DNA from: a virus
DNA: 64,000 nt
Reading direction: 5' to 3' (one strand)
Virus record (IMG/VR): IMGVR_UViG_3300042516_004698
Span: 1 to 64,000 of that record
Shown: positions 1 through 64,000 of the stretch, in pieces
Position numbering within the stretch: position 1 is the first letter of the stretch
How the letters are laid out: each line of letters starts with the position of its first letter
Position numbers and translations under genes: made by a program
The notes under the pieces: generated by a model
Told to the model about the DNA's origin: nothing
Seen by the model: the letters and a program-made list of their open reading frames with translations, nothing else
The model's database searches: none

Positions 1-12
1 AACACGGAGGTT
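1..12 (+). promoter_or_regulatory. CsrA-consensus SD hairpin, truncated by the window start
   Basis: AAC-ACGGAG-GTT; contains ACACGGAGGT, matching (A/U)CANGGANG(U/A), just before the start codon at 14 or 17. Confidence 0.55.
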
Positions 13-13
13 A

Positions 14-763
14 GTGATGGCTATTGTAAATTCAGAGCTGCTGCGGCTCGCCAAAGAACGTTTTAGCAAGTCGGCTGTCGTCATGAACCCGGCCGTTGAT
101 CCTAACGCCGCTGCCGGCGCTGCTGGAATGCCGCCGGCAGATCCCGCTATGGGCGGAGCCCCGCCGCAAGATCCTGCAATGGCCGGCGCTCCCCCGGTTG
201 ACCCAGCTATGGCAGCCGTCGCCGGTCCGCCTATGGGCGGCGGCATGGGCGCTCCTGCGCCAGCACCGGCGCCTGCGCCTGCCGCACCGGCCGCGCCTGC
301 GCAGCAGAAGCTGAAACCTGAACAAATGATGCAGATGATTGATTATCGTCTGTATAACATGCAGCAGCAGCTTACCGCGATCATGAACGCAATGGGTGTG
401 CAGCTCCCGCCCGAAGCCATCGTGCTGCCACCGGGCTCGACCTCTGCACCGCCAGCCGAACAGGCGCTTCCCGGCGGTACCGGCGCACCACCCGCGGCCC
501 CTGCCCCGGCTGGCGACCCCGCTGCAGCTCAATTACCGCAAGACGTTTACGCCGGGGCTGATCCGGCGCAAACCGGCGGGGCCGTAGCGCCTATTCCGCC
601 AACAAAGGCCGCGTGGTGGCAGCTCGCTGACGCGCCGAAAGCTGCGTCATATATCGGCGACCCCGTTCCCGCGAACAACGAAGCCGAGCAGCCAATTAAT
701 CTGCAAGTTTCAGCCGGAGCCGCTTCGGCGTTACTGCGGAGCCTGACGCAAAATGCGCGTTAA
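14..763 (+). CDS. Pro/Ala/Gly/Met-rich putative head-associated protein
   Basis: Strong SD; DPAMxGAPP repeats; KSA, KAA and KAAS motifs; real start may be ATG 17. Confidence 0.7.
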   Translation: MMAIVNSELLRLAKERFSKSAVVMNPAVDPNAAAGAAGMPPADPAMGGAPPQDPAMAGAPPVDPAMAAVAGPPMGGGMGAPAPAPAPAPAAPAAPAQQKLKPEQMMQMIDYRLYNMQQQLTAIMNAMGVQLPPEAIVLPPGSTSAPPAEQALPGGTGAPPAAPAPAGDPAAAQLPQDVYAGADPAQTGGAVAPIPPTKAAWWQLADAPKAASYIGDPVPANNEAEQPINLQVSAGAASALLRSLTQNAR

Positions 764-995
764 ATCGCAGCACTTCTTGCAGCCGACGGTAACTGCCGCG
801 CACAGCGTTATTCTTGAGGATAACGCCGGCAATATCATTTTCGTGGCTGTAGAAGGCGACGACCACAGCATTGTTACAGCCACAGCCGGCGACAAAGACT
901 TTGCTGGACTAGTAAAAGCGTTGGGAATCGACAAAACGACGATTGTGCGTGAAGTGAAGGTAAAATCAGTAGAAGAGATGTCGAGGTTGTTCTAA
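753..995 (+). CDS. hypothetical protein
   Basis: 80 aa ORF overlapping both neighbours (TAATG junction with the RNAP gene). Confidence 0.7.
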   Translation: MRVKSQHFLQPTVTAAHSVILEDNAGNIIFVAVEGDDHSIVTATAGDKDFAGLVKALGIDKTTIVREVKVKSVEEMSRLF

Positions 996-2857
996 TGCTT
1001 AAAACAACACTGGGCCAATTACTGATTAATGACGCCTTACCGGCTGATCTCCAAGACTACAACCGCGTTCTGACAAAAAAGAACATGACGGCGCTGGCAA
1101 CGGAGATAGCAAAACGGTATCCGGACAAGTACCGCGATATTACAAAGCGGCTTCAAGACGTTGGGCGTGACACGTCATACACCACAAACGGGTTATCCGT
1201 CGGTCTTGACGCTATCAGACCAACGATATCCGCGCTTAAGAAGCAGCACGAGGTAAGACAGCGCTTACGTGGCATCCTTGCCGACCGCGCACTATCTGAT
1301 AAAGCGCGTAATCTCAAAATTCTCGAGATGACGTCGACAGCGCAAAAAGAACTTGTAGACAGCGTATACAAAGACGCTGAAGAGCAAGACAACCCGCTGT
1401 TCCATCAAGTGTCAGCCGGCATTAAAGGCAATAAATTCCAATTGAATAGCTTGCTTGGCGCAGACCTGCAATACGTCGATCACAAGAACGACCCGATCCC
1501 GATTCCTGTGATGCGGAGCTACAGTCAGGGCCTGCGTCCGGTAGAGTATTTCGCTGGAGCGTTCGGTACGCGCAAGGGGCTAATCGATTTAAAGACTGCG
1601 ACGTCTGATGCTGGCTTTTTCGCAAAGCAGCTTACGCAAATGAACCATCGGTTGCTCGTCACAAAAGACGATGATGACGACGTGCCAGACGAAGGTCGCG
1701 GGTATCCTACAGACGTTGACGACGTTGATAACGAAGGCGCGCTACTGGCGCGTGGTGTAGGGCCGTATAAGCGGAATACGATACTGACGCCGAAAATACT
1801 CAAAGACCTGAAAAACATGGGCATATCCGACATACTGGTGCGCAGCCCGACAGTAGGCGGCCCAGATGACGGCGGCGTATTTGCTAAAGACGTAGGTTAC
1901 CGCGAGAAAGATCGTTTACCGCCGATTGGCGACTATGTCGGAATTGCCGCGGCCCAAGCGCTCGCCGAACCAGTCACGCAGGCGCAGATCAGCTCTAAGC
2001 ACTCTGGCGGCGTTGGCGGAGCTGGATCTATTGCTGGCTTTAAAGCGCTAAACGCGCTTGTACAGGTTCCCGAGAAGTACCCGAACGGCGCTACGCACTC
2101 TACTGTTGACGGCACAGTGCAAGAAATACGCCCAGCTGCGCAAGGCGGCAATTACGTGACCGTTAATGGCGTAGATCATTACGTACCAACAGATGTCGCC
2201 ATTAACGTTAAAAAGGGCGACACGCTAGAAGCTGGCGATGTTGTGTCCGCTGGCATGCCAAGTCCGGGTGAGATCGTAAAGCACAAAGGCATCGGCGAGG
2301 GCCGGCGTTATTTCGTCCAAGCTATGCGGCAAGTAATGCAGAACAGCGGAATTACGGCGCATCGGCGGAATATCGAGCTTTTATCCCGCGGGCTAATCAA
2401 TCACGTGCGGCTTACAGACGAATACGGCGACTATGTTCCCGATGACGTAGTGCCGTATTCTGCGCTTGAGCGTACATGGCAGCCTAGAACGGGCAGCGTA
2501 CGCGGTAATCCAAAAGGTATGATGGGGCACTACCTCGAAAAGCCAGCACTGCATTACTCAATCGGTACAAAGATTGGTAAGTCTGTAGTAGACAATTTGA
2601 ACAAGTATGGCGTTAAGGACATCGAGGCCCATAAAGAGCCGCCACCGTTTGAGCCAGAAATGGTGCGCGGTATGGCGAATGTCGCGTCGGATCCTGACTG
2701 GATGACGCGCATGCTGGGCTCTTATCAACAAAAAAGCCTGCTGGGCGCTACTCATCGCGGCGGCGTCAGCGATACAGCCGGTACGAGTTTTGTACCAACG
2801 TTAGCGCGTGGTGAAACGTTTGGTTTAGGCGGCGCAACAAGTGGCTGGAAACCGTAA
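995..2857 (+). CDS. rpoC: DNA-directed RNA polymerase beta' subunit, C-terminal half (split subunit)
   Basis: Bridge helix GLRPVEYFAGAFGTRKGLIDLKTATSDAGFFAKQL; trigger loop GDYVGIAAAQALAEPVTQAQISSKHSGG; jaw VKKGDTLEAGDVV; HRRNIELLSR; no NADFDGD motif. Confidence 0.93.
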   Translation: MLKTTLGQLLINDALPADLQDYNRVLTKKNMTALATEIAKRYPDKYRDITKRLQDVGRDTSYTTNGLSVGLDAIRPTISALKKQHEVRQRLRGILADRALSDKARNLKILEMTSTAQKELVDSVYKDAEEQDNPLFHQVSAGIKGNKFQLNSLLGADLQYVDHKNDPIPIPVMRSYSQGLRPVEYFAGAFGTRKGLIDLKTATSDAGFFAKQLTQMNHRLLVTKDDDDDVPDEGRGYPTDVDDVDNEGALLARGVGPYKRNTILTPKILKDLKNMGISDILVRSPTVGGPDDGGVFAKDVGYREKDRLPPIGDYVGIAAAQALAEPVTQAQISSKHSGGVGGAGSIAGFKALNALVQVPEKYPNGATHSTVDGTVQEIRPAAQGGNYVTVNGVDHYVPTDVAINVKKGDTLEAGDVVSAGMPSPGEIVKHKGIGEGRRYFVQAMRQVMQNSGITAHRRNIELLSRGLINHVRLTDEYGDYVPDDVVPYSALERTWQPRTGSVRGNPKGMMGHYLEKPALHYSIGTKIGKSVVDNLNKYGVKDIEAHKEPPPFEPEMVRGMANVASDPDWMTRMLGSYQQKSLLGATHRGGVSDTAGTSFVPTLARGETFGLGGATSGWKP

Positions 2858-2928
2858 TTTCAAATAACAGTGGATTATTGGGCGAAATCAAGGTAAATTA
2901 TCATTACCGAATAGTGTTCGCCCAATCA

Positions 2929-2944
2929 GCCGCATGGAGGTGGC
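2929..2944 (+). promoter_or_regulatory. CsrA-type SD hairpin
   Basis: GCCGC-ATGGAG-GTGGC stem-loop (one G-U pair) immediately before GTG 2946. Confidence 0.55.
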
Positions 2945-2945
2945 C

Positions 2946-5342
2946 GTGGCTACAAATTACAGCAAAAATGTGTCCAATAAGATCGACAAGCTGCGCAATT
3001 ACGCCCGCAATGGCGTAAAAGCTGCGGCGTTGGGCGGCAAGGGCGACGACGTACCGTTTGAGCAGGCTTTCAGCAATCTCGCTCACGCGTACCTGCAAGA
3101 CAAGGCTCCCGGCCTGATGGATCACGAGATTGGCTTCCAGCTGCTCGACCGGAACGCTGAAAATACGAAGGCTGTCGGCGTATTTGCGTTTAAAGTCGGC
3201 TCGCTGTGGTTGTACGCGCCGATGTTCTTCTTAAACGGCGACCTGAAGGGCCACGAACTCCTGTATCTCAAGAATCAGGACATGTTCGTTCCGCTCAAGG
3301 AAAACTGGATTAACTATCTTGTTAACCGGAAGCCAAACATCCTCGGTCAAAATGTAGATCGCAACTTATCGCAATTAGGCCAGCGGCAGCCTGACTTTAC
3401 TCAGATGAGCCGCTCGCCGTCTAAGTTCGGTTCGGCCAAGCCGACGCTTAAGGAAATGGTCACAGCGGTCATGCCGGCCCTTGCCAAGACGGCCACCATG
3501 AATACAGCCCGCGCGCTCGAGGATATGGGCAAGCAGTTAAATCTTGCGCAGTTCTTGAAGGAAGCCAAGCTGACCACAATTGACTTTCTGGTCAAGAGCT
3601 GCCAGCACGCCCCGCAACTGGCGTCAGCGCTGGAGCAGTTCCACGGCTTGAGCATCGTTAAAGAAGCGATTGACGAAGCGACACGGCGTGAATCGGCTAC
3701 GAAGATTGCCAGCGTGCTGTCTGACGCACCGGCAGTGTCTCCGGCCGTTAAAGGGCTGCAGATTATCACGATCGGCGTGACAATGCAGACAAAGCTCCCG
3801 CCAGAGACGACGGAAGAAGATCAGGAAAAGCTGCTCCGTGACGGTGTGCTTATTCTCGATCAGCGCGACCGCGATAACGTCTCTATTCCGTATAACATTC
3901 AAGTTGAAAAAAAGCTGTTCAACCCCACCGAAAGCGGCCTGTACGAAATTCTCGTCAAGCCGGGTGACGTTGAGCGTTGCTACGTGGCTGTCTATCCGCA
4001 GGGCTCAACCAAGCGCGAAAAGATGGTAACAGTCGTCCGCGTAGACGGGCAGCCTGACTGGCTGAACACCCGCGCGGATCACGTGTTTGCGTTATCGCGC
4101 GTAGAGGGCGACGAGTTCACCAAGTGGTTTGACGCGCTGCCCGAGGCTAACAGTGTATCTGGCAAATCTTCGCGATACATGGCGATCAGCAAGAACGGCG
4201 ACACGACTGTACCTTTCCGCGTTTTGCGCGAGTACGGCACAAGCGGACAAGACACGGCTGTGTACGAAGTTCACATGGAAGATCACTGCAAGTACCGTAT
4301 GCCCGGCGACATTGCGGGCTGCTGCTACACAGATCCGCTGAACTACGACAAATACCGCGACGGCGTGCGTATTCACTTAAACGGCAAGAAGGGTTCAAAG
4401 CTGCGCGCTAGCGTGGGCGACGTTTATGTGCCGACAGGCTTTAAGTTGCTCAAGGTCAGCAAGGGCGAAGATGATACCGATTCGCCGGAAGGGCAGGACA
4501 GCTGCGGTTGCGGAGAAAGCAAGCAGCCGCCGTTAATGCCGGGAAGCTTGGCTGACGCCCAGCTTGAGCTTATGGGCAAGACTGCCGCATTGGTCGTGCG
4601 CCATAACGGCTCGACTATCGAAATTAATGACGGCGACCGTATTAGCGAAAAGCAGGCGCTGATTGCGCTGGTCGGCACACACGGCTTGCGTGAAGACGCC
4701 GCCCGCGAAGTGCTGAAGCAGGCGTCAGTAAAGAAGCGCTTTGAGTGCCGTGTTAAGTACGCAGCGCCATACGGCGCGCCGATGATGATTAATGATGCGC
4801 CCGGTGCTCCGTCGATGCCTGAGCCTGTTATGGGCGGCGAGACGGTGCTTAACACTACGACACCGACACAGCTCGGTATCGATCAAGGCGTACCGGTTCC
4901 GGGTATGAGCGCCATGCGGACAGACCGCTCGGTGTATAACCCGAACCCGATGTACGACTCGACCCCGATGAGCCGGATGGGCGATAAAGATCTGCAGTCC
5001 GTGCTCGACGCTGCTAACTCCGGTCAACGCGAAGTATTTGATACCGCCATGATTGGCAGCATGCTCCGCGCCGTCCGAGACGACTCGCTGGTCGACCGCT
5101 ACATGGGCGAGCTGACTAAGGGACTCGATAAGCTTGGTCGCATTTTATTCATGTTCTACTGGCACGGTGACCGGTTTGCTGATCGTTACGGCAAGTCGGA
5201 TATGCCGGAACTGGAAGACTCGCTGCGCAACGCTTTTGAGATGCTTGGCGACGTAATTCTCTTCCTCAAGCAGAAGACTATCGAGCCGTATCCGGATACT
5301 GCGGCGCAAGACGTGGATCTTGGCGCTGTCGCAAATTCTTAA
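2946..5342 (+). CDS. large putative internal head protein
   Basis: About 800 aa in the head cluster; KTA, KEA, KIAS, KTAA and KYAA motifs; the ORF-track ATG 2934 lies within the SD, so in-frame GTG 2946 is preferred. Confidence 0.65.
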   Translation: MATNYSKNVSNKIDKLRNYARNGVKAAALGGKGDDVPFEQAFSNLAHAYLQDKAPGLMDHEIGFQLLDRNAENTKAVGVFAFKVGSLWLYAPMFFLNGDLKGHELLYLKNQDMFVPLKENWINYLVNRKPNILGQNVDRNLSQLGQRQPDFTQMSRSPSKFGSAKPTLKEMVTAVMPALAKTATMNTARALEDMGKQLNLAQFLKEAKLTTIDFLVKSCQHAPQLASALEQFHGLSIVKEAIDEATRRESATKIASVLSDAPAVSPAVKGLQIITIGVTMQTKLPPETTEEDQEKLLRDGVLILDQRDRDNVSIPYNIQVEKKLFNPTESGLYEILVKPGDVERCYVAVYPQGSTKREKMVTVVRVDGQPDWLNTRADHVFALSRVEGDEFTKWFDALPEANSVSGKSSRYMAISKNGDTTVPFRVLREYGTSGQDTAVYEVHMEDHCKYRMPGDIAGCCYTDPLNYDKYRDGVRIHLNGKKGSKLRASVGDVYVPTGFKLLKVSKGEDDTDSPEGQDSCGCGESKQPPLMPGSLADAQLELMGKTAALVVRHNGSTIEINDGDRISEKQALIALVGTHGLREDAAREVLKQASVKKRFECRVKYAAPYGAPMMINDAPGAPSMPEPVMGGETVLNTTTPTQLGIDQGVPVPGMSAMRTDRSVYNPNPMYDSTPMSRMGDKDLQSVLDAANSGQREVFDTAMIGSMLRAVRDDSLVDRYMGELTKGLDKLGRILFMFYWHGDRFADRYGKSDMPELEDSLRNAFEMLGDVILFLKQKTIEPYPDTAAQDVDLGAVANS

Positions 5343-5352
5343 TAGGTGAAAC

Positions 5353-5748
5353 ATGGCTAGCACTATTTGGTCGGGCGAAACAACGTTTTCGGCGACGAGC
5401 GGCAGCGAAACAACGGTGACGCTTAATGTACCGCACCGCGGGATTATTCGCGGCTACAGTTTGTCGCAGACTAGTGGCGCGAATGCGGGGGCAGCCGCGG
5501 CGTTATACACAAGCAATCAAGCTACAGCGCCTAACAGCGAACTGCCGGCCGAGGCGTTTCACGTTCTTGATATTACGCTGCCAACCGCGGCGAAGATTGA
5601 CAACCACAGCCTCAGCGTGGCTTACGTGAATCGTGACGGTACGCCAACAAACGGCAAGCGGTACCTGTATTTAAAGATTACGCCAGCGGGTTCCGGCGCT
5701 AAAAATTTTGTGTTCTCGATAACCGTCGAAACGCCAATGCTGCGGTGA
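5353..5748 (+). CDS. small beta-rich hypothetical protein, possibly virion
   Basis: AGGTG SD; Thr/Ser/Ala-rich beta-strand pattern. Confidence 0.7.
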   Translation: MASTIWSGETTFSATSGSETTVTLNVPHRGIIRGYSLSQTSGANAGAAAALYTSNQATAPNSELPAEAFHVLDITLPTAAKIDNHSLSVAYVNRDGTPTNGKRYLYLKITPAGSGAKNFVFSITVETPMLR

Positions 5749-6693
5749 TTGCACAGTTATACAATGCTTCAAGCGCTAAAAGACAACCCGCGGCGTGCTC
5801 CAAACTGGCGGTGGCTCCGGGCTGTGCAAATAGACACCGGCGGGCCTCGTGCCTCCAAGGCCATCGACGGCTCCGCCGGTTTTACGTGGATTCGGCGCGC
5901 TAGCCGGTTAAAGCGCCGGCACGCACTTGTAGCCAATCGCCCGAACGACATCTATTCGCTTGTCAGGATGGATAAAGACTTGTTCTGGGCGCACTCGATG
6001 TGGGCCGATGACAAAGCCCCGACACGCTGGGCAATTGAAGCCAGAATCCTTGCCGGCGAAACAGACGAGGAAATCGCTAAGAAGGTCGGGTGCGAGCCGG
6101 GCGTGATCAGCGCCTACGAAGCCGTTTTCTTCGACGTTCGCGAAAAGCTGGCGCATCAAGAATACGTCGTAAACGTCGTTATGGCCGACGCTGTAACGCG
6201 CGGCCTCACCGAGCGCCAGTACGACCTTCTCTGGAAAATGTTCGGCTACAAGGGCGGCGGTCACGTGCTCGACGCCATGATCAGCAAATTCACGGATATC
6301 AAACGGCCTGAAAAGTCTGATGATGTCTCAGCCTTTTTCCAAGAATCGGCTATTAACTCGATGCGCCACAAAGCGGCTGTGGCTGCGTTCACCGTACCGA
6401 TTAATACGCATACCCAGCTCCTGCTTCTAGACGCCTACGTTAAATACGTGGAAATCGAACGGACTACGGAAAACGCTAGTAAAGCCAGTACAAATATTGT
6501 GCAAAATATCGGCACGATGCTCTCGTCGCTACCGTTCAAAATTGGCACAAAACTGGATTCCGAGGGTGATAAAATGGTACCCTTTGATAATGGCGCCGCC
6601 GAATTACGTGGTGACGAATTAATGATTGTGGCTGCCGGCGGCAAGTTAACGAATCAACCCGCGCTAGAAAATTTACGGTTCCCGGGAGAATAA
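5749..6693 (+). CDS. hypothetical protein
   Basis: Long ORF filling the operon; HTH-like ETDEEIAKKVGCEPGVI; start uncertain (ATG 5764 possible). Confidence 0.7.
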   Translation: MHSYTMLQALKDNPRRAPNWRWLRAVQIDTGGPRASKAIDGSAGFTWIRRASRLKRRHALVANRPNDIYSLVRMDKDLFWAHSMWADDKAPTRWAIEARILAGETDEEIAKKVGCEPGVISAYEAVFFDVREKLAHQEYVVNVVMADAVTRGLTERQYDLLWKMFGYKGGGHVLDAMISKFTDIKRPEKSDDVSAFFQESAINSMRHKAAVAAFTVPINTHTQLLLLDAYVKYVEIERTTENASKASTNIVQNIGTMLSSLPFKIGTKLDSEGDKMVPFDNGAAELRGDELMIVAAGGKLTNQPALENLRFPGE

Positions 6694-6696
6694 CGC

Positions 6697-8025
6697 ATGC
6701 GCCAATTAAGCAAACAAGCAGAAGCGAAACTGCTCACGGCAATTGAAAAAGCCGCCGAGCGTGTTAACGCTGGCGATGAGCCAAACGCCGCGATCATAAA
6801 AATCGCGTCGGATGAGAACATGCCGGCGGGGCACGTGCAGCTGATGGTGCACGCCTACAACACCGGCCGCACCACGACGCAGCGCGAGAAGGGCGCGTCG
6901 ACAACCGAGAAGTCGGCTGATTTCAAGCTGGCCGACGGCGACGCGATTCTCGAGGCGCTGTTTCCAAAAGAAGTTAAGACAGCGGCAGAAATGGTTAAAG
7001 CCGCTGCGGTTTCGACAGAATACGCCGTGCCGCCAACCGACTTTATTGCGCGCCGGTACGGCGGCATGCAGAAAGCGGCCTCGGCAACTGTGGCGCTTCC
7101 AGAAAAGACATGGACGCCGCCGCCACGTGACGAGCACGCGGCTGCCATGCGCGCTAACAGCGAGAAAATCGCTACCAAGCGCGCAGAAGAAGAGCTGCGG
7201 CGGCAAGCTACTGCGGCGTACGGCAAAGCAGCCAGCGCCATGGAGCAGCTGCACGAGTATTTCCGGCGCCCCGGCAATATGGCGTTTCAAGACGCTGTAC
7301 GCGAGACCGGCTTACGGCACGGCGATGCGGCAGTCAGCGTGCTGAAAAAAGTTGCGGCGGTTTATCCGCATATCGAAAAGCAGGCTGCAACCGGCAAGCA
7401 CGTATTCGGCCAATGCGAGCCGTGCGAACTGGCGCAGAACGTTCTGTCGGCAGTTGAAGACTATAACGCGGCCCAGCAGCGCGTACCGGTTAAGACAGCG
7501 GCGGCCAAAAAGGCTGAGCCTGCCACCATTACCGGTTCAGTGCTTTACAACCCGCTCGAGGAGTCACTCGAATTAAAAAAAGCTGATGCGTTGCCGTCAT
7601 TTCCGGCGGGCCCACTGTCGGCAACGCGTATGCTTGGGCAGACAATGTTTGAGGGTGGTAGCAGTTATGTTAAATCGCCCGACCAGATGCGCGGCGAAGC
7701 TTTTCAAGACATCACAGATCCTGACCACGACCGAAAGCTGCGCAATATTCGCGCGCAAGGCGTTCTAGCTGACCTTGTAACAAACGACCCTGTAATCTCC
7801 GGCCACGATCCGCGCGAAGTGGCTACAGCGTTTAATGAGCTTGCCGAAGTCGCGCCAAACTTCATGGACTCTGGTGCAACGGTGCAGGCGTTATTGCGCA
7901 AGCGCTTAGAAGCCGGCCAGCTCGCTGACTTCGATATCAAGCAGCTGATGGATATGGAAAAGCTGCGCGCCGAAAAGCAGAAAGCAATTGTGCAGACACA
8001 AGAAACCGAGCGCGGTTTAATTTAA
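6697..8025 (+). CDS. putative internal head protein, K-x-A rich
   Basis: About 12 K-x-A motifs (KQA, KAA, KIAS, KSA, KTAA, KAAS, KVAA, KQAA); helical composition. Confidence 0.65.
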   Translation: MRQLSKQAEAKLLTAIEKAAERVNAGDEPNAAIIKIASDENMPAGHVQLMVHAYNTGRTTTQREKGASTTEKSADFKLADGDAILEALFPKEVKTAAEMVKAAAVSTEYAVPPTDFIARRYGGMQKAASATVALPEKTWTPPPRDEHAAAMRANSEKIATKRAEEELRRQATAAYGKAASAMEQLHEYFRRPGNMAFQDAVRETGLRHGDAAVSVLKKVAAVYPHIEKQAATGKHVFGQCEPCELAQNVLSAVEDYNAAQQRVPVKTAAAKKAEPATITGSVLYNPLEESLELKKADALPSFPAGPLSATRMLGQTMFEGGSSYVKSPDQMRGEAFQDITDPDHDRKLRNIRAQGVLADLVTNDPVISGHDPREVATAFNELAEVAPNFMDSGATVQALLRKRLEAGQLADFDIKQLMDMEKLRAEKQKAIVQTQETERGLI

Positions 8026-8035
8026 GGAATACAGC

Positions 8036-9031
8036 ATGCACGACCAGTTAGCTGAAAAATTTTCTGAGCTGTTTGCCAAGTGCGCTGCCACGGGCGACAC
8101 AGCAGAGCTGCGTAAAGAAGCCGCCGCGCACAACTTAGTTAAAGAAGCTGTCAACCCGTTACTGGCTGGCGCTATTGGCGCAGTTGGCGGCGGCGGTGCC
8201 GGATATCTCGGCACTGAAAAGAAAAAGAACAAGATGCGCAACGCGCTTTACGGCGCATTAACCGGCGGCCTCGGGTCAGCGGGTGGCGCGTTGCTTCTAA
8301 ACTCCGCGCCCGGTCTTGCCGCCGCGACCGGCCTTGCGCCTGTGAACTCCGCAGACCCGCCTATCGCCCGAGGGCCAGACGGCAAGCCTATTCCGCCGCC
8401 TATGCAGCGTTACGACAAGAACACGCCGGGCAACCCGCTCACCGCCGTCCGGGCTAAGGCCGACGCTCTCGGCGCGATAGGCGGCGCAACATTCGCAAAC
8501 GGTCTGCTGAAGCGTGTGTTCCCAAATTTAGGGCGCGGTGGCGAACTTCAGCGGCTGATCGCTGACGCCGCTAAGAACCCGGGCAAATATAAAGATGCGC
8601 CGTATCTAGCTGGCCTCAAACAATTTTTCGGTGATCCGGCTAAGTACACAGCCGCGCTGCCGCGAGCTGACGCGCCCGCGGCGGCAAGAATTACAGATAC
8701 CGGCTCACTCAGCACGAACCGTCTAAGCTCAGAAGCCGACCGCAATAACATGAGGCGCGCCTTGGGCCGCATATTGAACGTTACGCCAGCGAATAGCGGC
8801 ACGCCAGCGCAAGGTGTTCCCGGCAGGAAAGGCTATAAGCCAGCGAAGCCGCCAACTGGCGGAACCGCTGTAGACACGTTGCTGGGAGATTTAAACAACA
8901 ACAGAGCCGGTGGTCGCCGACGATGGGCAGCACGTGGCGCGGGTGGCTTGCTCGGGGGCGTGGGCACTGATTTGCTTATTCGTGCGCTGCAAAACGCAAT
9001 TACCAGCGGCGTTACGCCGCAGCAAAAATAA
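8036..9031 (+). CDS. glycine-zipper protein, putative ejected or membrane-interacting head protein
   Basis: N-terminal KCAA/KEAA/KEA, then GxxxG hydrophobic segments (LLAGAIGAVGGGGAGYLG, ALYGALTGGLGSAGGALLL, GAGGLLGGVG). Confidence 0.6.
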   Translation: MHDQLAEKFSELFAKCAATGDTAELRKEAAAHNLVKEAVNPLLAGAIGAVGGGGAGYLGTEKKKNKMRNALYGALTGGLGSAGGALLLNSAPGLAAATGLAPVNSADPPIARGPDGKPIPPPMQRYDKNTPGNPLTAVRAKADALGAIGGATFANGLLKRVFPNLGRGGELQRLIADAAKNPGKYKDAPYLAGLKQFFGDPAKYTAALPRADAPAAARITDTGSLSTNRLSSEADRNNMRRALGRILNVTPANSGTPAQGVPGRKGYKPAKPPTGGTAVDTLLGDLNNNRAGGRRRWAARGAGGLLGGVGTDLLIRALQNAITSGVTPQQK

Positions 9032-9042
9032 AGGAATAGCGT

Positions 9043-10518
9043 ATGAGCATGATCAAAGTCATTCAGCCGCAGTCGCAAGACTTCAGCGAACCGGTTGCCG
9101 CCCTTATCAAAGTCTCGAGCCGCGGCATCATCGGCAACGACAAGACCGATTTAATTAAGCGCGCCGGTGCTGAATTTGCCAGCAAACTGCACAACATCAA
9201 ATTCGCAAAAGATGAAGTTCCTGTGCACCTTATCGCGATTGGCGCTACAGAAGATTACGGCCCCAATCGTAACGGTGACGGTTTCAAGCGCGCCTGCTGC
9301 GAACAGTATCATGACACGTTTGTAAAGCACGCCCGATTTTATCGCGACCATTTGAACAAGAACCCGGCCAAGAGTTACGGTCTTGTAAAAGCGTCCGCGT
9401 ATCACGAGCCGATGAAGCGCATTGAACTACTCTGCGCGCTGAACGCTACAAAAGAAGCCGCAGAGCGTAACGGCGGACTTGTTGCCGATAAAGAACTCGA
9501 GAAGCTGGCTAATGGCGACGACATCGGCGTTTCTATGGCGTGCACAATTCCGTTTGACGTCTGCAGCCATTGCGGTAACAAAGCCCGTACCCGCGCCGAA
9601 TATTGCGATGACGCCAGCAACGGCGGTCACTGCAAAGCTGGCGGTTTAAAGCACAATCTCGGTAAGGTTGCACATGACGGCAGTGTACTTCATGCCGATA
9701 ATCCGAATCCGCGGTTTTTTGATATCTCTCACGTATTCCGCCCAGCTGATCGTATCGCATACATCTCCGGTACGTTCGATAAGGCCGCTAGCCACGAAAC
9801 TGTGTCAGGCGCAGAACTGGCTGAGCGCATGGGTGTTTCAGCTCCGTCTGCTTTTGGTATCGATAGCGGCGTATCTGACCGTGTACGCGCGCAGGTTGTT
9901 GCGCTGGAAAAGCTCTCAGCCGCCGAGCAATTAAGTCACTCTGAGCGTATTTGGACGCATGTTGCTTTAGCTGAATCAAGCGCAGTTCAGCCACCGTTAT
10001 CAGCGCAGGAGCTCGGCAATATCAAGATCGCCGAGGCTGTTCGCGCGTTAACCGACGCCGGCGTAATCCTGTCGCTTAAAGACTTCTTAACTCTCACCGT
10101 TAAGTCCGCCGAGGCCGAACTGGTACGGGCGGTTAGTTCTGCACTGCCGGGTGTGTTTACTAAAATTGCTGAAGAGCAGGATTTGCTTTCAACTTTAGAA
10201 CAAAATGCTTATAATCCTGCTTATACGGCAACACAGCATACGCGTATCTGGGCGGAGAAAGTCGCCGCTACGCGAAGCACGTTACCGGAGAACACCGAAA
10301 AGCGCGCTTATTTAGCCGCAATTCGCACGGCACAATCCGAACAACCCACGGTAACAACACACACAACAAAAACTGCTGCGACTAATAATCCAGCTGCAAC
10401 TAGTCTTGCGCGGCACTACGCTATGTATAAAATCGCAGCGTACGCCGAGTTTATGAAAAAATATGACGGTGATGGGTTGACAGCACCGTATTGTGTTATG
10501 CAGAATTATGTAATGTAA
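9043..10518 (+). CDS. putative prohead maturation serine protease with Cys-rich insert
   Basis: PNRNGDGF, candidate His in RDHLNK, candidate Ser in GVSMAC, FFDISHVFRPAD resemble HK97/assemblin-type protease motifs; CSHC...C...HC insert; upstream of scaffold and capsid genes. Confidence 0.7.
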   Translation: MSMIKVIQPQSQDFSEPVAALIKVSSRGIIGNDKTDLIKRAGAEFASKLHNIKFAKDEVPVHLIAIGATEDYGPNRNGDGFKRACCEQYHDTFVKHARFYRDHLNKNPAKSYGLVKASAYHEPMKRIELLCALNATKEAAERNGGLVADKELEKLANGDDIGVSMACTIPFDVCSHCGNKARTRAEYCDDASNGGHCKAGGLKHNLGKVAHDGSVLHADNPNPRFFDISHVFRPADRIAYISGTFDKAASHETVSGAELAERMGVSAPSAFGIDSGVSDRVRAQVVALEKLSAAEQLSHSERIWTHVALAESSAVQPPLSAQELGNIKIAEAVRALTDAGVILSLKDFLTLTVKSAEAELVRAVSSALPGVFTKIAEEQDLLSTLEQNAYNPAYTATQHTRIWAEKVAATRSTLPENTEKRAYLAAIRTAQSEQPTVTTHTTKTAATNNPAATSLARHYAMYKIAAYAEFMKKYDGDGLTAPYCVMQNYVM

Positions 10519-10557
10519 ACAACGCCGACACGATGTTGGCGCACAAAGGAGATAACT

Positions 10558-11862
10558 ATGGCACGGACGCCTCGCTCACTGTTTGCGCAACTGAACGCGC
10601 TTGCTGAAGAAATTTCGCAGAATGCTGAAAAGGTCGCGGCTGCAAAGTCTGCGTCCCCCGTGCCCGCCGATCCGGGCGGTTATCAGGGCGCTTCATCGCA
10701 CCCGAGCGCGCATGTTGATAACAATGTGCAGAAGGCGACGACCGGTTCGCGCGCTTCGGAATACGAAGCCGACGTTAAGAAGCAGCAGGGCGCGCTTGCC
10801 GTCGACAACACCCCCGAGCTTTCGCAAGAAGGCCGGCAGGACGACGTGCAGCTGAACATCGGCACCAACGCCGCTGCGACTGGCGAAGACCCGTCCGCTG
10901 AAAAAGATTACAAGGGCACGAAGGACGATCCGGGCACCACGCATCCGGCCAAGGCCAACGACGGCGAGAAGTACAGCTCGGTCACGTTCAAGCAGGCTCA
11001 CGCCAAGTGCAGCGATCTCGGCAACGAAATCCTTGCCGACCTGATTAACTTCGGCACCTCGGCTGTCGAAGAAAAGGCCGCTGGTATGCCGGACTTTATC
11101 CAGAAGAAGATCGACGCAAAAAAAGACAAGTCCAAGGGCGAGCTTAAAGGCGACCAGCACAAGCTGGACGTAGACGGCGATGGCGATATTGAGGGTTCAG
11201 ACCTTAAGAATCTTCGTGAGGGCAAAGAAGCCGCCTTTAGCGCTGGTTACGAGCTCGCCGCTGCGCTTGGTTTAGACAAGCAAGCCGCTGAGGCCAGTGT
11301 CCGGGACGTGTGCGCTAACACGCTGCGCGAAGCTGACGAGATGGCCGACCTGTTCGTCGGTTTCTACACGGCGAAGACGGCTGGTGCCGACCCGACTGAA
11401 GAAGCCGCCGAAGGTGAAGACCACAGCGCGGAAGGCGATAGTCAGTCTGGCGAAGCCGCTCCTGATATGGGCGGTGAAATGGCCGGGGCGCCCAGTGTTG
11501 AAGATATGATGGGCGGAGCTGGCGGTGGTGAGATGGGCGCTGCTCCCGGCGGCGAGCCGAGCGAAGAAGAAGCCCTGCAAGAGCTGGCGATGGCGCTGCA
11601 AGAGCTGGGCATATCCCCTGAAGAGCTGATGGCTGGCTTAGCCGGCGGCGGTGGTGAAATGGGCGGGATGCCGCCAGAAGGCATGCCGCCAGAAGCCGGT
11701 GCCCCGAAAATGGCCGCAGCGCGAGAGCTGCAAATGATTGGAAACGCCGTAGCTAATTTCAAGCGCGCCGGTGGTTTTCAGATCAAAGAGGCGCGCACCA
11801 AGCGGTCGCGTCAACTGCGTGACATTATGAAGGCCCACGTCCGCGAGCTCACAAGTCGTTGA
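10558..11862 (+). CDS. putative scaffolding / prohead core protein
   Basis: Acidic, low complexity, many K-x-A motifs, EF-hand-like DVDGDGDIEGSD; between protease and capsid genes. Confidence 0.6.
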   Translation: MARTPRSLFAQLNALAEEISQNAEKVAAAKSASPVPADPGGYQGASSHPSAHVDNNVQKATTGSRASEYEADVKKQQGALAVDNTPELSQEGRQDDVQLNIGTNAAATGEDPSAEKDYKGTKDDPGTTHPAKANDGEKYSSVTFKQAHAKCSDLGNEILADLINFGTSAVEEKAAGMPDFIQKKIDAKKDKSKGELKGDQHKLDVDGDGDIEGSDLKNLREGKEAAFSAGYELAAALGLDKQAAEASVRDVCANTLREADEMADLFVGFYTAKTAGADPTEEAAEGEDHSAEGDSQSGEAAPDMGGEMAGAPSVEDMMGGAGGGEMGAAPGGEPSEEEALQELAMALQELGISPEELMAGLAGGGGEMGGMPPEGMPPEAGAPKMAAARELQMIGNAVANFKRAGGFQIKEARTKRSRQLRDIMKAHVRELTSR

Positions 11863-11866
11863 ATTT

Positions 11867-11878
11867 AAACGGAGGTTT
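11867..11878 (+). promoter_or_regulatory. GGA-loop SD hairpin (weaker CsrA-type site)
   Basis: AAAC-GGAG-GTTT just before ATG 11881. Confidence 0.35.
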
Positions 11879-11880
11879 CC

Positions 11881-12306
11881 ATGTCCGATAAGAACGTTTT
11901 AGTCCAGAAGATCATCGACTACATCGGCTTTTCTGATGTTGCGATGAGCAAAGCGGCCGAAGTCCTCAAGACTCGCGAGTCGCAGCACGAGAAGATTGCT
12001 TCTCTGATTCCGGAGGCTGTGAAAGCTTGTGTTGAACACGAGCGCATCGAGCCGCATCAGAAGGAAGCACTGGCTGCTGCCCTGCAGGATCCGGTCCGCG
12101 CGATCGAGCTTGTTGTGAAGTTAGCGTCACACCGCAACGCGGCCGAGATGGCCCGTATCGGCGCGCCGACAACGACACAGAAGACGGCTGGATACGACCC
12201 GAACAATAGCGTCACAAGCTCGTACGTGGGCGCTCGTGACGGCAAGCTCCGGGCCTCGGACATTAAGTTGTTCACGGGCCTTGGGCTGAATCCGCCCACA
12301 AACTGA
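11881..12306 (+). CDS. putative head assembly protein
   Basis: Strong SD; KAA, KIAS, KLAS and KTAG motifs. Confidence 0.7.
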   Translation: MSDKNVLVQKIIDYIGFSDVAMSKAAEVLKTRESQHEKIASLIPEAVKACVEHERIEPHQKEALAAALQDPVRAIELVVKLASHRNAAEMARIGAPTTTQKTAGYDPNNSVTSSYVGARDGKLRASDIKLFTGLGLNPPTN

Positions 12307-12350
12307 TTGAGAGATTCTTTACTACGAAGTGCGTGGCGCACTTTAAACCC

Positions 12351-12368
12351 TAAGACACGGAGGTCTTA
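12351..12368 (+). promoter_or_regulatory. CsrA-consensus SD hairpin
   Basis: TAAGAC-ACGGAG-GTCTTA, perfect 6-bp stem with ANGGAN hexaloop, 3 nt before ATG 12372. Confidence 0.7.
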
Positions 12369-12371
12369 ACT

Positions 12372-12932
12372 ATGGCAGCTCCCGATCTTCCCTTCGAACA
12401 CGCCGTTGATATCAAAAAGGGCTGGTTCGACATGGCGTCGCTCGACTACTCGGCCAAGCTGGGTACAGTCGGCTACACCCTCCCGCGCGGCCGCGTGGTG
12501 CACCTTGAGCACGTAAACGGCGCAGAAGTTTTTCTGCCCGGCGTACGCGCTACTGACGTCGCTATCTTCCTGCTTAATGGCGCTAACGATGCCGACGTTT
12601 CAAACGACGGCACCACAGCTTCGGGCAAGTTTGTGCAGCAGGCGATCTCGCCGAGCGGCAAGCTGTCCGGCGTAGTGGCCACAGGCGGTTACGAGATCGA
12701 CTCGACAGAGTTCGTCTCAAACCGGTCTTACGTTGCCGGCGATCTTCTCACGGCCCCCCTCGGTGCTGCCTCCGGCAACGCCGCGACCGGTGGCGTGCTG
12801 ACCAACGCCAGCGTCACTCAGTTTGTCACACCGGTGGTCGGTGTGGTGTCCAGCGGTAAACACACCAACCACAACGGCGTCAGCACGCTCTCCTTCTGGA
12901 GCGTGTGGCTTCCCGGCGCGGTACCCGGCTGA
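12372..12932 (+). CDS. putative capsid decoration / cement protein
   Basis: Beta-rich 186 aa gene directly before the capsid gene; YVAGDLLTA and VVGVVS patterns typical of such proteins. Confidence 0.6.
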   Translation: MAAPDLPFEHAVDIKKGWFDMASLDYSAKLGTVGYTLPRGRVVHLEHVNGAEVFLPGVRATDVAIFLLNGANDADVSNDGTTASGKFVQQAISPSGKLSGVVATGGYEIDSTEFVSNRSYVAGDLLTAPLGAASGNAATGGVLTNASVTQFVTPVVGVVSSGKHTNHNGVSTLSFWSVWLPGAVPG

Positions 12933-12951
12933 AACTAACCCTTAACTATCA

Positions 12952-12967
12952 GGAACACGGAGGTTCC
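12952..12967 (+). promoter_or_regulatory. CsrA-consensus SD hairpin of the major capsid gene
   Basis: GGAAC-ACGGAG-GTTCC, perfect 5-bp stem, 2 nt before ATG 12970. Confidence 0.7.
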
Positions 12968-12969
12968 AA

Positions 12970-13896
12970 ATGCCTACACAGTCAGAAATCCAACTGCTCA
13001 ACGAAACACTGTTTGAGCAGCTCGACACTCCCGGCATGCAGAAGCAGGCCATCGACGCGGTTAACGACTTCACGCGCACCAAGATGCGTGAAGACGGGTT
13101 CTACCGGCGGATTATGCCGCCGCTGACAATCACCAACGACGAGCTCGACCGTCAGGTTGACACTGACAAGCCCGTCAAGATTGTCGATAAGGAACCCGAT
13201 TCCCCGGCTGCCGTGTCGATCCCGTTTGCCACGCTGCCCGTTAACTTTTACATCCGTGGCCCGCGTTACCGCGTCATGTTTGACCGGATCGTGTCGCCCC
13301 GCGCTGTGAAGGACGTCGACGAACTGCGCACCTACGTCATGGACATCCGGCAGGTTCTGTCGGACAACATGATCAAGGACATGCTCGCCGAAGAAGACGG
13401 AAAGTTCATGGCCGCGATCAACGCTGTGCTCCCGACTGCGGGCGCCCCGGCTGTTGGCTCGGGCGAAGTTCAATACGAGGAGATCTACGGTGGTATCACC
13501 CGCGAAACGCTGGTTGACGCCCTCAAGATCATGCCGCGTACGGCTTCGCACTTCGAGGTTGAGACTTGCCTCGTGAATAACCTCACGATCAAGGAGCTCC
13601 TCAAGTTCGGTCGCGACGAAATGGGTGGTGACTTCTCGCAAGACATCATCAAGAACGGCTGGGCGGAAACCAACTTCCTGAATTGCCGCTGGATCGTGAC
13701 GATCAAGACGGGCCTTGTCCCCACGGACAGCCTGTTCATGTTCGCCTCGCCCAAGTTCATCGGCAAGAACTACGAGCTCGAGCCCACCACGATGTACATC
13801 CGTCGTGAAGCTTACATGCTCGAGTATTTTGCCTATGAGACGACAGGCGGCTCGTTCGGCCATACGAACGGTCTGGCCCGCGTCGATTTCAAGTGA
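12970..13896 (+). CDS. putative major capsid protein (HK97 fold inferred)
   Basis: 308 aa; protease-scaffold-decoration-capsid order; strong C-ending codon bias; N-terminal MQKQA motif. Confidence 0.7.
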   Translation: MPTQSEIQLLNETLFEQLDTPGMQKQAIDAVNDFTRTKMREDGFYRRIMPPLTITNDELDRQVDTDKPVKIVDKEPDSPAAVSIPFATLPVNFYIRGPRYRVMFDRIVSPRAVKDVDELRTYVMDIRQVLSDNMIKDMLAEEDGKFMAAINAVLPTAGAPAVGSGEVQYEEIYGGITRETLVDALKIMPRTASHFEVETCLVNNLTIKELLKFGRDEMGGDFSQDIIKNGWAETNFLNCRWIVTIKTGLVPTDSLFMFASPKFIGKNYELEPTTMYIRREAYMLEYFAYETTGGSFGHTNGLARVDFK

Positions 13897-13927
13897 TAAC
13901 AACGTTTAACTTTCAAGGAGCACAGAC

Positions 13928-14311
13928 ATGGATCAGGTAAAGCAGGCGGCCGAGCAGGGTTATGCCACACTCGTGGCGGAACTTGCCGCGCCGTACTTTT
14001 TCGAGAAGCTTTCAGCGCACGGCATCTCGCCGCGCAATGAGGACGAGGCCGCAGAAATGTGGTCGGCCGCCCAGAAGCTTCATGTGCTCTATACAGCCGA
14101 GCAGCACAAGGCTGCCGCTGTACAGACCTCAAAGCTGGCTAGCGCCAACGAGCAGCTCGACGCTGTTCTTGTCGCCGCTGGCTTGGCCGGGTCTGAGAAG
14201 GTTGCGGCTTTTAATCAAGCGGCGGACGTCGCTGCGGCTCAGCCCAACATCGCCGACGCGGTGTTGAAGCTGCAAGCCGCTGCGGCGATCGCGCTGCAAA
14301 ACGCTAGCTAA
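13928..14311 (+). CDS. Ala-rich putative head protein
   Basis: AAGGAG SD; KQAA, KAAA, KLAS and KVAA motifs. Confidence 0.7.
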   Translation: MDQVKQAAEQGYATLVAELAAPYFFEKLSAHGISPRNEDEAAEMWSAAQKLHVLYTAEQHKAAAVQTSKLASANEQLDAVLVAAGLAGSEKVAAFNQAADVAAAQPNIADAVLKLQAAAAIALQNAS

Positions 14312-14329
14312 CTAATCTAGGAGCTTTTC

Positions 14330-14722
14330 ATGCCAAACACGACAACGGATCTCTATACGACTGTAAAGAACGTTTCTGGGACAACCCAGACGTTCGGGTT
14401 TCTTGGTAAGCACGGCAAGCGACTCGCGAACAACGAAACCTATTCGGTTCGTGGGGATCTTGTCGGCGCTCTCGGCGCAGAACGCAGCACACGGCGTTTC
14501 GCTGCTCTTGAGCGGGCGCTTGTTAACGGCGCTCTGACTATTGTAAAGTCTCCGTCGGTGTACTTGCTGAGCGAAACTGGTGGCAACACCCGCGAGCTTG
14601 GTATGGCGTCGACCAATGAGCTGGGCACAACGGTTCCGTCGTTTGCCGGCGGCGGTGACTTCATCGAGGGCGACCTGAACACTAATGACGTAGCGAGCTC
14701 TAGCAGCTCTAGCGCCCCCTGA
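14330..14722 (+). CDS. hypothetical virion protein with C-terminal Ser run
   Basis: AGGAG SD; last gene before a terminator hairpin. Confidence 0.7.
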   Translation: MPNTTTDLYTTVKNVSGTTQTFGFLGKHGKRLANNETYSVRGDLVGALGAERSTRRFAALERALVNGALTIVKSPSVYLLSETGGNTRELGMASTNELGTTVPSFAGGGDFIEGDLNTNDVASSSSSSAP

Positions 14723-14752
14723 GTTTAATTATCGCGATTCATCGTGATAAGA

Positions 14753-14787
14753 TAAGGGCTGGCCTCCGGGCCAGCCCTTAATCTTTT
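14753..14787 (+). terminator. intrinsic terminator-like hairpin ending the head operon
   Basis: TAAGGGCTGGCC-TCCG-GGCCAGCCCTTA 12-bp stem followed by ATCTTTT. Confidence 0.75.
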
Positions 14788-14804
14788 ACATAGCGAGCTA
14801 AAAC

Positions 14805-15812
14805 ATGGTTGTAATTGCTACGCCGAATGCTCCGCCGCCAGAACCTTGCTGCGATACGGATACCGGAACGCCGCCGACGCCAGCCGCTGTGCCGTTTGCC
14901 GGCCAGAGCGTGATCAGCGCGCCAATATCTGCCGTCAGCGGTCAGCCTATTTTGTCTCGTATGCGGGCTGTGTCGCTCACACAGGGCCAGACAACGACAA
15001 TAGAGTGGCAGTTGCACGACAAAGACGGCGCCCCAATTAATTTAACGTCATTGGGTTTTACGAATAATTCGACGTCGTCCGGGCCGTTTCAAATCGTAAT
15101 GCGGATAAAAGAACAGGTAGCGCTCGGTATTGGCAACTACGGTCCGCTGCAGGTACCCGCCACTGTAAAAACAGCGGCTACCGGTATTGTGACAGTGGCG
15201 ATGACCGCGAATCTGACGCAACTGCCGGGAGTGTATTACGGCGAAATGGCGCTGATAGACACATCAAATCCGAACGTGTCGTCGAAAATGATTTTTTCGA
15301 ACACGTTTTCAGTGATTATTTCACGGAGTACGTTCGGTAACTCTACGCCGGGCGGTCCGCCGTCTATGGCAGAAATCCGATTGCATTTACGAGATAGCGC
15401 GCCCGGCGAGAGCTTTTTGCTCGACCACCTGATGTTTGACGACGCGGAAATCGCGCTGGCTATTACCCGGCCTATTCAATACTGGAACGAGATCCCCCCG
15501 CCGATCGCTACTTTTACAACGCAAGACTTCCCGTACAGGTATCACTGGCTTGAAGGTATTTGCGCCAATCTGTTCTTTATGGTTGCTGAGCAGTTCCGTA
15601 GAAACCAGTTGAGCTACTCGGCTGCAGGTATCGCGCTCGATGACCAGAACAAAGAGCCCAATTATGAGCGTGCCGGCCAAATGCGGTGGCAGGCGTACAG
15701 AGAGTGGGTGCGCGCGCAAAAAGCCTCGCTCAACCTTGAGGGCGGCTACGGCGAAGTCGGCTCGCTCTACCAATATGGCGTTTACTCGTCCGGTATTCGG
15801 TCTCGGTACTAG
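14805..15812 (+). CDS. putative head-tail adaptor / neck protein with N-terminal Ig-like domain
   Basis: Position after the head genes; BppU-like N-terminal part (APINLT, PGVYYGEM); helical C-terminal part. Confidence 0.5.
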   Translation: MVVIATPNAPPPEPCCDTDTGTPPTPAAVPFAGQSVISAPISAVSGQPILSRMRAVSLTQGQTTTIEWQLHDKDGAPINLTSLGFTNNSTSSGPFQIVMRIKEQVALGIGNYGPLQVPATVKTAATGIVTVAMTANLTQLPGVYYGEMALIDTSNPNVSSKMIFSNTFSVIISRSTFGNSTPGGPPSMAEIRLHLRDSAPGESFLLDHLMFDDAEIALAITRPIQYWNEIPPPIATFTTQDFPYRYHWLEGICANLFFMVAEQFRRNQLSYSAAGIALDDQNKEPNYERAGQMRWQAYREWVRAQKASLNLEGGYGEVGSLYQYGVYSSGIRSRY

Positions 15813-15814
15813 GC

Positions 15815-15851
15815 GCTAAAAATCCGTTAAAAATGCGGCATATTAAATAGT
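15815..15851 (+). promoter_or_regulatory. putative phage promoter, copy 1
   Basis: GCTAAA-N14-GCGGCATATTAAATAGT; same boxes and spacing as 58868-58904. Confidence 0.65.
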
Positions 15852-15890
15852 GGTGTTTGCTACTATTTGCCCGATTTAACGGAGGTATCG

Positions 15891-16325
15891 GTGATCAAAA
15901 CAAGCGCTGTCGACATGGCGCTCGCGCAGATTGTGAAAATGCGTGAGCACGATCGGCTGAATTCGGAAAGTTTTAATTTATACGAGGAGCTACTCGCGTT
16001 ACATCACGCCCGCGGTGGCTCTGGAGACGAGCTGCCCGATAAGGCATACTCAGAATTGGCCCGGATGATTGCGGCTATATTGCTGGATATGGGCAACAGC
16101 GCTAATACAAAGTTTGCCGCGCTGCTCACGTTTATCCGTGATTTGCCCGACGATACCGCGGCGAGTGCGGAAACGGTAGACAAGCTGAAAGACACGGCGC
16201 TCGAGGCGGCTGATAGTTACTTGTTTACGTTAAGCATGTGCAAGGCGTCTCTCGCTGACGCGGATTACAAGTATCTTGCCGAGGTCGCTATTGACGCTAA
16301 CAAGGACGCGTTGCAGGCCTCGTAA
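15891..16325 (+). CDS. hypothetical helical protein in its own transcription unit
   Basis: GGAGG SD 5 nt before in-frame GTG 15891; own promoter and terminator. Confidence 0.7.
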   Translation: MIKTSAVDMALAQIVKMREHDRLNSESFNLYEELLALHHARGGSGDELPDKAYSELARMIAAILLDMGNSANTKFAALLTFIRDLPDDTAASAETVDKLKDTALEAADSYLFTLSMCKASLADADYKYLAEVAIDANKDALQAS

Positions 16326-16344
16326 CAATTTCACTGGTTAATTT

Positions 16345-16378
16345 GGGGCGCCCGTAAGCGCGTGCGCCCCTTTTTTTT
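16345..16378 (+). terminator. Rho-independent terminator
   Basis: GGGGCGC...GCGCCCC stem followed by T8. Confidence 0.85.
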
Positions 16379-16417
16379 AGCTATCAGCGCAGCCATAATG
16401 AATGGGCGAGAATAACT

Positions 16418-17644
16418 ATGTCACTACAGAAAACATACCCGTTTCGACGTGTTTCCGTAGATCACATGATTTACGGGACGACGCGCGTGTGGTGGCAGCT
16501 CGAGCCAACGTTTAATGACCCGGGTCCGTATGTATTCCAGCTGCAGGTTGGCCGTACAGGGCTGCAAGAAGCCGACGACTGGCGCAATCTCGGGGCGCCG
16601 GTAATTAACGGCTATCATACGTTTGACAATAAACGCCACAACGTCGGCACTGTTTGGACAGCTCATTATCGATTAACGCTTACTACACCTAACGGTTATT
16701 ACGTGTCGCCGGCTTCGCCAAGCACCGGCGAGCTGTCAGAGCAAGATTGGCTGCTGTCTCGAGAAATTATCCGCAAAGAGCAGTTGCGAAGTAGAAAACT
16801 AGCTGTCGGCGGTTATTTAATTAAAGCGTTCCGTTACGGTGCGCCATGCCCCCGCTGCCGCGACAAATTAACTGAAGAGTCTGGCGACACTGATTGCCCG
16901 GTATGCTACGGCACAGCGCTTGAAAACGGCTACCACCCTGCTTTACCGTTACAGTGCTGGGACTTGAGCTTGCAGACTATCGACGAAAACAGCGACGCCA
17001 ACCTACGCGGCACAACAAGAGAAAACGCCGTAGTTACCGCGCGCGTAATAGGCTTCCCGGCGCTGAATTACCGCGATATCTGGGTAAACGGCACGAGCGA
17101 CGAGCGGTGGGTAGTGCAAGCTGTTAAGTCTGCCGCAGCTGTACGCGGGCTACCAATCGTATATGAAGTGCAGATGGAGCTTATCCCGCTTAGTAGTGTT
17201 GTGTACTACATACCGCTATCGTCAGCCGAATCGGGCCCGGCGATTCCGCTGCCGAGTGTGGGTGACGGGTGCGCGGTCGTGGGGCCAGCTTACGACGGGC
17301 TAGATTTACGTTATTTAACATCGCTGAATACGCCAGTTGCGGGCGCGCGGGTTTACGCATTTAAAAAAGCCGACGCTGACCGCGGTTTCCCCGATTACCC
17401 GCCGCGGCATTTAGCTGTTGCCGCTACAACGACAGATGCTGCAGGCTCTTGGGTCGCTAACTTAAGGCTAGACCCCGGCGACTACGTGCTGCTATACGAG
17501 AAGCTCAACGAATTTGGGCCAGACACCAAGGCAGTTAAAGTTTTAGAGCCTGTGTGCTACCCCACTAGTTCGTCGTCATCGTCATGTGCGCCAAAACCAC
17601 CCATTGGGCCCGTCCGCCAAGTTAACACATTTTGGGATATATGA
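16418..17644 (+). CDS. putative head closure / neck protein with CxxC pairs
   Basis: CPRC...CPVCYGT; neck position; C-terminal beta-sandwich and Ser run. Confidence 0.5.
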   Translation: MSLQKTYPFRRVSVDHMIYGTTRVWWQLEPTFNDPGPYVFQLQVGRTGLQEADDWRNLGAPVINGYHTFDNKRHNVGTVWTAHYRLTLTTPNGYYVSPASPSTGELSEQDWLLSREIIRKEQLRSRKLAVGGYLIKAFRYGAPCPRCRDKLTEESGDTDCPVCYGTALENGYHPALPLQCWDLSLQTIDENSDANLRGTTRENAVVTARVIGFPALNYRDIWVNGTSDERWVVQAVKSAAAVRGLPIVYEVQMELIPLSSVVYYIPLSSAESGPAIPLPSVGDGCAVVGPAYDGLDLRYLTSLNTPVAGARVYAFKKADADRGFPDYPPRHLAVAATTTDAAGSWVANLRLDPGDYVLLYEKLNEFGPDTKAVKVLEPVCYPTSSSSSSCAPKPPIGPVRQVNTFWDI

Positions 17645-17796
17645 TGCAGCCCGATAAATTGCGGCTTAACGCCCAAATTGAGATGCGCGCTAAGCCACTA
17701 AAGACGCTACCGCAAATATCAATTACGCCCGAATTACCGAAAACAGATTCGCTACGTAGGTACCTTAAAGATGTCGCACGAAAATCAGAGCAATGA
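17641..17796 (+). CDS. small hypothetical protein (51 aa, below the ORF-track cutoff)
   Basis: ATGA overlap with the upstream stop; MMQPDKLRLNAQIEMRAKPLK...; fills the gap. Confidence 0.4.
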   Translation: MMQPDKLRLNAQIEMRAKPLKTLPQISITPELPKTDSLRRYLKDVARKSEQ

Positions 17797-18463
17797 CTGC
17801 CCGGTAACCCCAGAACCGGAAAACCGTGTTCAGAAGGTGAGCTCGCTGTGTTCGTACGGCACCCGCCCGCACGTCATGACCGGTTTACTGCGCCAACTGC
17901 TTATTCAGCACTTTACGGATCCCAATAACGTCGAAGATGAACTGTTACGGCAGAAATTTTTAGAGGTTGGAGGGTGGAAGCAGAACGAAAACGGACTGAA
18001 TGACGGCGGTATTTTAATCGAAAGTATCACGCGCTGGCTGCCGAGCGACGAAGACAAGCGCCCGGCTGTTCTTATTAAACGTAACGACTGGTCATGGAAC
18101 CGAATAGGTATCGGCGACGCGGCTGGTAGTGACTACACGTCCGGCTCCAGCAGTTACCTTGGTTTGTGGCAGGGAAGCCATACGTTATACTGTTTATCGT
18201 TAACAGGTCTCGAAACTGAGCTGTTGGCAATCGAAGTCGTCAGATTTTTGCAGCATTTTGGCCCGTGGATTCGAGATCAAATGGACCTGAAAAGGTTCAT
18301 GATCACACAAGTGGGCGGAATAAGTGAAATTAAAGAGGTGGTGCAGGGTTATGCCGTCCCTGTTACCGTGACATACGTTGCCGAGGAGTCTTGGACGCTC
18401 CAGCCGTATGCGCCGCGTTTGAAGCGGATTGTCCTAAAGGCGTCAGAATTATTTACTTGCTGA
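17771..18463 (+). CDS. putative tail terminator / completion protein
   Basis: Directly before the sheath gene; RPAVLIKR motif and size fit this role. Confidence 0.5.
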   Translation: MSHENQSNDCPVTPEPENRVQKVSSLCSYGTRPHVMTGLLRQLLIQHFTDPNNVEDELLRQKFLEVGGWKQNENGLNDGGILIESITRWLPSDEDKRPAVLIKRNDWSWNRIGIGDAAGSDYTSGSSSYLGLWQGSHTLYCLSLTGLETELLAIEVVRFLQHFGPWIRDQMDLKRFMITQVGGISEIKEVVQGYAVPVTVTYVAEESWTLQPYAPRLKRIVLKASELFTC

Positions 18464-18570
18464 CTACGGATTTAAAATCAAATACCGGGTGTTTTATTTG
18501 CAGTTACCGTTTTTTATACTGTGAATAGCCACCAACCGATCAACGCTTTACGGCATGGAGAGTTTTAACT

Positions 18571-21537
18571 ATGGCATACGTTAAACCGCAAGTTCTTGTT
18601 TTCCAAGAATTCACAATTGTACCGACAGAAATCACTGAGCCGCTGCGCGCCCACATCTCGGGCCCTCACGCTGTGCTCCATCGGTATAACAACTCGGACG
18701 AGAAGGCGCTGATGCGCGTCGGCGTGTATAACCCCGCGGTCGACACCGCCTACGCGTGGCCGCAGCGGCTTGCAGGCTCGCGTATCGATGCGGATTATGT
18801 CAAGCTCTACGCCGATGACGCGCTGCTCCGTTACTACGAAGACACAATTAGCGATTTGGCTACAACCACACGGCCTGTCAAGCAAAAATCTAACTGGATC
18901 GAGTCTGTTGCTGGCAGCGGACCGAACGCTACAGCTATACATTACCGCGTAAACGGCGGCTTCAATCGCAGCGGCGTGTTCAAGGATCGTGACGTCAAGG
19001 TCGGCGACATCGTGTATCTGCGTTCTGTCGCCGACGATGTCAACTGCACCGAGACGACGCTGTGGACAAGTGTTGCTGGCTTTGCGAGCACCACGATCCC
19101 GTCAGAGATCGAAAACGCGACTGCCGACATCAATAACGCGGAATCAACTACTGCCGGTAGTTCTTCTGTCAAACTTGCCGGCGCGGTTAACCGAGTGCGA
19201 ATTGCCTCCGTAAATGCCGCCGACTATAGCGGCGTGGAAGACGGCGCGATAACAGAGGTGTACACCGTCGAGGTTGTTACGAGCTCAATCAGCGGCTGTA
19301 ACTCAGCTCGGCTGCGTGTGCGATCTGCCAGCAAACGTGACGATGTCGCGGAGGTGACGCCGGCAGCTTTCGGTAGCGAAACCGTCATCGGCACCCGCGG
19401 GCTGAAAGTTACGTTTGCGAACGCGGTTTTAGGCGCGCCGAATTCCAATACGTTCACCGCCGGCGTTGCGGTTGACACGTTTGTGATTGGTCAAAAATGG
19501 CAGATCACGGTGTCGCAAACTTTCGCTGAAGTAATCGCTATCTCAAACAACGAGAACAGCGTCGTCGCGGGCTCGTACACGGGCGACAAGAACGATACTT
19601 ACATCATCGAATGCACCAAGGGCGGATACGTCGAAGAAGGTGGCACGAACTTCCCGCATATTGTTGTGCGCACAGCCAAGGGTTTGGACTTTTCCGGCCC
19701 GTTTGAGGTTGTGAATTCGGGTGTTTTGGCCGGTGACTTTTTCCCGATTGGTTCGCACGGTGTGGCGGTAGCGTTTGCTACGGTTAGCCCAAGCAGCTCA
19801 AGCTCCAGCAGCTCAAGCGCGGGCAGCTCTGGCACGAGCTTTGTGCCGGTTGCGTCAATGCGCAAGGGCGACAAGTGGTACATCAAGGTCGTATCGAGCA
19901 AGGCTGGCCCGGTTAACCAACTGATTCTCCGCGACGACCTTCCAACAGCGATGCGAGCTGTTGTTACTATGAACGGCTCCACCGAAGTTGTTACGTATCC
20001 GGCTCTGGATATCCGCTTGTTCATCAAGTCTGATATTGAGATCACAGAAAACCGGGTCGGGTTTGCTCCACTCGTTAACTACACGAAGGAAGATACGCAG
20101 ATCGTTGTGAAGGCTGGCGCCATAGCTTATCACCCGGAATGGACGCTGGCCGGTGTCGAGCAGCCTTTGCCTGTTACTGCCGGCACGCTTTATGTGCAAT
20201 ACCGCGAGTGGTTGAGCGAGCTGTGCGATGAGGTCAACTCTATCGCCTCTGTGGCCGATCTTGATCAAATCCGCGGGCAGCTGGATCCTGATAACCCGTT
20301 AAAGTGGGGCGTGTACAAGGCGCTGTCAAACACGCTCGGCACTGTTGTTAAGTACACCGCTGTATGCGAACCCGACGATCTCGACAGCTGGGTGCAGGTG
20401 CTCGAGCGCATCAAGGGTCGCGACGACCTTTATAACCTCGTTCCGCTCACGTTTGATACGCGCGTGCACAATCTGTTCGCGGCGCACATCGGCGGCGAGT
20501 CGAACGAGATTCAGAACAACTGGAAGGCAGGTTTCTTCGGTATCCAAAGCCGCAACAGAAAAATGCTGGTGGGTGAAGGCGCGCCAATTGCTGGCGTGGC
20601 AGGCAACGAAATCGCGGAACCGGTACTTGCCACAATCAGCGACGACACCGCGGCGACTGGCGACCAGTACACGCTGCTGCAGGTGCCGAACGGTGTCGGT
20701 TACTTCATCACAAACGACGTGCAGCCCGGCGACCTTGTGCGGTATTCGTACACGGTAGACGGTTTCGGTGCGACCAAGTACTCCGAGTACGTCGTAGACG
20801 AGGTACTCTCAGAAAGCTCATTGCGGCTGTATTCCGGCACGGACACGGCTATTACAACGCCGCAACGTGTTGAGATTTGGCACAACATGAACCGGAACGA
20901 AATGGCTGATGATATCGCTGAGCGCGCAGGCGCTATGTCGAATCGTCGCGTGTGCGCCGTGTGGCCGGATCAGGTTGGCTCGGCAGGTACGCTGCAGCCC
21001 GGTTACTTCCTCGCCGCCGCCCTTGCGGGGCTGGCGTCGAGCGTGGTGCCGCATCAGGGTCTGACCAACGTAGAAGTGGCCGGCTTTGACGACTACACAA
21101 GGTCATACAAGATGTTTAACGAAACGCAGCTCAATCGTATGGCCGCAGCGGGCGTCTGGATTGTCACCGAAGATCGCGATGGCACGCCGTATAATCGACA
21201 CGCCCTCACGACCGACAACCTCGACCTTAATAGGCGTGAGGAGATGATTCGGCGCAACGTCGACTCAATCTCTTACCTGTTCCTGCGCCGCCTGCGTCCG
21301 TACATCGGCCGCACTAACGCGACGCCGTTAATGGTCACCTACCTGAGCAGCCGTGTATCCGAAGTAATTGATTTCCTCAAAAATAACGGCTACACGCAAG
21401 AGCTCGGGTCGCAGTTAATCGACGGCTCAATCCGAGTATTGCGTATACACCCGCTGTTAAAAGATCGCATTGAAATTGTGCTCGATTTAGTGGTGCCAGC
21501 GCCGCTGAACAACATTGAGCTGCACTTAGTGGTGTAA
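18571..21537 (+). CDS. contractile tail sheath protein
   Basis: N-terminal MAYVKPQVLVFQE; C-terminal RNVDSISY, RPYIGRTN, IEIVLDLVVPAPLNNIELHLVV typical of sheaths. Confidence 0.85.
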   Translation: MAYVKPQVLVFQEFTIVPTEITEPLRAHISGPHAVLHRYNNSDEKALMRVGVYNPAVDTAYAWPQRLAGSRIDADYVKLYADDALLRYYEDTISDLATTTRPVKQKSNWIESVAGSGPNATAIHYRVNGGFNRSGVFKDRDVKVGDIVYLRSVADDVNCTETTLWTSVAGFASTTIPSEIENATADINNAESTTAGSSSVKLAGAVNRVRIASVNAADYSGVEDGAITEVYTVEVVTSSISGCNSARLRVRSASKRDDVAEVTPAAFGSETVIGTRGLKVTFANAVLGAPNSNTFTAGVAVDTFVIGQKWQITVSQTFAEVIAISNNENSVVAGSYTGDKNDTYIIECTKGGYVEEGGTNFPHIVVRTAKGLDFSGPFEVVNSGVLAGDFFPIGSHGVAVAFATVSPSSSSSSSSSAGSSGTSFVPVASMRKGDKWYIKVVSSKAGPVNQLILRDDLPTAMRAVVTMNGSTEVVTYPALDIRLFIKSDIEITENRVGFAPLVNYTKEDTQIVVKAGAIAYHPEWTLAGVEQPLPVTAGTLYVQYREWLSELCDEVNSIASVADLDQIRGQLDPDNPLKWGVYKALSNTLGTVVKYTAVCEPDDLDSWVQVLERIKGRDDLYNLVPLTFDTRVHNLFAAHIGGESNEIQNNWKAGFFGIQSRNRKMLVGEGAPIAGVAGNEIAEPVLATISDDTAATGDQYTLLQVPNGVGYFITNDVQPGDLVRYSYTVDGFGATKYSEYVVDEVLSESSLRLYSGTDTAITTPQRVEIWHNMNRNEMADDIAERAGAMSNRRVCAVWPDQVGSAGTLQPGYFLAAALAGLASSVVPHQGLTNVEVAGFDDYTRSYKMFNETQLNRMAAAGVWIVTEDRDGTPYNRHALTTDNLDLNRREEMIRRNVDSISYLFLRRLRPYIGRTNATPLMVTYLSSRVSEVIDFLKNNGYTQELGSQLIDGSIRVLRIHPLLKDRIEIVLDLVVPAPLNNIELHLVV

Positions 21538-21557
21538 ATTTAAAACGGAGTTAACAC

Positions 21558-22085
21558 ATGGCAAAAGCAAGAGCAAACATTTTCGAGAACACAGACCAGA
21601 CAATCGGCGGCGCTTTTACCGCCGAGAACTGCTCGCTGCAACTCGGTGACGCGCCATCAACAGGCGCGGTGGTGCAGCGTGTGAATTTCACCATCAACAG
21701 GCCTATTAACTTCATTTACGAGCTGGGCACAAAAGGCGCGCCGCAGAACGTTTATTACGTAGGCGGCCGTCGACAGGGGCAGGCGCAGTTTGAGCGTATT
21801 GTGGGCGGTTCGAACGCTTTCAAGACGTTTGTTGATGACTACGGCCCGTTGTGCGAAAAGCCCGGTAAGAACATCATACTGACGGCTCACGGCGGTTGCG
21901 CGATTACGGCGCGGGGCGCGGCGGGGGCAGCGCTTAACGCAGATGGCGGCGTGACGTATACGTTAAAAACACCGAAGATCACCACGCTTGGTGTTAGCGT
22001 ATCTGCGCAAGATATTGTGATTATGGAAAATGTCGGTATGGTGTTTTTGGATCTGCTCTACGAAGTAGCCAAAGCCGGCGCATAA
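21558..22085 (+). CDS. tail tube protein
   Basis: 175 aa after the sheath; beta-rich with IYELG motif; hairpin downstream. Confidence 0.7.
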   Translation: MAKARANIFENTDQTIGGAFTAENCSLQLGDAPSTGAVVQRVNFTINRPINFIYELGTKGAPQNVYYVGGRRQGQAQFERIVGGSNAFKTFVDDYGPLCEKPGKNIILTAHGGCAITARGAAGAALNADGGVTYTLKTPKITTLGVSVSAQDIVIMENVGMVFLDLLYEVAKAGA

Positions 22086-22108
22086 GTTGATAATTACGTA
22101 CTACCAAT

Positions 22109-22143
22109 TAAGCAGCGGTTGCGCAAAACGCAGCCGCTGCTTA
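22109..22143 (+). terminator. terminator-like hairpin after the tube gene
   Basis: TAAGCAGCGGTTGCG-CAAAA-CGCAGCCGCTGCTTA 15-bp stem (one G-U pair); weak U tract. Confidence 0.65.
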
Positions 22144-22204
22144 TGGTATTGGGTGGCAACACCCGGGGCTTTATGCCCATAACCTCACCGATTGGTGGAC
22201 ATAA

Positions 22205-25099
22205 ATGGGCGCAGAAAATAGCGGCCACAGTGTAAATCTGCAGCCATCTAAAACGCTGTCAGCGCTTGTCGACCCGACAGCCGACGTGCGTAGGCTGGAA
22301 GCTCGCGTTGACGCGCCCACAGCCACAAATGCGCACACGGCCAATTTAACGCCGACAGCAGACCCGCGCATCCGCGGTCCGGCATACGCTACCAGCCTAA
22401 ATAACGGCGGTAATATCTGCGTCGGCGAGATTATAGACTGCGCAGTTGTAGCGAATTGTTACCGTGTAAATGTCGAGCGGTTAAAAACGCCTATGATGGC
22501 GGCCGCTTTATCGGCGACAAGTCAGTCTCCGATTGGCGCCACGGACATCAGTACATTCACGCCCGGCACGAGCGTATTGCTGTATGTTCACAATGATTTG
22601 CCGCACGCGCTTATTCTAGGCGCAGTGCCGCCCGTCGCTATACGCGGCAAGGAGTCTATTCACGATTTTATCCATCAGGCTTCTCGCAACCGGGTCGACG
22701 ACGCGCATAAGCAGTATTTAAAGTTCGCTGATGGCGGCGGTGTGGTTAACTGGAGCACATGGCGACCGTTTGACAGCACGAATGCGGGCGAATGGGGCGC
22801 AATAACCACCACTGGCCTGAAAATCACGCTAGACGATTTCATGGTGCAGATGGCTGTAAACGAATTTACCGGCGTATTCGGCTTTTATCACGATCAGCTA
22901 TTACGTATCGGCGGCTACAACCTGCAGACATGGACGGCAGGGCACGAGCGCGACGCCTACATGGATCAGGCGGAATATAACGACACGCAGGGCTACTCGC
23001 CGTATCCGTGGGAAGCTATAGGCTCGCTAGAGCCGGGTCAGGATACAATCCAGACCTACGACGCAAACGCGGTTATGATGGCCAAGGGCAGGCCGTATTA
23101 CGGAAGCTGGGAAAACAAATACGAAAACCAGCAACCATTTCACAGAACGCAAAACTTTTACGGTTACTACGGACAAGGCCGTCGAACCGTAGTATGCGCA
23201 CCGCCGACAGGCCAAACGTGGTGGACTTATAAGTTCACAGGCAGCGGAGATGCGCCCGATCCGTACGAGTCCACCGCGCAGAGTAAACTGTCCGGCACAC
23301 GTACCGCGTCGAAGGGTAGCGCTAAGCCGACGCAAGACGACGAACAACCGCCAATCGGTTTATCAGAAGACAACACCGGACTGGACGGCCGACGGTTTAT
23401 CGCGTCGGCAAAAGGTATTACGCTAACTAAGCGATTATTGCTACCTGTACCTGCGCGCATTCGCCGACCGGAAGACGGTAATGGAGATACGCAAGATAAC
23501 TATAAGTTTGCCGGCAAATACGGCGGCGGGGGCGAGCACACAATCACGGGCGATCTGGAAGCCACCGATAAGCATCCGCATTTGCAACGAGCCGCTGGTG
23601 TGTTAGACCTGCATGGTTACTTATTTAACTACGCCGGCCTGCACCCGTTTCACTGGCACGCAAAAGACTACAAGACATGGGAGCAGAGCGAGCTTGAGCA
23701 CGCGCAGTATAACCACGTGGTGCCGAACTACAGCTCGCTCAAGGGTTCGATGTACTTACAAGAACCCGGGCACCAATCGATCAAAATTGACCACCGCTAC
23801 AACACGCAAAACTTCTATCCCAGCGAATCGTTTATTTCGCTGCTCGAGGACGGTGGCATAGTTATTGGCGACGGCTATGGCGCTGAAATACGTATGACAG
23901 CCGGTTGCGTCACTATCTCAGCCCCCGGCGACGTCTGGCTCAAACCCGGCCGTAACGCGCAAGTCTGGGCCGGCCGTGACTGCATTGTCCGCGCGGATAA
24001 GACAATCGATATGTCCGCGACTGAAGAGAACGTGCGCATAAAGGCCGAAAAGAACGTCATGATTTTCGCCGGCAACGAGGAGTCAAAAGAGCTCGGCGGG
24101 GTACTGATTGAAAGCCGCGCGCAAGCGCCTATCTATAACTTTGACACACCGGGCGATGGCGTCGTATTTGGCGGGATCGTACTGAAAGCCAAAAAGGCTG
24201 AGATCGTCGGGCTGTCGAAGAACATCTACCTGCGCACTGTTGGCGGCAAAGAGGGTTTGGACGACGTGCCGGTTGGTAATATCATGATCGACGCCAACCG
24301 CGGTGAGGGCGCGATTATGACGCGAGCAAAAAATATCTATCACTATATCGAAGACATCAAGGGCAAGATTTTTCACGCGTTCCGAGATGATCCGCCATCA
24401 AAAGTTAAAGTTGTGAGCGCATTCGGGAAAAATAACACTTACTTAAACGGTCCTCTTTATACCGACGGCCCGATTGTCGCAGACGGTCAGACCTCTGCCT
24501 TTTCGTTCATGGCGCGTAATAACATCTTCATTAACAAGGGCCACATCTTCACGAAAAACGGCGGGCCGGCTTTACCGTGTCCGGAAGGTAGCGAGTGCGG
24601 CGACGATGTGAACTCTATTGTTGAAGCCGTTAAAGACATGATAAATAAAGAACTACCAAAAACGCTGCAGCAGATATACGACGAAAAATATGTGCCGCTG
24701 TTGTACGAAGAGCGCAAGCCCGGCGAAAAGAAAACAATGCGGGATATCGAATTCAGTTTTCGCAGAGACGAGGATTACCGCGTAGACGAGTTTGAACTGT
24801 TTGAAGACCGCTGGCAGCAGATGGCGCGTCTTGCCGGGCAGGAAATGGATAAGTGGGAGGAAAAACCAGTCAAGGTTGCGTCAGGCACAGAAACTTGGCC
24901 GTTCCCGGGTAAAGCAAAACTTGTAGACGAGCAAGTATTTGTCACGCAAGACTTCACGATTGTCGAGGCGAGCGGCGGCAACTTTCGCGACAAGGACCGT
25001 GGCTCTGGCGGTAGCAGTCTTGCCGGTCCGTACAAAGAACCGAAGCTAGGCGAACCGAAGCGAGAAACGATTAAGGATAAGTACCTCATCATCAAATAG
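22205..25099 (+). CDS. putative baseplate central spike (gp5/VgrG-like)
   Basis: N-terminal OB-like segment (VGEIID...TPGTSVLLYV...ILGAVP); beta-helix-like periodicity ISAPGDVWLKPGRNAQVWAGRDCIVRADKTIDMSA. Confidence 0.55.
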   Translation: MGAENSGHSVNLQPSKTLSALVDPTADVRRLEARVDAPTATNAHTANLTPTADPRIRGPAYATSLNNGGNICVGEIIDCAVVANCYRVNVERLKTPMMAAALSATSQSPIGATDISTFTPGTSVLLYVHNDLPHALILGAVPPVAIRGKESIHDFIHQASRNRVDDAHKQYLKFADGGGVVNWSTWRPFDSTNAGEWGAITTTGLKITLDDFMVQMAVNEFTGVFGFYHDQLLRIGGYNLQTWTAGHERDAYMDQAEYNDTQGYSPYPWEAIGSLEPGQDTIQTYDANAVMMAKGRPYYGSWENKYENQQPFHRTQNFYGYYGQGRRTVVCAPPTGQTWWTYKFTGSGDAPDPYESTAQSKLSGTRTASKGSAKPTQDDEQPPIGLSEDNTGLDGRRFIASAKGITLTKRLLLPVPARIRRPEDGNGDTQDNYKFAGKYGGGGEHTITGDLEATDKHPHLQRAAGVLDLHGYLFNYAGLHPFHWHAKDYKTWEQSELEHAQYNHVVPNYSSLKGSMYLQEPGHQSIKIDHRYNTQNFYPSESFISLLEDGGIVIGDGYGAEIRMTAGCVTISAPGDVWLKPGRNAQVWAGRDCIVRADKTIDMSATEENVRIKAEKNVMIFAGNEESKELGGVLIESRAQAPIYNFDTPGDGVVFGGIVLKAKKAEIVGLSKNIYLRTVGGKEGLDDVPVGNIMIDANRGEGAIMTRAKNIYHYIEDIKGKIFHAFRDDPPSKVKVVSAFGKNNTYLNGPLYTDGPIVADGQTSAFSFMARNNIFINKGHIFTKNGGPALPCPEGSECGDDVNSIVEAVKDMINKELPKTLQQIYDEKYVPLLYEERKPGEKKTMRDIEFSFRRDEDYRVDEFELFEDRWQQMARLAGQEMDKWEEKPVKVASGTETWPFPGKAKLVDEQVFVTQDFTIVEASGGNFRDKDRGSGGSSLAGPYKEPKLGEPKRETIKDKYLIIK

Positions 25100-25107
25100 G
25101 AACCTAT

Positions 25108-26154
25108 ATGAGCAAGGACGGCTCGGGGCAGTACGTTTCGGAATTTACAAAAAAGACTCTGCTGCAATTTGACTGGCAGCCCGGCGAACCGCTGCCTGTA
25201 AATCTTGGTGACGTATTGGCTGAGATTAAAGAACGCACGCCGCCCAGCCAAGTGCCGGGTTTATTCGTCGACATCGCTAATATGACGGCTGAAGACATTG
25301 CACTAGTTAAAACTACGCTGGCCGACGCGAAGACAGAAATCGAAAACGAGAAGCGGCAGCAAGAGCTTGACCGTAAAACTGCTGGGCTCGGCGAGAGCGC
25401 GCGGCAGTTATATGCGAAACTGACTGCACCGGACACGCCCGCCGCCACGCAGATTATCGATGACCGAAAAACAGTTCCGCAGCTTCCTGCGACGCCCGAA
25501 CCGCCCCCAGCTGCGTCAGAATCAACGCCAGAGCCGGTAAAAGAAGAAGAACCGGAAATAAACCTGAAGGATCCGCTGACAGAACCACCGGAACCGCTAG
25601 TAGAAAAAAAAGATGTTCCACCGCCGTTCTGTCCCCGCTGCAGCTGGGACATGCGCCGCGAGTTCGACGTCGAAGTCACGGACGCGGATAAAGAAGCGTT
25701 TATAGCCGTCACTCTCGGGAACGAGCGGTTTAAGAAAACATTTGAGCTGATGGGCGGCAAATACAAAGTGCAGTTTCGCAGCTTGCTGGCCGAAGAAAAC
25801 ACGATCATTCACCACCAGCTGCTTATCGATCAGCGCGACAATCACTTTTTAAGCGACACTGAGTGGTTCCTGCGCATGTTTGAGTACCGGCTCGCCTGCG
25901 CTATGGCAGATGTCACCGTAGACGGACGGCTAGTAGCGGCTATTCCCGAGCTCGAGACTGTTTCTGATAAAACAGAACTGCCGAATAAAGGCGACGACCC
26001 GAAAAAGCCCGCTGTTGTCAGATTGCGTGAATATGCGCTTGTCGGCGTGCTCCGCAACGAGGTCACGCGGCGGCTGGTCGGAAACCAATTCCGCATGTTC
26101 CAGCGGTTTTGCGAAACACTGGAGGCGATGGCGGTAGAGCCAAATTTTTGGTGA
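25108..26154 (+). CDS. putative tail assembly chaperone (G-like)
   Basis: Two ORFs before the tape measure; ends at slippery A AAT TTT; contains CPRC. Confidence 0.6.
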   Translation: MSKDGSGQYVSEFTKKTLLQFDWQPGEPLPVNLGDVLAEIKERTPPSQVPGLFVDIANMTAEDIALVKTTLADAKTEIENEKRQQELDRKTAGLGESARQLYAKLTAPDTPAATQIIDDRKTVPQLPATPEPPPAASESTPEPVKEEEPEINLKDPLTEPPEPLVEKKDVPPPFCPRCSWDMRREFDVEVTDADKEAFIAVTLGNERFKKTFELMGGKYKVQFRSLLAEENTIIHHQLLIDQRDNHFLSDTEWFLRMFEYRLACAMADVTVDGRLVAAIPELETVSDKTELPNKGDDPKKPAVVRLREYALVGVLRNEVTRRLVGNQFRMFQRFCETLEAMAVEPNFW

Positions 26155-26567
26155 GGGATCGTGCGGCGGCGTTTATGGTGCGCGCCGCCGCAACGGGAGC
26201 GTTTAATTACGCGAACGCCGATCCCTATGACAGCCAGTGGCGCCTGCGGCACTTATTGGTCATACGTGAGGTAACACGGCAGGCAAACGAAAGCCTGTTA
26301 ACGGCCGCGCATAATTACTGGTGCGCGTACGTATCCCACAGCAATTTGGACGCTGACAGCTGGGCAAACGCCAAAGAACACGCGGCAGATACGCTAACTG
26401 ATATCCAGAGCAACCTTTTCCCGTGGATTAAGACCGAGGAAAACAAATCCAAAAAAGATACAATAGACGCTAAATACGGCGATTTAATTGCCAGCTATCG
26501 CCGGCTGGTAGCAAGCAAGGCCGCCAAGGCAGCAGAGCAACCACCAAAACCACCCGGAAACGAATAA
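26109..26567 (+). CDS. tail chaperone frameshift extension (GT-like)
   Basis: -1 frame relative to the upstream ORF, open across the slippery site, no convincing own start. Confidence 0.6.
   Translation: MRNTGGDGGRAKFLVRDRAAAFMVRAAATGAFNYANADPYDSQWRLRHLLVIREVTRQANESLLTAAHNYWCAYVSHSNLDADSWANAKEHAADTLTDIQSNLFPWIKTEENKSKKDTIDAKYGDLIASYRRLVASKAAKAAEQPPKPPGNE
26142..26192 (+). other. putative -1 programmed frameshift site with downstream stem
   Basis: In-frame A-AAT-TTT heptamer at 26142-26148; 10-bp stem 26162-26171 / 26183-26192. Confidence 0.65.
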
Positions 26568-26568
26568 C

Positions 26569-29500
26569 ATGAGTCAATTCGGCATTCCGGGGTACGCGAC
26601 GCAGCCTCAAATATCAGGCATGCCGGGCCCGAACTACGCGCCGTTCGGCCAGATGGGCAATCCGGGCCTCGACATGATGCTGTCGACCTTCGCCGCGCCG
26701 ATGCTGCAGACGTTTATGGGCGGAAAATTCCTCCCGCAGCAGTTTCCGGCGCAGGGGCTTTTAGACCAAATGGTATCGGCCAAATGGCAGCAGGCGTCCC
26801 GGGCGAATTTAGGGCAAGCGCAATCTGTAGACCAGCAGGCGATTTACCGCAAGATGGTCGGCATGCGCAGCCAGTTCACCGACAAGCCGATGACGGAGCT
26901 ACAAGAATCGCATTTAAACACGTTTGCTAGCGTTGTGAGTAATCCAGCCGCGATGGGCATGTTTGAGATGGCCCTCGGCGCCCAGAACACCGAAGACCTG
27001 TTTTTCGGGCGGCGCGGCAGCGCTACACGGCTTGCCAGCGCCGTGAACCGCATCGGTTTTTCACGGTCGGACTCTATAACCGGCAAAGACCGTATGAGCG
27101 AGGATTCTCTTAAGGCGTTCTCGTCAGATATTTACAGTAATTTGTACGGCCCTGACGCTGATCTGAATGACGTCTCAGGGTTCTCTGCAGGCCGCGTAGG
27201 CGACATTATGACGGACTTGGCGCAGCGCAAGCTGCTGCCAGCCAGTATGAGCAAATTAACCGCCAGAGAGCGTCGTACGGCGTTTCAGGAGGCCGGCGGG
27301 GCTAGTATGACGTTTTCAGAAAACGCGGCGGACGATCAGGCTATTAAAAACGCCATGGGCCGCGGCGAGAGCATTGAAAACATAACAAAACTAACCGGCG
27401 GGGCAGAAGCAGTACGAAAAGTAGACGCTACACGCGTGTCTAATTCAATTAAGGGCTACACAGACGCGCTTGGCGCCGTACGCGAGATATTTGGCGACAA
27501 CGGTATGACAAACGCTCCAATGCAGCAGCTTTTAGCCGCCATGGAAGGTCTGACGCAAAATTCAATGTCGTCGATGTCGCCGGGGAAGATTGAAAACGTA
27601 ATGCGGCGCACGCAAATGGCTTCCCGTGACGCAGGCGTGAGTTTAGAGGCGCTGATGGGCCTGTCTGCGCGTGGCGGGGCCTTGGCGCAGCAATACGGCT
27701 TAGCTCCCGAGCTGGCCAGCGGCAGCGTTATAACTGCGATGGAGCAAAGCAAGGCCATGGAAGATACAGGGCGCTTCACGCCAGCGTTCGGCCGGATGGA
27801 TCCCAATAAAGCAGCGTTGACTGTTTTAGATCAGTCAATGCGCGCTGACGCCTCGCCGGTCGGCAGGTATCTCGCGGTGGCCAGCCGGCTAATGGCCGAA
27901 AGCGGCGGCAAAGGTAAGTTCGCGGGCAGTAACATGGCCAAAATGGTCGAGGCTATGCAACGCGGTGAAACTTCGTATTACGACGAAACAGAAAAACGCA
28001 GCGTTAACATATACGAAGAGTTCGGCCGCGATCCAGATAAAATTATGCGCCGTATGCTGCAAGAAACCGGGACGTCGGTCGATAGGTTTGGCGCGCTTTA
28101 CCGCGATAAGAATACGCAAGAGTTTCAGATTGCTGGCGCAGCACGTAGCGCGCAAGCAGAAGGGCTTAAGTCAAAGCTCGGCGGTTATCTTGCGAGTCAA
28201 ACAGGCATTGCGGAGCGTATCGGCGGCGGCTTAGACGAGGCGCAACGTGGCGCGCTTAGTCAGCAGATTGGCAAAGGATTGTCTACAGCGCTTATCGACG
28301 ACGTTAATCACACAATGGACCCGCAAGAGCGTTTAGCGGTATTAAAAAACGCGTTCAACCAGTCAGCCATTAATTACGCCCGCCAGCACCTCGGCGAAGG
28401 GGCGAGCGCCGACGAAGTAATGGCGTACGCGCAGACAATATCGAAAACCGGTAAAGACAATATCATGGGCTTCAAGACCGACGAGGATCTTGAAGAGTTT
28501 TTATCGACGCGGCAAGCAAACGCGGGCACATTCACAGACCGCAAATACGGGCAAAATATAGAAGCAATGCGGCAAACGTATAACGCGCGGACACTTGCGG
28601 AAGGACAGAATCGCACCCGGCGAAATATTAATCGAGCGGGCATGAGCGACAGGATGCGGCTCGATGACGGCAGTAATTTATTTCAGCGCTTTTCCGACAT
28701 GCTTGGCGGTAAAGGCAGCGGCACGGCATTAGAGCAGGTACTCGGCGCTATCGACTCTAAAGACATGCAAGCCAAATTAATGGAAGGCGTCACAGGCGGT
28801 AAAGCCGGGCTCGAGGCGGCGTTTGATGACATCAAGACTGCGTACTCTGCCGGCACAGTCGACACCGAAAAAGAGAAAAATGATCTTATCGCGTCTACGA
28901 CGAACAGCAACTTCAGCAAAGTTGCTGAACAGTTCACGGGAACAGACGCCGAGAAGGAATTTAAAAACAAAACACGTTACATGAAAGACGCGGAGGTCGC
29001 AAAGGCGCTGGATAAAGCGACTAATACCAACAATATTAAAGACGTTGTAGCTATTTACAAACGCTACAACCAAGATCTTTCGCAAGCAGAAGCCGAGGCT
29101 ATATTCGCAGATCCGGCAAAACGACAACAAGCAATGGCGCAGCTGTCGCAGATTGACGGCATACAAGCTGAGTTTGAGAAGCGGGGAATCAAAACAGAGA
29201 TCGGCGCGGACGTAATGACGCAAGCGCAGCTCACCAGAATAACTAAAAATACAGACGCATTCGGTAAGGACGTGGATAGGAACCGTGTTACTGGGCTTAT
29301 GAAGCTTGCGGAAGGGTGGGACAAGGGTGACGCGAAAGGCAAGAACGTACTCGCTGCCTATGGCGTGACAAAAGACGACGCCGCGCTTACCAAAGCCATG
29401 GACGCGTTCATGGATAAATCTGGCAATATCGACGCGGTGTCTGCGCGCTTAAAACAGCTCGGAATAGACGACGCGCAAATCCAAAAGATTGTTGCTACTA

Positions 29501-30108
29501 CAGAGTTCTCTCGCAACGTTAACGACCAAGGCGGGTTTAGAGATAACGGCGGCGGCGCAAAAGCTGAAGAGGTAGCGGGTAGAGCGGGTAGACAAACGGC
29601 TTTTGAAAAAGCTGTGAAAGAAGACCGCGTTAAAGGCAGTATGGCTGATTTAGTTAGGCGCCAACAAAAGGGCGAAAAGCTTAGTGACGAAGAAAAAAAA
29701 GCGCTAAAAGATTTTTACTCGTCTGAAGACAAATTTGATGCGGGACTGAAAAAAGAAGATTCAGGCAAAGCCGGCGACGCGTCATCAGAAATAACACGCA
29801 CGCAAATTAAAAAAGAAGCTCAAGCGTTAACCGACAAAGCCACTTCCGCCGCTGACCCGACGGGGATAGGCGCGGCTGTGTCATCAGCTATCGGGCCGGC
29901 AATAGCTGACGCGTTTAAGACAGCTATTTCTGAGCTCGCTAAGCTGGCCGGGCCCGGCAAAGAACTAGTAGTAACAGGTTCGCTCTCGCTTGTCGGCCTC
30001 GACAAGGTAATAGCCGACCTGACAGGTAAACCACAAGTAGAAGCCACTCCCGCAGGTCCGCCTACGGTCGCGCCGGGCAATTCGCGCTTTGGCGCTACAC
30101 AGATGTAA
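26569..30108 (+). CDS. tape measure protein
   Basis: 1179 aa, helical Ala/Gly/Met/Gln-rich, between chaperones and baseplate genes. Confidence 0.75.
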   Translation: MSQFGIPGYATQPQISGMPGPNYAPFGQMGNPGLDMMLSTFAAPMLQTFMGGKFLPQQFPAQGLLDQMVSAKWQQASRANLGQAQSVDQQAIYRKMVGMRSQFTDKPMTELQESHLNTFASVVSNPAAMGMFEMALGAQNTEDLFFGRRGSATRLASAVNRIGFSRSDSITGKDRMSEDSLKAFSSDIYSNLYGPDADLNDVSGFSAGRVGDIMTDLAQRKLLPASMSKLTARERRTAFQEAGGASMTFSENAADDQAIKNAMGRGESIENITKLTGGAEAVRKVDATRVSNSIKGYTDALGAVREIFGDNGMTNAPMQQLLAAMEGLTQNSMSSMSPGKIENVMRRTQMASRDAGVSLEALMGLSARGGALAQQYGLAPELASGSVITAMEQSKAMEDTGRFTPAFGRMDPNKAALTVLDQSMRADASPVGRYLAVASRLMAESGGKGKFAGSNMAKMVEAMQRGETSYYDETEKRSVNIYEEFGRDPDKIMRRMLQETGTSVDRFGALYRDKNTQEFQIAGAARSAQAEGLKSKLGGYLASQTGIAERIGGGLDEAQRGALSQQIGKGLSTALIDDVNHTMDPQERLAVLKNAFNQSAINYARQHLGEGASADEVMAYAQTISKTGKDNIMGFKTDEDLEEFLSTRQANAGTFTDRKYGQNIEAMRQTYNARTLAEGQNRTRRNINRAGMSDRMRLDDGSNLFQRFSDMLGGKGSGTALEQVLGAIDSKDMQAKLMEGVTGGKAGLEAAFDDIKTAYSAGTVDTEKEKNDLIASTTNSNFSKVAEQFTGTDAEKEFKNKTRYMKDAEVAKALDKATNTNNIKDVVAIYKRYNQDLSQAEAEAIFADPAKRQQAMAQLSQIDGIQAEFEKRGIKTEIGADVMTQAQLTRITKNTDAFGKDVDRNRVTGLMKLAEGWDKGDAKGKNVLAAYGVTKDDAALTKAMDAFMDKSGNIDAVSARLKQLGIDDAQIQKIVATTEFSRNVNDQGGFRDNGGGAKAEEVAGRAGRQTAFEKAVKEDRVKGSMADLVRRQQKGEKLSDEEKKALKDFYSSEDKFDAGLKKEDSGKAGDASSEITRTQIKKEAQALTDKATSAADPTGIGAAVSSAIGPAIADAFKTAISELAKLAGPGKELVVTGSLSLVGLDKVIADLTGKPQVEATPAGPPTVAPGNSRFGATQM

Positions 30109-30122
30109 TACGGAACTCAACT

Positions 30123-30830
30123 ATGTCAATATTTGGAAGCGACAGCGCGGGAAGCGTAGTTCGCGTCACGGCAAACCCGGACGTCAACGACGTTATTGTT
30201 ATACGTGTCGACAACTTCGAAGATAGCGCAATGTTCAATGTGCCGGTTACAGGCTACACGCTCGAGTTAAGCACAAATCATCAATTTTTACACACGCTTG
30301 ATGAGTTTATTTACGCGTTTGCGTTTGGCGACCGAATCGGCGAGCTGACGCTCACGGGCATCGCGTTTACTGCTCCCGCGTGCTCGGCGGCCGGCGCCGG
30401 CGGTTTTGCGCAAAGAAATATAACGGACGAGGTAAAACAGGAAAATGTTTACGAGTTTTACTTAGCCAACAAATTCTCGCGGTCATTGCGCCCGACCAAA
30501 ATTCAAATTGGCGGCAGTAAAGTGCAGCTTGTCGGGTTTTTAACTGGTATGCGTATGGAGGTACCCAACCCGCAGTTGCCTATCATGCAGTGGGCTTTGC
30601 GCTTCAATGTCGTCGTAGACCCGGGCGGCACTGCAACGACAGCTAGTTCGGGGGGCGGGGGAGGTGGAACTGGCCGCAGCGGGGGCACCGGCGGCAACAC
30701 GCGCCCCGGCCCGGGTCAAGGCCGGTTAAACCCGAACAACCCATCCGGCTGGGACGTGGTTGACGATTTTCTTGATACGTTTGTTAATACGGCAACTGGC
30801 GTACTTACTGACACGTTTTTAGGCGACTAA
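30123..30830 (+). CDS. putative tail tube initiator / baseplate protein
   Basis: Follows the tape measure; FGDRIGELTLTG tube-like motif. Confidence 0.55.
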   Translation: MSIFGSDSAGSVVRVTANPDVNDVIVIRVDNFEDSAMFNVPVTGYTLELSTNHQFLHTLDEFIYAFAFGDRIGELTLTGIAFTAPACSAAGAGGFAQRNITDEVKQENVYEFYLANKFSRSLRPTKIQIGGSKVQLVGFLTGMRMEVPNPQLPIMQWALRFNVVVDPGGTATTASSGGGGGGTGRSGGTGGNTRPGPGQGRLNPNNPSGWDVVDDFLDTFVNTATGVLTDTFLGD

Positions 30831-31822
30831 TGATAAACCACGCACGCACATTACTACTAAACGTCGACTCGCGCACATACATGCCCGATGTGCTCGGGGA
30901 AGAGTACATACCGGCCTATCAGGCGGCTGCGCTGCCAACGTATCTAACCACTGCGCGCAAACTGCTGCTTGGATCTGCGCCTGACCGCGTGTTCCTAAAC
31001 TTTCGTACGCAAGAGCTGTTGAGCTTTATTCATCGCACAGAGCTAGCCGAATTTGTGTACGCGCTTGATCCACGTGTGACGTATTGGCCAAAACCGCAGT
31101 CTGAATTTTTTCGCGCGAAGACGACAATCACAACGCTAAAGACAGTTGGAACAGACGAGTCGCGGCTGTACATAAACGGCGTGCTCAAACCAGACAACAG
31201 CAAAGGGCGCGCGTTTAAAGAATACACCGTAAAACTCATCAATAATACGACAGCGTCCGCAACTGTCGAAATAGTTAGCGATAACGGCGCCGCTGTTGAT
31301 ACGCAAATAATAGAGTGGCTAGCTACGACTCCGGATACCGCCGGCGCCGACGTAACGTTTACGGGTATGTCTAATCAAATTGCGTTACCTAATACTGAGC
31401 TTACGCTGCAGCTGGTGGCCGGGAATCTCAACTTGAACATATTGGCGTTTGAAGATTTTGTAAACACAGTTGCAGAGACCGGGCTTGTATTCAGCAACAT
31501 AGCTTTAGAAAAAGGTGTAGACCCAATGGCGCTACGCGCCGCCCCGCCCGTGTTAAAAGTAGTTGAAGATCGTGTCGTGCTGGCTGAGTGGCTGCTGCAA
31601 CTTTACGCAAAACCTGACAGCGCGATATCTGCTTGCCTGCCTCGTCTAGACTTTCTAGGCGAGCCGTTTTATCTTGAGCTATTCGGCGTGGGTAATACAG
31701 TTGAGCCGTACGCTACGTTTAAAAATATTTGGTTCAACCACCCAAGCGCCGCGTATCGCCTTGCGGTGTTTACGTTAGCCGTAATCTACCGTACAAACGA
31801 GCTGAGGTTACAAAATGGCTAA
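30830..31822 (+). CDS. hypothetical baseplate-region protein
   Basis: Translationally coupled long ORF. Confidence 0.65.
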   Translation: MINHARTLLLNVDSRTYMPDVLGEEYIPAYQAAALPTYLTTARKLLLGSAPDRVFLNFRTQELLSFIHRTELAEFVYALDPRVTYWPKPQSEFFRAKTTITTLKTVGTDESRLYINGVLKPDNSKGRAFKEYTVKLINNTTASATVEIVSDNGAAVDTQIIEWLATTPDTAGADVTFTGMSNQIALPNTELTLQLVAGNLNLNILAFEDFVNTVAETGLVFSNIALEKGVDPMALRAAPPVLKVVEDRVVLAEWLLQLYAKPDSAISACLPRLDFLGEPFYLELFGVGNTVEPYATFKNIWFNHPSAAYRLAVFTLAVIYRTNELRLQNG

Positions 31823-33545
31823 AGAACCGTACGTATCAGCAAAATTCAAAGTCTGGGCGATATTTACAACCGACTCCGGCGAGATTGTGTTTAACGACGT
31901 TGTAGCCGTTTCGGCTTCTTTTGCCTTAAACACAATCCCTACGGCGTCGCTTGTGGTCGCGGTTGGAACGAATGCTATTACAAACGAGCCGGCCACTATT
32001 CACGCAGCGCAATCACGCATTAAACCGCGCGACAAGGTTATTGTTAAGTTGCAGGTTACGCACGGCGCTGGGGACAACACAAAATTTCCAAACGGCACGT
32101 ACACAATATTTGACGGATTTTTTGTCGGTATCGGCTACCAACGATCACACAATCAAGCCAATTTTGTGCTGAACCTAACGCACTGGCTCGATGATTTGAA
32201 TAATTCGTCAGCCGTTAACGGTAACTGGTTTCCGAGCGTTCCGTTTGATTACGCGCAATCGGCTGTGTACGACAAAATCGCTAGCGCAGACGCATACGCC
32301 CCGAACCCGACAGTTGCAGCAGATTTTGCAACGCCGGAGTTTGTGCAAGAAGATTTGTGGGAGAGCGTGATAAAAAAACTGTTCGTCCGTCTTGCTGGTA
32401 TGTCTGGCGGGTTGGTCGCAGAATCGAACCGCAATGCTGTTACAAATTCTGCCGCATTAGCCGCGCTTGACCGCATGCCCGGTGACGGTATCGCGTACTA
32501 CAAAAAACTGGGGTTTAAAATAAAAGCGATCGGCGGAGAAAATCTAGCTGATTCTTTCGGCAAATATTTTACCAAAACCATCGGGACGTCGTTTGCGCAA
32601 AATACATTTTGGGCAAAACTAGTGGCTGAGTACTCCTCACAGTTCTTTTTCTCTGTTTCGCCAGCCGTTAGTTGGGCGATGCCTATTCCGTTCTGCGCCG
32701 GTTTACGCTGGGCCGCCGGCGGGAAAGAAATTAAATCAGATGAATACAATTACGCCAACTTTAACGCAAACACGCCACAGCTGATACGCTCGGTAGAGAT
32801 CGCGTATGCTGCCACGGAAATGAACGGCTTGCCGATGCCCCCACCTAACGATGACGACGTCGATCCGCCGCGTTCTTTTTTCTACCCGTGCGGTATATAC
32901 CCGCCAGCTACAGCCGATGCGCGAGGCAGAAAACAACCGGACAGGGGGCTGCGTCTATTTAAAATGCCGCCAAACTGGGCGGAGAATATCGACGGCAGCT
33001 CATTAGTGGCGCTGTCGGGGACGACTGACGCCGCCGCTACAACGGACTCCGGCGGTGATGACGCGGGTAAAAGCCGCCCAGCTGGCGTAAAGAGCGCGTC
33101 GGCCGCAGCAGACGCGACCTTGCCGTCTGTGCATCTATTCGCGCAACACTGGTATGTAACGGAGGTGTTGCAGCAGAGGTACGGTGAGTTGTCAGGAGCG
33201 CTGCGGTTTGACATCGCGCCCGGCAGCATCGTTAAAATTAGAACCCCTGCCCGCGATACAGCGCTAAACAACCCAACCGCTGATCCGGATGAAGAGCATG
33301 TTGTGGCGTCAGTTATATCAGTGTCATACGTTATTAACGCAGAACGGGCTACCGCCGGTACATCGTTTGCAATAGCGCACACTAAAATAAAGAGCGAGTT
33401 GCAGCCAGACTCTATTTATGCCGTAGACACGCCGCCGTTGTATAAAGAAGCGTGGCACGGCGGCCCGCTTGCAGTCATGGACACGGCGCCCGCAGGTGTC
33501 GGTGACACTAATGTAAGCATTCCAGACAGCACAACGATAGTCTGA
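31815..33545 (+). CDS. putative baseplate hub protein (gp27/gpD-like)
   Basis: IFDGFFVG near the N-terminus; LRFDIAPGSIVKI and VISVSYVI near the C-terminus. Confidence 0.55.
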   Translation: MAKEPYVSAKFKVWAIFTTDSGEIVFNDVVAVSASFALNTIPTASLVVAVGTNAITNEPATIHAAQSRIKPRDKVIVKLQVTHGAGDNTKFPNGTYTIFDGFFVGIGYQRSHNQANFVLNLTHWLDDLNNSSAVNGNWFPSVPFDYAQSAVYDKIASADAYAPNPTVAADFATPEFVQEDLWESVIKKLFVRLAGMSGGLVAESNRNAVTNSAALAALDRMPGDGIAYYKKLGFKIKAIGGENLADSFGKYFTKTIGTSFAQNTFWAKLVAEYSSQFFFSVSPAVSWAMPIPFCAGLRWAAGGKEIKSDEYNYANFNANTPQLIRSVEIAYAATEMNGLPMPPPNDDDVDPPRSFFYPCGIYPPATADARGRKQPDRGLRLFKMPPNWAENIDGSSLVALSGTTDAAATTDSGGDDAGKSRPAGVKSASAAADATLPSVHLFAQHWYVTEVLQQRYGELSGALRFDIAPGSIVKIRTPARDTALNNPTADPDEEHVVASVISVSYVINAERATAGTSFAIAHTKIKSELQPDSIYAVDTPPLYKEAWHGGPLAVMDTAPAGVGDTNVSIPDSTTIV

Positions 33546-33553
33546 GGTCAATA

Positions 33554-34348
33554 ATGGCAGCACAACAAAAGCAAATTACGTCAATCCTCGGCGATACGCC
33601 AGCGCCGTTTTCGCAGCAGCACCACACCGGGGTGGAGAATGATTTTGCTAGCACACACCAGATGTGGCAAAAAAATCAAACACCCGCTATGAACACAAAG
33701 ATGCTCGCGGCTATACAACCTACTATCGATACGGCTGTATCTAGCTACGTCGGTCAAAATCCGTCGGCGGCGCTCAAAACACGAGCAAAACTGATGGCGC
33801 TGAAAGCCATGCAAAACTTTGATCCTGCGCGTGGCAATGTACGTACGCACTTACTTTCGCAGATGCAGAGTTTGCGCAGATTATCAGCACAAGAGCAAAA
33901 CATTATCGGTGTACCTGAGCAGGTCGGCCTAGACTACCAACACTTGGCCGAAGCTGAACGCGAATTGCAGGACAGCCTAAGCCGCGATCCGTCAGACGAT
34001 GAAATAGCAAACGCCACAGGTCTGTCAGTACGCCGTATCAATAAAATACGCGCGTTTCATAAGCCGATTGCCGAGGGATCCACGATTATTGAGAACGAGG
34101 ATGACTATTCAGACGGCGGAGTAGCGAGTAAAGTGCCGGGCCAAACAAATGCGCAAGATGCGTGGATGGATTTTGTGTACGGTGACTTAACGCCAACAAA
34201 TAAGCTAATTATGGACATGTCGCTTGGCCGCAATGGGCGCCGCAAGGCAAGCGTACAAGAGATAGCGCAACGGCTCAATGTCACGCCGGGCGCAGTCAGT
34301 CAGCGGGCGGCAAAAATTCAAGCAATGCTAAACAAAAACGCACTTTAG
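33554..34348 (+). CDS. RNA polymerase sigma factor, sigma-70 family, FliA/WhiG-like
   Basis: Region 2 FDPARGNVRTHL; region 3 LSRDPSDDEIANATGLS; region 4 HTH SVQEIAQRLNVTPGAVSQR. Confidence 0.85.
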   Translation: MAAQQKQITSILGDTPAPFSQQHHTGVENDFASTHQMWQKNQTPAMNTKMLAAIQPTIDTAVSSYVGQNPSAALKTRAKLMALKAMQNFDPARGNVRTHLLSQMQSLRRLSAQEQNIIGVPEQVGLDYQHLAEAERELQDSLSRDPSDDEIANATGLSVRRINKIRAFHKPIAEGSTIIENEDDYSDGGVASKVPGQTNAQDAWMDFVYGDLTPTNKLIMDMSLGRNGRRKASVQEIAQRLNVTPGAVSQRAAKIQAMLNKNAL

Positions 34349-34356
34349 GAATAAAC

Positions 34357-34860
34357 ATGGGACACGGCGTAGTAAAAAGTAAGCTGATCGATTCGTTTAA
34401 GCAGCGCATTGCCGACTTAGAAAACAAAGCGCGCGAACAGAGCGATTATTTCCGCAGGCACGGGACTACGCGTCCATGGCACACGCCAGACGCGATGGCC
34501 GACCGCGATCTTCTAGACGTACCGGCGCTGCACGAACCTGCATGGAACCGCGACGACGCTAACAGAATTTATGCTCAGGACGTGTTGGCAGCTACAGCAG
34601 AGAATAAAGCCGGAACGCAAGGCGACATTATTGCATTAAAGCGCCAAATTGACTTTATGGCTGCAGAAGAACGTGCGTGGCGCGCGCGGCACGCGTCGTT
34701 TGCGCGGTGTGCGGCGCACGCCCACGGGCGGTTAGACGGCCACGGGGCGCCAAACGCGGGCGTATTTTCACGCGTACAGACTGCCGCCGATAACGCGCGG
34801 CTGCGCGGTCAATCTTCAAGGCGCGTCGATCCGAGCTTGTCCGCCGAATACGTCGCGTAG
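34357..34860 (+). CDS. hypothetical protein
   Basis: AGGA SD; fills the operon. Confidence 0.65.
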   Translation: MGHGVVKSKLIDSFKQRIADLENKAREQSDYFRRHGTTRPWHTPDAMADRDLLDVPALHEPAWNRDDANRIYAQDVLAATAENKAGTQGDIIALKRQIDFMAAEERAWRARHASFARCAAHAHGRLDGHGAPNAGVFSRVQTAADNARLRGQSSRRVDPSLSAEYVA

Positions 34861-34870
34861 TGAGGGAAAC

Positions 34871-35350
34871 ATGGCACTAATCGATTACGCAAACCGCAAA
34901 TACGACTTTTTAGCGTTGCAGAATATCCGGCCGTTCAACGAGACGTTGCTTGGATTAGAACTAGCAACACCAAAAAATAGCGGGCAAATAGCAACCGGAC
35001 CGCAGAAACTTGTCCAGCGCTGGTTACTTGAATTTTTAACTGAGCTCGGCTCCATGCCCGGCCTGCCAAACCGCGGCACGAACTTTATGACGCTCGTACG
35101 GCAGGGCCGATTAAGGACAGAAACTGCAGTGTTGTCGGCATTTAATTTTGCTGCCTATGACGCGCGCGTGAATCTTATCAAAGAAGAAGACGACACGTGG
35201 GTCGACGACGAGCGTATCGGCTCGGCCGACTTGCTTTCAATAGCGTTTCTTCCCGGATACGCGCAAATAAAGTTTACGCTATCGAGCCGAGCCGGCTCCA
35301 CACGAGCTATAATCTTACCAGTGGCTACATTACCCAAAAACTTGACGTGA
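34871..35350 (+). CDS. baseplate wedge protein, gp25-like
   Basis: GPQKLVQRWLLEFLTELGSMPGLPNRGT; precedes the J-like gene. Confidence 0.7.
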   Translation: MALIDYANRKYDFLALQNIRPFNETLLGLELATPKNSGQIATGPQKLVQRWLLEFLTELGSMPGLPNRGTNFMTLVRQGRLRTETAVLSAFNFAAYDARVNLIKEEDDTWVDDERIGSADLLSIAFLPGYAQIKFTLSSRAGSTRAIILPVATLPKNLT

Positions 35351-35354
35351 TATT

Positions 35355-37034
35355 ATGAGCCTACAGATAACGAGTTTTACCGAGTTAGATAACACGCGTG
35401 TGCAGGAATTATTAACGCTGTTTTCTACATGGATGAAAGAGCGGCACCCAGAGGTAGAGCTGTCACGCGGCGTATTTCACGACCTTGTGCTGTACTTTAA
35501 CAGCGTGCTGAACGCGGCTGTACAAGAGAACATAAGCCGCGTTATGCAAAGCAACAGCTTATTGGCTATCACGCAGAACCCGAGCCTGTCTGATAGCACG
35601 CTTGTCGACAAGGTTTTGTCTAATTTCAACCTGACCCGTGAAACAGGCACAAGCGCCACCGGCGAGGTAGTCGTTATTGTTAATCAAGCTGTCCCCACGC
35701 AGATTAGCCTAAACACAAAACTTGTTGCAAACGGTGTTACCTTTTATCCGGCGCGCACGTTCGTCGGCATTCCTCCCGGGCAAGACGCCACGGCAACAAA
35801 CGCCCGCGCGATGGTTGCCGGCGGCAACGGCACTTACGCGTTTAAGATAACCGTTTTCGCAGATAGTGCTGGAACAGCCGGCAATATTCCGCGCGGTACA
35901 AAGCTCATTCCTGACGTCGTACCGAGCAACGTAGCCGACACATACGCTGCTGCTGACTTCACTAAGGGCGTAGATCCGCCGACAAACGCGGAATATATCA
36001 CAAAACTACCTGACGGACTTTCAGCTAAAACAATTGGCGGCAAAAAGGCGTTCACAGCCCTTATCCGCGCCCAGCCAGATTTCCAAAACATTCGCCATTT
36101 GTCTGTCGTCGGTTTTGGCGACGCGGAACAGATGCGAGACCAGCACGGTTTATTCCCGGTCTCTGGCGGCGGGCGAGTGGATATCTACACGCAGACGCAC
36201 GAAATAGCGCAGCACACCGATAACTTTTTAACCGCTACGTATATTGGCCCTGCCGCTCCCGGCGATCAAACAGCCGGAACAGTCTGGCAAATCGCTATAG
36301 ACCGCGATCAGGCGCCGGGTTTTTACGCTATCACACGTATTGCCAAAATTAATGATACGCAAAACTCGGGTTATGCGATCAGAACAGCTGTACCCGGTTA
36401 TAGGCTAGCTGCAGCTACGGGCGCAGCGGTCAGCGACTATCTTCCAGACATCCAAACGCTGGAGGAAAGCGCGTTTACCCGGTACAAAACACTGACTGTA
36501 CAGTTTGTTGACGTAGACACCATGCCGGGCAGTCTTGTGCCGCGGCAAAGCACTGTTGACTACAGCGTCACAACAGTTGGCATGCCGTTGATTGGGCAGC
36601 TACAGGATTTTCTTGCCAGCAAAGACATCCGATGCCGCACAGCTGACGTGCTCGTAAAGGCAGCTATCCCGTGCTTTACTAGTATTGCGTTCAAAATCAG
36701 GCGGGCAGCTAACGAAGTAAACCCCGATTTTGCGGCTATCAAAGAAGCCATTGTGACAGCTATTTCCAAGATAGGCTTTGCTGGGCAGTTGTCTGCTTCT
36801 GTAATTAGCAGTGTCGCGCATCAGTTTCTGACGGGTACGCAGTCTGTCGGCAGTATAGACATGTTCGGGAAAATTCTGCGGCCGGATGGGCAAGTTGTGT
36901 ACATTCGCGATGGCGCGCGCATTGTTGTGCCTGACGATCCGACGCACATGGTCAGCGCGAAGACAGTTGTATTTCTGACCTCCGTAGACGACATCGAAAT
37001 TGCGCCCGAAATCATATCGAGTTACGGCGACTGA
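35355..37034 (+). CDS. baseplate J-like wedge protein (gp6-like)
   Basis: NLTRETGTSATG, AGTAGNIPRGT, FTKGVDPPTN, GGRVDIY motifs. Confidence 0.8.
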   Translation: MSLQITSFTELDNTRVQELLTLFSTWMKERHPEVELSRGVFHDLVLYFNSVLNAAVQENISRVMQSNSLLAITQNPSLSDSTLVDKVLSNFNLTRETGTSATGEVVVIVNQAVPTQISLNTKLVANGVTFYPARTFVGIPPGQDATATNARAMVAGGNGTYAFKITVFADSAGTAGNIPRGTKLIPDVVPSNVADTYAAADFTKGVDPPTNAEYITKLPDGLSAKTIGGKKAFTALIRAQPDFQNIRHLSVVGFGDAEQMRDQHGLFPVSGGGRVDIYTQTHEIAQHTDNFLTATYIGPAAPGDQTAGTVWQIAIDRDQAPGFYAITRIAKINDTQNSGYAIRTAVPGYRLAAATGAAVSDYLPDIQTLEESAFTRYKTLTVQFVDVDTMPGSLVPRQSTVDYSVTTVGMPLIGQLQDFLASKDIRCRTADVLVKAAIPCFTSIAFKIRRAANEVNPDFAAIKEAIVTAISKIGFAGQLSASVISSVAHQFLTGTQSVGSIDMFGKILRPDGQVVYIRDGARIVVPDDPTHMVSAKTVVFLTSVDDIEIAPEIISSYGD

Positions 37035-37046
37035 CTGGCGGCATAA

Positions 37047-38633
37047 ATGCAAAAATTCACTTACCCACAATCAGACCTAGACAACGGCACAGCTTTGCTT
37101 CGTGTGCTTGGTAGTTTCTGGGCTAGCACGTTCACAGGCCGCGATCAGCTGCGGTCGTACACTACGGGCATAGCTACAGGTGCCGAGCAAATTCAGCGGA
37201 ATTTGCTGGAAACTGTGGCGGCATTGAGCCGGTTTGAGATACCAATATTTCATACCGAAAATTGGTATCCGATTGTTCTACGAAAAAGCCAAGTCAATTT
37301 AACCTCCGCTAATAACTACAAATTTGACACTGACAACCTGCAATTTGGTACTGGCCCGGCTATAACATTTAACGCGCTAGCCAGCCGTGATTTTTACGCG
37401 TTCGCGGCCCCGGCACGATTAGTCGACGCTGCGCACATATTTGATAGGCTGCTGTTTCCGACATTCGCGCTCATTGGCGGCGTAGACTTTTTAGTTGACA
37501 CGGAAAATCAGGTTATTGTTTTCACGCAAAATCCGTTCGATAATGAAAACGTTGTTCGGTATCCGGTGTACGTAGACGACGTGCTTACGGACGAAGAGAT
37601 TACGCTGTGGGCGTTCAAAGCTGATTTTGACTATCAGTACGTATTCAGACAATTTGCGTACGCGCTCGGCATTCAGCTTAAAAGCGCAGAAACCAGCAAA
37701 GCATTCGTTAACGCGATATTTGACGGACTACTTGCCGGTGGCGCATCAGCCGGCGTATTTGAAGCTGCGCTGTCGGCCGTTCTCGATGTGCCGCTCGTTA
37801 AAGAAGACGGCGAGGTGGTCGAGGTAGTGGAGCTCGACGGTAGAGGTTTACTTATCGTCACTAGTAAGCACGTATACCGGTTTTCGAGGTCCGCGTTAGC
37901 GTTAGTCACTGTCGGCCAAGAGGTAAACGCCGGTGATCGCCTTGTTGACGTGCTCGAGATTATCGACCTCAATCGCGGCGAGGTGCCAGATAATTTAACG
38001 GCGCTCGCGCTGGATCAGGGTCTCACGGCAGCCTGTTACTACAGCGACCTGATCTTCGAGAATCGCGACGTGCCGCTGCGTGTCGACTCATCACACCCTA
38101 GCGGCTATACGTACGTCGACTTTCCGCTCGCCGGGTTCCCAGCCGACGTCAGGCATTTTTTTGACGAAATGCATATACGAGGGATCGCGCAAATTCAGCC
38201 CCCGCCGCCCGAGTGCGACACGACGAGTAAACGCAAAACAGGCACGCTAGCGCGTATTCTTGACCGGCGCACAAAACCAATAGACGAGCCAGTAGCGGAC
38301 GACCTGCCGGCTACGATAAATCCGCTCAAGTTTTTGGCGGCAAATGTGCTCAGGAATCACACATTTATTGCAATTATCCGCGTATCCGGATTGGGGGAAA
38401 ATCACTTAGGACTGTACAATATTCGTCATATCCGGCAATTGCTGCCACCGTATGCCGGTGTGTTCATCCTGTATAATTTAGACGGCAAAAGCGACGTTAT
38501 TTCCGGCGAATTTGACGTACAGGCCACCGTAACTCAATTTAAAGGCGCCGAACCGCTTTCAGACAGCGTAGCTTCCGAACTCGTAAGCGATCGCGGCGTT
38601 ATCGTCCGCACAATATCCGGTACCTGCCAATAG
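37047..38633 (+). CDS. putative baseplate wedge protein (gpI/gp7-like)
   Basis: Position after the J-like gene; IRQLLPPY near the C-terminus. Confidence 0.5.
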   Translation: MQKFTYPQSDLDNGTALLRVLGSFWASTFTGRDQLRSYTTGIATGAEQIQRNLLETVAALSRFEIPIFHTENWYPIVLRKSQVNLTSANNYKFDTDNLQFGTGPAITFNALASRDFYAFAAPARLVDAAHIFDRLLFPTFALIGGVDFLVDTENQVIVFTQNPFDNENVVRYPVYVDDVLTDEEITLWAFKADFDYQYVFRQFAYALGIQLKSAETSKAFVNAIFDGLLAGGASAGVFEAALSAVLDVPLVKEDGEVVEVVELDGRGLLIVTSKHVYRFSRSALALVTVGQEVNAGDRLVDVLEIIDLNRGEVPDNLTALALDQGLTAACYYSDLIFENRDVPLRVDSSHPSGYTYVDFPLAGFPADVRHFFDEMHIRGIAQIQPPPPECDTTSKRKTGTLARILDRRTKPIDEPVADDLPATINPLKFLAANVLRNHTFIAIIRVSGLGENHLGLYNIRHIRQLLPPYAGVFILYNLDGKSDVISGEFDVQATVTQFKGAEPLSDSVASELVSDRGVIVRTISGTCQ

Positions 38634-38642
38634 GAATTTGTT

Positions 38643-39278
38643 ATGCCAGCCGACTCAGTTAACGCAAACGGTTCCGGTATTCGGGGGCACGTCACGGTAT
38701 GGCGTATCGACGAAAAGACGGGCATCCGTACGCCGATCGCCGAAAAAGCCAACCAAATTCAAGTCAGCTGGGGGCATATCGCCGCAAAGCAGCTCGGCTT
38801 CCGGCACCAGCCGGATCGCCCCGATTACTTTATCTCCGGCATGTACTTCGAGTACGAAAACCAGTTTAACCCTGAGCAGAACGTTACGGTAACCAGTTTT
38901 GACCGCACGCTTGGACTGCCTTACTACAACTCACTGGCGTCGAACCAGCTTCGTGATTTCCTGCGCGTACCGTTGCGGCTTGAGCCGTCGCTGTCTGTCG
39001 CTGGCTCAAGCCTCGGCGCGGCGGTGTTAACGGCGGCTGCGCAAAGCAATCAGCTGACGTTTTTTGCGCAAACGGCCGGGAGCGCCGGCGTGCACGGAAA
39101 ACAGTTTAGTCATCTTGCCAACAGTAAAGTGTATTCGGCCGCTCTTGTCGCCATGCCTGTGTTTGACGACCGCACCCGCGACGTAATTTTTGCGCGGATT
39201 AATTTCGGCACCAGCGATCAAACGGCTAAAGAGGCGTCATCGCAAATTGGCATTACGTGGGACATCGTATTTGAATAA
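38643..39278 (+). CDS. putative baseplate / fiber attachment protein
   Basis: GIRGHVTVWR...NQI N-terminus and IFARINF...IGITWDIVF C-terminus. Confidence 0.55.
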   Translation: MPADSVNANGSGIRGHVTVWRIDEKTGIRTPIAEKANQIQVSWGHIAAKQLGFRHQPDRPDYFISGMYFEYENQFNPEQNVTVTSFDRTLGLPYYNSLASNQLRDFLRVPLRLEPSLSVAGSSLGAAVLTAAAQSNQLTFFAQTAGSAGVHGKQFSHLANSKVYSAALVAMPVFDDRTRDVIFARINFGTSDQTAKEASSQIGITWDIVFE

Positions 39279-39299
39279 TTAACGCCGCGGAGGACAAGG

Positions 39300-41204
39300 A
39301 TGTCCAACAACTGGCTTTTTAATATCAGGCACATCGCGGCAGGCGAGCCCGTACAGGCAGAAGTTGTCGGTCGGCCGGATAAATCGCTTGAACAGCGTAC
39401 AGATTATCTGAAAGACCGGCTCGACGCGGCGGCGCTTGGGCGTGCGTTATTTGACGTAGACGCCACAATAGCGCCAGACGTGCTGGAGGGGCAGCCCGTG
39501 TTCTGGAACTACCAGACGCAGCGCTATGAGCGCGCTCTGGCGGCTGTAGAAAACGACGACGTTACGCAGACGCTCGTAGTACAGGCCTCGTCTGATTGTC
39601 TGGGGCTGCTGTACAGCAAGAAGTCGCCTACGCTCGGGGATATTGTGCTGCGCGGCATTGTTAAGCTCCCGGGGCTTACTAACGCTATAACCGGGCCAAT
39701 CACGGCCGGCCGCTATTACCTGTCGTCAGAGGCCCCGGGCAAACTGGTGAAGCAGCGCCCGCCTGCTACGGTCTCTGTGTGCTACGTGCAAGGCGCCAAG
39801 GACAGCTGCGCCGCTGATCCGTGGGTTGTGGTAATGCCACAAGTGCGCGACTTCCTTGAGGATCACATTCATTATCGTTTTGAACTGGTCACACGGGCTG
39901 CCGGCGTGCTCTCAACTGCGAACGGCAAAGTGAGCATCACCCAGCCAGACGCCACACTTCAGGGCTGGCTGCCGGCATCGCATGCGGTGTTTAACGGCAA
40001 AGCTCCGGCTGGCGCGGTATTCGGATACAACCTGTCAGCGCACCTGCAGCTGTCCCGTGTGTGGCCGCCGCAGCCTGTCAGCGCCGTAGCTATGCTTTGG
40101 GATAAAGGCCAGAACCTTGTAGGCGCGACTGAAATACCGCTTGGCCGAGAAGGCTTGGCCATATGCGACGCCAACGGTATCTGGTGGACGAGCGACTGCG
40201 TAGGCGACGTTCCGTGGGTTGCAGGCGTATCCAGCTCATCTTCATCTTCATCTTCATCTTCAAGCTCGAGCGCTAGTTTGAGCGCCGCGGCAGAGTGCCC
40301 GCGTGACGAGCGTATGCGCGTCATTGTCGTGTTTCTGCGCATGGTATTCGGTAATGATCGCAGCGTAGTCACGAGCTTGCAGGCCGGTCCCGGTAGCCCG
40401 ATCCGCGTAACTAATTGCGACGGGCTGGTTGCTAAAACTGGCGACCTCGAATTAAACCTCGATCTCAACTTAGCAATTAAACCGCCCGACCTTGATGGCG
40501 CGCGCGTACTCAAGCGAATTGAAGACGGGTATAAATTTCGGCAGGGGTGGGTAACCGAAGGCGTTGTGAGCGGCTCTGCGCCAATTGTTGTAACAAGCTA
40601 CCCAAGCAATCCAGTGGCGGCGCGTGCGCTTACCGCCGCCGAAAAAACAGGGTTGGGTTTTCCCGCAGAAGCGGACATAACGGCGCAGCGCGGCTTAGTC
40701 AAAATCTCGTTTAATGACGCGCTCGTCGAACGCGAACTGTCGCCGCAAATCATACGGCTATCGGACGCCGTGGAGCGGCTCTACAAAGACGTGCCGTATA
40801 TCGGGTTTCCATCCGGACAAGACTCGTTGGTGCGCGTCCGGTTTATTGTGCCAGCTGCCGGGCTTGGGTTGGGTCTGCAGGTTGTATTGCGCGCGCAGTT
40901 ACTCGGTCTCAGCACTGGCGCCTTACCAGAACTCGAAGTTACATATCGCAGATTGCCAAGACCCGCTGGCGCGCCGATCTCGCTTGTAGCCGTAGACGTA
41001 TCGCCGGCGTTGGCGTTTGCTTCAAATGTAGCCGTAACGGCAAACAACGTTGTGGAGATTGAAAGCGCGCCGTTTCCTGTTGCTGAGGGCGATACCGTAC
41101 TTGTTACCATGCGGCGTCGTTTAGTCGGCGGCGGCTCAGACGGATATCTCGGCGAGGTCGGTTTGTTGCGTTTATCTGGAATAGTCACCAATGTTGGGCC
41201 GTAA
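39300..41204 (+). CDS. putative tail fiber-associated structural protein
   Basis: LEQRTDYLKDRL motif typical of fiber N-termini; internal Ser run. Confidence 0.55.
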   Translation: MSNNWLFNIRHIAAGEPVQAEVVGRPDKSLEQRTDYLKDRLDAAALGRALFDVDATIAPDVLEGQPVFWNYQTQRYERALAAVENDDVTQTLVVQASSDCLGLLYSKKSPTLGDIVLRGIVKLPGLTNAITGPITAGRYYLSSEAPGKLVKQRPPATVSVCYVQGAKDSCAADPWVVVMPQVRDFLEDHIHYRFELVTRAAGVLSTANGKVSITQPDATLQGWLPASHAVFNGKAPAGAVFGYNLSAHLQLSRVWPPQPVSAVAMLWDKGQNLVGATEIPLGREGLAICDANGIWWTSDCVGDVPWVAGVSSSSSSSSSSSSSSASLSAAAECPRDERMRVIVVFLRMVFGNDRSVVTSLQAGPGSPIRVTNCDGLVAKTGDLELNLDLNLAIKPPDLDGARVLKRIEDGYKFRQGWVTEGVVSGSAPIVVTSYPSNPVAARALTAAEKTGLGFPAEADITAQRGLVKISFNDALVERELSPQIIRLSDAVERLYKDVPYIGFPSGQDSLVRVRFIVPAAGLGLGLQVVLRAQLLGLSTGALPELEVTYRRLPRPAGAPISLVAVDVSPALAFASNVAVTANNVVEIESAPFPVAEGDTVLVTMRRRLVGGGSDGYLGEVGLLRLSGIVTNVGP

Positions 41205-41206
41205 CA

Positions 41207-42157
41207 ATGCCACTCGGAAACTGGAACCTACAGTGGTTAAACCACAACTCGCAACGGTCGTATCCGCTAACGGAACGCGCGAGCAAGGTAGACGCTACGG
41301 GCACAATCCGTATTCCAGATAGCTTTATTGTTGCGCTGTATCTACCTGTTCACGTAACGTTAAACATTCAGCTCGATCAGTTTTACGTGAAAACGTTACT
41401 GATCTCGCCGATAGGCTACGCGATAGGCGTCGGATATTCCTCCGATAGCGGTGAAACGTTAGTGGCTAACGTAAGTATCACCAAGGCTACGCACCGACCG
41501 AATATGACTTACGCACTCGCCGGCGTAGACGATTTTGCTGATACCATCGGTCAAGTTGTGATCGGCAGCCTCGACGAAATCGATCAGCTGCCGGCCGGGC
41601 TGTACTCATTTACTTTCAGCGCCGGCGAGATCGAGTCCGACGCTATTCGCCCGATGTTGCGCGGAATATCGGCGCTGCGGGTTGTTAACGGTTCTGAAAA
41701 CAGTCCGCTGCTGTACGGCGACATCGAACTGCTTGCCGGCGCGAATATGCGAATTGATTACGCTATAAATACAAATACCGGCAATCCTAGGATAACGTTC
41801 AACGCTATTGCAAACACAGATCTGAATACCGTCTGCACGTGCGACGTTACCGAAAAGGGCGAGTGCATTCGCTGCATTAATGGGCTGTGTTCCGGCGACG
41901 GCGATTACAACATCGGCGGCGGTGATTGTATTAGTGTAGCGACGTCTTCTACCGGTATTCAGCTTGAAGACATTTGCGCGACGCCGTGCTGTGGTTGCGC
42001 AGAGCTTGACGCGCTTAAAACGCAAATAGACCGCTTCAGTGACGGCGTGACCACCATGCAGAATTTCGTGACGCGCTTGGGCTCCGAGGTTACGCAAATG
42101 AACCTCGTTGTTTTAGGTAGCCGCCTCGGCGACGCCGGTTGCAACACGTGCGGGTAA
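41207..42157 (+). CDS. Cys-rich structural protein, YP(L/F) paralog 1
   Basis: NHNSQRSYPL; IRCINGL; PCCGC followed by a coiled coil. Confidence 0.65.
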   Translation: MPLGNWNLQWLNHNSQRSYPLTERASKVDATGTIRIPDSFIVALYLPVHVTLNIQLDQFYVKTLLISPIGYAIGVGYSSDSGETLVANVSITKATHRPNMTYALAGVDDFADTIGQVVIGSLDEIDQLPAGLYSFTFSAGEIESDAIRPMLRGISALRVVNGSENSPLLYGDIELLAGANMRIDYAINTNTGNPRITFNAIANTDLNTVCTCDVTEKGECIRCINGLCSGDGDYNIGGGDCISVATSSTGIQLEDICATPCCGCAELDALKTQIDRFSDGVTTMQNFVTRLGSEVTQMNLVVLGSRLGDAGCNTCG

Positions 42158-42160
42158 ACC

Positions 42161-43678
42161 ATGAGTTGCGACATAATATACACGCCAGACGGGCGCCGCG
42201 GGATAGGCGTGAACCAGCCGCAAAGCGGGCTGGATTATCCGCTTATTGCGCCGTCAGCTGATATTCAGTATCTGCTGGCTGACGTTTATCTGGCGTACGA
42301 AGACACGGCGCAAGAATTCAAGCACCCGTTGCGCATTAAATGGCTGTACGGCGTGGGTTGCGCTCCAAATACCGCGCCGTCATGGGCGCCAACGCCTACG
42401 CACGCCGCCGACGTTTTAATTGTCGATGCGGACGAGCGTACCGTGTTTAATTCGACAGCGCTCGGCGCGGATACAGGAATTGCGCGTTTTGCCACGTGGT
42501 GCTGGGGGTTGAAAAAAACTTCCAACAATTGCTTAAACGACTACGCATACCGGGCCTATGAGTGGATCAGCAACAAAGCTGTTTGCCGGCTAATTGTTTA
42601 TCAAACGTGGCCGCCATCCGCGGCTGACGCGGATTCTGACGCCGTGCGCGAATATCCGGTCAATCTAGCGCCGACGAACGCCACGTTAGACGAGCGCGCT
42701 GTATATAAGATGCCAAAACGCGTTACGTCGTTTATTCTGCCGGCCCTCAACAACATTAAACTTACCCGAACGGCTGCGGATTTTGCGGCGGGATTCAACA
42801 CAGCGCTAACGGCAGGCGACGAAGAAATACGAAATCTAAGAAAAACACGGCAAATAACGTTTAACGTCGAACCGGGCGCCGGGCTCGGGAAGTACGCTGA
42901 CTGTACGGATCCAGAGACGCCAATTTACCGGATTAACGGATTAACTGGACCGGACATACTGATAACCGCAGATAAGTGTTTGTGGATGCGTATCCCCACA
43001 GAGTTTAATGCCAACTCGACCGCGCTGATTCCAGTAAAACAAAATTCACACGCTACGCAAATAATAGGCAGTAACTGCCCGGCATGTTGCACGTGCGACG
43101 ATTATGTCGATCTCGCTAATTACATGAATGTTACGCGAGACCGCTACAAACAAATAGGCGGCGATGTGAGCGGCGTGCTGCTGGCGCACTCTAACAATAT
43201 TGAGCGCTGGGGTACGCAACGCGAGTGTCGTGTGCGCACGCCTATTAAAACATGTATGACGGCGCAACGCTGCCCGTTTATGGATGTAATTGTGCAGTAT
43301 TGCAATTTATGTGAAAAATGTGCTGAAAATGTGACATTAAATTTGGCGTTTACCGCGCCCGGAAATTCCGCCACAATAGCGTGCGGCTATACGACTGTAA
43401 CAAATAAAGAAATAAAAGGCGGGTTGTACCAGCTTGGCGGCGGTTGGCCTAACTACACAGCGAATCTCGGTAAGGTTGATGCCGGAAACTCTGCTAGCGT
43501 AACGTTTAGGCTGGAATTTGCGAACTCTTCGCCAACAGCTGTCGGCTTAACTGCTACAGGAACAACAAAGACAGGGCCGATTCTAGCTGGGTGCGCCGCA
43601 GGTCTAGATCCAGCTGCCGCAAATATAACAAAATCACTCTATTGCGATAGCGCTGGTAATACCGTCCCTGTGTGCTAA
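42161..43678 (+). CDS. Cys-rich structural protein, YP(L/F) paralog 2
   Basis: GLDYPL; IYRINGL; CPACCTC. Confidence 0.65.
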   Translation: MSCDIIYTPDGRRGIGVNQPQSGLDYPLIAPSADIQYLLADVYLAYEDTAQEFKHPLRIKWLYGVGCAPNTAPSWAPTPTHAADVLIVDADERTVFNSTALGADTGIARFATWCWGLKKTSNNCLNDYAYRAYEWISNKAVCRLIVYQTWPPSAADADSDAVREYPVNLAPTNATLDERAVYKMPKRVTSFILPALNNIKLTRTAADFAAGFNTALTAGDEEIRNLRKTRQITFNVEPGAGLGKYADCTDPETPIYRINGLTGPDILITADKCLWMRIPTEFNANSTALIPVKQNSHATQIIGSNCPACCTCDDYVDLANYMNVTRDRYKQIGGDVSGVLLAHSNNIERWGTQRECRVRTPIKTCMTAQRCPFMDVIVQYCNLCEKCAENVTLNLAFTAPGNSATIACGYTTVTNKEIKGGLYQLGGGWPNYTANLGKVDAGNSASVTFRLEFANSSPTAVGLTATGTTKTGPILAGCAAGLDPAAANITKSLYCDSAGNTVPVC

Positions 43679-43684
43679 TAAATC

Positions 43685-46600
43685 ATGCCTGTACGTAATC
43701 AAAATTGGTACGATCTGCAAGCTGGTAGGCGCTACCCGCTTGACGATCTCAGCACCGGTTTAGACGATGCTGGCGCATTTATTGACGACAGCATCCTAGT
43801 CGATTGCCACATACGCTTTCCAAATAATCTCGGCGCGGTGGCTTTTGTGCAGGCCATCACGGTATCCAATACGCTTGTTACCGTGCTTATTGGTACGGCT
43901 GACGCAGCGCACACGCAGAGCAGCATACGCACAATAGCGGCCGTAAATATTGCGAAGCCGGCGCAGCTGAATAAAAACTACCCGATAACCGCGCTTATTC
44001 CGGGCGTCGCCGGTTGGGTAGTTTTCGGCGCAGGCATTAAAAATGATTTCATAGCGCGATACGCGACGCCTGCTCAATCACTTATATTGCCGCGATGCGC
44101 CCGGCCTTACCGCCCGTTACCCATTCCGACAATCGGCAAAGTTAACTTAGCTACAGCACTCAGCGGCATTGTGGATCTGGACGTTGTAGCGCCAATTGTG
44201 GCCGAGCGAAAAACAATAACGATCGCTGGTAAAGTTGTTGCCGCTATTGAGTTTCGATTAGACGGCAATTTAACGAACGTAGAGTACAATCCGTACGAAT
44301 ACTTTTTGGGTGAGTGCGGACAGCGGCCAGAGAGCGGCACGTGCCCGAAGCAACCCATCGAAACAATCAACGGCGTAACACCCGATTGCGATGGCAACAT
44401 CACAATTATCGGCGACGGTATAAGTGTTTACCCGTTCGTCCCCGGCGGCGGAATAGGGATCGACATACCGCTCGGGCTGGCCGATATCTGCGATAAAAAA
44501 AGATACGAGCCGCCGCGGCAAGGTTCTGATGTGTGTATAAGCTCGTCAAGCAGCCTCGGCAGCAATCCGCCTGTCATCGGGTCATCTTCGTCGAGCGCTG
44601 GTATTGTTGTCCCGCCGTCGTCCAGCTCTAGCTCCTCTACAGCTTCAGCGGCGAGTCAGTCGCTCGGCAGTTTACCGTTTTGCCAGCCATTTACAGGAAA
44701 TATGGCTGAGTTGCTGGCTACAGTATCCGGGCGGTTCACAGCCAGAACGCAACAATCCCCGGAAAAATGTACTGGGCTCAGCTCCGCGTCAATAGCCGGG
44801 CAAGTAGCGCAAATGCGCATGACGCCAGCCGAACTACCTCGCGAGCAATTCGCAGCGGGCGTTAATTCCGCAAATTTCAATAATTGCGCTATTTGGGACG
44901 GTCTGATTGGTAATCTTACTACTGTTGGAAGTAATGGCGGACCCAGCGCATACGGAACTTTTGATCAAACGGGAAACCTACGTCAGTGGTACGACTTCGC
45001 GGGTAATCTCTCGATTCGCGGAATTAAAGGCGGCACGTGGTCTAACAACGATGCGTTCTTCTTGACATCCGCCCCGAGCAGCTTCAGCGAACCGGGAGCT
45101 GCGGACGCATCCATCGGTTTTCGTGTCGCAAGTTCTTTTTCTACGCCTAACCCTTTAAATTTTTCTAACTTCGTGTCTGTTGGCGACATTAATAACACCG
45201 CTGATACTGGTGGCGCAGTAGGCCTCGGTAGTGTAGATTACGCTTACGCTATAGGAAAATATAACGTTACCAATAGTGAATATGTAGAATTTTTAAATGC
45301 TGTCGCCGCAACTGACACGTACGCGCTTTACAATGTTAGTATGGCAGCCGCTCGTGGCGGTATCACTAGGTCGGGCGTTAGTGGCGGGTTTTTCTACACC
45401 GTAAAAACTAATTACGGCAACAAGCCGGTCAACTGGGTGAGTTGGTATGACTGCGCACGGTATTGTAATTGGCTGCACAATGGAAAACCCACTGGACTGC
45501 AAAACAACAGCACGACCGAGGACGGCGCTTATACTTTAAATGGCGTAACTACTGGAAACGCTGTCGTCAAGAACGCCGGAGCAAAATACCACGTCCCAAC
45601 AGAAAATGAATGGTACAAGGCAGCCTATTACAAAGGCGGCGGAACCAATGCTGGTTATTGGCAATATGCAACACAAAGCAACATTGCTCCAACCTGCGTT
45701 AGCGCAAATAGCGTAGGCGATGGGCTTGCCGTACCTAGCTCCAGCTCTAGTAGCTCCAGCTCCAGCAGTCGGTCAAGCTCCAGCTCCAGAAGCTCTAGTA
45801 GCTCTAGCTCCAGTAGCTCGTCGCCGCGGCCTAATGCGGTGTCAAATATTACAGCTACTACAACAAGCGCGACAACAGTATTGCTGACGTGGTTTTCAAA
45901 TAACCCTGACTGGCAATATTTTTCTGTGTCTTTTTCACAGGTAGCGCCAGCAGGCGGTGGCGGTATATATTATCTAGGTCCGCCTAATTTTCCCGGATCA
46001 AGCAATATAAGATCGTGGACGCTGCCGGGTGTTGTAAGCAGTTATCGCTATCAAGTTACAATTACACCGCGGGCAAACGCCACCACTAGCGCCGCGGCCG
46101 TGGGGCCATCTGATTCGATTACGTTCACAGCGGCGTACAATTCCAGCTCGAGTAGTAGCTCTAGTTCGCTGTCTAGCTCAAGCTCTAGCAGCAGCTCAAA
46201 TTCAGTTAGCTCGTCAAGTTCCAGCTCTAGCAGCAGCTCAAATTCAGTTAGCTCGTCAAGTTCCAGCTCTAGCAGCAGCTCAAATTCAGTTAGCTCGTCA
46301 AGTTCCAGCTCTAGTAGCTTGTCTAGTTCAAGTTCTGTGTCTAGCTCAAGCTCCAGCTCCCGCTCCAGTTCAAGCTCTAACTCCAGCTCGAGCTCCCGCT
46401 CTAGTTCAAGCTCCAGCTCAAGATCAAGCTCTAGCTCAAGATCAAGCTCCAGCTCCCGCTCCAGCTCAAGCTCCAGTTCAAGCTCCAGCTCCCGCTCCAG
46501 CTCAAGCTCAAGCTCCAGTTCAAGCTCAAGCTCCCGCTCCAGTTCAAGCTCAAGCTCCAGTTCAAGCTCAAGCTCCAGCTCTAATTCAAGCTCTAGCTCA

Positions 46601-47371
46601 AGTTCAAGCTCAAGCTCTAATTCAAGCTCTAGCTCAAGTTCAAGCTCAAGTTCCAGCTCCAACAGTTTGTCTAGTTCCAGCTCAGAAATCCCATCTAGCG
46701 CGATCAGCCAATCGAGCTCCGACAGCTTGTCTAGCTCAAGCTCTAGTTCCAGCTCTAATTCACGCTCTAGCTCAAGCTCCAGCTCTAATTCACGCTCTAG
46801 CTCAAGCTCCAGCAGCCGATCAAGCTCCAGCTCAAGCAGTCGGCGCGCTATTACACAATTAAATCAGGTTATATACGCATCAGACGACGTATTTGCGACA
46901 AATATCGCCGTTCTGAAAAATTACCCGACAGATTGGGCCGCAAATAAACGCATATCGACCGAGTTTAAAATTGCGCCGGGCATCACAAATAATGCCGGCC
47001 TCGTATTCAATTATTTACCGCCAACAACGCTTACTGGCGCGCCCACCTATCTTGTCGCCGCTGTCGATGCTGATCGCGGCACGTTTATGTTGCTGCGCTA
47101 TAACGGCTCCACTTTCGTTGCGGAGTACACATTAGCGTTGTCCGCAGCGAATTTTGTGTTCGACGCTACGCAATGGCATAAAATAACAGTTACGCCTGTT
47201 ATTGCCGACGGCGTATCCGGCGTAACTGTGCACTGTACGCTTGCTGATAGCGCCGGCAATCAGCAAGTTGCGTTCAGTGTATCAGTGGCTAATTACGGCG
47301 CACCGATTGGCACCAGCGGAATATTTGCTGATCGGGCGTACACTTATTTCAATAATTTAACGGTTGAGTGA
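43685..47371 (+). CDS. putative receptor-binding protein: paralog 3 with permuted FGE-sulfatase (C-lectin) domain, FN3-like domain and poly-Ser
   Basis: AGRRYPL; IETINGV; FGE motifs PVNWVSWYDCARYCNWL, PTENEWYKAA, YGTFDQTGN, GGTW, IGFRV. Confidence 0.75.
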   Translation: MPVRNQNWYDLQAGRRYPLDDLSTGLDDAGAFIDDSILVDCHIRFPNNLGAVAFVQAITVSNTLVTVLIGTADAAHTQSSIRTIAAVNIAKPAQLNKNYPITALIPGVAGWVVFGAGIKNDFIARYATPAQSLILPRCARPYRPLPIPTIGKVNLATALSGIVDLDVVAPIVAERKTITIAGKVVAAIEFRLDGNLTNVEYNPYEYFLGECGQRPESGTCPKQPIETINGVTPDCDGNITIIGDGISVYPFVPGGGIGIDIPLGLADICDKKRYEPPRQGSDVCISSSSSLGSNPPVIGSSSSSAGIVVPPSSSSSSSTASAASQSLGSLPFCQPFTGNMAELLATVSGRFTARTQQSPEKCTGLSSASIAGQVAQMRMTPAELPREQFAAGVNSANFNNCAIWDGLIGNLTTVGSNGGPSAYGTFDQTGNLRQWYDFAGNLSIRGIKGGTWSNNDAFFLTSAPSSFSEPGAADASIGFRVASSFSTPNPLNFSNFVSVGDINNTADTGGAVGLGSVDYAYAIGKYNVTNSEYVEFLNAVAATDTYALYNVSMAAARGGITRSGVSGGFFYTVKTNYGNKPVNWVSWYDCARYCNWLHNGKPTGLQNNSTTEDGAYTLNGVTTGNAVVKNAGAKYHVPTENEWYKAAYYKGGGTNAGYWQYATQSNIAPTCVSANSVGDGLAVPSSSSSSSSSSSRSSSSSRSSSSSSSSSSSPRPNAVSNITATTTSATTVLLTWFSNNPDWQYFSVSFSQVAPAGGGGIYYLGPPNFPGSSNIRSWTLPGVVSSYRYQVTITPRANATTSAAAVGPSDSITFTAAYNSSSSSSSSSLSSSSSSSSSNSVSSSSSSSSSSSNSVSSSSSSSSSSSNSVSSSSSSSSSLSSSSSVSSSSSSSRSSSSSNSSSSSRSSSSSSSRSSSSSRSSSSSRSSSSSSSSSSSRSSSSSSSSSSSSSRSSSSSSSSSSSSSSSNSSSSSSSSSSSNSSSSSSSSSSSSSNSLSSSSSEIPSSAISQSSSDSLSSSSSSSSSNSRSSSSSSSNSRSSSSSSSRSSSSSSSRRAITQLNQVIYASDDVFATNIAVLKNYPTDWAANKRISTEFKIAPGITNNAGLVFNYLPPTTLTGAPTYLVAAVDADRGTFMLLRYNGSTFVAEYTLALSAANFVFDATQWHKITVTPVIADGVSGVTVHCTLADSAGNQQVAFSVSVANYGAPIGTSGIFADRAYTYFNNLTVE
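46141..46840 (+). repeat. poly-serine coding repeat (TCN-AGY units) including three exact 42-bp copies
   Basis: About 230 mostly Ser codons; CTCTAGCAGCAGCTCAAATTCAGTTAGCTCGTCAAGTTCCAG x3 at 46183-46308. Confidence 0.95.
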
Positions 47372-47374
47372 CGT

Positions 47375-48169
47375 ATGAGCGGCGCACGCATAATATTCCC
47401 AGAATTCCGCGACGAGCAGAGTGACTCCCGGTATCCGTTTACAGACACGGCTACACTGACGGCTAACTCCGGTGTAGAGCTACCACGTGACACTTTTATT
47501 GACGCCGCTGTCTACGCAATAGACGCGGTTGCGCCACTGTATATTTCTAGTATCTCCGTTACAGCTAGCGCCGCAACTATTGCTATAAGCGACGAAACAG
47601 GCGACGTTGTTTGCTCTACCGCCTATACGCCGCTGGACCCGCCCGACTCCGGCGAACTGTCTCTCGTCGACAATTACGGCCGTCCGGCTGGCATGCTTCT
47701 GTCGTCGCGCGAGCGTTTAGCGCTAATAGGTGGATGGGAACCAATCACACACGTATTTACGCAAGACGCGACAGAGTTTGTGGCCGGTGTTGCGTATCCG
47801 GCGCAGGAACCCGGCGTGCGCGGCTTAACACTAGCCGCCGACACAGCAGATCTGATCACGGCTGATATCTGGCTCGTAGGCCGCGACGGCATTGTGTTAC
47901 GCGCAGATCCGCCAAACTCCAACGTTATTCGCGTAGATATCGTTGGCGTGCCGTTATTTAAACGTATGGAGTGCCTTGACGGCACGCTGCAGCCGATAGG
48001 CACGTTTGTGCCTAAAACATTTTTGCGGACTGTAAACGGCTACGGACCTGACCAGTTCGGTAACTTTAATATCACAGTAGCGGCCAAAGCCAGTGACGCG
48101 ACTATTTTGCGTATTTATCCAGAAAATGACGTAATCAAAATTACCGCGGCTGGATCAAAGGTGCTGTAA
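47375..48169 (+). CDS. structural protein, YP(L/F) paralog 4
   Basis: SDSRYPF; LRTVNGYGPDQFGNFNI. Confidence 0.65.
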   Translation: MSGARIIFPEFRDEQSDSRYPFTDTATLTANSGVELPRDTFIDAAVYAIDAVAPLYISSISVTASAATIAISDETGDVVCSTAYTPLDPPDSGELSLVDNYGRPAGMLLSSRERLALIGGWEPITHVFTQDATEFVAGVAYPAQEPGVRGLTLAADTADLITADIWLVGRDGIVLRADPPNSNVIRVDIVGVPLFKRMECLDGTLQPIGTFVPKTFLRTVNGYGPDQFGNFNITVAAKASDATILRIYPENDVIKITAAGSKVL

Positions 48170-49128
48170 TGCCTCGCGCTGGTTTTTACAACGACAACGA
48201 GTACCGGCAATATCCATTTGTATTTGCCAAGCCCGACAGTTTACCTACAGATTTAATTGTAGATTGCGGGTTCATTATGGGTCTCGACAGCGGCTTCGAC
48301 GCGGCGGAGCACTTTGTTTATTTACACCAAATCAGGAAAACCAGCACGCAAATTGAATGCGAATTTCGCACAACCGCGCCGAATGCCGCAAATTCGGCCA
48401 TAGTATTTAAACGCGATTTTGACGCAGAAGAGTGGAGCACAGAATTTGTAGCGGCCGCGCCATCCGGCGCCGATTGCGCCGCCGAACCGTTATGGGAAGG
48501 ATTCATGGTGTCTGGCGTTATGGCCACTACTGTGGCGCTGCTTCCTGCTAACGGTAATGTAAATTTCGTCACTGTCACGCCGTTCACCGCCAACCGTGTC
48601 GTGGAGCCTGCGCGTGTGCAGTCATTGGTTAAAACGTATTTACGATCCGTTAGCTTAGGTAATTATCCTCGTATTATCGCGCCACCCTGTGTCGATGGGC
48701 AACCGGGGATCGTTGCTCCGTCGGACGAGATAATTGTTAACGCAACTTGCCTGAAAGGCCATATACGCTTTAAACCCGGGTTTAATTGCGCAATTAGGCA
48801 ATACGATTCCGCCAATAGAATCACAATAGCCGCGCAAAAAGGCGCAAATACAAACGACGACCCGACAGGCGAACGCTGCCAGTTCGGGAGTGAAATTAAA
48901 CTGTACGCAGACGAGCAGCCCCCGATAATTAACGTATCAACAGGCGCCCGTAGTAAGTTTTTAAGTGGCGGGCCTGCGTGCGATGAGGTTATTACCGGAA
49001 TCAATGGATTAGGCGCGCCAGATGTTAAAATTGTGGGCGGCGCCGGTATTCAGGTTGTCGTAGATCCGGATAACGATCACACTATTAAATTGAAGATCGC
49101 CACAAATCTTTTGACAGAAAACTGTTAG
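48169..49128 (+). CDS. structural protein, YP(L/F) paralog 5
   Basis: NEYRQYPF; ITGINGL. Confidence 0.65.
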   Translation: MPRAGFYNDNEYRQYPFVFAKPDSLPTDLIVDCGFIMGLDSGFDAAEHFVYLHQIRKTSTQIECEFRTTAPNAANSAIVFKRDFDAEEWSTEFVAAAPSGADCAAEPLWEGFMVSGVMATTVALLPANGNVNFVTVTPFTANRVVEPARVQSLVKTYLRSVSLGNYPRIIAPPCVDGQPGIVAPSDEIIVNATCLKGHIRFKPGFNCAIRQYDSANRITIAAQKGANTNDDPTGERCQFGSEIKLYADEQPPIINVSTGARSKFLSGGPACDEVITGINGLGAPDVKIVGGAGIQVVVDPDNDHTIKLKIATNLLTENC

Positions 49129-49141
49129 CGGCATTGCAGTT

Positions 49142-52100
49142 ATGTCTGAACCACTCTTCACAAATGAATGCATACCGAATCCGCCGCCGAAGGTAGATTT
49201 CAGGTTTATCGACGTATGCGATATTCCGCCTCCACCGCCGCCTATCTACGACTGCCCGGCGCCGACTTGTCCGCCGTACGATAAACCACCGCCATGCCCC
49301 GAGATAACTCCGGGCAAAACGACTATAACGGTCACGCCAGCACGCGCTGGTTGCCCGCCGCCAACAACACCAACAGGCGGCAAACTTACCGTAACAAAAA
49401 GCGAAGACTGCGCGTTTGAAATAGGCCTAGATCTCACGCTCGTCGTGCCGGAACCGCCGTGTCCGAATATACGGGGCGGTAGCGTTAATGTGACGTCTGG
49501 ATACGCCGGTTGCGTGCCGGGCGAAGGCGGAAAAGTCACAGTTACGCCGCGCCCACCGCCCTGCCCCGATTCAGGCGCAGCGTGTGAGTTCGACATTGAT
49601 GTCGACATCGTAGTGCCGGTACCAATCCCGCCGTGCCCAACAATTAGCGGTAAGCGCGTTACCGTAACTACTGGCTATGGTGACTGCGGCCAAGGCTCCG
49701 GTGGAAAAGTCACAGTGACGCCGCGGCAGAGCACGAACTGCGAAGGCGGTAACTGCGAATTTGATATTGATGTCGATATCGAAGTGCCGTTACCTACGCC
49801 ACCGTGTCCGAATATTACCGGCGGCCGTGTTAATGTAAAGTCTAGCTATGCCGGCTGCCTAACCGACGGCAGCAAAATGTCGGTTCGGCAACCAGTTAGA
49901 CAAGAATGTGATGGCACAGGCTGCGATTTTGAAATCGATCTCGATATCGAAGTGCCGATCCCAACGCCGCCGTGTCCAAACGTTATTTCGTCATACAGAA
50001 CGGTCAGAACCGGCGAAGGCCCGAGTTTAACTACGCGTGTCGAGTCGCGTCCTGATTGCGAAGACGGCAATAATTGCGATATCTACATGGATATCGTGTT
50101 TCCAGAACCGCCGAAACAACCATGCGTTCCGGTTTTTGCGCCCGGAAGCATCACCGTCAGAGAAGCAGATAACCCATCATCAAATAACCAGTTTTTAATT
50201 GAACGCGTACAAAATCCAAACAAACCAGAAGAGTGCACGTATCGTCCGTTTGGCTACATTCAAATACCAAAAATACCGAATATACCGGAGTGGGTAAAAA
50301 ATACGCCCAAAGCGCCGTGTATCCCGACAATCACAGGCGGCGAAATAACCGGAAATAAGGTTAAGGGCAAAATAACGGTGGCTGCACCCACGCCGCCAGA
50401 AGAGCCAGAAGAGCCAAGCAACAATTGCGTCGGCAGCTGTTGGATATTAAATCAAGAGCCGTTTAACATAAATACAGCAGACCCGTTTGGGCCAGTAAAT
50501 ACTGATGTCTGGGGTACTTGCTACCCAATGGGCGCATTTGCGGCAGTTACTGACGAACGATCATGCAAACAATTTGGCGGTACGTACTTTTCAGGTAATG
50601 ATTGCAAGGCTTGTCCGCCGCCACCACCGCAGCCGACGACGCCAACAGTACCTAAACCGTGCAGCGAACTGCAAATCAGCGCGGAGCTTGAGTTAGAAAT
50701 ACCAGAGCCGTGCGTACCTAGATTTACCAAAGGTAAAGTTAACGTATCTTATCAAAAACAAGGCGGCGGTGAGATTACAGTTAATGACTCAACCAGCTGC
50801 AATAGTTGTTACTACCCAGAAAACTCTACTGGAGCAATTCTGGCCGCGGCTGGGCAGGTTGGTGTAAGCGTAGCGCCAGCGGTGTGCGTTGTAGCCGACG
50901 ATAACTTCAGCGCTGACAACTCCACAATGTGCGAGCAGCGTGGCGGCACATGTTTCCCGGGTCCAGACTGCTCGAATAGCTGCAAAGATCTTGAAATATC
51001 TGCCTACGTATACGTGCCGCCTAATTGTCCGGAATTTGAAGACGGCACGATCACAAAAAAAAGCAGCGGCGGCGAAACGTCAACATCTGGCGACAGCGCG
51101 TCAGAAATAGGAACAATAAAAATAACGCCGGCCGGTATCTCGACCCGTACAAATGAAAGCGGCGATGAAGAAACACGCTGTAGATTCGCTATCGCTGCCG
51201 AACTTGATCTTGATGCGATCGGCGCTGGCGGCGGCGGAAAAGATTGCGTTCCCGAAGGCGGCGACATTTCTGTTACTGAAGCCAAAAAAGGCGAAAAGTC
51301 TGGCGGCAAGATTCGCATCGAGACAGAAGCAGACGACAAAGAAGGCTGGTGCAAACAGGCAGGTGATTGCTCACCCGGTTACACGAAAAGCATGTGCCGT
51401 GACGCCGGCGGAGAGTGGTTTCCGACTGAGGGGTGTAGCAAACCGTCGTGCGGTTACACAATCGCAGCCGATATCACTTTACCTACATTAGAAATTGAAT
51501 TTGAGCCGGCTGCGAATGTCGAGCTCGAGCCGATCGAGTGCGATCAGCCAGCCACCATTTCCGCAAATGTTGTTAAAGGGGAAGACGGTAAATACAAAAT
51601 TGAACTTAGCGGTTCGTACCCTGATTGCAGCGCATGCTGTCCGGTTGAAACAGAAGCCGGGATCGGGCCACGGCGGGCAGGGATGCGCCGACTCGGTCTG
51701 ATGACTGCGCCCGCAGATTTGCCACGGCTCTCCGTTTCGTCTAACGGCTACTACACAGGCGATGTACTTGTTATTAATTTAACGTTTACAGACTTTGTGC
51801 AGGTTGTTGATTCGTCTGTAAAATTGGTTATAGATTTAAACTCGCCGGTGGTGGGAAGTAGTACATCAAGCGGGACAAGTTCTTCCGCGACTTCCGGCGA
51901 ATTACCAAATTTGCGCTACGCCGACCTAGAAACAACTAGTGGCGGTAGAACCAGAAAACTTACGTTTACGTACACAATTCAAACAGACGATTTTAGCACC
52001 GGAATTAGAGTGCTACGGCTCACCGACGAATCAACGCCATATTACGCGGCACTTGCGAATAAAGCCGGCAAAAAGCTCGTCAGGCCGTTTACACCGATTA

Positions 52101-55100
52101 GCGCTGACATTTGCATCAATGCCGGTTGCGGATCGTCTAGCTCTAGTTCGAGCTCTAGCTCTAATTCAAGCTCAAGCTCTAGTTCAAGCGCGCGGTCTAG
52201 TTCAAGTAGTTCGAGCAGCCAATCGAGCTCAAGCAGTCGGTCAAGCTCGAGTAGCGTGTCTAGTTCTAGCAGTCGGTCAAGCTCAAGTAGCTTGTCTAGC
52301 TCAAGTAGCCGGTCAAGCTCAAGTAGCTTGTCTAGCTCAAGTAGCCGGTCAAGCTCTAGCAGCTTGTCTAGTTCGAGCAGCTTGTCTAGTTCTAGCAGCC
52401 GGTCAAGCTCAAGTAGCTTGTCTAGTTCTAGCAGTCGGTCAAGCTCAAGTAGCGTGTCTAGTTCTAGCAGCCGGTCAAGCTCAAGTAGCCGGTCAAGCTC
52501 TAGCAGCCGGTCAAGCTCTAGCAGTTCTTCCAGCTCAAGCAGTCAATCAAGCTCAAGCAGTCAATCAAGCTCAAGTAGCCGGTCAAGCTCAAGTAGCCGG
52601 TCAAGCTCTAGCAGCCGGTCAAGCTCTAGCAGTTCTTCTAGCTCAAGTAGTCAATCAAGCTCAAGTAGCTTGTCTAGTTCTAGCAGTCAATCAAGCTCAA
52701 GTAGCTTGTCTAGTTCTAGCAGCTTGTCTAGCTCTAGTAGCCGGTCAAGCTCGAGTAGCGTGTCTAGTTCGAGTAGCTTAAGCAGTTCTTCCAGCTCAAG
52801 CAGTTCAGACAGTTCGAGTAGTTCGCGCAGCTCCTCCAGCTCAAGCAGTCAATCAAGCTCAAGTAGCTTGTCTAGCTCTAGTAGCCGGTCAAGCTCGAGT
52901 AGTTCTTCCAGCTCAAGCAGCTCAAGTAGTTCAAGTAGTTCGTCTAGCTCGCGTAGTTCAAGTAGTTCGCGCAGCTCTTCCAGCTCAAGTAGTTCGAGTA
53001 GTTCGAGTAGTTCGAGTAGTTCAAGTAGTTCAAGTAGTTCCAGCTCGCGCTCGAGTAGTTCCAGTTCTTTTGCGCCAAGCGATATACAACTTTCTAACAA
53101 CAATGTTTTAGAGAACCGACCAGTTGGAACAGTTGTCGGTACAATTTTTTCTGTTTATGCCGGTACTCGCGGTTCGGCCAACTTTACGCTAGTCACGGGA
53201 ACCGGCAGTACAAACAATGCATCGTTTAAAATAGTAAATAATGAACTGCAAACAAATGCAGTGTTTGACTACGAAACAAAAAATAGCTACTCAGTCCGTA
53301 TACGCGCGACAGAGCCGAACAATGCCGCGCTGTACGCTGAAAAAGCGTTCAATATTGCCGTGCTCAACGCCGTCGAGGTGCCCGGCCCTCCGCAGGGTCT
53401 CGTTGCCGATCAACATGCTCGATGCGTTGATTTGAAATGGTCTATATCGCTAGATACTGGCGGCGGTACGATTACAGAATACATTATTGAGCGGTCAGAA
53501 AACGGCAGCACGTGGACCGAAGTTACCAGAGTTTCCGCTTCAACGCCGCTCGGCGGGCCGCGATACGACTTCGCCGAAAGTCTAACGCTAGATATCCGTA
53601 AACCGTACACTTTTCGCGTTGCTGCCGTAAACGAAGCGGGACGCGGGGCCAACAGTAATATTGCTGGACCTGTTACGCTTTGCCCGTGCGACGCCGATGT
53701 TGACGGCGGTGCAGGCGGCGCGGCGCCGCAACCGAACGATACATGCGGCTCGTGCGCAACAGACGGCGGTACGGCGAACGCTGGTTTTACCGGCGCCGCC
53801 GGCGAGTGCCAAGAACAGCGCAAATCGTCGAGCTCTAGCTCGCTTATCGCGACAGCGTTTAAAGTCTGCACCGACCTCGGCGACTGCTTGGCGTTTGTGG
53901 GTATCGGGACGCCTATTCCAGACTGCACAACTTGCCCAACGCCCTGCGCGGCTACAGTGTTGGCAAGCGGTAATTGCGAATATGATGTTCCGCGCTTGAA
54001 CGTTAGAAACGGTCTTGGCGGGCGTGTCTCCACGTACACCGGCCCCACTAAGACCGCAGGCTATAGCGGCAGCATTACGGTCAGCTGCAATAACGGAGCG
54101 CTTACAACCACAAACGTTACGTGCGTAGAAAACAACTGCACAGCGCAACGCTATGCGCCAATAAATCAAGCGTGCGCGTACGACATTCCGGCTATGACTG
54201 CTGGGCAGACGCTGACAATAAATACAAACACAGCCGGTTACAGCGGTCAAATAACAGCCGTATGCAGCGCTGGTAAGCTTACGTTTACGCAAACGACTAC
54301 CTGCACAGAATTACCGTGCGCCTACACAACTTTCACAAGCCCAGCCGGTTGCGTATTTGCTAACCCGCAAGGAGCCGGTGTTCAAGTGCAGAGTCCGTGG
54401 ACGGGCGCGGCGGTTCTCATTCAAAATACGCGCGTCGGCTACACAGGCCAGCCGTACTCAGGCTCCGCAACCGCGACGTGCTTGCGTGGCGTAATGAGTT
54501 TTACAGATGTCGTATGCAACTCAAACTGCTTAGGCGCAAATACAACACACGGCACGTGCACATTTACAACTGGCGACGCTACTACATACGTATTGAACCA
54601 TAATGCAGTGCGTGATTACGTTTCAACAAATCCCCCCAGCGTTGTAAGCGGCACAGCCACCGCTATTTGCAATAACGGAACAACGCAATGGCAAGCGCAG
54701 TCATGCACTGGCGCACCTGCAGCGCCTGTACTCTCAGCTACCGGGGGCGATACCTTGGTGAACGCTACTTGGACGCAAGGCGGAGACGGCGGCGCGCCGT
54801 TAAATCGTTTTGAATTACGCTATGCGACGTTGCCTACCTTCGTGGGCGGCGGCACGCTGGTTCGCGCCCCCGGCGACAGAGCCGCCGCGTTAAACAATTT
54901 AACTAACTACGCAACTTATTACCTGTCGATTCGCGCGGTCAATAACGCTGGTTTTACGAGTCCGTGGAGCAACACGGTAGCCGTTACGCCGTGTGGCGAA
55001 CCGCAGCCTGCAGCGCTAATCAGCGCGGCAATGCTCAACACCGGTGTAACCATAAGGTACACATGCCCGCCAGCGCTGCCAGCCGGTATTCCAGTACCGA

Positions 55101-57205
55101 CGCTTACAGCAGAACGCAGCACCGATAATGGCGCAACTTGGACAACGTATGCGGCACTACCTTACGCTGCTGGTGCCACATTAGATCAGACCACAACCAC
55201 AGGATTTAATGGTAGTGTGCGTAACGCAATACGTATACGCACGACTATTGCGGGTTGCGGCACGTCTGTTAGCGCTGATGTAAAAATTGCAGTAAATATT
55301 CCGTGCACGCCGGGCGCTGCCACGGCGACCCTCGCGGCCTCGTGCTCTGGCGCGCTTAACGTCAGCTGGACAGCGCCGGCCGTTGGCGCTACGTGCGGGC
55401 CTGTGACAGGTTATCGGGTGCAGTGCTCTGGCGATAGCGGCGTAAATTGGGCAACAGATCCTGCGACATACACAGGCACGACAGGGCGTTTTTCTCCTGT
55501 ATATAACAGCTTGGCGTACCGTTGCCGCGCAATAGCGTTTAACGAAGCCGGTAACGGCCCCGCGGGCACGCATAGAAACTCCGTAGGCGTTGGCGTATCG
55601 ACCCCGCCCGGTTACGCGCCAGTTACGATTGGCGCAGCAACGAGCTCGACAATTTCGATTACGTGGCTAGCTGCCTTTGTCGGCACTGGAGTATACGCCA
55701 GACCCGTAACTAGCTACACAATTTACAGAAGAGCCGTCAGCAATAGAGCGCTAGAAACAACTGTAGCGACTGTCGGCAGTACCGTGCGGGCGTACACGTT
55801 TACAGGCCTTAGCCCAAATACGGCGTATGAGTTTAAAGTTGTAGCAACTAATCTGTGCGGCAACGGGCCGACCGACGGCTGGTCTGCCCCGGGCACTACA
55901 ACCAATCTGGTACCCAACGCGCCAGCCGGATTAACTGCAACACCAAGCGCGGCATGCGACGGGGCCGGCGCGGGTGGCGGAGTTATTTCACTGTCGTGGA
56001 CTGCTGCAACCTCTGGCGGCGGTCCGGCGGTTACAGGCTATACGCTTCAGCGCTCGTTAAATAACACGACTTGGACAACAATAACAACAACAGACCAAAA
56101 TACTACAGCGTATGTAGACTCGTCTGGGGTGCCCGGCACAACCTACTATTATCGCGTACTCGCCAACAGTACGAACGGCGCAAGTCCGGCAAGTAGTCCC
56201 GTCACAGCTGTAGCGCCCGCGACGACGCCAAGCGAACCGCAAAATTTTACAGCCACGCCTAGTAGCGGCAAAGCAACGCTAAGCTGGAGCGCACCGGCTG
56301 TGCGCGGAACGCCAACTGGTAGTTTACTGTATATCGTGTGGTACAAATTAACAACAAGTACAACGTGGATTAGTGGCGGCTCAGGTTTAACAGCGACGTC
56401 GTTAGAGCTCACTTTACAAAATAGCCAGAAATATGACGTCGCCGTGGCGGCAAAGAATGCAACGTGCGCAGACTACGGCGACTATGCCTATAATGAAGTC
56501 ACGCCGTTTAATCCAAATTGCACATGCGCCCCGCAGTCTTACAGCGTAAATGGTTGCCTGTTCGCCTTTCCGTCACAGGCGCGCAACACCCAGACCAGCG
56601 CGTTAAATAGCGCAAATAACTACTCCGGCGAAGCATACCGAACATGCGACGCGGTTTGCAATATGACAACAGCGCAAACATCTGTCACAGATAGCGCAAC
56701 ATGTGTCTTTAACGGCGTCACAACTACATACAACTGCGTAAACGGCTCGTGTAACGCAGTGTCCGGTTCTGGCGGTACGTACACAACGCTATCCGCATGC
56801 CAAAGCGCTTGCAGCGGCGGTGGCGGGACTAGCCCTTGTGCGCTTAGTCCAGTAACAAATATTAACGGGTGTACGTATCCGTTCGGCGGCACGTTATCCG
56901 CTAATACTTATTCCGGGTACGTCGCTACGACTACGTTCGGCAAAACAGGCTCCGCGCGCATGTACTGCAACGGAACGACAGGTGTCGCGACCTTTGACGC
57001 GGGCACTGCGACGTGCAACACCGATTCCGGCGAAGTGCGGAACGCGTGTACGTACATGTGGAGCAGTATCCCCGGCGGTGGCGGCCGGTACGAGTTGTTC
57101 AGCTCAGATTGCAGCAGCGGCTCGTGCCCGAGCACGATCAACACCACGGTGACCCCCGGGCAGCCATTTGGCACATTAGTAGGCCCGTTTCCGCGCTGCC
57201 AATAA
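49142..57205 (+). CDS. giant Cys-rich adhesin-like fiber protein (2687 aa) with cadherin-like and FN3 domains
   Basis: CEFDIDVDI..P.PPCP repeats; about 310 aa Ser tract; cadherin-like ENRPVGTVVGT...FDYETKNSYSVRIRATE; several FN3 motifs such as YTFRVAAVNEAG and YYYRVLA. Confidence 0.8.
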   Translation: MSEPLFTNECIPNPPPKVDFRFIDVCDIPPPPPPIYDCPAPTCPPYDKPPPCPEITPGKTTITVTPARAGCPPPTTPTGGKLTVTKSEDCAFEIGLDLTLVVPEPPCPNIRGGSVNVTSGYAGCVPGEGGKVTVTPRPPPCPDSGAACEFDIDVDIVVPVPIPPCPTISGKRVTVTTGYGDCGQGSGGKVTVTPRQSTNCEGGNCEFDIDVDIEVPLPTPPCPNITGGRVNVKSSYAGCLTDGSKMSVRQPVRQECDGTGCDFEIDLDIEVPIPTPPCPNVISSYRTVRTGEGPSLTTRVESRPDCEDGNNCDIYMDIVFPEPPKQPCVPVFAPGSITVREADNPSSNNQFLIERVQNPNKPEECTYRPFGYIQIPKIPNIPEWVKNTPKAPCIPTITGGEITGNKVKGKITVAAPTPPEEPEEPSNNCVGSCWILNQEPFNINTADPFGPVNTDVWGTCYPMGAFAAVTDERSCKQFGGTYFSGNDCKACPPPPPQPTTPTVPKPCSELQISAELELEIPEPCVPRFTKGKVNVSYQKQGGGEITVNDSTSCNSCYYPENSTGAILAAAGQVGVSVAPAVCVVADDNFSADNSTMCEQRGGTCFPGPDCSNSCKDLEISAYVYVPPNCPEFEDGTITKKSSGGETSTSGDSASEIGTIKITPAGISTRTNESGDEETRCRFAIAAELDLDAIGAGGGGKDCVPEGGDISVTEAKKGEKSGGKIRIETEADDKEGWCKQAGDCSPGYTKSMCRDAGGEWFPTEGCSKPSCGYTIAADITLPTLEIEFEPAANVELEPIECDQPATISANVVKGEDGKYKIELSGSYPDCSACCPVETEAGIGPRRAGMRRLGLMTAPADLPRLSVSSNGYYTGDVLVINLTFTDFVQVVDSSVKLVIDLNSPVVGSSTSSGTSSSATSGELPNLRYADLETTSGGRTRKLTFTYTIQTDDFSTGIRVLRLTDESTPYYAALANKAGKKLVRPFTPISADICINAGCGSSSSSSSSSSNSSSSSSSSARSSSSSSSSQSSSSSRSSSSSVSSSSSRSSSSSLSSSSSRSSSSSLSSSSSRSSSSSLSSSSSLSSSSSRSSSSSLSSSSSRSSSSSVSSSSSRSSSSSRSSSSSRSSSSSSSSSSSQSSSSSQSSSSSRSSSSSRSSSSSRSSSSSSSSSSSQSSSSSLSSSSSQSSSSSLSSSSSLSSSSSRSSSSSVSSSSSLSSSSSSSSSDSSSSSRSSSSSSSQSSSSSLSSSSSRSSSSSSSSSSSSSSSSSSSSSRSSSSSRSSSSSSSSSSSSSSSSSSSSSSSSSRSSSSSSFAPSDIQLSNNNVLENRPVGTVVGTIFSVYAGTRGSANFTLVTGTGSTNNASFKIVNNELQTNAVFDYETKNSYSVRIRATEPNNAALYAEKAFNIAVLNAVEVPGPPQGLVADQHARCVDLKWSISLDTGGGTITEYIIERSENGSTWTEVTRVSASTPLGGPRYDFAESLTLDIRKPYTFRVAAVNEAGRGANSNIAGPVTLCPCDADVDGGAGGAAPQPNDTCGSCATDGGTANAGFTGAAGECQEQRKSSSSSSLIATAFKVCTDLGDCLAFVGIGTPIPDCTTCPTPCAATVLASGNCEYDVPRLNVRNGLGGRVSTYTGPTKTAGYSGSITVSCNNGALTTTNVTCVENNCTAQRYAPINQACAYDIPAMTAGQTLTINTNTAGYSGQITAVCSAGKLTFTQTTTCTELPCAYTTFTSPAGCVFANPQGAGVQVQSPWTGAAVLIQNTRVGYTGQPYSGSATATCLRGVMSFTDVVCNSNCLGANTTHGTCTFTTGDATTYVLNHNAVRDYVSTNPPSVVSGTATAICNNGTTQWQAQSCTGAPAAPVLSATGGDTLVNATWTQGGDGGAPLNRFELRYATLPTFVGGGTLVRAPGDRAAALNNLTNYATYYLSIRAVNNAGFTSPWSNTVAVTPCGEPQPAALISAAMLNTGVTIRYTCPPALPAGIPVPTLTAERSTDNGATWTTYAALPYAAGATLDQTTTTGFNGSVRNAIRIRTTIAGCGTSVSADVKIAVNIPCTPGAATATLAASCSGALNVSWTAPAVGATCGPVTGYRVQCSGDSGVNWATDPATYTGTTGRFSPVYNSLAYRCRAIAFNEAGNGPAGTHRNSVGVGVSTPPGYAPVTIGAATSSTISITWLAAFVGTGVYARPVTSYTIYRRAVSNRALETTVATVGSTVRAYTFTGLSPNTAYEFKVVATNLCGNGPTDGWSAPGTTTNLVPNAPAGLTATPSAACDGAGAGGGVISLSWTAATSGGGPAVTGYTLQRSLNNTTWTTITTTDQNTTAYVDSSGVPGTTYYYRVLANSTNGASPASSPVTAVAPATTPSEPQNFTATPSSGKATLSWSAPAVRGTPTGSLLYIVWYKLTTSTTWISGGSGLTATSLELTLQNSQKYDVAVAAKNATCADYGDYAYNEVTPFNPNCTCAPQSYSVNGCLFAFPSQARNTQTSALNSANNYSGEAYRTCDAVCNMTTAQTSVTDSATCVFNGVTTTYNCVNGSCNAVSGSGGTYTTLSACQSACSGGGGTSPCALSPVTNINGCTYPFGGTLSANTYSGYVATTTFGKTGSARMYCNGTTGVATFDAGTATCNTDSGEVRNACTYMWSSIPGGGGRYELFSSDCSSGSCPSTINTTVTPGQPFGTLVGPFPRCQ
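52133..53068 (+). repeat. poly-serine coding repeat
   Basis: Degenerate units such as TCAAGCTCAAGTAGCCGG and TTGTCTAGTTCTAGCAGC. Confidence 0.95.
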
Positions 57206-57281
57206 AACCAAAGCAGTATTGCAATTTTGACTATATGCGCGCAAAATAATGCTGAGCAATTAACACGAAAGGCGCTGCAAA

Positions 57282-57950
57282 ATGAGTTGCGATTTTGAAA
57301 CCACTCCCTGCGCAATGCCCGGAAACTTTACGTGCAAAAAGTGCAAACTATGCGGTCACATGGTTGGGATGGCGGCCGCGGTAGCCGAGGCACAGTGGCC
57401 GCAAGTGCTAGCAAACATTAAAGCCGGCTGCGCGCACAACAAGACGCCGCAAGCGAGCCACACCGCAGAAGAACAGGCGCTAATAGATAGCGTACCGCAG
57501 CCCTCGCCGCCTATTACCGGAAAAACCTTCGGCGCCGTAGCCGCAAATGTGGGCGCCAATTTAGCCGGTATTCCGCCGGCGCCGGGGTATACGACCGCAC
57601 CGGCATATGTTGATCCTACGCTGGCGAACGTGCAAAATCCGTTTGAGATACCGCAGGACAATACGGGTCCGGGGTCGCAGCTAAAGAAGTTTTTAAGTAG
57701 AATTGGTATTACAGCTACGCCTACGTGTTCTTGTAACGCAAAGGCGCGTCATATGGATGCGATGGGCGTAGACTGGTGCGAGCAAAATGTTGATTTAATC
57801 GTAAGCTGGCTAAAGGAAGAAGCGCAAAAACGCGGTCTCCCGTTTATTGATTTAGCCGGGCGCGTGCTCGTAAATCGCGCAATAGCGGCCTCGCGAAAGG
57901 CGCACTCACACAAACTCAAGAAATTGAACATACCAAATGGACTGCAATAA
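57282..57950 (+). CDS. Cys-containing hypothetical protein
   Basis: CKKCKLC at the N-terminus; GPGSQLKK...CSC...MD...WC C-terminal domain. Confidence 0.7.
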   Translation: MSCDFETTPCAMPGNFTCKKCKLCGHMVGMAAAVAEAQWPQVLANIKAGCAHNKTPQASHTAEEQALIDSVPQPSPPITGKTFGAVAANVGANLAGIPPAPGYTTAPAYVDPTLANVQNPFEIPQDNTGPGSQLKKFLSRIGITATPTCSCNAKARHMDAMGVDWCEQNVDLIVSWLKEEAQKRGLPFIDLAGRVLVNRAIAASRKAHSHKLKKLNIPNGLQ

Positions 57951-58560
57951 ATTACCGGCAGATAACGATATCGCCGCGTTAGATGACGCGCTCGGTGATA
58001 ATTTTGCCAACCAGCCTATGCCTATCATGGTGGGCGAGCTGTCGGCCTCGCGGCGTATTAAACTGACGTGGTCCGTTAGCCGTTATTACTACAACGGCAC
58101 CGACGGGCTTCGCGTGCGTATTGAGACGTCAGACGCGGTAGATATGCCCAACAAGATATTTGCGTACTTGCTGATGCCGCTGCAGCCGGGCGCCACAGAA
58201 CGCACAGGTGAGTTTAACCATGTATGCTCACCAAGCGATCTGGAAGAGTTCCCAGAAGACGAGCCGTTACCAGCTAAAAGGCCGGAGTGGTTTCGGCTGG
58301 CTTACGTAGACGTCGTACTGCGCTCACGCACAGAGGTGTACGCGTTTATTCGCGACACGGCGTCGGACGTCCACCAGCTCAAGCAATCACTCGACATAAC
58401 CGACCGTGTTTACCCAGCTGGCGAGCTTTGGATCGGGCCAAGACCGGCAGAAAGCAGCTCGTCTAGCTCGAGCAGCTCCAGCTCTTCGGGGCCTAGCAGT
58501 TCAAGCAGCTCAAGCTCTTCACGGTCTAGCAGTTCAAGCAGCTCTAGCGCACAGGTGTAA
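57937..58560 (+). CDS. hypothetical protein with C-terminal Ser tract
   Basis: Overlaps the upstream stop; Ser tail suggests a virion location. Confidence 0.7.
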   Translation: MDCNKLPADNDIAALDDALGDNFANQPMPIMVGELSASRRIKLTWSVSRYYYNGTDGLRVRIETSDAVDMPNKIFAYLLMPLQPGATERTGEFNHVCSPSDLEEFPEDEPLPAKRPEWFRLAYVDVVLRSRTEVYAFIRDTASDVHQLKQSLDITDRVYPAGELWIGPRPAESSSSSSSSSSSSGPSSSSSSSSSRSSSSSSSSAQV

Positions 58561-58561
58561 T

Positions 58562-58867
58562 ATGCACGAAATAGTCGTTATTGAAGACAGCACGATTGCT
58601 AGCATGGTACGCGACCCTAGATTTACCGCAGCAATTCCTTGCCTGCAAAATCAGCAAGCAATTGTACAGCCGCAGTCTGGAGGCGGTTGTGGCACATGCG
58701 CGCGTAAACGCGAAGCCGCTCAACGGGCAGCGCTCGCGAATATCAAGATGTGCCTGTCAGGGCTCAGCCAAGACAAGAAGAACGAGTTAAAGCAGTTGCT
58801 CGACGCCAAACAGGTGAAAGTCGTTTTCGCCACTGTTTCTGGCCAGATCGCGACCACTACGTTCTGA
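58562..58867 (+). CDS. small CxxC protein
   Basis: ATG 58562 right after the upstream stop; GCGTCARKR. Confidence 0.65.
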   Translation: MHEIVVIEDSTIASMVRDPRFTAAIPCLQNQQAIVQPQSGGGCGTCARKREAAQRAALANIKMCLSGLSQDKKNELKQLLDAKQVKVVFATVSGQIATTTF

Positions 58868-58904
58868 GCTAAATTTTCCGCAAAATCGCGGCATATTAAG
58901 TAGT
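58868..58904 (+). promoter_or_regulatory. putative phage promoter, copy 2
   Basis: GCTAAA-N14-GCGGCATATTAAGTAGT at the structural / non-structural boundary. Confidence 0.65.
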
Positions 58905-58944
58905 CCGTCTATTGTTATTGACGCTGCTTAGCCACGGAGGAGAT

Positions 58945-59169
58945 ATGCTCGCGCTCGAAGCTCAGACGATTCAACGGATTGACTTGATTGTCGAGAAGCA
59001 GTTGCCGGCCGCTAAACAGGCCTACCCGGAAAGCCAATTAAGGCAGTACCGGTGGATTCGCGATCGTATCCTCGAGGACGTTCCCGAGGATGAGGCCGGT
59101 CTAGTCGCCATGCAGTGCGACCACTATTTCTTTTGTCTGTGCCTGAATTCTGGTGCGGACATTGCTTGA
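58945..59169 (+). CDS. small hypothetical protein
   Basis: CACGGAGGAG SD before in-frame ATG 58945. Confidence 0.65.
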   Translation: MLALEAQTIQRIDLIVEKQLPAAKQAYPESQLRQYRWIRDRILEDVPEDEAGLVAMQCDHYFFCLCLNSGADIA

Positions 59170-59189
59170 TTCACGCTAAGTGTCTAGGT

Positions 59190-59242
59190 TTGTACCGCGA
59201 CATTTGCACTTCTTTTATGATTTGCAAATTGTCGCGGTACAA
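59190..59242. repeat. long intergenic inverted repeat
   Basis: TTGTACCGCGACATTTGCA ... TGCAAATTGTCGCGGTACAA, 19 bp with one bulge. Confidence 0.8.
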
Positions 59243-59290
59243 CAGACCCAGTCGTACCTATCAGGATTTTTCTTAGCTATTGGGAAGATT

Positions 59291-59764
59291 ATGGCCAAAA
59301 AGCACACGATTGAAAAACAGTCCCGACCAAGGCCGGCGTACGTCATGCCGGCGCCAAATGACGACATCGCTGCGTACGGCTGGGATCTCCGACAGATCCG
59401 GGAGCCAGACGCAAAAAGCGCTGACAAGAAAGACCCCGATAAGGGCAAGCCGATATTTAGCGCGCCACAGGAAACCCTGCGGACAATGGAACGCTACGGC
59501 TGCGACGCCCACTTTCTATGTCCTAAATACCTGCAGATTCTGCTCGATCACTCTGATGAGTTGCGCAAAGTAACCATGCAGGCGGCAGAGAATAAATACC
59601 GCGTCAGCGACATCGACGAGATCGAGGCGACGCTCAAGAAGATCTTTGAAGAGATTGTGCTACCAGATATCGTCAGTAACTTTAACCGGATAGCGCGCCC
59701 AATCGCGCAGTTTTATGCTGCACGATTGGCGCACATCCGGAAGTTCGGCAGCGAGCACGGCTAG
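59291..59764 (+). CDS. hypothetical protein
   Basis: In-frame ATG 59291 preferred over GTG 59180, which would translate the hairpin. Confidence 0.65.
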   Translation: MAKKHTIEKQSRPRPAYVMPAPNDDIAAYGWDLRQIREPDAKSADKKDPDKGKPIFSAPQETLRTMERYGCDAHFLCPKYLQILLDHSDELRKVTMQAAENKYRVSDIDEIEATLKKIFEEIVLPDIVSNFNRIARPIAQFYAARLAHIRKFGSEHG

Positions 59765-60036
59765 ATTGAGGCCAGCACTGTGAAGTCACGGCGGTAACCA
59801 TCTACGGGACCGCGCTTACCAAGCATGAGATCGTCATCGGTCTTACCCTCGGCGTCTACCGGGTACGGCCCGCTAGCGTTCGATACGCCCGGACGATGCA
59901 GCCCGTGTTCAGCTGCTTTCTGAATTACAGAATTTGAAGTTGCAGCCGACAGCAATTCCTCGATACTCTTACTGGCAACAACGAACTCAGCGCGACCGTT
60001 GGCAACCCGCGTTAAATCGTCAAGGATAGAAATCAT
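59761..60036 (-). CDS. hypothetical protein
   Basis: Strong SD GGAGG-TTTCC-ATG on the minus strand; MISILDDLTRVANG... Confidence 0.7.
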   Translation of the reverse strand: MISILDDLTRVANGRAEFVVASKSIEELLSAATSNSVIQKAAEHGLHRPGVSNASGPYPVDAEGKTDDDLMLGKRGPVDGYRRDFTVLASI

Positions 60037-60556
60037 GGAAACCTCCAAGGAAGAAAAACCGGTTACTTGGCGTATGGTAACCGAGACCGTAAAACTCAGC
60101 AAGTTGCAGTTACGCAATATCGTTAAATTAGCTAATCAACAATTACCCAATCCGGACGACGAAATACAGCCAGAATTGCTGATGTGCGTATTAACCGCAG
60201 ACATGCTTATGCGGTTGTCGTTTCTGTCTGCCGAGCAGCGCGAGCTTATTCTGAGCGAGTCAGCCTATGCTCGAAACGCGGGTATTTCTGAGTTCGCCCA
60301 GATAGTGTTTGCCGACGGGCAATACTGCACGTGGACCGAGAATACCGGATTTTTAAACCTCGAGACCGGGGAGACCTTAACCCAGATACCCGTCCCGCCT
60401 ATGGAGACTATTTCGTATAATCTGACTGAGCTGTATAGGCGCGGAAGACATCAAATAACAAAGCGGTATCATCATGGCAAACGACCCGATGCTCAAAGCG
60501 ATGTGGAAGAGCCCGCAGACGTTCGCGAGCGTTCTGCTGACGGTGTTTCTGGATAG
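60035..60556 (+). CDS. hypothetical protein
   Basis: AAGGA SD 8 nt before ATG 60035; METSKEEKP... Confidence 0.6.
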   Translation: METSKEEKPVTWRMVTETVKLSKLQLRNIVKLANQQLPNPDDEIQPELLMCVLTADMLMRLSFLSAEQRELILSESAYARNAGISEFAQIVFADGQYCTWTENTGFLNLETGETLTQIPVPPMETISYNLTELYRRGRHQITKRYHHGKRPDAQSDVEEPADVRERSADGVSG

Positions 60557-61151
60557 GTTCGGGGTCGAGGGGCTCCAGTGGGATCCCGCCACAATTACGC
60601 TGGAGGTCGAAGAGGAGTTTGACGTCGACCTGCCGCAGGCGTCGTTAGACAAGCTTCTCGTGGCTATTAACATCGTCACATCGGACTCGTTCTACCGCAG
60701 CCTGCCCGATTTCGTAATGTTCTGCAACGTGCTCAGTGGTGACACCTACCGGCCAGACATGTTCGACCCGGCAGATAGCTCTGAAGTGGCGTGGGGGCTT
60801 ACAGAGGGGCTGCTGCTCTCGCCGCCTGAAGACGATCAGGACGGCCCTTTCAGCGACGAGATCAGAGCCTATATCGGAGCCGTGCTGGATCAGGAAGGCA
60901 TTATCAACGCGCCGGACGTGCTTAAGATCGCCCTGCGTAAAGCCAACGTGTCCGATGCGGCAAATGAGTTCTCAGACGACCCGGACATGTTCAACGCCGT
61001 CTACGACGTTGAGGCCGGGAAAGCTGCCGAGGTGGACGATATCATTCGAGCGAAGGTACAAATGCTGCTGGGGCAATTGCAGGCGCTCCAGCTGCGAAAC
61101 GGCGCTACTGGTGCCGTAGTTAAAACGCTTGCAGCGTCTCTTTCTAGATAG
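60474..61151 (+). CDS. acidic hypothetical protein
   Basis: 225 aa ORF with gene-like codon usage. Confidence 0.7.
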   Translation: MANDPMLKAMWKSPQTFASVLLTVFLDRFGVEGLQWDPATITLEVEEEFDVDLPQASLDKLLVAINIVTSDSFYRSLPDFVMFCNVLSGDTYRPDMFDPADSSEVAWGLTEGLLLSPPEDDQDGPFSDEIRAYIGAVLDQEGIINAPDVLKIALRKANVSDAANEFSDDPDMFNAVYDVEAGKAAEVDDIIRAKVQMLLGQLQALQLRNGATGAVVKTLAASLSR

Positions 61152-61159
61152 GAAACAAC

Positions 61160-61375
61160 GTGCTTGTTTTAGCGCGAAAACGTGATGAGGTCATAATGAT
61201 CGGCGACAACATCAAGATCACAGTCGTCGAAATACTACCCCACGCCGTTAAAATCGGCATCGACGCTCCGGCCGAAACGACGATCGTACGTAAAGAGCTT
61301 ATCGCCAAGATGAAATTCGATCATCGGGCGCAACGGCCTAAAATCGGCAAAGATAACAAAGCAAATAAAGCTTAG
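61160..61375 (+). CDS. csrA: carbon storage regulator CsrA/RsmA family RNA-binding protein
   Basis: MLVLARKRDEVIMIGDNIKITVVEI...VKIGIDAP...IVRKEL; the RNA-binding Arg44 is retained. Confidence 0.93.
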   Translation: MLVLARKRDEVIMIGDNIKITVVEILPHAVKIGIDAPAETTIVRKELIAKMKFDHRAQRPKIGKDNKANKA

Positions 61376-62574
61376 TCGTCTTCCTCAGCGGCATAGTCGA
61401 ACAGGGCTTCCAGCGATAACAAGCCCTGTTCGGCTTCGGGGCCGGTAATTGGCGACCCGGCGGACTTCTCGACCATCAGGCGATCGAGCATAGCCGCCAT
61501 CCCGCGGTCCAGCGTCGGCACAATAGCCGCCAGCTTATCTCGGTCGGTATAGACACCGCCGGCAGACACGGCGTCAGCAAAGTCGTCGCCCAGCACGTCG
61601 CGGAGGTCGTCAACGGCCAGCTTTTCCAGATCGGCAAGGTCGTACACGTTGCCAGTGGTCGTCTCCACGTGGCCCGACATAAAGTCGCGAGCTGCCTTTT
61701 CGGTAATCGCAAATAATACGTCTTCGGGGCGGTCCAGCCCGCCGTTCTCATAAAGGCGCTGGAGCTTGGTATCCCGGTCGAACTGGTCAACGATGCCGGC
61801 CAGTTTCAGCCGGAACTCCTCCCGGGCGGACTCGAGCGGGCTATTTTCGACCAGATCGGCCAGTTTAGCCATTTCGGCGCTCAGGGCCGCGTGGGAGCGC
61901 TTTACGAGCTGCGCACGGCCACGAATAAGCTCAGCGGCTACTTTGACGGCGCAAAGTCCACGACCGGCAGCGGCGTCCAGACAGCCCTCAGCGGCGCTTA
62001 TATCGGCTCCGTAGGCCGTAGCCTTGTCGAGGATCTTGTTGGCGATCTTATACCGGTCGGCAAACACGAACTCGTCGCGGTACTTGTGGAAATGCGCCGA
62101 GGCAAATTTAACTTCGGTCGCGTTCCGGAGCGGCCAATGGCGTTCTACCTCGCCGGAGTCAGCCCGCCATACAATTGCAAAATCCTCGTCGGGGAGGCTA
62201 TTTAAAGACGTGGTATTTGCGGCAGCCACCTTCTCGGTCACTTCCGTTACGGCTGTCGCAATGCCAAAATACCGGGCGGCAGAGACAATCCGCTCCTCGA
62301 TGGCCTCGGCGGTTTTGGTGTCGAACTCGGCCCGCTTCTCGGCAAACCAGAGGGCGGACATCCACGTGGCCGGGGCTGTGTGGCAAGGATAAAGCTTCTT
62401 GTGCGGCTCGGCGTATAAATGCCGCGCCATTTTCTCAGGATTCCCGTGCAGGCGCTCATGGTCGGCGCTTTTAACAAAATCAGGGGCAGGGTATAAAGAG
62501 AGCAGACGGTGAGTTTCGCGGCCACTGATATCGCGGGTGTGATCCAGAGTATTCATGACGTTATTTAGCTCCAT
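61372..62574 (-). CDS. K-x-A-rich protein, predicted internal head protein
   Basis: About 14 K-x-A motifs; two similar YPCH/WPL modules; start at 62574 or 62556. Confidence 0.7.
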   Translation of the reverse strand: MELNNVMNTLDHTRDISGRETHRLLSLYPAPDFVKSADHERLHGNPEKMARHLYAEPHKKLYPCHTAPATWMSALWFAEKRAEFDTKTAEAIEERIVSAARYFGIATAVTEVTEKVAAANTTSLNSLPDEDFAIVWRADSGEVERHWPLRNATEVKFASAHFHKYRDEFVFADRYKIANKILDKATAYGADISAAEGCLDAAAGRGLCAVKVAAELIRGRAQLVKRSHAALSAEMAKLADLVENSPLESAREEFRLKLAGIVDQFDRDTKLQRLYENGGLDRPEDVLFAITEKAARDFMSGHVETTTGNVYDLADLEKLAVDDLRDVLGDDFADAVSAGGVYTDRDKLAAIVPTLDRGMAAMLDRLMVEKSAGSPITGPEAEQGLLSLEALFDYAAEEDD

Positions 62575-64000
62575 TATCGGAAGACACAGTCACGTGAGTG
62601 CCCTAATGATTATGGGCATTGCGGACGAAAATACGTCTTTTCCCGCCGTGCTGTCTTGTCCGTTTTGTGGCAAATCGACGTTGTATTGTTACGACGACAC
62701 AGCCCGAGAAGATATCTGGTTAGCCTGCGACACCTGCTCGGTTCATGGAAATATCATAACATTCGCAGCGCAGATCTGGAAGCTAAACCCGGTCCAAACG
62801 CTCGCCCGATTCGACGAAAAGGGGCTGTGCTCCCGCAAAAACGACGCTGACGAAGTTAGCCGGCTAGCCAAGACCATAGAACGTACGACGGCGGCCGAGA
62901 AGTTCTGGACGGCGGCCCGAAAACAGCTATGGGACCATGACGACGTAACCATAGCCTACAAATTGCGTGAATTAGGCGTATCCAACGAGATTCCGTGTGA
63001 AGGACTTGTCGGAGTGGCGCACCCAAAACAGGTCGACGAATTATGCGGGTCGGTGGCGAGAGCGTTTCCAACCAACTTCGCCAAGACGGCTGTTATCGTA
63101 TTTCCGTATTACGATCTGCCGCAACGACACAGCGGCTTTTTATTACTACAGCCCGGCGAAGATTTAACAACCCAGCGGGCATTTATTACGACAAGCCGGA
63201 GCGGGCGAGTTAAGACAGACGCAGGATACTATTTATTACAGACGGCTCTCCTGCCAGAAAATCCTGCGCTTAAGCATTCGTACTTTATTGTCGATGACCC
63301 GCTCTGGGCGCTCAAGGCGCAGACTACGCAACTGCGCCACGGCCATAGCCTGCTGCCCATCTGCGCCAGCTATGACGGCAAAGAAGCGTCTAGCTACAGC
63401 ATAAACCTGCTGCTGTTCCCGCACACCCGCCGGTTCTTCTCAAGCCGCGCTGTCACGCCAGCTTTGATTTCTCAAGCTGCCGCGGCGAGAGGATACGTCT
63501 GCACGCCACCAGACCGGCGCTCGCCATTGCCTGACATGCCGGCAAAAACCGTAGGCCGCCTTGCGAATATATGCCGATACGCAAAAACATGGCAGGACTC
63601 GCTTGAGCAGGTGTTTAAGACAAACAACGGACTGGCCGCCCAAGCGTTTGCCGCCGAGCTCAATATCGACCGAGATAAGCTGCAGCGCTTTCTACAAGAC
63701 CGTACGCCGCTGTCTCATGACGCAATCCAGCGCGTGCTTGAAAAAGTCGTACCGCATCACGGCGTCGACAACATCAAGTACCGCCCCAAGACCGTCATCG
63801 AGCGCGACAACAAGTGGTACACAACTACAGGCGAGCAACTCACAAACTGCACGCCAATCGTCACGAAGATCATTCATACCGACACAGAAGACAAATACTA
63901 CGAAGGCTATATACAGAAAGAAGACATCGCCTATCCGTTTTTTGAGCGCTCTACTGTAGTCGAACGTCTCGGCCTGTTGAATTACGCCACTCAGCACATG
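62555..64000 (+). CDS. primase-like protein with N-terminal zinc finger (3' truncated, missing from the ORF track)
   Basis: 482 open codons to the window end; CPFC...CDTCSVHGNII, then VIVFPYYDL...SGF as in DnaG-type primases; start could be 62606 or 62612. Confidence 0.65.
   Translation, partial: MTLFSSIIGRHSHVSALMIMGIADENTSFPAVLSCPFCGKSTLYCYDDTAREDIWLACDTCSVHGNIITFAAQIWKLNPVQTLARFDEKGLCSRKNDADEVSRLAKTIERTTAAEKFWTAARKQLWDHDDVTIAYKLRELGVSNEIPCEGLVGVAHPKQVDELCGSVARAFPTNFAKTAVIVFPYYDLPQRHSGFLLLQPGEDLTTQRAFITTSRSGRVKTDAGYYLLQTALLPENPALKHSYFIVDDPLWALKAQTTQLRHGHSLLPICASYDGKEASSYSINLLLFPHTRRFFSSRAVTPALISQAAAARGYVCTPPDRRSPLPDMPAKTVGRLANICRYAKTWQDSLEQVFKTNNGLAAQAFAAELNIDRDKLQRFLQDRTPLSHDAIQRVLEKVVPHHGVDNIKYRPKTVIERDNKWYTTTGEQLTNCTPIVTKIIHTDTEDKYYEGYIQKEDIAYPFFERSTVVERLGLLNYATQHM

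Follow-up and report, generated by a model that had tools for sequence, protein, structure and literature searches.

What do the nearly identical hairpins at the starts of a phage capsid gene and its upstream neighbor do, and which protein, if any, reads them? We addressed this question in IMGVR_UViG_3300042516_004698, a contig of 75,370 bp whose first 64 kb form the window analyzed here. The contig is estimated to represent ~37% of a jumbo phage genome and carries nearly every gene on the + strand. Profile searches identified a fragment of a bacterial-type RNA polymerase beta' subunit (995-2857) and a sigma factor with Sigma70 regions 3 and 4 (33554-34348), and a sheath-like protein is encoded at 18571-21537. 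Almost no family was assigned to the head, tail, and neighboring proteins with Pfam and PHROGs. DNA near-identical to the window is found in lake-water metagenomes, and the phage family consists of freshwater (lake-water) jumbo phages with genomes of roughly 200 kb. A blastn search with the head region returned no match to cultured phages, none of which is similar at the DNA level.

The gene at 12970-13896 (+ strand) is the probable capsid gene, encoding a 308-aa major capsid protein with a probable HK97 fold. This protein is the most conserved of the phage family and has no Pfam or PHROG match. Its AF2 model is of low confidence (pLDDT 52), and the top Foldseek matches of this model in the PDB were all phage major capsid proteins (lambda gpE, YSD1, PhiTE, and Chi; TM ~0.3, E 4e-4 to 1e-3).

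Hairpins at gene starts in the window

An earlier note on this DNA had listed four hairpins with ACGGAG or ATGGAG loops, and we read all four directly from the sequence, each on the + strand. The capsid gene hairpin, GGAAC-ACGGAG-GTTCC (12952-12967), ends 2 nt 5' of the ATG at 12970. The upstream neighbor, a 186-aa gene with a putative 'decoration' function (12372-12932), is preceded by TAAGAC-ACGGAG-GTCTTA (12351-12368), which ends 3 nt 5' of the ATG at 12372. AAC-ACGGAG-GTT (1-12) lies ahead of the ATG at 17 of the gene at 17-763; the contig begins here, and the 5' arm may be cut. Orthologues of this gene have TTTAC-ATGGAG-GTAAA (genome G010) and TGAT-TCGGAG-ATCA (G011). The fourth hairpin, GCCGC-ATGGAG-GTGGC (2929-2944), has 5 bp including one G-U and is part of the MFE fold (-6.6 kcal/mol). 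It precedes the gene for a 798-aa head-region protein, which most likely starts at GTG 2946 by comparison with G004, where CAGC-ATGGAG-GCTG is also followed by GTG. The G012 orthologue has TCC-ACGGAT-GGA.

The same design recurs elsewhere on the contig. GGAC-AAGGAT-GTCC (39292-39305, + strand) is 5' of the gene for a 634-aa tail-region protein; the ATG at 39300 covers its loop and 3' arm, and the last bases of the SD GGAGGAC make up its 5' arm. An identical hairpin is found at 30760 in G004. Beyond the window, CGTC-ACGGAG-GACG occupies contig positions 65635-65648. The motif ACGGAGG has nine copies on the + strand of the 75-kb contig, eight of them directly 5' of start codons. The three copies of ACACGGAGGT are each at a gene start and agree with (A/U)CANGGANG(U/A).

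Two parts of the earlier description did not survive. The hairpins had been said to bury the ribosome-binding sites. In fact the SD is displayed and not buried, as GGAG is located in the loop and the stems are worth only -3 to -6.6 kcal/mol; the MFE fold of a longer leader does not always include the hairpins. Five additional 'weaker' GGA sites had also been proposed. All five have the ACGGAGG SD in common and none forms a hexaloop stem: the site at 11867 gives only AAAC-GGAG-GTTT (-0.3 kcal/mol), the one at 15871 has a 5-bp stem with an 11-nt loop, and those at 18553, 21543, and 58933 have no usable stem.

Two minor features were recorded in the same survey. A hexaloop hairpin, GGC-ACGGAC-GCC (10563-10574), is formed by codons 2-5 of a 434-aa gene starting at 10558, and may be either a chance occurrence or an early-coding CsrA-type site. 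Outside the window, at contig positions ~65545-65590, a tRNA-like sequence (GCCGGTGTAGCTCAGTTGGTAGAGCG...) lies directly 5' of the gene with the CGTC-ACGGAG-GACG hairpin.

Stem covariation at the capsid gene and its upstream neighbor

With the capsid protein as query, 63 loci at 99-29% identity were recovered from IMG/VR, most of them on contigs of 150-226 kb. The capsid gene hairpin is kept throughout the clade with at least 66% capsid identity, with a loop of the form A-(C/U/A/G)-GGA-G and compensatory stems (GGAAC/GTTCC, AGAAC/GTTCT, AAGAC/GTCTT, GGAC/GTCC, and TTTC/GAAA). Among 37 distinct sequences, the pair types along the stem were GC18/AU11, GC22/AU4, AU26/GC6, and AU33/UA3. The covariation score was 0.374 versus 0.145 for shuffles, and none of 500 reached it. 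The hairpin at 12351 behaves in the same way (TAAGAC/GTCTTA, TTAGAC/GTCTAA, AAAC/GTTT, and GTGAAC/GTTCAC in relatives), with a score of 0.260 versus 0.155 over 38 distinct relatives and again 0 of 500 shuffles. Controls with slid pairing partners scored below the true value for both hairpins. The earlier observation that the loops are near-identical while the stems differ yet stay paired thus holds well beyond the window, with stems covarying in 37-38 distinct relatives and the loop kept as A-N-GGA-G.

Covariation of this kind implies selection on a structure at the RNA (or single-strand) level and counts against a motif of duplex DNA such as a promoter. We weighed a DNA-level origin of the hairpins, in which they would serve the phage RNA polymerase as promoters or hairpin promoters, together with chance or a paralogous repeat. 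The phage does encode RNA polymerase subunits and a sigma factor, and AACA-N6-TT resembles the pattern of the AR9 late promoter. However, the stems covary instead of keeping their sequence, the SD forms the loop and keeps a fixed distance of 9-13 nt to start codons, and the enrichment described below is tied to strand and SD position. Enrichment of intergenic 6-mers returned SD variants only, with no promoter common to the hairpin genes. We consider an origin of this kind extremely improbable. A scan of 11700-14500 for sigma-70 promoters and terminators also gave nothing above shuffles.

A second stem-loop, GAAGTGCG-TGG-CGCACTTT (12326-12344), lies between the stop codon of the gene at 11881-12306 and the hairpin at 12351. 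In relatives the hairpin is kept with very different stems (GGAAC..GTTCC, CCGGAA..TTCC, and CACA..TGTG). It may be a terminator or attenuator, or a stabilizer of a 3' end; it has no clear U-tract and was missed by the terminator scan. Relatives of the phage are also present in a freshwater RNA library (metatranscriptome run X24), with DNA carry-over possible. Two stretches, 12045-13025 (spanning the junction of the upstream gene and the capsid gene) and 12968-13385, are covered by contigs 85-99% alike, and with them the 11881 gene, this junction, and the capsid gene of relatives. The run says nothing on transcript starts, as the contigs give no ends, strand, or level and DNA may have been carried over.

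Hexaloop enrichment at SD sites across the family

We assembled ten related genomes from 20-kb pieces and analyzed them together with the contig itself (G000). Genes were called with a home-made scorer of codon usage and SD that is blind to hairpins, and the gene starts rest on it. For each GGA located 6-16 nt 5' of a start codon, we tested for pairing of the flanks around an NNGGAN hexaloop with a stem of at least 3 bp. The null was obtained by permuting the 3' flanks among the sites within one genome.

If the hairpins formed a CsrA regulon as the earlier note proposed, they should exceed shuffled SD contexts. This was found in five csrA-carrying relatives, with 14-22 SD hairpins per genome against 2.5-4.4 expected: G010 (22 versus 2.7), G004 (19 versus 2.9), G012 (19 versus 3.2), G014 (15 versus 4.4), and G015 (14 versus 2.5), whose csrA is a weak match (E 1.3e-4). 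Enrichment was weak in G016, which has two csrA copies (8 versus 3.3). G011, in which the csrA locus is off the contig, had 7 versus 2.9, and the partial G000 had 3 versus 0.6. Observed and expected counts were close in G013, which has csrA (3 versus 2.8), and there was no excess in G019 (1 versus 3.1) and G024 (2 versus 2.0), which have no csrA. The strongest statistics come from the complete relatives and the covariation rather than from the partial G000.

The signal is specific for one geometry. Among 25 loop registers tested, only the one that places GGA between two 5' loop nucleotides and one 3' loop nucleotide was enriched (52 versus 8.1; with stems of at least 4 bp, 33 versus 2.1). In the csrA-less G019 and G024, no register was enriched. 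A generic hairpin test allowing any loop of 4-9 nt gave a far weaker signal than the hexaloop test, so the enrichment reflects this register and not general folding. An A occupies the first loop position in 48 of the 52 hairpins, compared with 138 of 354 (39%) other SDs, and 34 of the 52 have C-G as the closing pair. At loop base 2, C or U frequently takes the place of the SD-optimal A. Stems have 3 bp (19 hairpins), 4 bp (20), 5 bp (11), or 6 bp (2), and in most cases the first G of GGA is 9-13 nt 5' of the start codon.

Position and strand also matter. On the sense strand, 20.7% of the ANGGAN motifs placed as an SD form hairpins, compared with 3.6% elsewhere (Fisher 1e-28). The corresponding values were 1.1% and 2.6% in csrA-less genomes and 4 of 23 versus 8 of 155 in G000, and hairpins on the antisense strand were few.

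These features bear on whether the hairpins need a dedicated protein at all. They could be cis elements independent of CsrA that keep the SD single-stranded or tune local folding and stability. The weak stems and exposed GGAG would suit such elements, as would the fact that the best-conserved hairpins are on abundant virion proteins and that the spacers upstream of hairpin genes are longer (median 40 versus 17 nt). However, display of the SD predicts neither a fixed loop size nor a register, and only the CsrA register is enriched. It also leaves the near-invariant loop A and the paired last G of GGAGG unexplained, and csrA-less relatives are enriched in no register. Gaps of at least 60 nt are alike in frequency for hairpin genes (0.40) and other genes (0.34). 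We regard an explanation without a protein as rather unlikely. A promoter-proximal role, as stabilizers of 5' ends, was rejected separately: the spacers are slightly longer but gaps of at least 60 nt are not in excess, and hairpin genes are therefore not specifically promoter-proximal.

Most sites stand alone. Tandem hairpins 20-27 nt apart occur within single leaders (87786/87759 in G004 and 43012 in G010), but hairpin sites are not enriched for a second GGA or ANGGA within 60 nt, and no genome examined has a cluster of more than two hairpins. This differs from many CsrA targets with dual sites.

The set of genes is wider than the capsid and head regulon originally suggested. Of the hairpin genes in the complete relatives, about three quarters are located outside the head module. 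In G004, for example, five of ~19 are in the head module and the others are scattered small genes with no known function. Our best reading, from the sequences of these genomes, is that candidate operators are present on about 10% of phage genes. The sites are also gained and lost between close relatives. The orthologue of the gene at 14805 has AAC-ACGGAG-GTT in G004, a hairpin absent in the window phage. The sheath-like gene has stems of GGC/GCC in G004, AGGC/GCCT in G010, and GTGC/GCAC in G012, and its stem is broken in the window phage.

The phage CsrA as candidate reader of the hairpins

The earlier note had placed csrA at 61160, and the assignment is secure. The gene (61160-61375, + strand, GTG start) encodes a 71-aa protein that matches PF02599 (E 1.5e-20; 73.4 bits versus a cut-off of 27; residues 1-51 of the 53-position model) and phrog_9500. 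Residues 1-55 of the protein align with E. coli CsrA (1Y00/5Z38) and RsmE. Mutagenesis of E. coli CsrA identified L2, L4, R6, R7, and R44 as RNA-contact residues. The phage protein keeps L2, L4, R6, K7, and R44 (MLVLARK..., ...IVRKE). In the family, the R44 equivalent is kept in nine of nine CsrA homologues, and all homologues keep an MLVL(S/T)RK start.

The hairpins match known CsrA/RsmE operators in several respects: they overlap the SD, their loop is an ANGGAN hexaloop, and their short stem is usually closed by C-G. RsmE contacts the A and GGA of the ANGGAN hexaloop, the CsrA SELEX consensus is RUACARGGAUGU, and SELEX hairpins mostly have six-nucleotide loops, stems of up to 4 bp, and AC/GU closure (PMC7652899; PMC3791407). 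The closest parallel is the stem-loop at the hcnA ribosome-binding site of Pseudomonas that is bound by RsmE/CsrA (PDB 2JPP), which also has an ANGGAN hexaloop, C-G (AC/GU) closing pairs, a stem of ~3-5 bp, and GGA as the SD core. The phage regulator resembles RsmE and E. coli CsrA in being a PF02599 protein with conserved L4/R6/R44. Unlike hcnA, the operators here would be on the virus's own genes, including that of the major capsid protein, and on ~10% of genes.

The hairpin structure, its conservation, the register-specific enrichment at SDs, and the intact RNA-binding residues of CsrA are directly established. We interpret the SD hairpins, with somewhat better than even confidence, as CsrA-type translational operators on phage mRNAs, read most likely by the phage's own CsrA. 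The phage probably tunes the translation of its own genes through these candidate docking hairpins. Each operator would be an RNA hairpin of 3-6 bp, usually closed by C-G, with an A-N-G-G-A-N hexaloop whose GGA is the SD core. A CsrA dimer, more likely that of the phage than that of the host, would clamp the loop and compete with the 30S subunit. CsrA could in this way set the level and timing of translation of the capsid protein, its upstream neighbor, and ~10% of other genes. The effect would presumably be repression, as at hcnA and glgC. Repressing the most heavily needed protein is, however, not an obvious strategy.

Of 15 relatives with at least 90% completeness, 14 have PF02599, making csrA a core gene of the family. 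The sole exception is G019, a member of a distant clade (29% capsid identity) that also has no hairpins. Co-occurrence of csrA and hairpins, a check suggested in the earlier note, is supported by the csrA-less G019 and G024, which have no enrichment, but fails for G013 and for two unrelated csrA carriers, Pseudomonas phage F116 and Vibrio phage 431E45.1, which have csrA and no enrichment of SD hexaloops. The presence of csrA is thus not sufficient for hairpin enrichment. Moreover, the contrast by csrA presence amounts to a single evolutionary event, the one distant csrA-less clade. G011 was dropped as a csrA-less control: its contig stops inside a gene beside the csrA locus, so it is no true negative.

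The same observations bear on which CsrA would read the sites. The host's CsrA might read the hairpins, with the phage CsrA serving a different purpose, for example to reprogram host mRNAs or to compete with the host protein or its sponge RNAs. The sites do not discriminate between the two proteins, since the RNA-contact residues are common to both. A role of phage CsrA on host targets would fit F116 and Vibrio phage 431E45.1, which carry csrA and no sites, and G013 likewise has csrA without sites. On the other hand, the site-carrying family retains csrA in 14 of 15 near-complete genomes, the sites are missing from the csrA-less clade, and this reading presupposes a CsrA in the host. We consider reading by the host's protein distinctly unlikely.

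Another factor that recognizes GGAG in a loop, for instance a RegB-like endoribonuclease or a different RNA-binding protein, could also be involved. T4 RegB cuts GGAG within SD sequences, and most of the phage proteins have no known family. However, the RegB family (PF10715) has no match in five genomes and the details of the motif are close to those of CsrA targets, making such a factor very improbable.

Reading by the phage CsrA can be compared with other systems of translational control by an RNA-binding protein. In the CsrA-FliW-flagellin switch of Bacillus subtilis and Campylobacter, CsrA restrains an abundant self-assembling structural protein through GGA hairpins that overlap the SD, and the logic of a morphogenetic checkpoint would be similar here. 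The phages differ in having no sign of a protein antagonist: FliW (PF02623) had no match at E values up to 1 in the five family genomes searched (G000, G004, G007, G012, and G014). In further contrast to bacterial Csr/Rsm systems, no sponge RNA was detected in the window, where none of the Rfam models, including those of the Csr/Rsm sponge sRNAs (CsrB, CsrC, and RsmX/Y/Z), reached its gathering score. The coat protein of MS2/Qbeta, acting on the replicase operator hairpin, and T4 RegA are phage-encoded proteins that act on RNA elements overlapping ribosome-binding sites and time or balance synthesis, as proposed here. Their folds and operators are unrelated to those described here, where the regulator is a captured bacterial global regulator.

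Phage csrA genes are usually assumed to manipulate the host. PF02599 homologues are also carried by the Pseudomonas F116 group, Vibrio phages, and coliphage PTXU04, and the members of these groups that we tested for SD hexaloops, F116 and Vibrio phage 431E45.1, differ from the present family in having no enrichment. The first catalogue of phage csrA, in 2020, found the gene in 1.2% of phages (PMC7366521), and its role in the phage cycle was untested before a knock-down in coliphage PTXU04 in 2025 (PMC11879866). Our literature search found no published description of cis CsrA operators on phage genes. The cis evidence presented here suggests that CsrA acts on the phage's own mRNAs, that of the capsid gene included.

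We give about an even chance to a broader scenario suggested by these comparisons, in which freshwater jumbo phages captured CsrA and built a translational regulon of their own. It would comprise ~15-20 operators per genome that evolve by gain, loss, and compensatory change, including long-kept ones on the capsid gene and its neighbor. If so, synthesis of virion proteins would be controlled post-transcriptionally, independently of the RNA polymerase and sigma factor that the phage encodes. The few translational controls of phages (MS2 coat protein, T4 RegA and gp32) would then be joined by an RNA-binding regulator captured from bacteria. The hairpins provide a testable set of ~20-nt candidate operators with natural compensatory variants in dozens of genomes.

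The csrA locus has several further features. The csrA leader of G012 has a hairpin of its own (TCGA-AAGGAG-TCGA), and the csrA leader in the window has no hexaloop site. CsrA diverges fast: phages with 92% identity in the capsid protein share ~45% in CsrA (the window phage, G004, G010, and G012). Its C-terminal tail is variable: the protein has 71 aa in the window, and G004 has a Thr/Ser-rich tail in an open frame of ~109 aa. F116 (L186, 363-569) has two CsrA-like genes, one of which (F116p47) lies within the virion structural module, directly after a structural protein gene.

Directly upstream of csrA in the window, G004, and G010 is a gene for a 225-aa protein of no known family (60474-61151 in the window). 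In G016 its homologue and the second csrA are 1.2 kb apart, in G012 it is far from csrA, and a weak homologue is found even in the csrA-less G019. An exact repeat, GCGGCATATTAA, is found at 15835-15846 and 58888-58899, with four matches at up to one mismatch versus 0.57 expected. Each of the two exact copies precedes a small gene with an ACGGAGG SD by ~40 nt, and csrA is downstream of the second copy. GCGGCATATTAA may represent the -10 region of a promoter used with the phage sigma factor (33554-34348).
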